Positions 1-64,000 of a stretch of DNA of 64,000 nt are shown here, piece by piece. Location of the stretch: NCBI GenBank assembly GCA_021613535.1, contig CP075496.1, positions 12,338,001 through 12,402,000 on the forward strand, read 5' to 3'. The DNA comes from Adineta vaga. Taxonomy: Eukaryota > Animalia > Rotifera. The translations under genes and the position numbers were made by a program. Position 1 is the stretch's first letter. The number at the start of each line of letters is the position of its first letter. Under the pieces are notes generated by a model that was not told the origin of the DNA, did not search any database, and saw nothing but the letters and a program-made list of their open reading frames with translations.

Positions 1-2539
1 TTATTTGTAATGTTTTACTAATTAAATCCGGAAATTGTACATGAGAAAAAACAAAATCTTCATTGAATTCAGGTTGTAAGGTATGTTTTCTAACAGTTGT
101 TTTAAAATTCCATTTGGAATTATTATCAGTTGATGGATATAATAACAATTTACAATACGGATCTGATGTTTGTCCGAAATCCATTGGTAATAATTGAATA
201 CCACGTATAATTCTCACATGAAAATTACATGTTAATTTGGAATAAAATAGACTAAGAAGAATTTTACCACGTTCATTTTTGTCTTCATCCATGGAAAACT
301 AGAAATAAGATGGAAGATGATTAATTGAACGAAATTCTCAACAAGTCGATCACATCAACGACAAAAAAAAGAACATGAAAATCAACAAATAAATTTAACG
401 AAAACAAAAAGCAACTGCAATGTGTAAACAATAAATCGTTGTTAGTTTAGTTGATTTTTTCTTACCTCAGAATCCTAAAATAAGAAGTGTAAGTGTACAT
501 TGCAATTGTTGGTGGGAATTGTGAAAAAAAAAGAAGAAGAAGAAAAGGTTGTTCTTAACTTCACTTTATATACTCACGTCAGTTTTATGTTGAAGATAAA
601 TTGAAAAAGCTTCTTTAACATCAGATTTAATCGTACATAATTTTAAACGATATTCACCAAGAAAATCTGAACCAACTGAATCTTCATCAAAAACAGTAAG
701 TCTTTAAATAGAAAGGACATTCAAATAAAAGAAAAAGCGATCCATGATCAAATCATACTTTAAAGTTTTAACTTTAATATCCTCAGCTGATATACCATGA
801 TAAACGAGTGTTTCATCAAAATCAGGATTTAATGTTCGACGAATTGTATGACTACGTAGTTTAGTTGCCTAAAACAATCAAACATCTTACAAAATCTATT
901 TCTAATAAAAAATTTACTTTAGCAACACCCGGTACAAGATGTAATTTTACATAAGGATCTGAAAGTCCATTAGAATCAGCTGCTCGTAGACTTCGGGCTC
1001 GAATTAATGTTATCGTTAAGATATTAAAAGCTTCTCTCCAAATAATATCAAAATCAAGTAAACCTAAGCCTATGATAAGAAAAGAAATTCTTAATGGAAT
1101 TGAAATAATTCAAATTTACCGCAATCATCAGCAACTGATGGTGTATTGATAACAATAGATGATAGAGGACGCATATGGATCGTTGTTGTTGGTTGCGGCA
1201 GTAGTGGTGGTGGTGGTGGTGGTGGTGGTGGTGGCGTTGATGATGTTATATTAGATGTAGTTGATGGAATGGGCGATGAAGATGACGAGGATGTTGATAT
1301 GAGTGGTTGTGGTAATTGAGATTGTGTACGTAATTGAGATTTTGAAATATAATCATCAATAGGAACATCTTGAAGAGAAAAGATTGAAATAAAGATTTTG
1401 TTTTAGATTAAGAAGAATAATTACCTTTCAAACTTCGGTCATCGGTTTTAAATGAATCAATACTTTCATCACGATCTTGTTCAACTATCGAATGTGAATT
1501 ATCATAATTTTGTTGATAAGAATTTACAGTTGTATAATGATTATTTGTTGTTGCTAAAATAAAGAATGAAAATGAGAAATTTCTTCTACGAAAGACAAAA
1601 AAAGAAACTTCTTACCTGTAGTTGGAGACGGTTGACGATTAAATCGACTTCCTGTACTCTGTCGATCATCTGAACTTGAATCATCTTCAATAGATATACT
1701 ATCACTTTTTGTCGTGACTGATGAAATAGCTGATGAGGACGGTTTTACAGTTGAAGGAAGTGTTGAACGTGAGGGTAAGGCACGGAAAAACCAAGCACCT
1801 GATTTTTTCCATAACTAAATCAAATAGGAAATAAATTATATCAAATCATTAGCTTGTTTATTTTCGACAAAAGAAAAACATTACTTCACGATTTTCACTA
1901 CAAAGTTTACATAATGATATGACTTGTTGATTATGAACAGTTTCAATTGAACATTTATTGCACACAGCCTAGGAATGAAATCAAAATTTGAAAATAATCT
2001 TTTATGTCAACGAATCAATACTTTATGACAGTCTATACAAGAAACAGAGGATACTCCTAACATGCCAAAGCCATCTGCACATAGAACACATTGTGATGAA
2101 CCATTACCAGTCGCATGTTTTTTCATATTATCAAGACGATCGTAAAGTCTCCTTGAAAATAAGAAACAAATAATTGTTAAAATTAATCTTGCTTTTATTT
2201 TTAATCATACCCGACTCGTTCTTGTTCAATAAGCTCGATTCGTTGAGCTCGTTCGAGTACTTTCTTAATTCTTTCCATTTCTTCATCACGTAATGATTGA
2301 TTGTTAGTTGCAACAGCATTCGTTGCTGCTGCAGCAGCACTACCAAAACGACTTGAAGGTGCTGCACTAGCACTACGAGTAGTCGGACGACCCGTATGAA
2401 ATGACCATCCAGAATTAAGTCTATTAAAACAAAATCATAAATAAAAAATATTCAACGAATTAATTTGTTTTTACTTTGCACGAAGTTGTAATTGTCGATC
2501 ATTTGGACATACAAATGATCCGTTATTGGAGTCCTTCAT
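1..2539 (-). CDS. RPH3A: Rabphilin-3A-like (Rab-binding/FYVE-type Zn finger + C2A + C2B); multi-exon, 3' end runs off the window
   Basis: Spliced translation gives N-terminal [20 protein letters not shown], the Zn-finger end [19 protein letters not shown]2A ([32 protein letters not shown]) and C2B ([23 protein letters not shown]). The ATG at 2539 is preceded by an in-frame stop. Confidence 0.9.
466..474 (-). other. 9-nt microexon (GATTCTGAG, Asp-Ser-Glu) in the rabphilin C2A-C2B linker
   Basis: ttattttag|GATTCTGAG|gtaaga; phase 0/0, in frame with both neighbouring exons. Confidence 0.75.
1205..1235 (-). repeat. Coding (CCA)n tract encoding poly-proline in the rabphilin linker
   Basis: (ggt)n on the + strand inside an open exon. 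Confidence 0.85.
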
Positions 2540-2869
2540 TTAGACAAATTCTTATTCATTTATTCGTCAATACCAAAATAATCTTGGTAGAAAGAAATGT
2601 TCACATTCCAGGTATCTTGAATGGAAATAAAAGAAATAAATTAAAGACTAACAGAATGATTAGTCGGCAGGAAAAAAAAGAATTATTAAGCGCTACTATC
2701 TATTGAAAAAAGACGTTGATATAAGTGACAAATGATTGTTCTGTAGAAAATACGAAGAAAAAAAATATAGAAAATCCGATCGTATTTTCCATTGCATAGT
2801 AAAGAAAGAAAAATGAGATCTCAATCTTATTGATAATAAAAAGCATTTATATGCATTCGACTTATCAAT

Positions 2870-3868
2870 TATATATATATATATATATAATTTGCTTTTT
2901 CTTCCTCAAAAGTTAAACGAGAAAAACGAATGCGTTGATGACTTATAATAGTTTATATTAAAAAAATCTTCCAATGTATATGTATTAATTCTTTTCAAAT
3001 ATCATTTTCATTACACATGAACACAACGGTGTCTTGACTATATATATCCACACACACACACACATATATTTGCTCATTATTTCATATTATCCGTCGGCGT
3101 ATCGAATTTGCATGTTCCAGTAGAATCATGCATCTCATCTAGATAGAGAATTATGACCATTTTTCTGCTTCTGTGCGTGCCTATTGCATTCATGATGAGA
3201 ACAAAAAAACTATTCAGCAATCGATGCTCCTACTATCTTACTAATCAATCGACCTTGCCGATTTTTATGACTAAAGAGAATAGAAGAAGAAGAAGAAGGA
3301 GAAGGAGAAGAGAATAATATTCAGGGTCAATTTCAGGCATTGATTATCAATAAAGTCAACTATTTGTGAGTATGTAGATTTGATTCTCGAAAGAAATCTA
3401 CAATTGTTGTCTTTCTCATTTTTTTTCTTTGTTCATCATTGTAAGAATACAAGATGATCACTTGAGATTTTCCAATGCTGATTATTATTGTTTCTACTGT
3501 TGATAGAAAGATACAATTCCCACATTGCATGTCTCAAATTAGAAATATAATCAAACAAACAACAAAGCTTTCATTCATCCACGACAGCAATAGATAGGGA
3601 CAGAAACACACACGCGCGCACACACATACATATATATATATATTTATGTTATACTGTTGTGGATATATGGAGAAATGACTGAGGATACCTCGCGTACAAC
3701 AAGATGCTCAATACTCAATGGAAAAAAACAAGAACACTCGTTAGAAAATGCATTCGAGCGTGTATCCTCATCTATAAGAGAAATGTCAGAGAAAAAAAGA
3801 TTATCGAAAAAAAAGACGAAGCAATAGAAAAAAAGAAAGAAGAAGAAGAAGAAGAAGAAGAGAAGAAA
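2870..3868. repeat. Cluster of microsatellites ((TA)n, (CA)n, (CG)n, (GAA)n) upstream of rabphilin
   Basis: Visible runs at about 2870-2888, 3040-3069, 3282-3311, 3606-3643 and 3835-3868. Confidence 0.85.
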
Positions 3869-5627
3869 GCGTCTCATTTTACCTATATTTCATTTGAAGC
3901 GTGCAGATACTAGGTATCGAAGAAATAAAAGTCAAAGATAGATCTACGTAGAATTCTGTGACAAATGGTAATAGAATGAATATATGCATGTCTGTTTTAA
4001 TTTAAGTGTTAGTGAACTATTGCTATTCTTTCTGACAGCATGTTATGAACTGTTTCCAGTCGCCTACGGGATGAAGTCTTACTGTAACTTCTTTTCTTCT
4101 TGCTTGGATATCTTAAATAACAGAAAAAAAACATCATAAGTATTAACGCATGCAATAAATACAAAGTAACAACAATATACATAAAAACAATCCTCAGGAT
4201 ATAAAATTTTTTTTCCATATCCAATGAGTACAACTGTGTTTCTTGATTATACTCACTGTTTTATTTCAAACAGATAGTGACAACAAACGTTCAACAATAG
4301 AATGAAAAAATAGAACTTCTTCTTCTCTCTCCTCTTTCTATATCTTTCTCTTTCTCTGTGTTTTCTTATTTCCTTTTTTTTTGTACTGTAAGAATGCGAC
4401 AATTATAGAAAAAAAACACAAGATATATGCAACGATAGAGATCATATGTGATGATGATGAATGAGCAATATATTGGTTTGAAAATATCTTGATGACGATG
4501 AAAATAATCATTGTTCTTACAAGTCACAATTTCTCCTTCTTTGATTTAGCTCCTTCACTATAGACGTGCATTTTCCAACAGCGGTAACAAAAACAACAAT
4601 CTCTTAGTATAAAAAATAAAAAAAAGAAAGCATGACGAGCGAGAATGCTTTCATATGTGTCTTAGAGTCATGATGTCTTTTTCTTTTATTCTTTTGTTTT
4701 GTTGCGTGTTTATTAAGATGATTACTATCGACCGTCTGTAAATGACGACTTTGAACTATATTCAGTAACTAGATTGTTTCATTGCCGTCTTCTTTTATTT
4801 GCTGACAAATCCATACCATGAAACTGACAGCCTTTCTTAGAGATAACATTTCATATATATTCTATCAGAAATAATTTCCACGTCCTGTTGGAGATAACAG
4901 ATAAGTTTCATTGAGAAAACAATATGACCATGATAAACTGATTGTACCTGAAAAATGTCGATCTTACCATTAACAATCAATTGTTGACAAACAGAAATCA
5001 TAGGTAAATTGAAAGGTACTTCGGAGATCATATTTCATTACTGATGTCTAATGTATAATTTATATTGAAAACAAACATGTGTCTGTCAAACAAATCATTT
5101 GTAGTTGATTTAAGAAGAAAAACAATTGATTTTTTCTACTTGACGAATTTTGATTGAGAGAAGACAAATTTTTATTTCTGATCATTTTTCTTTTCTTTTC
5201 CTCTATTAAATTATGTCAAAGTCAATTGATCCTATTCCGGTTCGAAGACATTCTCATTTTTCTAAGTATCTTCTTAGAGATAATTATCTTTTCAATTATG
5301 AATTAATACAATATCTAATAAAGAGATGAGCAAAAAAGTACTTCTTCTCATTGTATACAGAAATATTAACAAAAACAAAAAGTAACAATAGGATTTCGAA
5401 GACAATTCCTTAATATGTTTATTCAATTCTTGAAGCATACGGATTATTCATTATCATTATGATCTTTGTCAATCGAATTAATTTATTTCTAAGAAGAAGG
5501 AGAAGAAATCACAATACTGCTAAGAAGCAGAAATCAGTATAATATGTATATGTATATATATATATGAAATAAGGGCGAATGTGTTTATAAGACTGACAAA
5601 AGCTTTAAGCTTGGGATTTTTAATCGA

Positions 5628-7903
5628 TTAACGATTATATTCATAATCACAGTAACTTGGACCATTGACTGGTGATGCTGGAATACCACGTCGAATAGAT
5701 CGACAACGATGTTCTTCTAATCGAGGTGTTGCTGCATTGGGATCCTTAACATCAGCTGCTGACCATAAACGTTCAGCAACAATTGAAGCTCTTGGCCATG
5801 TTGTTGAAATTACATTTGTTGCATCAATAAATTCTAAAGTATTTAAATAAATATTTCATAAAAAACGTTTCTTAATAAACAAACTTACCACCCCACATAC
5901 AAGCTTCACCACCGACAACTAACTTCTTTTGTTCATCAGTACCTTGATATGAAAAATAAATTGTATTTATTATTATGATGATATAGATATTTACCATTAA
6001 AATTATGTGGATCACATTTATAATATGGAATCCAATCTTTACCATAGGAAATATAATTTAAATACCTAAAATTGAAATTCTTTTTAAATCGACTAAGATA
6101 TTCAATGCTATTCTAGACTACCAGCATGTTGATAAAAGAGTACGATAACCTAATTTTGTAACACGTGCTAATTCTTCAGGATAAGGATCCTAGAAACAAA
6201 CAATATCATCGTTTTTTCTCTATTAGTCTCTATCGGTATCTTATTTCATCCTACCTTCCAAACTTCTACAACAGTATCAGCTTTAACTGTAACATTATTA
6301 TCAATAATTTCTTGCCAAACTGCATAACCTTTGCCTGTTGAACCAACAATATCAACGACACTAAAATATTTAATATAATTCATCGAGATTCTTGTTAAAA
6401 TTTGTTTTTAAACTCGTTTACGTTTGCATATAGTATTGTTCAAGTAATGCATAATCATCTCCAAATTCCATTTGACGCATAAAAGCTTGAACATTTGGAT
6501 TACTTCGCCTATATAAATGAAATATTTTACAATCATCTTTTTCATACAAACAGGAAAAAAAACGTATTCTTACCAACAATCAAAATCGACTTCATCACCA
6601 CCCAAATGTACATAATGATCAGGAAAAACAGTAGCAATTTCACCAAATATTTTCTTTAAGAAATCAAACGTCGAATTTCGACTAGGATCCATAGGTCCAA
6701 ATTCATTATTTGGTTTTCCTCCACTATAACAATGTGTTAATACATCAAGAACTAATCCCCATGATTCTGTATGACCTATGTATTTGAGATAGAAAAAAAA
6801 GAAAGACCTATATTATCTACTGTTTTAGATGAATTCGAACCTGGTGAATCAAATTCAACAAGAACACGAATACCACGTTGACGAGCAAATTCAATTAAAT
6901 CAGCAATATCATCTTGTGAATAGACATGAGCTTGATTAAATGCTCCTGCACCACTTAATTCAGGATAGGTACGTGATTCATATGGAAATGATTGATCATC
7001 AACGATATGAAAATGAAAAACATTGAATTTACTTTGTGCCATAGCTTCCTAAACATGTTCAGCAAAGAAAGATAAATGAATCCTCATTGAACTCAATAGA
7101 ATTCATCACTTACTAAATTCATTTTCAATGTTTTTACAGAAATAAAATGACGTGATGTATCAAGAAGTAATCCACGATGGGCGAAACGAGGAAAATCATT
7201 GATCAATGTATTATTCACTGCAAACTGAATAGAAGAAGAAGGAGAAGAATGCATTTCAAAATAAAAATCTTCAGATAATATTTACTCCAAGATCATCGTC
7301 ATTATAGATAAGTTGACTAAATGTTTCTAAACCACGAAGAGCACCCCAAATGGAAACAGATTCTAGCATAGCATTATCAGCATTGATTGTCAATGTATCT
7401 TTAATTGGAAAAAAAAGAAGAAAACCATCGAAGAAATTTTAAATAGAAAACAATTTTAATTCGTATTCTTTACATGATTCATCGGATTCAAGAGTTAGAT
7501 ATTGTTCACAAGGTTGTTGCACATGAATATTTAATCGTTTGAGTAAGGTTGCATCACGAAGTTCATCTAATGTTTTCGTTGATTTTTGATTTTTCTCATC
7601 GATGGGTGATTCAGGTTTGAGAATAGAATCGAAATATGTTTGTGGAAAAAAGATTAATTTATAATAACGATCAAATGCACTTGTTAAAGTATCACAAGTT
7701 TGACTTGTTGAATTCACCATGAAATGAAAGGCAGCTGGATGTACAGCAAATTGTTGAGCAGTTATTTTCATTGATTGAGGTTTCGGCCAAGGTTGTCCAC
7801 TAGTTGGTTCAATATAAAACATATTCAATGGTGAACGAGGTCGTTTACCATTAGTAAACGCAACTAACACTATGAGAAATAGTACAACTATTGATAAACG
7901 CAT
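5628..7903 (-). CDS. HEXB: Beta-hexosaminidase subunit (GH20), multi-exon
   Basis: Signal peptide, [48 protein letters not shown], catalytic [29 protein letters not shown] and C-terminal [12 protein letters not shown] versus HEXB orthology cannot be resolved. Confidence 0.93.
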
Positions 7904-8679
7904 GGTTATCTAAAACATTAATAAATTCATTCAATATTCAAATTTTCAAATGTAGAGATGAAGAATAATGCTCTAATCGAATAAGAACTGTCATATTCAA
8001 TCATTATATGTAGAGTATAGAAACTTTAATAGATTTTTTTAGTCGTTGAATGATATACAAAGAGAGTAAAGGGAATGAAAATGCGCCCGAAATGATATAA
8101 CATTCTTCATATAGATATTGATAATGAATATAGAGTTTGTAAAAGGTTAACCGCTCCCCTTGCTCCCTATATATTTAACTGATAAAAAAAGATACTCCTG
8201 GCTATGGCCTTGTCATTTATCATCTTTCAGATATTCAGTAAATCTTTCTATTTACAAAGTATATAATTTTAGGCTATTAGTGATAAAGAGACATTTCTTT
8301 TTTTTTTCTGGATGATATACACGAAATAAGATAGTAGAGAATTATATACCTTCAAGACGTAGTTCACGCCAGATAGAATAAGCAAACCTTTCATGATTTG
8401 TTAACATAAATTTGATACATAGAAATGAACAAATATTTTCAATTAATTACTAAAATCTATCATTTAGGCATATGTTTGACAATCTATTTGTAAAGAAATT
8501 TCATATGTTTTTCAACTAAATTCTTTTTCGTTTCATCTAAATACATATAAAGAAGAAGAAGAAAACAGACTAAAAATATATATCACAAATAAAGTAGTTT
8601 GTTTCTGTCTATATAACCGTAACTTGTTTCAACGATGTAAAACAAAGAATATCAAAACAATTATCTTGAAAAAGTTTTA

Positions 8680-11600
8680 CTATAAATTTTCATCATCACA
8701 TGCATCAGGTGCTGTCCATTGGGATGACGGTGGTGCTATTTGACCATATTTTCGTTGAGATAATGTTTGTGTTATCGATCTTGGTTGAGTTTGTGCTTTT
8801 AATTCATATCGTGCTGTTTCACCACCATGAGTTAATAAATGATCAACTAATTGATCAACATTACGTTTTTGTGTAATACGAATCTGAAAAAAAAAATCAA
8901 TAATTTAATAATCCTTAAGAAATCATTGATATCAGTTTATTATTTACTCGTCGTTCACCATCACGACCATAGGAATTTGATGTTAAATGTAATTTCATTG
9001 CTTCTTTATGAATCGTTTTTCTTTCTTCACTATTAAATTCATTAGCAAATTGTAATTCATCATCATTATCATTATTAGTAATAAAATCTTCTAACAGTTG
9101 TCTTAAATTTTTTATAAACATTTGATTGGGAAATAAACTACTGCTACCTAAACCTTTTCTTCCTTGTAGATCTTCAATTTGAATTGGTTCAGCAATTCCT
9201 TGTAAATCTTTACCGATTCCACCACCAATCCAACCCATTTTTTTCAATAATTTCGAACCCATATCTTCTTTTGGTGGTGCCGTATTATTTGTTGTTGTCA
9301 TTGATGTTGCTAATGATGATTGCTCATATAATTGAGCACGTCTAATTAATCGACATTTAATACCTTGAATTTCATTTTCATTCATCGACATATCAGTGAC
9401 AACATGTTTTGTTTTTATACTTGGATAGAGTGTTTTTAACATTTCAATCGCTTTTTTAGCTCCCATTTGTTTAGCTGCTACTTTAGTCGGTGCTATCCAT
9501 GACATAAAGAAACGATTGTTAATACTATATGTTATCATAAAACCATTTGGTACATGAATAAATTCATATTTAAGATCGAGTTTATTTTTTGACAGTGATG
9601 TAAATAACATGGAAACATAATGACCTGGAATATTTTCATCAAAATCAAGTAATTCAAAAACAACAAATGTATTTGGAATTAAACGACGAATATTATTAGC
9701 AATAGCTTCATCAGTTGATGAAGTACATTTGCTTAAATCTTTTCCAAGATCTACACGTGTTAATGGTGGTTCAATCAAGGCTGGTGGTGGAATACATATA
9801 CCGTTTGTTGTATGATATTCTCGTTCACGTTGAGAACCTTCTTCGACACGACGTTCATGAAAATGACGTACGGCTGATGTAGAAGATGGTGTTACAGCAG
9901 ATAAATTTGTTGGTGGTCCCCAACGACTAGGCCGTTCTTCACCACGTAATGCCATTGGTCGACGAGGTGGTGGTATTTTAAGTAAACCTGAACTATCTTC
10001 ATGGCAGACTAATGTCCAACGAATTTGATGACGTAATTCAAGAGAAAATGATTTTGCTGATGAAATGGATTTTAATGCATTTGAATAAACCTAAAAGAAG
10101 AAGATACAATATGATGTCGAGTCAACGTCTTTGCTGATCCCTACAATATCCAGTAAATTCTTTGCTCGTTCTTATATACAATATGATATCGAGTCAACGT
10201 CTTGGCTGATCCTTACAATATCCAGTAAATTCTTTGCTCGTTCTTATATGCAATATGAAATCGAGTCAATATATTTGCTGATTTAAAACATGTCACATAC
10301 AATCCAGCTTCTTTTCTCTTCCTGTCCAATCTATCCATATAGTACCACTATATCTTCTGTTTTCTGTTTTCTTTTCCTTTTTCTTCTACCACATATGTAA
10401 GACTTTACACGCGTCACTCCATCTACACTCACTATTGGCATATAAAATTTTTCTCGTTCTTATTACTATTTCACGGACAAAAGACATATGTCATGTGTCC
10501 TTTTTTTTTTCTCTACTCCAGCTTATGTAGAAGTACAATACCATCCGTTGACTTTATGTTACAGTGTTGTCTTTTTTACAATAAAGCTTTGTTACCAAAA
10601 AAAAAAAAAAAAAAATAAAAGAAGAAGAAGAAGAACATTTATCATATATACTATCGTTTAAGTATTACCTGTTTCTTTGCTAATTTTTTATTAAGACCAT
10701 GTCCATCAGCAATTTCAATTTGTTCAACAATCAAATGACCATGAAAACCATTCAATGTTGGTTTATCATCACATTCAAAATCTGTATTTAGATGATATTT
10801 ATTACTTTGTGTAGATATAAGATCAATAGCATGACTTGCATCAGCTAAAGTGTTCAATAAACTGAATAGAAATGGTTGCATTTTAGCTAATTTTGCACGT
10901 TGTTGAGATAATAGAACTGGATCAATAGCGTTTTTGGCTGCTTCAGCACATATCGGTTGTACAGTCATTGCCGACATAAATTCCTAGAAAAGTATGAATT
11001 TAGTTTTAGAATCGCCTCAAAAACATATTGTGTATGTAATTTTCAATATTCTCGAAAACTATTAATAATCTCGGAAATCAATGTACAAATACGAATAAAA
11101 ATATTAGACTAGAAATATAAGAAATTATTTGCAAATATACATATAAACAAAAAACTTCTTTTCTTTTCTTTTCTTTTTTTTTGTTCTTTTCAGTCTAATA
11201 TTTTAATACATATCAGTACACTGACCTGTGCTTAAGTATTTGAAGAAGAAGATACATTGAATTGATAAGAGTGGACCAAATATCGAATATTGTCGAATTG
11301 ATAATAAGAACTGAAAGGGAGAGATAGATAGATGCATTTCATTTGGGTTGTGATCTACTAAATCTCAAATTTTGAGCGATAGAGCAATTTAAAAAGCTGT
11401 ATCTGTTTACTTGATTATTGGTTGGTTTGATGAATGGTGAAGAACTCGATATTTTATGGTCCATTGCATGTTGTTGTTGATGTTGTTCAGCAGCTTGTTC
11501 GATATCAGCAATAACAGCCTAAATTGAATGGATCATCTTCGAATACAAACAAATATTTAGAATCTATACCGCGACACTAGCTGGTGTCGTAGCTATTCCT

Positions 11601-13163
11601 TCAATCACTATTGCTGTATTTTCTTCTGTTTTTTGATGTGGTACAGGTGGTGGTGGTGACAGAGGTCTTTGTGTACGTCTTGTTTTTAATGGTAAAGGCA
11701 CACCTTGACCCCACTGTTGCCAATACTGTTGTTCAAGTTTACTTTGTTGTCGCGCTGTACGACCAGCAATAGTGGACGTATCTCTTGCATGAACAAAATT
11801 CATTTTCGTATTTGCCATTGGATGATTAGATGGAACAGAAAATGTTTCTTTCTCTTGGTCATCATCAGGTAGAGCAAATTCTTCTTGATCATTGTTGGAA
11901 ACTTTCCTTATCAATTCATATTGTTCTCGTCCATCATTATTTGACGTTAAATTTATATCAAAGTTTTCACAAAGAAAACGATTTAGTGCTTGTTGAAAAC
12001 AATGTCGTTTACATAATTTTTTATTCGAACCTTCTCCAAAACATATATAAACATCATCAATATAAAGTTTTCCACGGAATGTTTTCGTTAGAAATGAATT
12101 AGCCGGAGAAATATGTGAATTTAATTGATCACTAAGTTCATCAGGTCGATAATCAATAAATAAACGTTGTTGGGTACCAATTTGATATATATGTTCAATA
12201 GCATGATCATTTTCATTATCACCTGTTCGATTTTGTGCAGATTCTATGGATTGTTTAAGTTGTGTTGTGAATGCTTGTAAACGAGTAAGTTTTGTTTGAG
12301 CAGACTCATGTAATATTGCTTTTGCATCGATTTTCGGTGTTTTACTTTGTTGAATTGAGGCAGTCAGTGGTGGTGATGCTCGTATCAATGGTTGAGATGG
12401 AAATGATGATGAAAATGATACAAAATTTGATGTATTGGAGAAATCAATTTTAGTTGGAACATTAGAAGCATAGGTACTAGATTTAAAAAGAAAAAAAACA
12501 ATATTATGAAACATAAGTGAAAGAGTTCTTTTTAGACAGGAAATAACTATAGAGTTCAACAAGTATTCGATAATAATGATAGTTTCAGATTTTATCCGGT
12601 TGATTAGTATAGAGATGATTATAGACATTATAGAATTTATTCCTTGATTGAGTAGAAAACATGCTAATAATATCCTTGATGATAACAAGCGGTAGATGTT
12701 GATGATTTTAGCTTTTTTTTGTTATTGTCATCTTCTATGTGATTTAAACTTACTTCGACATTGGTGAAATTCGTTTAATATTTACATCGGCTGGTTCTTG
12801 ATTTGTTGGTCGTTTAATGGATGAAGTTGAGAATTTTTCTGATAACTGATCAAGTAGTGATTTCAATGGTTCAGAATATTTGCCTAAGAAAAAACATTTT
12901 ATAATTTAGTGCGATCAGTTTTTTTTTAGAAATTGAAACTATTTCCATCACGTACATCCAAGACATTTGGTATTTGCATAACATTGAGCTAGACATAGGA
13001 GCCTTTCTTCATTGTAATCGAATCGATATGCTTCAATAAATTGCTTTCGATAGAACCATTGTTGATCAGTTTCATTTATTAGTCGAAATTTTTCCACATC
13101 AAATGTAGACATTATCAACAATGAATTTTTATCTGTTGTATCCATTGCATCATTGTCTATCAT
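8680..13163 (-). CDS. NKRF: NF-kB-repressing-factor-like protein (XTBD + dsRBD-like + G-patch + R3H), about 7 exons
   Basis: XRN2-binding domain (ETDQQWFYRKQFI..RLLCLAQCYANTKCLGCKY), dsRBD-like GEGSNKKLCK and GHGLNKKLAKK, G-patch (MGSKLLKKMGWIGGGIGK..GIAEPI..RKGLG) and R3H (FNSEERKTIHKEA..SNSYG). Confidence 0.85.
10092..10628 (+). mobile_element. Retroposed (non-LTR-type) insertion of about 511 bp with poly(A) tail and 13-bp target-site duplication, antisense within an NKRF intron
   Basis: TAAAAGAAGAAGA at 10092-10104 and 10616-10628; AATAAA at 10580-10585; A19 at 10597-10615. Removing the insert plus one TSD copy leaves a typical 54-nt intron. Confidence 0.8.
10107..10283 (+). repeat. 72-bp tandem repeat, about 2.4 copies
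   Basis: caatatgatgtcgagtcaacgtc...ttcttatata units begin at 10107, 10179 and 10251. Confidence 0.92.
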
Positions 13164-13288
13164 ATTTATTATTTTAAAATCTAGAAAAAAAATCATTGAT
13201 TCTTGTCAGTTATATCAAATGCTTATCATTATCAATCATATCATATATGATTTGCAAAATATAAATATCAAAAAAGCAAAATCATTCG

Positions 13289-14513
13289 TTACAAATGACC
13301 ATTAATGTCAAGAAATGTAGTTTTCCAAGATCTGACTAAACATTCGAATCTTTCCTTCACAGCATTGGAATAAGATTTGCCATATGGTTGACGTTTGTTG
13401 ATTAATGCTTGGAGATCATTACGTGCTCGTTCAACAATCTTTTAATATTTATTGAAGTACAAAATTATCTTTTGTAAATAGAATGAGAATAACTTACATC
13501 ATCAATTGAATCTTTTGATGTATCATATTGTACTGGATCACCAATAAATAAAGTTAATTTAGCTGGAATTGGTATTTGAATGAAAGTAACGAGAAACCAT
13601 ACTGTCGATGCTGTTACAAGTAAAATTGGTCGTATTACCGGAAGATCTAATTCAAGTATATAGGAAAATAAACGACCAAGGCCTAGAAAATTCCAAAGAG
13701 ATAGTATTGGATTCCAACGCATTTCATCAACATTGGCTAAGAATAGTGGAACAATGGGTACTTGAGCTTCAATAGCAACATGAGCAAAGCCTTTACCTAT
13801 AGAATAGAATTAAACGAATGAAATCATTACGAAAAATAAAGGAACTTACGTTTTTTCGGCCAACATACTTTATAAGCATTCTCATGACCAATCATACCTT
13901 CATCAGCTCCACCTAAATACCAACTGCGAATTAAAACGAAATGTTCAGAAACAAAAAAAAGGAGTTACCTGGAATTACTGCAACCCAAAAACCACTTTTT
14001 AATAATGAAGATGCACTTTTTGGTTCACCTGGTACAGCACCCATTAATCGTAGAAAGGGAAAAAATACTGTCAGTAATCGATGAATCAAAGGTCTAAACA
14101 ATTGCATTTAAATAAAACTTTCACAATGGAATAAAAGATTTTTTACCGAAGCATTCGTCCTGTCATATGATAGAAGCAAACAAGTGTTCCTAAAATATCA
14201 CCATTATGTGTTGAATGTCGAGCAATAAAAAGACATCCTTGATCGACATCTATTTTCTCACTTCCAACAACTATACAGGGCGAAAAAATTAATCAATCAA
14301 GTATTTTCAATTTGTCTTACCTTCAAATGCATGAAAGAAAACAAAAAAATAATAATAAATGAATGTTAATAACCGGAAAAACCATGATTGACCAATAACA
14401 TGATCAGGTAAAAATGCGAGACGAGTTCGAACTGAATAACGTCGTGCTTCATTTCGTACAGTCGGGTCAGAAATATTCATATCTGTTTTCTTTTCTAAAC
14501 CTATGAAATCCAT
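13289..14513 (-). CDS. TMEM68: TMEM68-like / DGAT2-superfamily glycerolipid acyltransferase, multi-exon
   Basis: RHSTHNGD, GAVPG, PGGADEG..YKVCW.KKRKGFAHVAIEAQVPIVPLF and KLTLFIGDPV resemble the TMEM68 acyltransferase motifs. Confidence 0.7.
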
Positions 14514-14901
14514 TTTATTCACAATTAACGATAATAATGATTGAATCGTTATCTAAAATAAATCAACGAATATTGAGTTATACATTGTTTTTGTTTCTAT
14601 TGCACACAACATTAAATAAATTATTTTTGTCACAACATCAAATTAAATTAATAAATAGGCATAGACAAAGAAAAACAAAATACAACGAATGTAAAATACT
14701 TGTTCTTTAGAAATCTCCCATCGACGACACGCCGATTTGACAACAGAAAAGAAAATGAATTAAATTGGTTATTTTTGAAAGAAAGATAAATGATAATCGA
14801 TAAGAATACAATCATAAATATAGAAGTATCTATTTTGGAATATTACGAATAAAATAATGTCTTTTTTATCCATTGATTTCTTTATGAGTAAAAGACTTTA
14901 T

Positions 14902-17459
14902 TTAATAAATTGGTCGCTGTTGATTTCCATCACTACTCATTGCTTGATTGATACCAGCTGTTGCAACTTCACGAGCTGCTCCACGAACAGTTGAACTAAA
15001 AATGAAAAATTAGCTGATTTTCTTTGTCTTCTCTCGATTATGTTTGTATTTACTTATTTACGAAAGCCGTTTGAAATTCACGTTGAGCTTGTTCAAGACT
15101 TGCGCCCGTTTGTCGATATAATCGATGAACCTATACAAGAGAACAAAAAACAAAATAGGTGTGCATCGATAATATTTAGTTCTTCGAAAAACATTATTGA
15201 TTTTATAGAGCAAAATTTAGTTTTATTCAAATCATAGTAGCTAACTCTATACCCTGATTACAGCAACAATGGCTGCCACACTTATCAATGTCCATAGAAT
15301 ACCAAGAATGATCATCATCGTTCCAACAACTTTATTTGTTGACATAATACTGAATCGAGCGAAACCGCTAGATTGAAATGAAAATATTCCATTACAAAAT
15401 ATCCATACAAGGAGACTTTTCACAAGATATTTGAGCGGCGGTAGATAATCATTTGTATCTTACCTGTATTAATAGTAAACTACCAGCGAGACCAATCATA
15501 GCAAAGCTAAATGTCACAATCATGACTAGAAGAGCAACTCCAATTTTGCTTCCACCAGCAGCAAATAATTGAATCATGAGAATAAAACCACTAGAAAAAT
15601 AAAAACACACACATAGCAAAAATTTGATTTTAATTTATTCTATCGATTAGTTTTAAGCAAAAGCAAAGCAACAAATCATACAACACCCACCACATGCCAG
15701 CTATTATTCCAATTGCAAAAAGAATACTTTTGACAATAAACAAAACACCGTTAAAGAAAAAAACCATAAATGAAACAGAACTGTCAGTTCTAAATTGAAG
15801 TAAAATATGCCATCAACAATGTGATCTTTGTGAAGATGAACAAATATAAGTGAAACAAAGCAAGTGAAGTTAAGGATAGTGTGCACATGCAAAAGACAAC
15901 GAATTTTTGACATAGAAAAAAGATTACCATCCGAGATTAGCAATACCAAAAAATTGTAAAACTGTTATGACGAGTTGAATGAAGAAGATGAGAAAAAAGA
16001 TCATAAAATTTGATGCACTGTCTTCTCTAGATTAGGTTAGAAAAAGCATTATGTATAGATTAGATTAGATTAGATTAGTATTATAAAGAATCCGTATGAT
16101 ATCAGAGAGGACTCACATTGATAAATTATCATGGAACTGCTAGAAAACGTACGAGTCATTAAAACATGCTACAAATTTAGATATCGATAAGAGAATTAGT
16201 CTCAAAAATCGTTTTTCTAAAAAATAGAAGTTATGTCGAACCTGAATGCACGATAAACTGGTCGAAACCAACACACATATGATAATGGCACAAATAACAA
16301 TAGATAAACCAGTGATAATCCAAATGTAGTTGCACCCTCTTTCGCAACCACTAAAGAGAAACAAAAACAACGTTTGAATTTTTTAACAAACACATATTTA
16401 TATTCATTTTACCAAAATAAGATAATGCCGCAATCATATTCAAGAACAATGTTAACGCATAAGCTAAATATATGTGCACATATTTATTCGAATTAAACAA
16501 GAGACTAAGAATAGAAACGTACCAAGCCATAGATAATAAATATATCGAACCCAAAGTTGAAATTGAGTAGGAATTTCTATATTAATATCTTGATAAAAAC
16601 AAGGTCGGCATGGACATATTGATGGTAATGGTGGAAAGTTATTTACTCGTTCTAAATTGAATATTTTTCAATTATTTCAATATAATTTATTAATAAATGA
16701 ATGAAACATATTTTTGATTATAGAATCTTACATTTTCTATGGACAAAAAAGTCAAACGCTGAAATCATATTGTTTACTTTCAAATTCTTTCACTTATCTG
16801 TCACACATTTTATCTGACATGATTACTCATTCTTGACTAGGTTACTCACATGATACATAAATAAGACAATGGAGAGAATCTCTGTTAACTATGATTACTC
16901 ATTTATGTACTTACGTCCAATTTTTCCTGGATTAGATATTGCACGTTCACGCTCAGCGAGACGTTTTTCACGTTCTTCAAGTTCAGCTTGTTGTCGTTCG
17001 TATTGACTAAGATCAAGACGAGTTGCTGCTGGTTTTGAATCAGTAGTATATCTATCTGTCGACTGTTGAGTTGCAAATGGTTTTGTTACAGATGCAGATG
17101 CAGGTGTTGATGGTTGATAGACCGGTGGTGGTGGTTGATATACCGGTGGTGGTGGTTGATATACCGGCGCTGGTGCTGGTGGTAATACGGCAGCTACACT
17201 CGGTTGTTGGTAAGGTGGAACAGGCTTATAGACAAAGAATATAAATAAGATTTTGAGAAAGAAAAATTTCGAAATATACTCGAGCCGCTTCAGTTGTATT
17301 TGTGAAAGGATTATAATCGTTGTAAGCCGGCTGATTTGAACTGAAAGATATTTAGATAGAAAATCGAATAATTAAATAGAAAAATACGAACAAAGATGCT
17401 GCTGTTGCTTGTCTTATTGAAGAATCAGCAAATGGATTAGTGTCATCATCATAATTCAT
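14902..17459 (-). CDS. SCAMP: Secretory carrier membrane protein (SCAMP) with duplicated alternative TM3 and TM4 exons
   Basis: N-terminal NPFADSS and YNPF, coiled coil [30 protein letters not shown]-peptide [11 protein letters not shown] and C-terminal [19 protein letters not shown]. Confidence 0.93.
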
Positions 17460-17759
17460 CTTAAATGCCTTTTACTTTTGTTCTGGAAGTAACTATACAA
17501 TCTTGAAAAAAGAAATAGAAGTTATCATCTATTAATTCCTCCAATCTAACTATATATATATATAGGAGAAGATGACTAGATCTTTATCGAGTAAATAAAT
17601 ATTGTTTTCCTATGACGCGAAAAAATTTATCACCGCCATCTATAGTTAACATTGATTGGTACATAGATTCGAGCACTCAGTTCAGTTGTAATAGCTTTAA
17701 TTCAATTCACTTCACAGTGATATTCTTTTCTTTTTGTGTAATTACACTGGTTCGTACAG

Positions 17760-18402
17760 ATGAATTCAATCACGTAAGATATTTGATTTCATTACATAAG
17801 TTTCTTCTTAATTTTCATTTAGTAAAGCACGATTATTAAATGACTTAAATGAAAAAGAATTAAAAACTGGTGCAGCTAATACGAATAAAAGTTGGCATAA
17901 TGTTTATCGTGAAAGTGCTTGGATTTATGTTGGTGGATTAGATTTTCTATTAACAGAAGGAGATGTTCTTTGTGTTTTCTCTCAGTAAGAAAATTCTTTG
18001 TTTTACTTTGAAAATAAAGTGAAATTTCTGTTTGTTCTATTTAGATGGGGTGAAATAGTCAATATGAATTTACTACGTGATAAAAAAACTGGTAAATCAA
18101 AAGGTTTTGCATTTATATGCTATGAAGATCAACGAAGCACAATCCTAGCTGTGGATAACTTTAACGGAGTTAAATTGTCTGGCCGCCAAATACGTGTTGA
18201 TCATGTAAAAGATTATAAACCACCAAAAGAACATGAAAATGACGATGATCTGATAAAAACATTGAAAGAACTTGGCTGTGCACCTGGTGTTGAATTACCA
18301 CCACCCTCATCTTCTCCATCATCATCATCATCATCGTCAAGACGCAGAGATGAGAAGACTTCGTCATATGTTAAACACGAACCTAAACGATTTAAAAAAT
18401 GA
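17760..18402 (+). CDS. RBMX2: RNA-binding motif protein X-linked 2 (RES complex, Snu17/IST3), 3 exons
   Basis: [73 protein letters not shown] matches the RBMX2 RRM. Confidence 0.95.
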
Positions 18403-18607
18403 AATGATTTGTATATTGATAAATAAAATCGATGTTTTGTTATTTGTTTGTTTCTTGTGGAAACTGAATTATCCAAAGATAAATTGAATCGATTTTGAAA
18501 GCGAAAGAGTAATAAAAAAAAACTCAGATGTTTTTTCAATAATCTATTCCATTGATTTTGTACTATACATATTTCTATTTTAGAGTAAAAAGAAACGAAG
18601 TTTTCTG

Positions 18608-19678
18608 ATGGTTGTTTTTCATTGTGGAAGTTGCGGTGAATCACTGAAAAAGAATCAAGTCGATAAACATATTGGAAGTACATGTCGACGAGTACAAGCA
18701 CTTTCCTGTATTGATTGTGGAAAAGATTTCACGTATGATTTAATCTTATTTTTATTTTATTCAATATGATTTTGTTTTCCATAGTCGTGATACTTATAAA
18801 GAACATACGAAATGTATTACTGAACAAGAAAAATATGGTGGTGCAAATTATTCAGCACCAACAAATTTGAATAAAGGTGAAAAGAAACAAAATCAATGGT
18901 TTGAAATTGTTCAATCGGCAATTAATCTTAACACCGGTAGTGCACAAGCAAATATTTTATTAAAAAAACTACAATACTATCCAAATACACCACGTAAACG
19001 AGCGAAATTTATTGTAAGTCGTTCTTTTTTACGAAATATTTAACAGAAGAAACATTTATACATATGTTTAGAATTTCGTGAACAATTCAATCAAAGGATT
19101 CCCACCTCGAACAGTCGAAGAAGTGTGGTCTATACTTGAAAAGTTGTTACCAAAAGTAATGTGTTAGAAATCATGTAGATAATCAGTAAACGATGAATAT
19201 TTCTTTAGCCTTCCAATAATGAAATGAATCAAACAAAGAAAACGGATACAGAAGAACAAGTATCTGTTCAAACTGAAAACGATGATAAATCTTCAATAAA
19301 ACGCAAAAACAATGAAGACGACGATCAATCGTCAAAGAAAGCAAAAATCAATGATGAAGATGGAAATGTTCAAGATGATAACAATGAAGCAGTACCATCG
19401 AATCCTCGTTTTGAATGGTACGATGAAATAAAACGTGCATTAAGTAAAGCTACAGATCAAACGCTTGATTTCGACGCTTTAAAGAAAAAGGTAATATTAT
19501 CATGAAATTATTTGAATTCTCAAGGTTTGTTTTTTTGTAGATCTATAAACGATATAAAAAAATGAAACCAAAGCAAGATAAAGAAGATGAAACATTGTTT
19601 AAAAAATTAGAAAAGAAAATTCAACGAGCACCATTTGTTCAACAACTCGAAGGAAATGTTTATCGATTGTCTGAATAA
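18608..19678 (+). CDS. LYAR: Cell growth-regulating nucleolar protein LYAR, 5 exons
   Basis: MVVFHCGSCGESLKKNQVDKH..C..LSCIDCGKDF..YKEHTKCITEQEKYG (LYAR C2HC fingers) and PNTPRKRAKFINF. Confidence 0.93.
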
Positions 19679-19962
19679 ATAGTGTTGTTTCTCTCGAAAT
19701 CTCTTGAAAAACAGATGTGTTGTTGTTACTGTTATGATTTTCGAGATCAATAAATAGATGAAATTAACTAACTTAATTTTGAATTCATATAAGACGGATA
19801 TACTTCTTTGATCGCTTTGATGATTGAAGAATTTTCATGATTCATCATGGGCTAGTCGTTATTTCACAATCATGAGTAACGTTAGTCATCTCTCACATGT
19901 TTTTACGTAAAAGCGATAACAAGGCATCTTAGATACAATTCATTTCATTTAAAATAAAAAGA

Positions 19963-21931
19963 ATGCCATTAAATACAATACCTGTTGAATTGGTTTATCG
20001 TATTCTTGACAATCTCGATGAACTCACAATCATTTTATCATTGTATAATACTTGTTCACGACTCAACAAAATCATTGAAGCATATAGTCGTCTAGAGTAA
20101 GCTGCACGATTTCAATATTTAATTAACTTCAAATATTTTTACTATCGTATTTAAACGTTTCCCTTCATCATCTTGTTTTTAATAGTCATTACATACTTTG
20201 GATGTTGCCAATAATAGTAGTCAACATTGCTCAATAGAACGTATAAGTGAAGCATTAGCGCCAATATGGAAAGTGAAAAATTTTATGAATTTACAACATT
20301 CACATTTTTCAATTTTAATGCTAGGTAGTCACAACATTGTATCTTGGCTCTTATCAGGTGGATGATCGAGCTATACGATTTGTTGCCAACATACTTAAAT
20401 ATAATAAGGTAAGGAATGCCGGAATGTTCAGTTCACACGTCTCTTCTCTAATTCATTACAGAACTTAACAACATTATCCTCGGGATTTAGTAATATCTAT
20501 GCAAGTGGTATTAAATGCTTAGCAGACGAATTAAAAAATAATACAGTAAAATTATCAGAATTTTGATTGATTTAATTGACTCTCTATTTCCTCTTACAGA
20601 CTCTTACGACACTTGTCCTTTCATCAAATCATATAGGTGACGAAGGAGTACAATATTTGGCTAGTGCTTTAAATAGGAAAACAGTGAGATGATGTCCTCG
20701 TGCAATAATGTACATGATCTTATTATATTAATAATTGTATTATAGATGCTTACTAGTCTCGATCTTGAAAACAATCAAATTAGTGATCAAGGTGCAGAAT
20801 ATCTAGAAAGTGTGTTGAAAACTAATAAAGTAATAATTATATTATATGTGAACTTGTTATTCATTTCTATATTCTATACAAGTCTTTAATGGTTCTTGAT
20901 CTAGCGAGAAATGTTTTTAACGATCATGGAATACATTCTATAGCCAAAGGACTACAGAAAAATAAGGTAAAAACAAAAATTTACAAGCAACATATCTATA
21001 TATTTGTCAATTTGAATAGATTCTTACAGTTTTGATTCTATCTTATAATCAAATCAGTTCAAAAGGAGCTGAATTCTTAGCTATGGCTTTACAAAATAAT
21101 ACAGTACACTTTTCTTGTAGAAATTCTTTCAAAATATACTGAAGTTATTTTTAATACAGACACTAACAAAACTAAATCTCATGCATAATCGAATACAAGA
21201 TAATGGTGCAAAACATTTGGCATATGCATTACAGCAAAATTCAGTTAGGTTCATATCTTCAAAAATAATCTCATTATAATCATTGTTCGTACATATAGAC
21301 ACTCGTTAGTTTAAATCTTGCATTCAACGGGATCACTCATGAAGGAGTACAATATTTAGCAGATGCATTACGAAATAATACTAGAGATCAATGTTCAATC
21401 TCGTCGCTTCAAATATTAAATCTGTCTGCAAATGAAGTTAGCAATCAAGGAACAGAATATTTAGCTGAAATGTTACAAACGAATCAAGTAAAAAAGAGCT
21501 CTGTTAAGAATTTATTTGATATTAAACTTTTTGTCTTATCACAAATAGATTATCACGACATTACACCTCTCTAACAATAAGATCAGTTCTCCGGGAATGC
21601 AACATCTAGCTACCATGTTGGAAACGAATAATGTAAGATAATTTTTTCATTGAAGGTGAAGATTCTACTAACATTTATTCGTACAAACAGACATTAACAG
21701 AACTATACCTTCGATCAAATGAATTTGCAGAGAATGATGTGAGATATATCATTCATTCTTTAGAGAAAAATACAGTAAGCTCATTGGTTTACTGTTGTAC
21801 GTTTTAAACTTTCATATTTTGTTATCTAGACACTTCGAAAATTAGATCTTGGTTGTCGAACTGACAGTTCTGTACAGAAAGAATTGACTGGCATAATAAA
21901 AAACAAAATGTTACAAGTATTATGGTGGTGA
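19963..21931 (+). CDS. F-box-like + ribonuclease-inhibitor-type LRR protein (about 13 LRRs, mostly one 84-nt exon per repeat)
   Basis: Exon 1 is F-box-like (LNTIPVELVYRILDNLD..CSRLNKII). Repeated phase-0 exons follow, e.g. TLTTLVLSSNHIGDEGVQYLASALNRKT. The phase of the first junction is problematic (see findings). Confidence 0.8.
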
Positions 21932-22125
21932 ATGATATAATGAATCGAAATAATCTTATTGGAAAATTTCATTTTATTAATTTACTTTCCATGTTATGAC
22001 ATGGAAAAATACAATGAAATGATTTAAATGATAAAAATGAAAAATGAAGCCCTATTACAATATAACAGATAGAACACTATATGTTTGATATACATGAATG
22101 CAGAAAGAAGAGGAAATGATCAATA

Positions 22126-25100
22126 CTATGTCTTGTTCTTGTTTCGTTCAACTAAACTAGCTTTATCATGATCAGTTTCTTTGCTTTGAGGATCAAATTG
22201 TTGTAGCTGTTGTTTAGGTGGAGGAGCTACATGAAAAATATTCAAAGTCATTTGATAATACTTTACAATGAAAACGAAAAAAGTACCTTTTCGATTTGGT
22301 TTTGATGGAGGTGGTTGAAGTTCAACATTCAATTTAGCTGGTTCGTCTGATAATGATCCTGATCCACTTGGTTGACTAGATGTTGTTGTTGCACCAAACA
22401 TTGGATTAGAGAATACTGGTGGTGATGTCTATAAAGTACAATAATGTTATGTAAATGTACAAATATTTTCCTATTTTATTTACTAATGTTGATGCATTGC
22501 TGGCAGTTGTTGATCGAGCATTTCGAAATCGTACTGTATTAATAGTATCCGTCGAACGAGTAACAAAGTTTCGTAAATTATTCCATGTCGATCGCAGAGC
22601 TGTTGGTAATGGAAGAGTTGGAACAGATTGAATACTATACATAGATTTATATACACTTAATAACTCGTCCTTAGAAAACGTATTAATAAAAGAAGTAGAA
22701 AGTTAAGTGTTAAATTTTAGATAGAAAAAATCAATAGTAAATAATTGTGAATACGTTCGAGAAAAATATTTGTTCTTGTTATATATTCTTAACTAACCTT
22801 CCTCTACGTTTAACTTGAATAAGTGCAAATACAACAATACCAGTTAATAAGAAGGTAATTAGCACACCAATAATAAATTTATACTTATGTTTAAAAACAG
22901 TATCAATAAAACGTCGTCTATCGCATCGTTCACCAGTAAATCCTATACGAAAGAAACGTTCTATTTGAATTTCAATGTTTATTCACTATACCTGGCAAAC
23001 AATCGCATCCAACTATTCGATAATTCGTATTTTCATCAGCTTGATAAACGCATTTGCCATGTACACAATTACATTGTAAAACATTTTCACGTTCAGCAAC
23101 AATAGCTGAAAGAAAAACATGATCAATATTTACAAGAGATATAAATTCTTTTCACATTGTACTATATACATACGTGCATTACAAGTTCGACTATCTTCTT
23201 GCATATCGGTATCAAGTGGACATAAACATTGATACTGATTCGATGGTTTTAAAACACATAAATGTGAACAATTTGATGTTGAACATGGATTAGACACTGA
23301 AAAATAAAATGAATCGTCTGCTTTTGAAAATTGTTTTTCTAAATAGTTTTATCAAACCTGATTGAATTTGTTTCAATGGATGATAGATTCTCACAAACAA
23401 AGGTGATTCTAAATGATCAAGAACACGCGTTGATACTCCTCGACCAAATTTTTCAATCGAATTTAGTGAACGATTTTCTCGATTAATCCAATATAAATGA
23501 CTTCCAAATATATCTAAAGAATGTGGTGCATGAATACCAATATGCGCAATAGTAATTCGATCTGTGCCATCGTAGTTCATTGATTCAACAGATTCTTTCT
23601 TTTCATCTGTCCAATAAACACGATAATTTTGATAGAAATCAATAACTAAATCTGTTGGATAGATTATATCTGTATCGACTAATATCGTACGATTTTCACC
23701 ATTCATATAAGCTGATTCAATAGCAACAACACGTTCAGTAACATTATTATACATTTCATATTCATAATTAATGAAATAAAGTATTCCAAGTATTGGATTA
23801 ACAGCAACAACCCATGGAGATTCGATATTTGTAATCAATTTTGTTGCATAACGTCCATCATTTTTCATCACCCATATACAACCATGAGTAGTATCCGTTG
23901 CATATAGATTTTGACCAATCCAATCGATTGAAATACTAGTCGGATTGATTGTATGATCAGTATCTTCGAAGAGAAGTTCTTGTGGATGCGCTATTGAGAT
24001 TGAACTTGGAGTGAGATGTGCACGATAGACTTCATAATTTGATTCATCAATCCAATAGAACATACGATTTGTTGTATCGATCGAAATAAAACCAGCATTG
24101 TGTTGATCTTCAATAAGAACCCCATAATGTGCTGCATTGTCAGCAGAATTTCGACGGAGACGACGAATATCTTCAGGTTCAGAAATGAGAAGATCGATTG
24201 TTGGATCTAAATGATAAAAGAAATGTGTCAACGGTTTTTATTGTTTTTTTCTCTGTATAGATTTTAATCAATATGCATGATATCTATGGAGCCAGTGAAT
24301 GGAAATTTTTACCTCCAGCATGACAATCCGATCGATTGACACCACTTGGTTCGAAACCTGCAGCACATTCACAATGAAATCCACCTTTTTTATTGATACA
24401 TATTTGTGAACAATAATTCAATGTTGAATTTTGACATTCATTAATATCTTCACATTTTGATGTTTCTTTATTAAACATATAACCTGAATGACATGAACAA
24501 ACAATTCCTCTATTGTTAGGTAAATCATGACATTGTTGATCACAATGATTTGTTTGATTTGCACATGTTATTGTTGTATTATGGTGACATGTTAATTCAT
24601 CTGATTCATCACCACAATCATCAACTAAAAACAATCAAAATTCTAAGTTACTCAAGAGATTTGTTTGTTCAATTCATTTACATTCATCGCATAAATCCGA
24701 AAATCGAATACATCGATTTGTATGAGGACATCGAAATTGTGGACATGTTAAAGGTTGATTTCTTGTTCGACATATACCATGAATATCTTCATCACTACCA
24801 TCACCACAATTATCTACATGATCACATACACGCCAACGATAGATACATCGACCATTTGTACAGCTAAAGTAAAACAATGAAGATTTCTATTGCTGATTTG
24901 AAGAACATGAATTATTCATACCGGAAATGATTTGTTGTGTTACAAGGCACAGTTCGACAAACTTCAAGTGTTTCATCACTATAGAAGAAAAGAAAGAGAT
25001 CAGAAAAGAAAATATTCATTTGTTTTCAATTACCTATTATCAATACAATCATTATCTAGAGAACAAATGTTTCAAAATTCATTGATATGAAGAATAAGAA

Positions 25101-28100
25101 AATCTTACCTCCATCACAAGCCCAATTTTTATTTATACATAGAGTATTGTTACAAGTAAAACGATCTGCTGGACAATAGGTACCGTTTGGATAACGTGGT
25201 GCACAGCCAGCTTCATCCGAAACATCCGCACATTGTGGAATTCCATCACAACGACTTGTATTACTAACACAATGACCAGATGCACATTTAAATCTTCCAT
25301 CAGGACATGGTCGAGCAACTAGAATAGTAGAATTTTTTTTCTTTGAAACGAACGCTTCATAAATCTTAATAAACTACTCACCACAATCAGTTGTTTCATC
25401 CGATGTATCACCTGTACCACAATCATAATCGTGATCACAAACCCTATAGTAGACAAAAAAAGAATTAACAAAAATTTTATGTAGATAATTTTGAATTTAT
25501 ATTTCAAACCATCGTTGTGGGATACATCGACCATTAGAGCAACGAAATTCATCTTCACTGCACTCTCGATAAACTGAAAGAATATATTTTAAATATCATA
25601 ATTGACATTGAATCTCAGTATTGCCAAAACTTACTGCATGTTTCTGGATCTTCATCAGATCCATCACGACATTCGTTTCGATGATTACTTAAAAAACAAT
25701 GTGTAAGATTGCGCCGTATGCATAGAGAACAGCTGTCAACTTACCAGCGCCAACTTCTTGGAATGCATCCACCATCATTACATCGAAAATGACTTGCATC
25801 ATTACATAATGGACATTGATTTGGATTTTCATCACTATTATCTCCACAATCGTCTCGTCCATTACATCGTGCTAGATTCGAAATACATTTGTACGAATTA
25901 GGACATCGCACTTGATCAGGACGACATGGTCGATTGCCTTTAACGAAACTTTATATCTTTAATACTCGATTACAGACATAACTTACGACAGAAATACGCA
26001 TTTTCATCACTATTATCTCCACAATCATTATCCAAATCACATTCATACGATGCCGTGATACAATGACCATTGGTACACGTAAATTGATGATGAGAACATG
26101 TACGATTACCACAATTTAATTCATCACTACCATCCGAACAATGTCGAGCACCATCACAACGGAATCTCTAGAAAGAAAAAGAAGAGAAATGATATCATCT
26201 TTTCTGAAATGAAAATCATTCTCTTGTATAGTAACCATTGGTAAACATGCACCCGAATTACATCGAAATGTGCCTGGCATACACCGACATTCACAATTTT
26301 CTTCATCTAAATATATGATCAATATTGATATTTCACTATGAATTCATGACTTTTTTTACCTGAATTATCTCGACAATCATCCATACCTTTGAAAGGGAAA
26401 AGACAGAAACTAAATATCTTTATCTTTTATAAAAATAACTTTATTCTACCATCGCAAACGAATGAAATCGGTGTACAATTTTGATTTCGACATTGAAATT
26501 GATTTGCTGCACATTGTCTCTGTGGACAAGTCTTGGTTCATCTGATCCATCTTCACAATCAATTACTAAAAAGAACGTCGGTGTTTTTCTTTCGATTTCG
26601 AAAAGAATGATGAAAGAAAAAGGAAAATCATACCTCCATTACATTTTGCTGACCAAGGAATACATCGTTCATTTGGTGAACCACAACGATGTTGATTACA
26701 ACTACAATTGGTCACACAAGTTCGATTATTTCCATTATTAAGAAATGAAAAATATTCAGGACATGCACAAGTATACGATTGATTTGCTGATAATAAACAT
26801 AAATGTGAACAACCACCATTATTTGTTCCGCATGGATTTGGAACTACAAAAAAAAACAGACATGATCAGTTGTCTTCTTGTTTGCATATGTTCACTCCTA
26901 CTTTGTGGTTGTAAGGATGGATGAATAATACTAATAGCAACGACTTCATTGATAGTATCTGGTAGAAGAACATGTTTATTTGAACCATTCAAGGCATCAG
27001 CACGAATTAATGAATGATTTGTAAAATCAGACCAAACAACATAGCCATCGATAAATCCAAGACCGAGAGAATATGGCACATAATCATGACCAGAAAATGC
27101 AATCTTACGTTCACCACCATTATAATTACTGAATCTATAGGAAAGAAGGAGAGAAATTTGTTAACTTCCACGTATAAATAACTTACTCCAATCGTTGTAG
27201 GCGTCGATCAATCCAAAAGATTCTTTTCGTAATAATATCAATAGTTAAACCTAATGGTCCTGCTGTATCTGTTCCGATAATTTTAACAAAATTACTTCCA
27301 TCTAAATTAATTCTTCCAATATGTGGTTGACCCCAATCTGAATAAAATAAATAACCAACTAATGGATCAATAGCTAAATAATTTGGTTGTGATAAATATC
27401 TCGAATTCAATAGTGTTATTTGATTGCGACCATCCAATTCACAAACACGAAGTTCAGGCATACTCGATAATTGATATAATTTTCTTCCAATCCAATCAAC
27501 AGCTAATGCTCGAAGATATCGCACTTGATTTCCTTCGATAACTGTTGTTGATTGTGTACCATTGAAATTCATACGATAAATTTTATTAGCCATATTATCA
27601 CCAACATATAATTTTCGATCTTTCCAATCGTATGTGATAGAAGATAAGTCCAGAAAACCACGAGCAATAGTCATTTCAGTTTGCTCATCAAGATCAATTG
27701 CACGGATATAATATTTGTTTGTATATAATACATGAGGAATAATTGTTCCTAGATAAACAAGAAATCGATTGTAATGAGATAAAGAATAAAAACAAAAAGA
27801 AAACTTACGATTTGTTCGATAACAACTACGTCCATCAAGACCTTTTTCATAACCAGATGCACATTTACAAATATAGGAACCTATGATAAAGAAATTAATT
27901 GACAAAGTTTTTATTTTTACCACTCCTTCTCTACCTTGAGTATTTTCACATAATTGTTGACAAACACTTGGCGTTTCAACACATTCATTAATATCTAAAT
28001 AGGAACAAATCAATAGAATATTTCTTCGGAAAATATGTAACAATATTCTAAAGAAACTATATTGTATTCGTTATATATCACAACATGATTGATGAAAATT

Positions 28101-31100
28101 TTACTAAATGTCTGATATACTTTTTAGATATGTATTAAAACGACACATGACGTATATTTGCGATTTAATTAATTGCAGTCGAACTAAGCTGTCATTCAAC
28201 AATTTCAATCAAATTCTTTTGTATCTTTCCTTTTCGTTACAAATCCTTTTCACTTAAACATACTGTATGATAAATATCACTAGAATTAAAAGTTCATATT
28301 TGTAAATGAATATTCTTACCCCAACAATTCTTCTTATTTGTTGCTAATTTATAGCCAGGTCTACAGGTACATCGAAAAGAAGTTAGCGTATTAATGCACC
28401 CATGTTCACAACCGCTTAGAATTGTCGAAGCACATTCATTTACACCTATTAAAATCCAATCCAATCAATTGATTTCAAATAAAAATATCTCTACTAACCA
28501 CAACTTGCTGGTTCATCACTTCCATCTGTACAGTTTCTTACACCATTACAAACAACTTCATATGGTATGCATTGTTTATTACGACATTGAAATTGACCAC
28601 CTGGACATTGTTCTGTTTGACATAGAGATGGTTTTTCATCGGAGTTATCATGACAATCGTTACTAAAGAATATAGAATTGTAATTGATTGTTTCTTTTTC
28701 TTTCCTCAAAACAAATTATAAACACAATACTTACAAACCATTACATGTAAGTGATTTAGATATACATCTTCCATTTTCACATCGATATTCTGTGCTTGTA
28801 CAATTTCGATATTGTGAAGCTAGTTTATAAGAGAACAGAATAGAATAAAATTAGAACAGAAAGAAAAACAACAACTAAATTTCATCTTACCACATGATGC
28901 TGGTTCGTCTGATCCATCACCTAAACAAATATCAATGATTTTATTAATGAAATTCTAAATTAAAATAAACAAACCGCAATCATTATCATGATCTAAATAA
29001 AGAGAAAAATAGTTATCATTCACTTTCAATGGAGAAACGATTACGTACCACAAACATATGAACGTGGTACACAAAGACCATTATCACATTGAAATCTAAA
29101 AATATCATCATATTTTAAATCGATGATTTTTGTCCACCTAAAATATGAACATACTGAGAAGCAGACGAACAATTACGTCGAGTACAATTTGCTTCATCTT
29201 CTGCGCGCATACAATTGGCAATGCCATTACAAACGGCTGATTGATCGAGACATCTTATTCGTGGATTGTTTTTCAAACCAGTTGGACAACGAAATTGTGT
29301 TGAACGGCAAGACATTTCGGCTAATAGAAGACGAAATGTTTTTGTTGTTTTTTTTTTGCAAAAAGAAATCATTTCTATATAATACAAACCACAATTATGT
29401 CGTTCATCTTCGTCACTTCCATCTCTAAAAAATTCAAAAGAATGATTTGAGAGAATATTTTTCGATAAGATTTACCGGCAATCATCAATACCATTACATC
29501 GCTGATCGGGACTAATACATCGGCCATTATCACATTTCCAGAGTTCAATTGGGCATGTTCGATTCGATGAACGACAATCCGCTGGTTCATCAGTACCATC
29601 GGCACAATCACGTCGACTATCGCATACCCAAGAATATGGTATACATCGACCATTTCCACAGCGAAATTCCGCTAAATTCATATCGGAAATCATAATTTAT
29701 ATAAAAAATAAAGCTTTTCAATACATACTTGTATTGCATTGAATGCTCTGACAAAATATTGGACTCTCATCACTATTATCACCACAATCATTATCACCAT
29801 CTATTCAGAAATATAAAATGATAATTTCGTTATTTTTATCGATTTTTATTCCGTACCACATAAATAACTTCGTTGAATACATATATTATTATTTGGACAT
29901 TTCATACTATTTGTACCATTACAAATGCGCGATGGACAACCAATTTCATCAGTTACATTACCATCATTACAATCATCAAATCCTATATATCGAAAAAAAC
30001 ACAAAAGAGAATAGATTGTCTCTCTTAGAGGTAATTACACGTACCATTACAACGTTTAAACGTGTCAATACAGCGAAAATTGGCACAAGTAAATTGTCCT
30101 TCCGGACATTGCGGATATACACAAGGTTGGTATGGATTATTTTCATCACTACCATCATTACAATCTGATAATAAACAAAATAATTATTAGAGTTTTTGTC
30201 TTTCCTTCCTTTATTATAAATATTTTACCAATCTTTCGATCACATCTTTCAATATATGGAATACAACCACCACTTAAACATCGATATTCAGTTGGTCGAC
30301 AAGTATAAGCGGCTAAAAAACAAATTATAGAAATGAAAGAAGTAAAACTTAATCTTTTTCTTACAACAAAATCGTGTATCTTCATCAGAATTATCTGAAC
30401 AATCTCCTTGACCATCACAAACTTTACGTCTTGAAATACATTGACCATTTCGACAAGTAAAATTAACTGACGCACATGACGATGATAATGCTTAACAAAA
30501 AAAAAATCAACCAATAAAAACTTATGCTGTGTCTCTCTCTCTCTCTGTTCATCTTCACTTCACTTACGAACACACATTCGTCGATCATTTGCTAATTTCA
30601 ATTGTTGTCCACTTGGACAAGTACATTCAACTTGATTATTCAATCCTGTTTTGCATATGTGACTACAACCACCATTACTGATATTACATGGAGAAAATGA
30701 ACATTTCTGACGTTGATCAGAAACAACATGAATATCCATTGGACGATATGGAAGATTATTCTGCATTTCAACCATATTTGCACCAGTATATTTTTCTGCA
30801 CGATAAATACCGCCTAGATATATAAACGAATACTAGAAATAAAGTATCCTTATAATGCAATAACTTACGAAGAGTCCAATCAGTCCAATATATATAATGT
30901 CCATGAACAGTTATAGCAAATGGATGAACAACTGATGAAATAACTTCACGATTTGTACCATCCAGTGATGCGCGTTCAATTCGGTCGCTAAATGAATATA
31001 ATTTAATGAAGAATCTTGAAGAAATATCTTAAACTAATACATACAACCATGCATCTGCCCAGTAGATTCGATCATCATCAAAATCAATTGTTAATCCATT

Positions 31101-34100
31101 TGGCCAACGAATATTAGTTGTAATGAGATATGTTACTTGTCGTCCAGTTAATGTCGAACGACGAATGGATGGACTCGGTCCAACATCTGACCAGAATAAT
31201 AATCTAAGTTTTTGATAACGATACAAAATTTAATTTGAATTCCTACTATTCTGACAAACCCTTTGCATGGATGGACAGCAATTGCTCTTGGACGTGAACT
31301 AGCTGCAATAATAACTTTTTCTGAACCATTATTTCTTGCTGATATAATTCTTCCATAGGTTTCATCTGTCCAATACAGACGATCAGATACCCAATCATAT
31401 GCAATACCTACTGGTTGTGAACGACCTTAATACAAAGAAGTAGAAAAAACAGAAAATTTCTTCGAAAATCAGAGAAGTCTCGATATAAATTATACCTGTT
31501 ACATTTGATTGTACTAATCTCGTGCATTTGGATTTGGATCATCCATATCAAATGAAAATATATCTTGAACTTGAATATCACTGAAAATGAAGTGATAAGA
31601 AATAAAGAGAAATATATGGCAAATACTTTACGTGTAGAATATCTTCTTATCTCGATAATCAAAATCAATTCCAACAGCCATACTCAAATTTCTAATTGTT
31701 CTCCATGGTGCACTTGTTGCTAGACCATGAGGTTGCATTGACATAGAACGAATTTCTTTTTCCATAGCCACAAGTAAATATTCATTTGGGGCTTCAAAAA
31801 CAAATCGAAATTCAATCAAATAAACAACTTATTTATTGTATAAAATTATTACGTTGACAAGTACGTTGATCAACACTTAATGTACCAAACGCACATGCAC
31901 ATTGTGGTACACTTGTCCCAGGCATAGAAAAACAAAGATCTTCACAGAATCGTTGTCGTACAGTTGATGATTGACAAGGTGATTCATAATTGGGTTGCTC
32001 ATCAAATAATGCCATTCCACCGACTTCATAACTTTTCAATGATAAAACGGATTCTAATCGTTGAGTCATATTACTAGCTGTTTTATTGATACGCAGTATC
32101 TATCCAGAAGAAATGTATTTACTATGATGGAGATTACAGATCAACAGAAGTGTCTTACTGATGAAAATGCTCGATCCATGATGTATAAATCATTATTAGC
32201 AATAAGTAATGAAATTGCTTTAGGAATATTACGTGAAACTGTTCGACGATTTTTTCCATCCCATGAAATAACTTCTACTGTATCACGAATTATATCTGAC
32301 CAATAGACATCATCAGTAAGATAATCAATTGTGATTGATTCTGGTCGAATAATTTGTGTTGTAACAAGATAAGTAACATTTTCACCATTGAGAAATGAAC
32401 GAGTAATATGCGCACGTGCACCACGATCACACCAATACAAATATCTATATGAGATAATAAAGAAAAAGTATGAATTTGATTTTCTTTCTTTACCTTCGTT
32501 TAGGATTCACAGCTAGAGCATAGATTGTTTCATTTGTACCTTTTCGTAAAATTAATCGATGATCTGTTCCAAGTCGATTAACTTCCAAATGACCATATTT
32601 ATTAGATACATAAGAAAAATATAAATTTCCAGCTATCCAATCGAGTGCAAGACCAAGAACATAATTTTGTTCCGCTGCAACACTTATTTGAAGATGAGTT
32701 GTTACATTCCATGTTCGATTATCTGTCCAAATTGCTCGACGTATTAGACGATTTGCATGTATCCAATATATTTCACGTGTTGAATATCGAACAGACAACA
32801 TTTCCATATTATTGCCTACGAAAACAAAAATGAACTAGTTTTAACATTCAAAACGAAACAATCTTACCAGCAATTAATGGCATAACATCTTCTCGTGTTG
32901 AATCATTGGAACGATGATCAAATGCTCTCAATAATGAATGTGTACTATAGATAATATATTGTTGACTCTTCGGTGAACATGATCGTCCATCACTATTTAA
33001 CTTGTATCCAATAGCACAATCACATGTTGGTGTATTATGATTAATTGAATCAATTTGAAAACAAAGTTGTTCACAGTATGACCCATAATAACAATAGGAA
33101 TTTAAAGCTAAATGAAATAGATGTTTAGAAGAATTAAAGAAGAACAGTGCATACATACCTTCATAACGTGGATAAGCTCGAACTTGGATTGGATCACGTT
33201 GATTAACTCGTACTGGAATAATATCTGTAATTGGATTTAAATTATGATCAAACCATTTTTTATAAACTCCCTCTAAATCACTATCAACAAAAAATAAGGA
33301 ATAATGTGTTGATGATATATCATCATTTTCATTCGTTTGAACAGATGATGTCGGTGATGGAGGAGTTAAATGAGTAAGAAAATCAAAACCATGTGGACGA
33401 CTAACTTCAACATCAAGAACTTTTGTATCACCTGAATCCATACAATGATATGAAATCTGAAACAGAATCAAATGAAATTATTGGAAAAAAGACAAATCCT
33501 ATCTATTTACTTTTTGTATACCGGTATCACTCCAGAAAATACAATGAAGATCGAGATTATAAACTAAATAATTTGGTTGTAGAAGATTTTCTGTAATAAC
33601 ATTCTCCGAATGTTTTCCATCGAACCGAACACGACCTATTTTTATAGGAACTTGTCCACCACCAAGATCAATCCAATAAACATATCTATACAAATTTTCG
33701 TTAAAAGAAAATTTTATCTTACAACAAAATAATTTACCCATTCGTTGTATCAAGATCTAATGCAATTGGTCGCATAATACCGGTTTCATTTTCCTGACTA
33801 CTATAGATCACTGTATGATATTGACCATTGAGTGAAATAGCATCAATACGACTGTGATAAAAATTGACAATAAACATATTTCTAAAAGAGAGAAGAATTG
33901 TAAAAAAACAATATGATAATTCAGAATAGATTTTACCGTCCAACTGCATCAACTTGCATAGTACCAATTTCCATTCCGACCAGAATTTCGTCATCACCAT
34001 AAAATACGGTTTCATTAGTACCATCGAAACTAATTCGACGAATTTCATACTAAATCAAGAGATGGTGCGTTTTAATCACCCTAAACGAATATTCATCTTT

Positions 34101-37100
34101 CTCATACCGTTAATGAACCATCTGGTAGGATGCCTTTCGTTTGTGTCCAATAAATCGTTTCGTTAGCTTCATCAAATGCAAATTCATAACCATGATCAAT
34201 ATCTGTAACAGTAACTAATCGTTCCCATAAATCATCATAATTGGAATTTTCGTCAACATATCGTTGATCATGTCGCACGTTTATTCCTCCAATTGTTCGA
34301 CTTCTCATATAAATAATAAATGGTGAATAATCTAGAAACAATAAAGAATAAATTTCATCGATTTTCTTCTAAAAACAAATTCGAACCTTTTGTACATGTA
34401 AATTGATCTCGTTCAAGATAAAAACCAGTCGAACACGCACATGTATAACCCGATGATGCAGTATGTGAAAGAAGACAAAGTTGTGTACAACGAGCTTGTT
34501 GACATGGATTTGCTCCTTTAAGTTTTACATGAATAAAAGTATGAATGAATCGAAAGAGAAAAGAAAAGCTTTGGTTTTTACCTGATGGTTGATAAATCTG
34601 ATGAGATATTTTTAAATGATTGATGCCTGACCGTGATAATATTCTCGTATGCTTTTGAGCTTTAATACCATGTTCAAATCGATTTAAACGACGAACTTCA
34701 TTGGAATTGGAATCAAACCAATAAAGATAATTTTCAAAAATAGCAATTGACGTTGGTGCATGAAGAAAATGTGTATTTGCGAGAATTTTTCGTCGATTCT
34801 CTCCTGTATAACTCACGACTTCAATATAATTCAAATGTCGATCACTAAAATAAACTTTTTCACGTATGAAATCTAATGTTAAACCAAATGGCATTTGAAT
34901 TGAATCATTAACAATAGTCATTCGTTGTTGACCATCCATACTGCAACGTTCAATACGAGGATTTTTACCCCAATCAGTAAAAAATATAAATCGAACACCA
35001 GGTCGTGGATCAACTGCAATTGCCCATGGATTTGTTAGATTTTCATGTAATAATATGCGACGATGACGACCATCAGCCGATGCGACTTCGATATGTTCTA
35101 GTATGTAATCTGTCCAATATAAATTACGTCCGATCCAATCGAAGGCAATACTAGCAATATAACTATTACCACTTGAAATAATCTAAATGATTCTAAGTCA
35201 AATTAATTTTATTCATACATAATTACTTACTTTAGTGTAATTATTCGCTCTTGAAGAACGACTGTAGATTGTATTCGATGCTAAATCAGACCAGAAATAG
35301 GTGTCCGTTCGATTATCAACATCGAACGCAGAAATATAACGTATATCAGAACCGAGTGTCACTTGGCCAAATGTTTCTAATGTTGGTGAAAACCAACCAA
35401 TTGAAGAACCATATGCAGCTAACAAACGAATACCACTCTCATCTAATAAGCGAAAAACAAATTTATAATTTTATGAAATGTTAAAACGAAAACAAAACTT
35501 TCAATATTCTCAAATGACTTACTAATAATTTTACAACTTCGTCCATCTGGTTGTAAAATAAATCCTTCACCACATCCACATACAAAACTTCCATTCGTAT
35601 TCAAACAATATTGATGACATGTAAAAGGATCTTCGACACATTCATCAATATCTAATCAAACACATAATTACACTTGCATCAAATTTTTTAAAATTTCATT
35701 CGTCATCATTACCTTCACATTTCTTATAATTTGTCGAATTAGTAACATGGTAACCAAGTTCACAGAGACATAAAACGCCAAATGGTGATGCATGACATAT
35801 ATGACTACATTCACCATTGTTAACAGAACATTGATCAGTATTACACAATGGAGATTCATCACCACCACCAGGACAATCGGGTTTACTTTAAAAAAGAAGA
35901 GAAAAACTTCTTGTCCAACAATGATAAATAAAACTAATTGATAGATACCCATCACAAACTTGTGAAACATTGACACATTGATGAATTGTTGTATCAGGAC
36001 ATGGTATTTGATTATCTGGACATGAAAATGATGCAGCTTCTACAGTAAATTTAAAATTTAAACATAATATTTCCTATAAATCTAAATGAATACTAACGAC
36101 ATTGTTCTGTATGTTCATCAGATCCATCTTCACAATCATCCTATAGAAAAAAGAAAAAAAAATATTCAAATCATTTCAATGATAAGAAGAAAAGAAAGTT
36201 AGATTACTTCATGATCACAGACCCATGTTTCCGGAATACATTCACCTGATGACAAACAACGAAATTCGGTCGATGTACAATTTCGAGCACCTACAATTAC
36301 AATATCCAATTAAATATGTTGTAATAATTGATCGAAAAACTACTGACCACAAGTTGATGGTTCATCAGATCCATCAGCACAATCTAAATCGAATCACTTA
36401 GATAGATGTTCTTCTCTATATTAATCAAATCAATACCTCGATGACCATCGCAACGCCAAGCCTATATTTAAAAAAAAACATTATTGATCTGATATCGTCG
36501 AGATTTCAACTTACATTCGGTATACAAGTTGTTCCACAACGAAATTGATCTGCTCGACAGAAAGTTGGTGTAGAACCTGCACAATTTTGTTCGTCTTCCA
36601 TTGATGGACAATCTACATTGATAATTTAAATTATTAAGCAATTATTCTCTAAGAACATCGTCACTTACCTGAAATACCATCACATCGACGTGTTGCATTG
36701 ATGCAACGTTGATCTCGTGTACACAGGAATTGACCAGTACCACAAGAAATTGGTGGACAATCGAGTTCTATAAAAGGATAATTTTTTTTAGAGAAAAACA
36801 AAGCGAATACACTTTTCCAAAAAAACGAACCATCTGCGTTATCACCACAATCTATCAATATAAAGAACAAAAAAAAAGTTGTCTTTACACTATTTAACTA
36901 TGAAATCTTACCATTTTGACCATCACATCGCCAAGCTACAGCATAGAAAAGAGATTAAACTAGAGTAGAAAAGAATTTTTCTGTCAACATACCAGTTGGA
37001 ATACATTTACCAGGTGTATGAGGACACGTGAATTGTGTTAATGGATCACAAGTTCTTTCTGAAAGAGACACAAGATTTTTTTTTCTAATTCTCATTAATA

Positions 37101-40100
37101 TTTACCATGACAATTTTGTTCATCACTTGAATCACCACAATCATTTTCTATTTAGAGTAAAAAGAATAATAAGACTTTAATTGAGAAAAAAAGAAAAAAC
37201 AAGTTTCTTTTTACTACCATTATCACATAGCCATGATTTTGAAATACATCTTCCTGTTGCACATCGAAATTGATTGTCAGCACAGGTTTGACCTTTAATA
37301 TAAAAATTCTTTCGAATCTATCATAATCTAAATCTTTTCTTTATTTTACTGCAATTTGATTCATCTGAACGATCTAGACAATGAGCATAGCCATCGCAAA
37401 CAAGTTGCTTGTTTATACAAACACCAGTACTGCGACATTGAAATTGCGTTGTACGACATTGTGGTGTACCAGCTATATTTATACATTCAATAAAATGGAG
37501 AAACTATTTCATTATATATATTACCTGGACAATTTTGTTCATCGGTATTATCATGACAATCATCATCTGGAAAAATAAAATACAAAATAGAAAGTATAAT
37601 AATTGTTTAGAATCAGTTCAAAGAATTAACCTCCATCACATCTATAACTTAATGGTATACATCGACCATTTCGACATTGAAATCGTCCAATACATGATAT
37701 TTGACTAGGTTCAGCTTCGGAATTATCCACACATTGAATATTATTCATTGAATTCAATTTTCGACCATAACGACAACCACATATTCGTGTTAAAGTACCT
37801 TGTTCTCGTTTAGGAAAACAGAAATCTGAACATTCACCATTATTAGTCCAACATGGATGTGTAACTAGAAAACAAATGAGATATGAACTCTATATCTATA
37901 CTTTATTCGTTCTTACTATTCATTGGTTGTGATGATTCTGCATATACTCGAACAGTTGAAATCGCCGGAATATTCGATCGAATTGCAGAAGCATAACCAC
38001 TAAGAGATAAAATGAATAGCTCATTATTGACATTCATTCGCAATATATACAATACCTATATGTTTTACTACTTTCAAATACACTTTCCAATGTCATATCA
38101 GTAAAATACAATCGAGCTATAAAATATAATTGTAAAAAAACATCAAATTTCCTAGAATGTTTTCTATTTTCTTACATCCTGAAATTGCAATGCCGAACGG
38201 ATGAGAAATTGATCGCCCTCTCAATGATTGAATATTTCGTCCATTATAATCTGAATATTGTATACGTGATAATGTACCATCAGTCCAATAGAGACGTTTT
38301 GTCATATAATCACATGTTAAATGATAAGGAGTACCTAATTCATTGGGAACAATTACGTTACGATTTGTTCCATCAGATAACATTCGATAGATTTTTGCTG
38401 GACGAGCGATTGTTGAATAAAATACATATCTACATTGAATTTTAAATTATTTACCATAGAAATTGCTTATATACTAACCCTTGTGATGGATCTAAAGTAA
38501 TTCCATATAGACCAATAGTGTCATTCACTAGTACACGTTGAGGAAAATCTGTTGTATTCATTCTTACAACAAGTATTTGTCGTTCAGTAGATGATGTCAT
38601 ATAGAGTAATTTTGAAAACCAATCATATATCATAGCACTAACTAATGGAAAGATTTTTGATGTTGTTACGGGTTTTGGTTCTATAATATCATTATAAAAT
38701 ATATTATTATCAACAACAACAAAACATGTGAACTTACTTTCCCCATCCATATATGAGACGTATATCATTTGACTACGTTCCGAATAGAAATAGACAAGCT
38801 TTTGTCGATAATCAAAAACGGAATCCATTATGACAGTTCGTGGATCAGGTACAATTGGTGATCGAGCTTCAATTTTTGAATCACGGTTAAAATCGATTCC
38901 ACGAATAGAAAATAAACGTGTAAGAAGAAGAAAATCTTTCACCGCTAGAAATAAAAAATTTGCATTAAACAATTAAAACAAATAATTCTTTAATCTTACG
39001 TTCACATGTTTTTAAATCTGATTTCAATCGAAAACCTGATTGACATCGACATTGATAACTATTTGCTAATAAATTTGCTCGTCCAAGTAAACATAAATGT
39101 TCACAACCACCATTATATGTCCCATTACATGGATTAATTCGATCTGGTTGTTTTGTTTCATGATATACACTAATTCCTCTTGGTCGAATAAATGATTGTG
39201 GTTTATAAAAATTACTTGTATTTGAGCTAAAATGTCGCCGAAGTTGCAATACAGCACCTTTCATATCATCAGTTAAATAGAGGTTATTTTCGAATAGATC
39301 AATGCCAACAGTGAAAGGAATATTTTGACTACCCGATGTTATAGTAATACTGAAAGAACAAAAGTCACGAATGTTAAATATTTCAACTTTGAGAAAAAAC
39401 ATAGATTGAACGTTACCGTCTTGCTCCATGATAATCACAGCTTTCAACATGATCAAACGATCGATCTACCCAATAAATTCTCTGTTTAATATAATCAATT
39501 GTTAAATCACTTGGTTGATCTAATTTTTGATCAATTAAAACTGTACATTGTGAACCATCAAGAAGGCAGCGAAAAATTTTTGCCGATACTCGATGTAAAT
39601 CACCTTCATCCGCAAAGAATAAATACTCGGCTATTGGATCTATAGCAACTGCTACTGGTCGATGAATACCGCTTGTAATGATATTTGTTTTCATCTGTTT
39701 TCCATCTAATGAAAACATATCAATACGTGCTAATTCAAATTCGACAATATATAATTTATTCGTAATCCAATCCACGGCAATCGAAACAGGTGTAAGAATA
39801 TTTTTCTCAAGAATAAGTGTTGCACTCGATGATGATGATGATGATAGTGATAATGAATAAATCTAAAATATATCGATAGATAATAAAGGACAAATTCATG
39901 TGCATCAATGATATTTTACTTGATGTGCTCGAGAATCAGTAAAATATAAGATTCGATTGCGATAATGATAATCAACTGCATTAATCGTCATATTTTCTCG
40001 ACCAGTATACATTATTCGAGCATTTCCAAGTCGATCAATTTCATATATTTTATTTGCTATTGCTACAAACATTTTCATATTATCGCCTAAATAGTCAATC

Positions 40101-42246
40101 AATGATTATCGATGATAAATTCTATTTAAAAAAAAACAACAAAGTTTTACTATTGATATGTTTGCATCGATTGCCTGTTTCAAGTGTATAATTTGCTCGA
40201 CATGAACAAACATATCTAGATTTAAAATCATGAAAACATAAGAAGAAAATGAGTATATTTTTACTCACGATCCAACTGTATTTCGACAATCTTGATCACA
40301 TTCATCCCAAATTTCACATTCATTGACATCTAAATTCAACATTATACATGAAAAACAAACTTTTTTTTCTTACCAATACAAGATCGATTATTAACCGGAT
40401 TAATTTGAAATCCTACTGGACAATAGCATATACCACGACCATCAGGTGTTGGTCGACAAGCATGTTCACACGAATATAAACCACAAAATCTCGAACCTAT
40501 TCATTCAAAAGGAAAAATTAATCAATTCAAATCCACGCGCCATATCAATAGCAATGATTATTCATGATATGATGCCTTCGGTAACAGCAACAAATTCTCA
40601 AATGATTCTTGGATGGACTTATATGAATCTGTTTACTTTAATTTTCATTATTCTATGGTCCATATTATCATTAATAGCTATCTATTATCTTTGGTATTCA
40701 TTTAATCTTTTTCAAATTGAAATACAAGATATATCCTATGAAATAGTTGACTTTCATTCCAATGAAATTGATGGAAAACCAAGAGAAATATGTCGTCTAC
40801 TCAATTTACATGATGATACATCGTCAAGAGCTCTTCTAACTGTATAAATTCATATTACTTACCACATTGAGCATTTTCATCTGTACCATCTGTACAATCT
40901 TGTTGGCCATTACATACTTTTGTTATATCAATACATTGGCCAGTTACATTACATGGATACATATGAGGTGGACATTGTCTTGCTCCACAATGCATTTCAT
41001 CACTTCGGTCAAGGCAATCATCATCACGATCTAGTTTTTTAGATTGATTTATTAAGATGATATTTTCATGTAGAAAATAATCTTACCACAAACCCATGAA
41101 GATGGAATACATCTTCCATTAGCACATCGAAATTGAGCTTGTGTACAATTTGGTCGTGCTGTCGAATAAAATGATATTGTATTTTAGAAAAAATCATTAT
41201 ATTTCTATTTTGTTTCCTCTTACTGCAATTTGCTTCATCGGATCCATCTATACATTGTAAACGAAAATCACAACGTTGATAACCTGGTATGCATCGACCA
41301 TCTGCGACACATCGAAATTGACTTGTCGAACAAACAGTACCATCTAAAAGAAGCATGAAAGATAAAGAAATGTAACAAGGACATTTTTGTTTGCTGTTTC
41401 GATACGTACTACAATTGAATTCATCAGTTCGATCATCACAATTGTAATAACCATTACATTTCTGTGTTAATGGTATACATCGTTGCATATCACATTGAAA
41501 TTCGGTTGAAGGATCACATTGACGATAATCTAATAATTAAGAAAAGATATGAGTTCTTCTTACTAAAAATAAATACAAATACTTACTACAAAATGCTCCT
41601 TCATCACTACCATCAGTACAATCCTTTACATGATTCTATAAATATCGAATACAAACTATATCGTTTCTAAGAGAAAAACGTCACAACGATGTACTTACGC
41701 ATTTCATTGAGGCCTCAATGCATCGTGAATCATTACATTGAAATTGTGTACTTGAACATCTTCTTGGAGCTATGAGTAAAAATCAGAATTGTTTCTCGAA
41801 AAATTCCTTCAAAAGAAAAACAAACAAATAACATACGACAATTTTGTTCATCTGTATTATTTGCACAATCATTATCACCGTCGCATCTCCATGAAAGAGG
41901 TATGCATCGATCTCCACAATCAAATTGAGTGTCCATACATCTTGAGTAAGCTACGAAATTATGTGTTGATATTTTGAAGATTTTAACTCAATTTCATAAC
42001 TTACTGCAATTTCGTTCATCAGATGCATCAGTACAATCATTGATTCGATTACAACGCCATGCTACGGGAATACAACGACCACCTGTTTCACATCTCCATT
42101 CATTGATACCACAAGCATCTATTATTAGAACGAGAAAAAACGAAAATCATAATTTGAACCATCATATTTCTGTTCATCTTACCGGTTGTTGAATATAGAA
42201 GTAAAAAATTGGAACAAAAGAGAAATATCAGTAGTTTTAAATTCAT
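22126..42246 (-). CDS. LRP2: LRP2/megalin-like giant LDL-receptor-related protein, very many exons
   Basis: Signal peptide [21 protein letters not shown]. The first ligand-binding cluster has 7 LDLa repeats (LRP2 has 7, LRP1 has 2). Further LDLa clusters, EGF repeats and YWTD propellers follow, then a TM helix ([20 protein letters not shown], about 22820-22880) and a short cytoplasmic tail. Confidence 0.9.
40554..40847 (+). CDS. Putative 97-aa single-pass membrane protein nested antisense in an LRP2 intron
   Basis: An ATG-initiated 294-nt ORF fills most of a 366-nt intron (40497-40862) and contains the hydrophobic stretch [23 protein letters not shown]. Confidence 0.55.
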   Translation: MIIHDMMPSVTATNSQMILGWTYMNLFTLIFIILWSILSLIAIYYLWYSFNLFQIEIQDISYEIVDFHSNEIDGKPREICRLLNLHDDTSSRALLTV

Positions 42247-43916
42247 TGAAGAATTATCTAAAATATTTATTTAGAGAACCTTTGATTTATTTCAATTTTG
42301 AATATAGTTTAAGGTAGTTAGTAGTATGTATTGACTACTGCTTCCCTTATCAATTCAACGAAGAAATAAAAAAAGAGGAAAGAAGATGATCGTCTTACAT
42401 AGGCACTAACACATTCGCATCTGATTTCAATTTTATTCAATGATAATAGATATCATTGTTGTCGTGCAATACTACGATTTGATAATCTTCATTTCTCTCC
42501 TTTTTTGATTCGCTTCATAGAGAAAAAAAAAGAAGAAAAACGAAAGATTCACGTAAGTTGAGATTCGTTTATTTCACTATTGTTAAATCATTCTTAGATA
42601 GAAAGATCAAGAAAAATGCACTTTTACCTTTTTGTTCTTTCTTATTTCGAAAAAAAACCGCGAGAGAGAGAGAGAGAACTACCAATCTTTTTTTCCACTT
42701 CAGATACATCTGAAGGATTGATATTATCACTGTTCATCAAATTTTCTTCTTCTTTTTCTGTTCAAAAGATAAAACCAAAGTGTCTTGTACCGTATACATA
42801 TGTAATTGAAAGTAATCATCTTATCTCTATTTGACTACCTCTCAAGTAGTTCGATTTTAAATCGCATCAAACAGTTTGCTTTGCTGGTAAACAAACATTC
42901 TCGAAATAATAGAACATTGAAAATCGAACATTCAAGGAAAAAAAACGAATCACTTGTTTGCATGTTGATTTTTGTTTTTATCGTTCTGACCTTTTATCTT
43001 TTTCGAGTGGGTTAAATATTGAGATTTACCAATCGATCAAATAAGAAAAGTGAGAAGAATAACATTCCAATGATTTTTGTTTTCAGCTCAATTACATAAA
43101 ATGCATACTCAACTATTCTAATTAGTTATCATCTATGAAAATTCATTGTTTGTCATTATATTTCTTAGCAAGAAGTAAGATTTTTGACGAAAATAAATAA
43201 ACTTTTGATTGCATTCAATATTCGATGTAATGCTTGATAGAAATGAGATTTATAACATAAAATATAATGAAATTCAATTAGTTTTCTTTCTCTAGTTGAA
43301 ATCAATCCGAATAGAATCGAATGATATCGAAGACAAACTTGGGTGAGTAAAAATATGTTCAGATAAGATAACGTAGAGAGAGGAGAAAAAAAGAAGGAAT
43401 CAATTGTAATAAATATAGTAAGATGTAATATGATTTTCGTTTGCTTCTTTTTGATACATGAAATAAATGACCTGATGAACTCGAAAAGTGCAAAACTTAT
43501 GAATTAAATTTAATGTGATTTTCTTGATTATTGAAAAAATAGAAAATTAATCCTAAGTAATTAAGTCGTAAAACTTTCTTCATGATAATTGCTTAAAATA
43601 TCAGCATATTGGTCTATAAGTTCTTGTAATACTGTTGGATTAATTAAGTAATGATGACTGGAATAAAATATGCTTTTTATTAGTCTAAATCGTTATCTTC
43701 CTAATAGACATGGGTGAATCTGTCCAATGCTTTAAAGGAGACAATTAGTTATCGTTATTGGAAAAAGTTCTAGAACATCACTTGATATTTGTCCTAACAT
43801 TCATGAAGTACAATTGTCCGTTCGAACTTATATAAGATGAACAGTGAGTTTATTCATTGACTATCTGTTGTGAAATATAGTAGTTTTACTATATATATTT
43901 ATATTTATTTATTGAA

Positions 43917-44255
43917 TTAGATAAAAAAGAAAATGTCAATCAGATTGTTCGGAGATGATGATGATGAGTCGGATTTCCAATTTTTTGTATCATCCATAAT
44001 AATATTTGAGTTACCAAGTACATTTGGTGGTGCTTGATTGCTTGTCATGCCATAGTATTTAAGTTTATGTTTACTTCGTAATACTTTACCATTAAAGAAA
44101 ATTCGACAACCTTGATCAAATTTCGGTGGAAGACGAGCTCGAATTTCTGTTTTTAATTCACCTACGGTTATCTTTTCATTAACAAGTAAAACTGCAGTTT
44201 CATCATCTGATTTACGTAGAATTGTAAGTTGAACTTGATTTGGCCCAGTCGTCAT
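43917..44255 (-). CDS. Small ubiquitin-like-domain protein (no C-terminal GG)
   Basis: Beta-grasp pattern: VQLTI..ITVGELKTEI..RIFFNGKVL..KHKLKYYGM. Confidence 0.7.
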   Translation of the reverse strand: MTTGPNQVQLTILRKSDDETAVLLVNEKITVGELKTEIRARLPPKFDQGCRIFFNGKVLRSKHKLKYYGMTSNQAPPNVLGNSNIIMDDTKNWKSDSSSSSPNNLIDIFFFI

Positions 44256-44641
44256 TTGAAAGTAACTCTACTTTGTTAATGATACGGATGAATGAATACA
44301 AAATAAGGGAGAAGATAAAACATGGATATTACTTGGTATTCTGTATTTCGATGAAGAGAGGACAAACGTTTTTTTTTCTTTTCTTAATCATTGAAAAACA
44401 AATAGAAATCCAATCTATTTTTATCTCTCTCTCTCTCTCTCTCTCGATTTAGTCAAAAACGTTCGATGATAGATTCTTTTGACTGATTAGATTGAGTGCA
44501 TATGTTATATATATACTGTATTGAATATTCATCCGAAATATTTTCTTTTTTCTCATTTATGATACTTAAACAAAAAAAAAGAAGTAGAAGACAAAGAAAA
44601 TGAATAGAGCACCTAAAGATAAAATTCACATTGCTTGAGAT

Positions 44642-45598
44642 TTAAATTAACGAAAGCCAATCATCTGTAATAGCCCAAATTCGTTCGAAACATTTCTTCT
44701 GAAATATATTTTCATTTCCTGTATGAACACGATGAAGAATTTCTGTCTGTTTAAAATGTTTTGATTCAAATAATTTTATTGCTAAACGATTATCTTCAGG
44801 TATTGAAAGTAACATCATACCATCATAATCAATTGCACATTGTCTTAATAATAGAAGAGCAATATTTGAATTATCCGCATACAATGGTCCACATTTAATA
44901 TATGCTTGACTAAAATTTAGAATAACATAACCTAAAATTGAATTCGTTTTTGTTGAACGTGCAACATAACCAGCTATGGAATAGGTATGTTCACGTAATT
45001 GTTCAAAATAATGAATTCGATATGTCGGATAGATTTGATGATCATAGGTAGCAACATCGAGAATATCGGAAGATTCGAATAATTGTAAATGAATATCATC
45101 TTCATTAAGATTTGTTAAATGAAAAAAATCACTTAATTTACCCATTAGATTTACAAGAGAAAATGATGCTTGAAAACCGTAACGAATATAAAATGGTAAA
45201 TGTTTAGTTAGAATATTTGCATGAACAAGTTTTGTTTCTTTTGATTTAAGATTTAAAACATAATTGGTTAATAATTCACCGATACCAAATTTACGATAAT
45301 CTGAACGAACATAAACTAAACCAAGCATAAGAACAGCTGGAGTTGTTTGATTATGAAAATCCCATTGTTTAAGAGAAGCATGAGCTAGAAGACCATGTTT
45401 AGAAACAATTACGTATGAATGTTTAGGTCGAAATGCATAATAATACATCGACAAATCAATTGCTGCACATTGAAATATTGAACAATCTTGAAAGAAATTT
45501 TTTATATCATATATATCACGAGACATCATGGGACGTATAAATAAATTGAGTGATTCAATTTTTTCATCTCTAGAATAATAAATATTTCTCTTGAGCAT
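44642..45598 (-). CDS. Intronless GNAT acetyltransferase with a YitH/Acetyltransf_18-like C-terminal domain
   Basis: Acetyl-CoA motif A LVYVRSDYRKFGIGELL, plus VATYDHQIYPTYR, LGYVIL..CGPLYADNSNIALLLL and IPEDNRLA. Confidence 0.8.
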   Translation of the reverse strand: MLKRNIYYSRDEKIESLNLFIRPMMSRDIYDIKNFFQDCSIFQCAAIDLSMYYYAFRPKHSYVIVSKHGLLAHASLKQWDFHNQTTPAVLMLGLVYVRSDYRKFGIGELLTNYVLNLKSKETKLVHANILTKHLPFYIRYGFQASFSLVNLMGKLSDFFHLTNLNEDDIHLQLFESSDILDVATYDHQIYPTYRIHYFEQLREHTYSIAGYVARSTKTNSILGYVILNFSQAYIKCGPLYADNSNIALLLLRQCAIDYDGMMLLSIPEDNRLAIKLFESKHFKQTEILHRVHTGNENIFQKKCFERIWAITDDWLSLI

Positions 45599-46459
45599 TC
45601 GTCATAACAGAATCATTGAATCTTTCTGTTGTTGTAGTCAAAATATTTTAGTTTATATTTACCTATAGAGCCAAAATGAATATTGACTTGTCAGTATTGA
45701 TGGATCAGCACAACAGGATACTTCGCTAGTAGATTCATGATCCGACATGATTGATAAAATATGGGCGTATGGACGTTAGTAATAGAAAACAAACCAAGGA
45801 TATAAACGTACGCGTTGATAATGTTAAAATCTCTCTATATGCATTATAATTTGTAACACATACAATGTGCTACTTTAATACGATGCAATGACCCTATCTT
45901 ACTGTGTATATGCATGTATGTCTAGTGATAGTTCCATTAGAAACAGTAGCATCAACAGAAGGATAAGGAAGAGAGAAAGAGAAGGATTACTCTTTTTTCT
46001 TTCTCTCTCTCTTTCTCTGTCTCTGTTTTGTCGATCTAATGCTTGCCATTTTCTATTGCTATATGATCAATCCGAACGAGAATTTATTTAGAATAATAAC
46101 GGAGTCAATACAATGAAAGAATAACAATGATAGTAATCATAGATAGGAAAGACGAGAAGCAAAAAGAAAAGAATACTTTTTTTTCTCTTCATCTATTCTA
46201 TACTCAACATCGATGTGTCTACTAGAGATATTTCCTTTTCTTTCTGCTGGATATCCTGCAACTTTTTACTTGTTATTATTCCTATGGCCTTTACCCTATT
46301 CATATAAATAATCGTCGCATCTTTATGATAATGTAAACAGAAGTAAAAAGAGAGCATCTGTTTATATATCTGTGTGTCATTTGATTGATAGCGCGTTTTA
46401 TATAATATTTCAAATTAATTTCTACTCTAACTCTTTCTTTTGACAAAAGAAAAGAACAA

Positions 46460-47164
46460 ATGCGTTCATCATCGAAAAGAGTCCGTCAATATCAAGACTC
46501 ATCTATTTTCTCACATTCATCTAAAATATCATCGAATATCACAGGAGATCATTTCTTAAATTTCAATACTGAACAACTTGAACAATCAATCAAAACAATT
46601 GTTGAATCAGAGATTTTGTATAATTTATTATCCTATGCTAAACAATTACATGATTTAATTGATCATGATAAGCGATTTTCTCGAGATTATTTTCTACAAA
46701 TTGAAAACTATACATCGAATTCTCAATCGAATAAACTTATTGATGAGTTAATCAAATTAATTCGATCTTATTTTGATAAATATTTATTAATGTCAGTAAT
46801 TCTTCGTTGTTATATACAATTACATGTTCCATCAACTGAATCAGGTAATAATCAAGGTGTAAATATTCAATTACAAATTCTTAAAGAAATTCAAGAAATG
46901 GAAACAATTATTGAAACAAATGAGAATTTATTTCTTGATTATTATAAAAAACATTATGAAATATTAAAATATTTAAATAAATATCCATCAATTGAAGATT
47001 ATCATTTATATTTAATTGAATATGAGAAAAAGATTTTTGATGATCTATGTTCAATTATATTAGAATTACGAACAATATTTCTTAAAACATATGATATTAT
47101 CATAAAGAATTTAACTAAAATTCAAATGCCAAGAAATCAACAGAATATTTCGATGATTGATTGA
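46460..47164 (+). CDS. Divergent intronless proteasome activator PA28/REG (PSME3-like)
   Basis: IQLHVPSTESGNNQGVNIQ, KYPSIEDY and ELR..YDIIIKNLTKIQMPR align to PA28 (QLLIPRIEDGNNFGVSIQ, KYPHVEDY, DMILKNIEKIKRPR). Confidence 0.82.
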   Translation: MRSSSKRVRQYQDSSIFSHSSKISSNITGDHFLNFNTEQLEQSIKTIVESEILYNLLSYAKQLHDLIDHDKRFSRDYFLQIENYTSNSQSNKLIDELIKLIRSYFDKYLLMSVILRCYIQLHVPSTESGNNQGVNIQLQILKEIQEMETIIETNENLFLDYYKKHYEILKYLNKYPSIEDYHLYLIEYEKKIFDDLCSIILELRTIFLKTYDIIIKNLTKIQMPRNQQNISMID

Positions 47165-47719
47165 ACCAATTGTGTTCTTTTTCATCATTATATTGACTAA
47201 TGAATAATAATGATAGGATAAAATACGATTAAGTTAATAAGCATATTCTACAAGAACTTTTCTCTACAAATCTCTTGACAATTTCGTTTTTGATGATGTC
47301 AACAACTGACAAATAACTAAATGTCATCAACCTTAAAAAGCCCATTAATCATCTCTGATAAACTTTGTCTATCAATATATTATACAGACACTTATTTCAA
47401 TTATTTTGCTTCGACACAGACTCTCTGCACCTACTATATATAGATATTCTAAATTTACGTACACACACAATCAAGAAGATACCAATAACGATACTTTTTT
47501 AGATAATATATTTTATAGCTATTATTATAAATGCTTTTATTTAATTACTTAGAAGAACTGAATTTAATATCAGAATGACTGTTTTACACACGTACAGAAA
47601 TCTAAGAGAACAAAAAAAAAAGATCACCGAATAGAAAGAAATGATTGAATTAAGAAGATTTATGCAAAGAAACATAAAAACCGAATGTTCATATATGTAA
47701 TTATTTATGTAAAGAAAAG

Positions 47720-49548
47720 TTAATTTTCTCTATTTAATGTTTTCTTTCGTTTAACATAGCTTTCTTCAATAGCAGCTATATCTGCATTTTTTGTTATCCA
47801 AACATGTTGAGCAACATCTTTTAAAGGTAAACGATCGGATGGATTTCGACGAAGTAACTAAATAATTGGATTTTAAAATGAATATTTTCAAAAGTAAAAG
47901 ATGATAAAAATTTTACTTTTGTTATTAGATCACGAAGATCAGGTGATGTTCCTGTAGGAAAAGTTAATTCTATCGATCGTATCATTCGAATAGTTTCATG
48001 TTGAGTTTGACTATCGAATGGTGGTTTACCAATAATCTATTAGAAAAAGATTTGTAAATGAATTAATCAAAGATATAATCGAAATTCATTACCATTTCAT
48101 AAGTGAGTACACCAAGACACCAAAGATCGATTTTTTCATCATAACCATTTCCATTAAGCATTTCTGGTGGAAGATAATCTAATGTACCGCAGAGTGTCGT
48201 TCGTCTTCGAAAACAAAAAACAAATCGTATTCGTTTGAAAATACAGTCATCTTTTAGAATGATCTTACTTGCATGTCGATGTACTTTCAGCTGACCAACC
48301 AAAATCCGCTATAACAAAACAAAAGTAAAATATATATAATCGAAAGAAAATAATCTGACTATTTCTACCTAATTTTAAAATTCCATATTTTCCAATGAGA
48401 ATATTCTCTGGTTTAATATCTATAACAATGTAATCGTTATATATTTGATATTTCTTAAATTATTCAAATATACCTCTAAAAAAACCCAGAGATTAGATAG
48501 ATTTTACATTGAAATTGATATTCTTACCGATGAATAACTCGTTTTGTATGTAAATAATTCAGAGCATTACAAAGTTGATAAACATACTAGAGAAATTCAT
48601 GGAAAAGAATAGATAAAAAATTAAAAAAACGTATTAGAAATTCATACTCCAGCAGCTTCACTTTCACGTAAAGTTTTTTCTGTTTGCATACGTCGATATA
48701 ATTCTCCACCAGGTGCATATTCAAGTAATAGATAGATTCGTTGTTCATCATGAAAAAAGCCATAGAGACGTAGAATATTTGGATGTCTATAATCGATCTA
48801 TTTGTTAATAATTAAGCGACGAAAAATAACACACTTGAACATACTTAAGATTTGATTGAATTTCAATTTCACGTTTTACTTGTTGTTCCATTTTAGAATT
48901 TTTCAATTGAGCTTTAAACAATATCTACAAATGAACATTTTATGTAGAGATAAAAGACAAATAGATTTTGATTCAATTACTTTAAGTGCGACAACAAAAC
49001 GTGTTTGTTTCTCTCGACCACAATAAACATAACCGAATCGACCACGTCCTAATAAATTACCAATTTCAAAATCATCAACTGTCCAACTTGATGTTTTTCT
49101 AGAATAAATAATCATTTCGAAATATTACATTTCATTTTTCTACAGAAGCTACATACATGGATTTTTTCTCTTCATTATTATTCGATATGACCATGTCTGA
49201 TGAAGGTGGTGATGTTGGTGATATTGTAGTAGTATCTGGTCTTATTAAACAAGAAGAAAAAATGATATTAAAAACAATACTATCATTGGTTAATATACTT
49301 TATTTGTATTTCTGTTGATGGAAATGGTGGTGAAGACATATTCTCTTTAAATTCTTCATGATCAACTAGTTCAGTTGTTACTGTGACTTTGTCTACAGGA
49401 GCAACAGGTGCATTATTGTTTGTGACAGGTTTACTTTGTGAAGTTTGATTGTCCTGTTGTTGTGGTTGTGGTTGTGATTGTGATTTTGATTTAATTTTGA
49501 ATTTGATGATGTTTTATGACTTGAAAAGAATCTTTTAATTGCAGACAT
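47720..49548 (-). CDS. AURK: Aurora kinase, multi-exon; start at 49548 (requires a 1-nt correction) or at 49339
   Basis: [74 protein letters not shown] and [16 protein letters not shown]. Confidence 0.93.
48474..48475 (-). other. 2-nt exon (AG) within the HRD motif of Aurora kinase
   Basis: cat cg|gtaag..52 nt..tttag|AG|gtatat..54 nt..tatag|at att aaa cca; only this path gives H-R-D-I-K-P-E-N using GT-AG introns. Confidence 0.85.
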
Positions 49549-49894
49549 GAAGAATTATGTGATAAATGAAATAAAATCATTAAACACTGGTTAATTCTTT
49601 GTTTCGAGCCTGACGAAAATATGCACGAATGAAATTCATGTGCGCTACTTTCCATTCATCAATTAAATAATCATCGAAGAAACTTTGAAATTCATTTAAA
49701 AAGACGAAAAAGAATTTCAAATGAAAATAATTATTGAAAATTTTTTCTTAAACTTTTCTATTATATTTGAAAATGAGGTTCGACTGTTAAGGATGATTAG
49801 ATATCAATGGCAGACAGTGTGTTGACATGTTTACAGCTTATTAGCGAGTGACGACTCCTACTCATTTCTTTATTCATAACGATTCAAGCACATC

Positions 49895-50802
49895 ATGGCA
49901 AAAGCAACAGCAGCTAATTTTACCGATGAACCTTACTATACAAGCGAACAAATTCCCATTCCACCCGAACTACCTGATATCTTACTTCAATTTTCTAAAG
50001 CTGCTATTCGTACGCAACCAACGGATGTACTTGCATGGAGCGCTGCGTATGTTGTCTATTCATTCACTATCTTTTTTCTTTAATATTCAATGAACTAATT
50101 GTAGATATTTTCGAGCATTAGCAAATGGTGAAACACCACCAGTTAAAGAACGTAAGAAACATAATAATGTCAGAAAAACTAGATAATAGATATACATAAT
50201 CATTTGCTAATTAGGTCTTGAAATGCCATTAGCAACACAAAAGATTGATACAGGTTTAACAATGGGATTAATAAAAATCTTACATAAACAAGTGAGACTC
50301 AAAGAATTGAATGATTAATTTAGTTTTGAATTCATTTTTAGCTCTCACCAAAAGGTACATTGTCGTTACAAGAAATTCAAAATAAATTTGATGATTTAAA
50401 AATTCCACGTGAACAATTCGATGATATTGTACAAATTGGAGCATTCAATGGTGAAGTTCAGTGGGATTCATTTCTTGCTATAACTGTCTCCAAATTGGCT
50501 AAAGTATGTTAATTCTACATGTGAAAAATCTTTTCTATTTTTCCATTCATTAGAATATAACTGATACATTGATCAAGATCTGCGAATTATTAACAAGCGA
50601 TCCGCAAGGTGCTAATGCTCGTATTCCATTCGATGTATGGAAGAAATATTATCGATATTTAGCTGAACTTGATGGTGATATAACTGAACAACATGTTAAA
50701 CAAGTTATTGATTATTTAGCAAATGAATGGGTTATTCGACAAAATGGTATGATTCATCCGAGAAATTTCATTCATCCAGAATGTCCAAAACTTGATCAAT
50801 AA
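49895..50802 (+). CDS. ROPN1L: Ropporin-1-like (RIIa domain; radial spoke protein 11 family), 5 exons
   Basis: [58 protein letters not shown] and CELLTSDPQGANARIPF. Confidence 0.92.
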
Positions 50803-51499
50803 TTCTATGCATTAAAACAAAACTCATCTGAATAGACAAATAAAAAAAGCTAGAACAAAAGAGAAACAACAAAAATAATATGATGCATGTTTTCATAGAT
50901 ATTGTCCGTAATATGTATTTGTCACCGCTTTGCTTTGCGAATCTTTTGTTTTCGGTTTTTTAGAAACAATAATAAAATAAATCTATGCTTTTTATTTTAT
51001 TTTATTCAACTTAATAAGAAAGTAAGCCAAAATAATCATTTGATTTCTATCGAATTTATCGATGAAATATGACTGTTTGTATTTTGAGGTTTGAAAAACG
51101 AGCATACAATGCATATTTATTGACGGTAGATAGTTTGTGATATCTTGTCAAAAGAGAAAGAAATCAATTATCGCATGCTTAATAGTAAATGTTTTGATCA
51201 CATGAAAGCATTTCTATTAGCATCAAATAATGAAATTACAAACTGATGCATATATTCGGTTTTATCATGCATTATTTTATTTGATTCATCAGTAATCTGA
51301 TGAACGAGAAAACGATTATATAAAACAGATAAAAATTTTCGAAAAAGAAAACCTACAATGAAAGACATGTTAAATAGATCTAAAATGTGTAGCACTAAAT
51401 TAGATTACTATTTAGCTAGTTTAAATAGATAATATAGAAATAATTTCGTCGCAATTATTGCATATAATATATATGTAATACTAATATAATAAATAGATG

Positions 51500-52975
51500 T
51501 TAAATTTCAATTTTAGTTAATTCTAATTTACAATCGAAAGGATAGTCATTGAAATTCACTGATGCGTTTCTTCTAGTGATAATATAATCATCCTAATGAA
51601 GAAAAACAAAAACAAAAAATCGAGGTTATGTTTTTTTTCTCCTCTTTCTACGATAGAAATTACTTCTTTTTTTACACCAACGATCGTTTCAGATAATAAT
51701 GGTGACTGATATTGGTCATTTTCATTGTCATCAATAAAAATACATCCTTGACGAAGATCAGTGGATTCTAATGGATATGTTACATCAGTTTGAATACATT
51801 GTTCTATATGATTTATTGTATTGATAGTTGATTGAGATTGTTGCTAAATAATCGAAGAAGATTGACATATAATCTTTGAAAAGATGCTTACGGATATTAT
51901 TAGATTTTCTTCATCAATAATTACTAGAATAGATGAACAAAAATAAAATGAAATGAAAACAATTGACAAATTACATTTTTTTCGTTTCATTGTTGGCGAG
52001 AGAAGAATTTGATCATAATTATCAATTAAAGTTGAATCTTTTTGTTTTTTTAAATATTCTCTATAATGTATATCACAAAGATATCCATGTTTTTTTCCAC
52101 CTGATCGTCGTGGACAATCTCGTGTATAGTAATGACATAATGAATACCATTTTGTACCGTTCCATAACTGTCGGATCATTTGAATATCACCTTTTTTTGG
52201 ATTTAATATCGGTGATGTTTTAACTCGTGTAATTTGTGATTTGTTTTTCGAAAGTTGTAGTGGAATATTCGATTTCTTTTTTCGTATTTCCATATCATGT
52301 CGATGACAATAACCATGTCGGACAACATAAGAAATACAACTATTATAATTACATACAGAACGCCATGAATAACCATCATATTTTTGACGAATACCTTGAG
52401 AATTGAGCATTATGTCACCACGTTTATGAGATCTAAAGAAAACAATTGATTATTAAATGAATAGAAAACAGATCTCTACTTTACTCATTAACTTCACTAA
52501 GTTTTTTAGTTGATGGTTTTTTAGATCTTTGATTCTTTTGAGGAACTATTTTCGGCCCCTCTTGTCCACTTGGATTAATTGTTCCATTCGAAATACCACT
52601 ACCCATAGTAAGTAAATAATGTTTTCGACATAACCAATTTTCAAAATAAATTCCACCATTTAAATAAAGTGTACAATCAGGAATACAACATATACGACGC
52701 CATTTGATTCCATCAAATTTTTTTCGATGCCCTGGCTGATTTTCAACTGATTGTATATCACCTTTGACTGGCTTTGACTGAATTGGTAGATGTGGTAAAA
52801 TCGAGGAATCAGTCGATGAATGTTGATGATTAATTTTATTACATGCTGCATATCGACTACATGAACGATGAGTATGAGAACATGCCGACTCGAGAAGATC
52901 TTCATCAGAATTTATTGTAGAACATAATGAATTTTCCTCATCAGTGTCTTCATTGTCCGTATGTACAATGGGCAT
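51500..52975 (-). CDS. Uncharacterised protein with three Capicua-N-terminal-like KGD..R.K(F/Y)DG..WR..C..C..C..H repeats
   Basis: Three internal repeats are visible in ORFs 52481-53005 and 51844-52410. Terminal exons were read manually, and a short upstream coding exon near 53116-53158 is possible. Confidence 0.7.
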
Positions 52976-53434
52976 ATTATTATCTAGAAAGTAAAAACAG
53001 ATCATATCAAGTTTTGCTTTTTTTTTATTGAATTTGTGAACAACCTAAGGCAACGCATCAGTGACACCTTTCGAATATTCTTAATTTAGTATGAAAATAA
53101 TAGATATATTTTTACGTTCTATGACAACGCATCGATTCGTGACGAGCCACATGTACATGATTTTTTTTGTCTTTCATCATTGATGAAATATATATGTTCT
53201 CTTTCTGCTGAACATGAAAAACCTTGAGAAAAAATAGAAGGAATTCTTTTTTCTTGCTTCTTGATTTCACGTTAAATATTGAATGTTATTGTTAGAGTGT
53301 GCTACATAATTGAATTCTTACTACATAACACATACAAAACAAGGATTTCTCGAGGTATATTAATCAAAAAAGCATGGAGCAATGGGATATATAAGTAATG
53401 AAATGAAAATAAAATAAAAATAACGAACAAAATG

Positions 53435-54270
53435 TTAGCGTTTTGTTCGTACCAATGATGATGACCACTGTTTCATTGGTGAAAGAATATAATCATTAGT
53501 TTGCTGCATAACATATGCTACCGGAAAATAGATATAATCATTTGCATGTAATTGAATTAATGGTGATTGAAATGATGAAGTATCAAGTATTGAATAGGCT
53601 TGTCCGGTCGGTTTTTTGTCTGTAGATGATTTCCATGGAAGAGATATAGTAGATTTTGTGGGTGGAGATACTGTATGTTGAATAAGACGTTCAAGTTGTA
53701 CCATTTGTGCTGTTTGATTCGTTAATGTTAGTTCAAGTTCAGATAATTGTCGTTCCATATTCGCTAGTCGTTCTTGATGACGTGCTTCTTTATCTGTATC
53801 ATTTTTCGAACGTCGAGCATATTCTAATGCTAAGCCAGCAATAGCAACAGCCATGATTACCCCTGATAGGAAAAACATGTTTTAATTCGTAATCAATTCG
53901 TTTATAATTAATCGTACCTTCACCCAAAATATCAGCACCAAGTGCAACAGCTGCTTCTTCATTCATTTTGGCAACTTTCTTTGTTTCAATACCTAACATT
54001 CTCATTCGAAGATTAACATCATACCAATGATAAAATTGAGCAGGAGGCATACAAATCTAACCATAAAATAGGATTAGTATGAAAGTTACAATATCATGCA
54101 AAGTCCACGATATCTGATTGAAGAAAGAGGTAAAAACAGGATTTCAAAATACTCACATATTTCTTGAAAAATTCACTATTTTTTGCCCGTGCTTTTATCT
54201 GATTAGCAAGTGGTTTGCTGATTTGTTTAAAAAAGACAATAGCCAATTTGATAAGTGGAAATGGAGCCAT
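53435..54270 (-). CDS. OPA3: Optic atrophy 3 protein homolog, 3 exons
   Basis: MAPFPLIKLAIVFFKQISKPLANQIKARAK.SEFFKKY.CMPPAQFYHW..MRMLG..MNEEAAVALGADILGE..LEY. Confidence 0.93.
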
Positions 54271-54457
54271 CTGCTCGTTTTCCTTTTCTTTTTTCGATTA
54301 GTTAATAACTCTACAACGAATATAAATCAATCATATGAAAATATATCTAGTTAGTTATTCGAAAACAATCGATCGTAATTTATTAGAAATAAATAATATC
54401 ACAATTGAAAAGATAATATTTTGCAGAAATAAAATAAAAACGATTATTTCAAATAGA

Positions 54458-56703
<2,246 letters not shown>

Positions 56704-57971
56704 TGTAAAGAGCCACAGTTGTTTAAATTATATAGGTACGTAATTCTGGACACGTTGTGTTATTTATTTATTTTCTCTTCTTAAATATACCTATCTTTTT
56801 TACCTTGTATTCATTCGATAGAAAGGATATGCCCTCATTAAATCTTTGCTTAATGAAGCGTGCGAAAATCTTGAGCCCTATGAAACAACGACACAAACAT
56901 TTTTCATCGGACGATTTGAACGTAAGAGTAGTAATATTGATGAAATGATATTTTCGATTTGTTTCATCAAAGAATAACTTTCTGGAATCGATTGAATAGG
57001 ATGTTGTACGATTAAGTAATAACAATGCATGGAGAATATTATTTTTTTTTAATTAATTCAAAAAGTAATGCTATCGTTGCGATACTGTGTTCTGTTAATA
57101 AATTGAACAGTTCTAAAATAAATCAAAATCTTATCAATTTATTATTGTTTGTTTTATAGTCACAAATATTTGGAAAAAATTTTGATTAAAATTTACGAAT
57201 TTTAAAAATAAGGTTGAAAATAGTGTGTATATTTTGTAGGACTTAATTTTTGAAATATTGAAAAAAAAATAGCTTGTAGTTTTTTTTGTTGGAAAATATA
57301 ATGCAATGCAATAGACCAAACTTCGTTCGCATAGGTTGCATCATCTTCTCTATATAAGCAAATAGAATAGAACTGAATGAATAAAAGAATGTTGAAGAGG
57401 TCGCCATCGCACAGATATTTTCAATAACATATTGTATTTGAGATCAATATTTTACTGTTGACTCTATCGACAGTTCACTACAGGATTAGTTTACTGTTTT
57501 TTTCTATTACATTGATAATCTATAAGATATCTTTGCAATTCATTGAAACGATACTTTCCCGAAAGCATATATCGTAAACCGATGTATCGGTTTTCAATAA
57601 ATTTTGCATTATTATTAGTTTTATTTAAATACGCTATGAAAGAGGAAATCCGAGTTATTGTTTAATAAGGGCTTAAGAAATCGATGCATATTAAAGCTGT
57701 CAATAGCTGTTTTTTATTTCTCTTTTCAACGACAGTTTGCACATTGAACAACGGAAATGAATGTGTTCCGACTAATGTCAAAAAAGAAAGAAAGAAAGAA
57801 AGAAAGAAGGAAGGAATAATCGATAGGCGTGGATTTTGGTCTAAGACGTTAACGACGGTCGGTAACAAATCAAACGCTTGAAGAGACTAGAAACGATCGA
57901 ACAAAGAGTACGAGCTATTCTCATAGTCAAGACACATTCATCTGAATACTTGATTCAAGGTTGTGAAAAGT

Positions 57972-59335
57972 ATGAGTAAGTGTGTAGTAGATCGAATTAT
58001 TTGATATTTATAATAGTGTTATTTGGAGGTTTCATTCGAGAACTAGGCGCAGCTGAACGAATCTATTGTCGAGAACAAGCGAATTATGGAAATCAAATTT
58101 TAGTTCAAGTTATGATTACTAATGATAAGCTTGAAATCGATGAATCAACAGCTCGTTCAGCTTTAATCAAACTTTATCATGATTATTATCCAGTTCTTGG
58201 TTATGAAATTTGTCCTTCAGATGATCAAACAACATTAGTATATAAATCAAAAGATGTACAACAAGCTGAACAAGATCTTATGTCAAATTTCAAATATGAA
58301 CAAGTAAATTGAAATTTTTCCTACGAATATAAAAATAAAATCCATTCTCTTTGAAAGAATATCAATTGGCATGAAATATTCGAAAACGAATTGAATACTC
58401 CATTTGATGATACAAATTTAACTCGTTGGTTAATCATCAATAGAAAGATTCTTATCATGTCATTCTATCATGTTCTTGTTGATGCAAAAAATTTATTTTC
58501 AATCGGTCGTCGATATCTTTCCTTATGCTTATCTTTAACTATTGAAGATAAAAAATTCACATTTCTCGAACCAATGGAAAAATATCTATTTGATAAATAT
58601 TCATTCGAACCCATTTCTGATCTCGAAATAAAATCAAGGCCAATTCGACCTAATCCTATTGTTTCTCGAACAGCTGTTCGTTATTTTTATTTATCGAAGG
58701 AAATACTTTCGTATTTAATACATCAATGTCATTTACGTGAAATACGTTTGAATAGTATTCTAACAGTCATAACATCGATTGCTTATTACTTAGCATGTGA
58801 TTATAAAGAAGAAAAATTATTAAAAATTCATATGATGGTTAATATTCGACCACAACTTAAACTTGATTATGAACAAAGTGGTATGTTTGCAACTGTTTTT
58901 GATTGTTTTATTAAAATAGATCAACAATCTGCAATTGGATCGATATGGTCGAAAGCAATACAACAACATCATGATCTTCATAATCGAATTAAAGACAAAG
59001 AATATATAATGAATTGTAAAAATGATACTGATCTATTAAAAATGATAAATAATAATGAAGATTTTTCTCTCAATGATGTTGATTTTGCATTTAGTAATCT
59101 TGGTTTATTAAACAATACAACAGATAATCATATTGAAGAACATTATTATGGTGTTTCACTTATTGAACAACGTTGGACAAGTTTAATACTGGTTGGTATT
59201 AGTACAATAAACAATCATCTTTGCTTTACTATTACATATAATAAAAATCGAATATCGAAAGATTTTATTGAAAAATGGATTGAAAAAATTTATTATTTAT
59301 TTGAACAATTAGAAAAATCAAATACAAATGACTAA
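57972..59335 (+). CDS. Stand-alone CoA-dependent acyltransferase of the condensation-domain/alcohol-acetyltransferase/PapA5 superfamily, intron-poor
   Basis: N-terminal RELGAAE, HxxxD motif FYHVLVDAK, VNIRPQL, FAFSNLG and ISTINNHLCFTITY. One clear intron near 58305-58357, plus a probable short intron right after the ATG at 57972. Confidence 0.75.
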
Positions 59336-59344
59336 CACTGATAT

Positions 59345-62300
59345 CTATACATCAATTCCACTCGATTTTAATGTTAATAAAGAAATGAAATATTGTTGTG
59401 CTTCATAGACAATTCGTGCACATGGTCCATATGGAATTCCTAAACTTTGTAATTTCTTTTCACTAATATATGGTAATTCATAAATACCAATTTTTTCGCG
59501 TTCAAGTATTGAAGCATATTCTTCATAATTTAATAAACTTAAAAAATAACGAAGCATTGCTTCTGTACCAAAAAATCTGAAAGAGAAAAACCGAATGTAG
59601 AAGAATAAACAAAATAATTTCATTTACTGTTCAATTTTTCGTGCTTGTCTTGGATCAATAATGGAATTTGATCGTTGAATTGTTGATGTCGATGGCATGT
59701 AAGATGAGGAGAAATTTAATGGACTGCTACTATTAACTGTAGCAAGACGTTGAACATTTGCCGTAAGTAAACGTGAAGATTGTTGAGATGTTGGTGTTGC
59801 ACCAGACGGTACAGTTGATTGTTGTCGTGAATAATGATTATATAATTGTTGACGAAGATCAGATATTTCTTGACGAAGACGAAAAACATCGTCTTTAACA
59901 GTACGTTGATTTTGCATTTGAGCTGACAGTTTTGCAATTGATTCAGCTAAACTTATAATAGATGATTCAATTTGAGAAAATCGTTGATTGACTTCTCTAA
60001 AACAAAGAAATAATTTATTTGTAAAATATCGATATTTATGAATAGAATTTACCTCATATCAATATTTGATTGCCGTAAAGATGATGTAGGCATAATTTTT
60101 CGAAATCGATGTTTTCGACTATTATGATCCATTTGAGACGACACACTTGATTTCAAACTACCACGTACAGATTCAACATCCATATCAAGTAATTTAAGAA
60201 GATCATTGTACATTATTTGAAGATCTATATACATAGAGAATCAATTCGATTTCAAATGAATAAAATAAAACTAAACACAAACCAGTTAATTGTCTTCGTA
60301 TTTGTCCAATTTCTTTTGAACTCATACTAGAACTACGTGCAGTAATATTTGGTGTTGATGTTCGTATATTTGGATGTTTACGTAATTTTGTATCACTAAA
60401 TTCACTTGTTAAATCAGACCATACATCACTGCCAAGATCACTCGGAGGAAGTCCATGACGACGAGCCATATCTACAAATTAACTCGAACAATTTCTTATT
60501 GTTATTCTATTGACAATAAAAAGCAAAGACAAACATCATTTCGTCAATACATTATTTCCATATTGTTTTTCATTCAACTTATAATTTCAATGATGAAAAG
60601 GTTTATTTGTTAGGTTTCTTGAAATGCTAATGTATTTTCTTTCGATACAATTGTCAACATTTTCATTTTAACATACCTTCTTCTCGACTATGAGTTTCAG
60701 TTGCTGTTGTTTCTGAATCAGATTCATCATCATAATTTTTCAATCGACCTGGTGGTCGATGTGCTTTTGAACTTTTCCGATTGGATAAAGAGCCAGATGA
60801 TGATCTAATAACAAATCTATTTCGTTGTTTTTTCCATATACGATTTAATTCTTGAGTTGCTGGTGATGGTGGAGAAGTTAATGAACTTTTACTTCTTTGT
60901 TGTTGATTCATATATTGTTTGCTTGTTGATGTATTTTCAGTTTGAGTTGTTTCTTTGCTGAAATATTGTGAGCCGAGATCATCTCGTTCACTGTAAATAT
61001 TTTCAAGTAAATGTTTTCCCGATGAACGACGATTATTTGCATTGAAATCAGATCCAGATGTTGGTCGTTGATGTTGAACAATAACATTTGGATGAATATC
61101 AATAACTTGTTGAGCTTTAACAGGAGATGCTGGTCGTTTAAATGTATTGATTGGTTCGACTTGAATATGATGATGATTTGTATATTTTTCTCCGATATTT
61201 GTATTAGAAATTGAATAATTTTCATGAATTTGAGAACGTAATTGTTCATCAGATAATCCATTTGAAATGGGTTCATGTAACTGTGATAATTGATCATCAT
61301 TTCTCTGTACTGCACTTTGAATATGTGGATTAATACTGACTTCAGGTAATGTTCGATGTTGATTATCAGCACTTGGTATTCGCGATGTTAAAGATTGTTT
61401 ACGGGATACAGATCTTGTTACTGATGAAGGATTTGATTCAGTTTTAGATTTCTAATTAAAGAAAAGAAAATCAAAATTTTAATCAAATGAATGCTATACT
61501 AGTCTACTTTCGATTTATCATGATTTTCATCGACATTTACACTATCGAAATTGAATCCATCTAATTGATGTAAATTTACATCAAGACTTTTTGCAGGTAC
61601 ACGTATTGGTGTTGGTGTACGTGTATGATCAGTATCAATTGATTTGACGACATTTTGTGCTGGTGCAATGTTTGTAGGATGATGATGTCCATTTGTTGGA
61701 CTATTTTCAGATGAGATTCGAGTATTTGATGATCGAGATGTTGATGGTCGTTTGGTAATAAGTTGAGCAGGAAGAGGACCTTTTGTGACACCGGATGCTT
61801 GATAATAAAAAGTGGATGTAGCTCCTATATCATGATTTGAATAAGATGTTGTTCGACTTGTTGATGGCCGAGAGAGAATCGGAACAGTATCTAATGAAGA
61901 CGAACGACCATTGGATATTAGCGTAGGTGTTGGTTCTTGACGCAATTTTTTTAATGATTTTGAAACAGCAATATTTACATTTTGTATGGTTGTTTCTGTT
62001 TGAGATCGTGTATGATTATTTATCTAGAGAAAAGAAAGACATATTTCTAATGATTAATAACGAAGAAAACATTTTGTTTCAATTATTTACTTGAGAATTG
62101 GAAGGCCAACGATGATCGCTAAAAATATTAATGTAAAGATAGAACAAAAAACAATATTTGTTTTCTAAAGATTTTTACGAACAATCGTTGATCATTTGAC
62201 GGATGTGTAGTTAGAAATTCTTTAACAGGCTTAAGTGGACGTTGATGAGATTGTGTTTGAGTATGATTAGAAGGCTGTTAAAAAACAAGAAAACATTTCG

Positions 62301-62811
62301 TAGTTTAAAAAAATAAATGAAAAAAAAAACAATATAAAAGTAAGTCCATCTACCGAATGCGAACGCAATTGATTGCCATCATTACGTATACCAAATGATG
62401 TTAATGGTGTACCTTCTAAAAAAACACTTTGATATCGTTTTGGTGTTGAACCACTTGAAGTTGAATTCGATGGTACATGTTGAAGATGAGATGCTTCTTC
62501 GGATCGACGAGTTCCTTTCTCCTTAAATAAATAAAAGCTAATGTTCAATTGGATCTGATGTAATATGACTATTTTCATAATCATGTATTGATTATGTGCA
62601 AAACTTTTCTTTTTCTTTATATTCTCACATTCTATTCACTAATACTTGAACATCGTTGAATAAGCAAACTATTCTTAAAATGATCAATTAGATCAAACAA
62701 AGAAATTTCCAATTCTTTTGATTGTTCAAAGAAAATCTTTTACATTTAATATACCTTCAATTTTTGTGGAACGAATGTAGTTGGTTTAATTGGACGAGTT
62801 GCAGTAGCCAT
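59345..62811 (-). CDS. Ser/Thr/His-rich protein with a coiled coil and a C-terminal SAM domain, multi-exon
   Basis: SAM: LRYFLSLLNYEEYASILEREKIGIYELPYISEKKLQSLGIPYGPCARI. Coiled coil: FSQIESSIISLAESIAKLSAQM..LRQEISDLRQQ. ATG at 62811 inferred. Confidence 0.75.
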
Positions 62812-63504
62812 TAATATATGTATGTATTTATACAACTAAAAGTATTTCGATCGAGAAAACGTGAACATCATTTTTGTCTGCACTCATTATAATGGTTGTA
62901 GGAGAGCGACATTTGTGAGCTGCCAGCATGGTTGATGACAAAACAAATAAAAAGATTTTTGGAAAATGAATTGAAAAGAGAAGGAATTTGTATATTAAAG
63001 AATTTATGCCGTAAAAGAAATCAACTGAATGTTGAAGAATAGAAATAATAGGTGAGCAAGAAAGCGAGAGAGAGAGAGAGAGAGAAAGAGGGCAGAGAGA
63101 AAATGAAAGAAGAAAAAGAAAATGAATCGAACGAATTTGTTTATTTCCTTATCCATCACGACAGCATGATTTCGTTGATCATCGTCAATATTTTTAAGAA
63201 TAATGAAAAAGAAAGAGAAAAAAAGAGTTTTCGTTTCAATTCACCATTCGTCGATTTCGGCTTTGTTTGTATGATTAAAATTATATAGGAAAAGAAAAAG
63301 AAAGAAATATTCTAATCGATTGTTGAGTATGACATTGAAGTTGAATTTGATAGGTTTCATATTCTTATTACCTTTCAAGAAATTAAAAATTTCGTATGCA
63401 AAAAATTTGATAATCGAACGAACAAAAGTCATTTTATTTATTTATTTTTATTTTTTTCATAGATTAAAACTAATCACTGAACAAAATGAAGACAGATGAT
63501 GTAT

Positions 63505-64000
63505 TCAAAGCATAAATGGTAAATCTTTATTTTCTTCACCAACACCAAAATAAAGTGAACCAAAACGATTCGTTTCTGGAATATGAAAAAAGGCCATACC
63601 AAGCCACTGAAGACTACGAATTTGCACTAGGCCACTTCCACGTTCATACTGAACGCTCCAACCTAAAATTTATACAAATCAATTAATGCATAACTTCACG
63701 TTCATCTTTACATACCTTTTGGTATATCTTCATCGATTGTATCAAGAAATTGAACACTTTTATCAAGATTTGATCGATGTATAAGGCTTTTTTGTTGAAG
63801 TTGAATTGGTTCACGAAAATGAAAATAATTTGTCAATTTACCGGCTTCTGTTATTGTTAATCCTATGAAAATAAAACGAACTATTTACATGGAACAATTT
63901 CTTTATTTTATTTTTTACCTTCAAATGTTCGATTTCGTTCAACATTACCATTTGGTTGGAGAACATACGAACTTCGTGGAATAATTAAAGCATCTTGTTC
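63505..64000 (-). CDS. RSPH9: Radial spoke head protein 9, 3' exons only (5' part outside the window)
   Basis: IIPRSSY..NRTFEGL..AGKL.NYFHFR..FLDTIDEDIPK.WSVQYERG..IRSLQW.G..FFH..FGSLYFG.GEENKDLPFML*. Confidence 0.92.

Follow-up and report, generated by a model that had tools for sequence, protein, structure and literature searches.

A probable 2-nucleotide exon within the catalytic HRD motif of a bdelloid Aurora kinase

In the bdelloid rotifer Adineta vaga, the HRD motif of one Aurora kinase is most probably assembled with the help of an exon of only two nucleotides. According to this reading, to which we assign a probability of about 0.9, the dinucleotide AG at positions 48474-48475 on the minus strand is a constitutive internal exon between two U2-type GT-AG introns that would be spliced out stepwise, the second intron having been gained beside an older one. 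All positions refer to the window, that is, the whole stretch of 64,000 nucleotides that was analysed. The window is AT-rich (ca 30% G+C), and the gene lies on contig 4 of a genome of 100.8 Mb in six contigs.

The gene, a C4-type ohnologue of 12 exons, occupies 47720-49548 (minus strand), with the start ATG at 49548 and the stop TAA at 47722-47720; its joints are those of spliced contigs from four sequencing runs together with the translation. The joined protein model was used for the translation and for a local alignment to the ohnologue L002, while the database searches were made with single exons or protein identifiers. Searched singly, the exon pieces match Pkinase, and the activation-loop exon has only Aurora A, B or C among its 60 best PDB matches. 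The translation contains the motifs GRGRFG, HRD and DFGWS with the activation loop, and its homologues carry the name Aurora kinase. The NCBI protein P0163 (I4U23_021112, "hypothetical protein", Adineta vaga) is the same model except at the site discussed here, where it is wrongly built.

The RNA evidence consists of assembled contigs from four runs of four different studies, three of organism A and one of organism B, placed on positions 47700-49600. Contigs of this kind drop rare variants, and minor isoforms could thus escape them. The same spliced transcript was obtained from all four runs, and at the site it joins 48528 to 48421, the mRNA reading CATCG-AG-ATATT. The HRD motif is thus intact in the mRNA and the gene is expressed. 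Full-length spliced contigs are found in three A. vaga studies with word depths of 23-138, and in the spliced model the open reading frame is unbroken through the kinase domain. The gene is an expressed Aurora kinase of Adineta vaga.

These results also bear on the possibility that we are dealing with a pseudogene, either unexpressed, which the earlier note names as one way in which its proposal could fail, or degenerating, with the split HRD codon as a sign of decay. Two observations could be read in this way, namely that a 2-letter excess in exon 1 of the reference assembly breaks the frame from the first ATG, and that HRD is missing from the public gene model. However, the excess is absent from all transcripts, full-length spliced contigs with an intact kinase-domain reading frame exist, and the exons are about 90% conserved in orthologues across genera. 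The spliced contigs of the four studies rule this alternative out, and we give it practically no probability.

As to the excess itself, exon 1 (49299-49553), which contains a CA-rich repeat at ca 49448-49507, is two letters shorter in the transcript contigs of three studies than in the assembly. With the two letters removed, the first ATG (49548) is in frame into the kinase, and the 15-residue N-terminus that it begins is common to all orthologues. In the assembly, the frame from this ATG meets a stop, and the NCBI model begins at an internal Met at 49339. The 2-bp excess is likely to be an assembly error, or else an allele, in the short repeat.

At the site itself, the minus strand reads, in order, CATCG, a 52-nt GT..AG intron, AG, a 54-nt GT..AG intron and ATATTAAACC. 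Exon 6 (59 nt, 48528-48586) ends with GTT ATT CAT CG, i.e. Val, Ile, His and two bases of Arg, its end at 48528 being GTTATTCATCG. Intron 1 (48476-48527), the older of the two, has the form gtaaga...CTAAT...tttttttag, and its position recurs in L002, L006 and L017. The 2-nt exon follows, its A being the third base of the Arg codon CGA and its G the first base of the Asp codon GAT. Intron 2 (48420-48473), gtatat...gttatag, is the younger, gained one, and exon 8 (51 nt, 48369-48419) then starts with AT ATT AAA CCA GAG AAT, the rest of Asp followed by Ile-Lys-Pro-Glu-Asn, its start at 48419 being ATATTAAACCAGAGAAT. Both the sequence and the coordinates given in the earlier note are exactly as read in the window. 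Translation likewise bears out its two products: with AG included the protein reads H-R-D-I-K-P-E-N, whereas its omission gives CAT CGA TAT TAA, a stop.

The lengths of the two introns had been called typical, and this holds approximately. The nine other RNA-supported joints of the gene are all GT..AG with skips of 56-64 nt (mean 59), so that 52 and 54 nt are near-typical, while an intron of 106-108 nt would be an outlier. When the 108 nt are shuffled with their composition preserved, a central YAG-NG-GTR split with both parts at least 40 nt long arises in only 0.13% of cases.

It is important to point out that the contig aligner did not place a 2-nt exon here. For all four contigs it gave one skip of 106 nt with GT..AT ends (AT..AC on the plus strand). 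Since intron 2 also ends in AG, the A. vaga letters alone do not distinguish between a 2-nt exon and one intron at 48527-48422, excised in one step, in which case the AG of the mRNA would be the last two bases of what appears to be intron 2. This non-canonical intron was the other route by which the earlier note could have been refuted. Its support comes from the aligner's layout, with which the A. vaga mRNA letters are compatible, and from two spliced contigs of other bdelloids with unmatched genomes (L012 and L013), which also read CAT CGA GAT. Against it, already within A. vaga, stands its length of about twice that of every other intron of the gene.

The comparison across species is more decisive. 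Orthologues were collected in an unbiased manner, via a search with a 46-residue exon, protein homologue searches and contig look-ups in which the central motif was not required. The layout in paralogue and relatives had been proposed as a check, and the two-intron layout is indeed present in all seven orthologues found by protein similarity (A. vaga included), while the ohnologue has intron 1 only. The shared arrangement is CAYCG, an intron of 48-66 nt ending in Yn-TAG, AG or GG, then GTAYR opening an intron of 49-58 nt that ends in YAG, and AYATH. The middle piece is AG in A. steineri (introns of 59 and 52 nt), A. ricciae (51 and 49 nt), Rotaria sordida (66 and 51 nt) and R. magnacalcarata (60 and 58 nt), and it is GG in Rotaria sp. 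Silwood1 (L023; 58 and 52 nt) and in the Logan contig L005 (57 and 53 nt). Four further distinct metagenome loci have the layout, all with GG, although they come from a pattern scan that required the central motif and are hence a biased sample. Together, GG is found in six of 11 loci, namely Rotaria sp. Silwood1, L005 and the four metagenome loci. In A. vaga and in the ten other loci, both introns start with GT, end in a pyrimidine tract and YAG, and have a length that is normal for the genome.

What is kept and what varies in these loci argues against the single intron. Among nine aligned loci, the introns have ca 55% identical columns, compared to ca 90% in the flanking exons, and yet the pyrimidine tract, TAG, xG and GTAYR at the centre are present in all nine; over the 11 loci, the central polypyrimidine-TAG, xG and GTATG are kept while the rest of the intron diverges. 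By contrast, the two bases preceding the final AG of intron 2, which would be the terminal dinucleotide of the single intron, vary among orthologues (AT, GT, TT, CT), and thus there is no conserved 3' splice site at that position. In addition, the 3' end of intron 1 in both the ohnologue and D. carnosus coincides with the central TAG.

A further distinction is offered by the mRNA letters, as one-step excision can yield only CGA. The JGI metatranscriptome contig L019, from which every intron has been removed, reads CAT CGG GAT. Its nearest genomic relative is L007 (93%), which is GG-type, and the locus of L019 itself might lack intron 2. As intron 2 ends in AG in every locus and L019 reads CGG, the dinucleotide in the mRNA follows the middle piece. 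Taken alone, the CGA transcripts, set against the first six foreign genomic loci, all GG, would seem to speak for a single excision, but this argument is countered by the genomes with AG and by L019. As a side observation, a one-base difference in a T-run of L019 at 300-315 (GGATTTTTTTCATGAT) shifts the frame relative to the orthologues, and is probably a homopolymer assembly error.

Thus, the extra bases between the flanking exons are present in mature mRNA (four runs, four studies), and they derive from the middle piece, as seen from AG or GG across species, the CGG of L019 and the invariant AG at the end of intron 2. A single non-canonical intron would have a constant terminal dinucleotide and always AG in the mRNA, and neither is observed. 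Nor is this a nested (twin) intron, because the 5' and 3' signals of each intron are complete, independently of the removal of the other. The comparison across species hence favours two introns, as the earlier note had held, and excision in a single step is left with a very small probability.

The relative age of the two introns can be read from genes in which only one is present. The ohnologue L002 (contig 1, 2184960-2186220) has all other intron positions in common with the C4-type gene, and at the site it has one intron of 47 nt, the order being CATCG, gtaaac...ttttag and TGATATC. This lone intron ends at the central TAG, so that intron 1 ends where the 2-nt exon model places its end and intron 2 is the extra one. 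A transcript of the ohnologue type (CAT CGT GAT) is found in run X5 of organism B, which means that both ohnologues are expressed. The kinase that the earlier note calls essential therefore has an expressed ohnologue, and this lies on another chromosome. D. carnosus likewise has intron 1 only, followed by TGATATA, as have the C1-type genes of two species, and Brachionus has no intron at the site. Since intron 1 is alone in the ohnologue, its relatives and D. carnosus, and Brachionus lacks both, intron 2 was gained beside a phase-2 intron that was already there, 2 nt downstream of it.

In a maximum-likelihood tree of bdelloid Aurora kinases, a C1-type clade is separated from a clade of D. carnosus and the C4-type proteins (support 93/96), and the Adineta and Rotaria C4-type proteins cluster together (96/95). 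Judged from these sequences, the most parsimonious history would be that intron 2 was gained once in the C4-type lineage, between the split from Didymodactylos and the divergence of Adineta and Rotaria. The alternative history needs two losses.

Possible sources of the gained intron were also considered. A whole-genome search with 71 nt around intron 2 gave no other copy in A. vaga at the sensitivity of BLAST, the intron matching itself alone, and an origin as a repeat, MITE or introner was rejected at that sensitivity. As for tandem duplication, a visual comparison of intron 2 with exon 8 and with intron 1 revealed only short, AT-rich resemblances that are unconvincing. Separately, a C1-type bdelloid Aurora gene, L006 (JGI 3300047462), has at 835-1100 a G+C-rich insert of ca 260 nt within the intron after ...TYEM. 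Long terminal inverted repeats, cagagacccgcg...cgcgggtctctg, bound the insert, and gcagcgtaggcgtca is repeated in its interior. It resembles a foldback or MITE-like element, and the A. vaga ohnologue lacks it.

We now consider how such an exon could be spliced. With introns of ca 55 nt, recognition probably proceeds through intron definition. U1 at a 5' splice site pairs across positions -3 to +6, and at the 5' site of intron 2 it would overlap with U2AF and the AG recognition at the 3' site of intron 1. If so, the overlapping sites could not be occupied together, and the introns would be removed one after the other. Should intron 1 be removed first, the remaining 5' site would be CGAG|GTATAT, which is intact; should intron 2 be removed first, the remaining 3' site would be tttttttag|AGATATT, also intact. 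Since each intron keeps complete signals, either order would yield the right product, and the order is not made obligatory by the sequence. The claim in the earlier note that the exon demands ordered splicing is therefore overstated: simultaneous spliceosomes across 2 nt are indeed implausible, but a fixed order is not required when either one works with complete signals.

In this scheme, the exon bases would double as positions -2 and -1 of the 5' splice-site consensus (AG|GT or GG|GT). In all 11 loci the exon starts with A or G, while the three homologues with intron 1 only have T at this place. This is suggestive of selection on a purine at position -2 of the 5' splice site, although the loci are phylogenetically non-independent.

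It had also been proposed that the exon serves as an on/off switch. In this scenario, skipping of the exon or zero-length use of the site tagAG|gt would produce CAT CGA TAT TAA, a target of NMD, and in this way the level of Aurora would be tuned. In the skipped product a stop would follow at once, the sequence tagAG|GTATAT of the AG-type species fits a composite 3'/5' site, and a minor dead isoform could escape assembled contigs. However, where the earlier note suggested comparing included with skipped forms in RNA, only the included form is found: the 108-nt skip that would give the dead form occurs in none of the assembled contigs of the four studies, although these could miss rare forms. 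Moreover, the second AG is gone in Rotaria sp. Silwood1, L005 and the four metagenome loci, which have GG, and just this synonymous base distinguishes R. sordida (AG) from its close relative R. sp. Silwood1 (GG).

The part of the proposal that stands is thus the presence of a composite site in the AG-type species, while its absence from the six GG loci speaks against the zero-length recursive site as a general feature. The AG is moreover retained in the mRNA, and a second AG directly before GT occurs in AG-type loci only, which does not correspond to a zero-length recursive site. GG-type loci can form neither the tagAG|gt site nor the dead product, so that a switch is not a conserved function. 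The NMD switch is accordingly not supported, with only the included form in the contigs of the four studies and about half of the orthologues being GG, and we regard it as improbable that the exon doubles as one. A conserved regulatory role of the AG exon is unlikely from the sequences compared, though a minor one confined to a single lineage is conceivable. One can speculate that in AG-type bdelloids a regulated choice between the first and second AG, or skipping, might turn the microexon into a post-transcriptional gate by which one of the Aurora ohnologues is switched on or off, e.g. in desiccation arrest and recovery, but this too is improbable.

The earlier note expected that gene predictors would miss the exon, and the public models in six species are in fact broken. 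In the A. vaga model P0163, an intron of 85 nt is placed wrongly at 48454-48538 (minus strand; inferred by matching P0163 to the window sequence), which deletes Val-Ile-His-Arg, and the rest of intron 2 is read as 11 residues. The A. steineri models have HRSIIVDIK and HRDIISIVVDIK at the site, and those of A. ricciae, R. sordida, R. magnacalcarata and Rotaria sp. Silwood1 are garbled or skip exons. The only correctly predicted model is that of D. carnosus, which is without intron 2. More widely, every public model of a C4-type Aurora is wrong at or around HRD, in the six species and also in Rotaria sp. Silwood2, with intron-derived residues inserted, the HRD motif lost or exons skipped (P0163, P0157, P0160, P0167, P0161, P0164-P0166, P0168, P0169, P0171, P0273 and P0275).

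Very short constitutive exons have been described elsewhere. The plant genes APC11 and VPS55 have constitutive exons of 1 nt (PMC4674806; PMC8831610), and the resemblance is close: in each case an ultra-short exon of a length not divisible by three lies between two canonical introns of a gene with a cell-cycle or housekeeping function, has been conserved in many species and escapes annotation, there are homologues without a flanking intron, and stepwise intron removal has been proposed there too. The present exon differs in having 2 nt, in occurring in a bdelloid animal with introns of ca 55 nt, in contributing to a codon pair of a catalytic motif, and in that its origin can be dated as one intron gained beside an older one. 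In Fusarium, the gene CYP621A has a 1-nt exon (PMC12940212) that was spotted via an apparent intron of about twice the median length, as could be done here, although that case is fungal, involves 1 nt and belongs to another gene family.

Human MPC1 has a constitutive microexon of 4 bp (PMC9929638), and as described in that source it is, like the present one, an animal microexon of non-3n length needed for the reading frame; unlike the present one, it has 4 bp, lies among long introns and is recognised via exon-definition elements. Zero-nucleotide recursive sites, or ratchet points, occur in long introns of Drosophila and vertebrates (Duff 2015 and Sibley 2015, as cited in PMC4674806). They share with the present site the adjoining of a 3' and a 5' splice site and the stepwise removal of two halves, but here two bases stay in the mRNA and the whole region measures 108 nt, not tens of kilobases; the GG-type orthologues are without the composite AG|GT, and true zero-length use would here give a dead mRNA. 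A recent review gives animal microexons as 3 nt and up. In the literature searched, we found no described 2-nt exon and no rotifer case of any kind, although PMC12940212 does cite exons of 2-5 bp in Arabidopsis, Drosophila and human (Volfovsky et al. 2003).

The layout suggests a simple rule by which more cases could be found, namely to look for apparent introns that are twice as long as the mode and have YAG-NN-GT at their centre. For kinome and orthology analyses, the consequence is that, given wrong active-site models, these Aurora kinases would be scored as catalytically dead. For the evolution of introns, the site offers a clean and dated example of a gain 2 nt from an existing intron. 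As regards splicing, it would mean that spliceosomes acting on introns of ca 55 nt tolerate an exon far too small for both flanking complexes to coexist. The dinucleotide is well supported as an animal nuclear exon of 2 nt, conserved in at least two bdelloid families, where it splits the HRD motif of a mitotic kinase.
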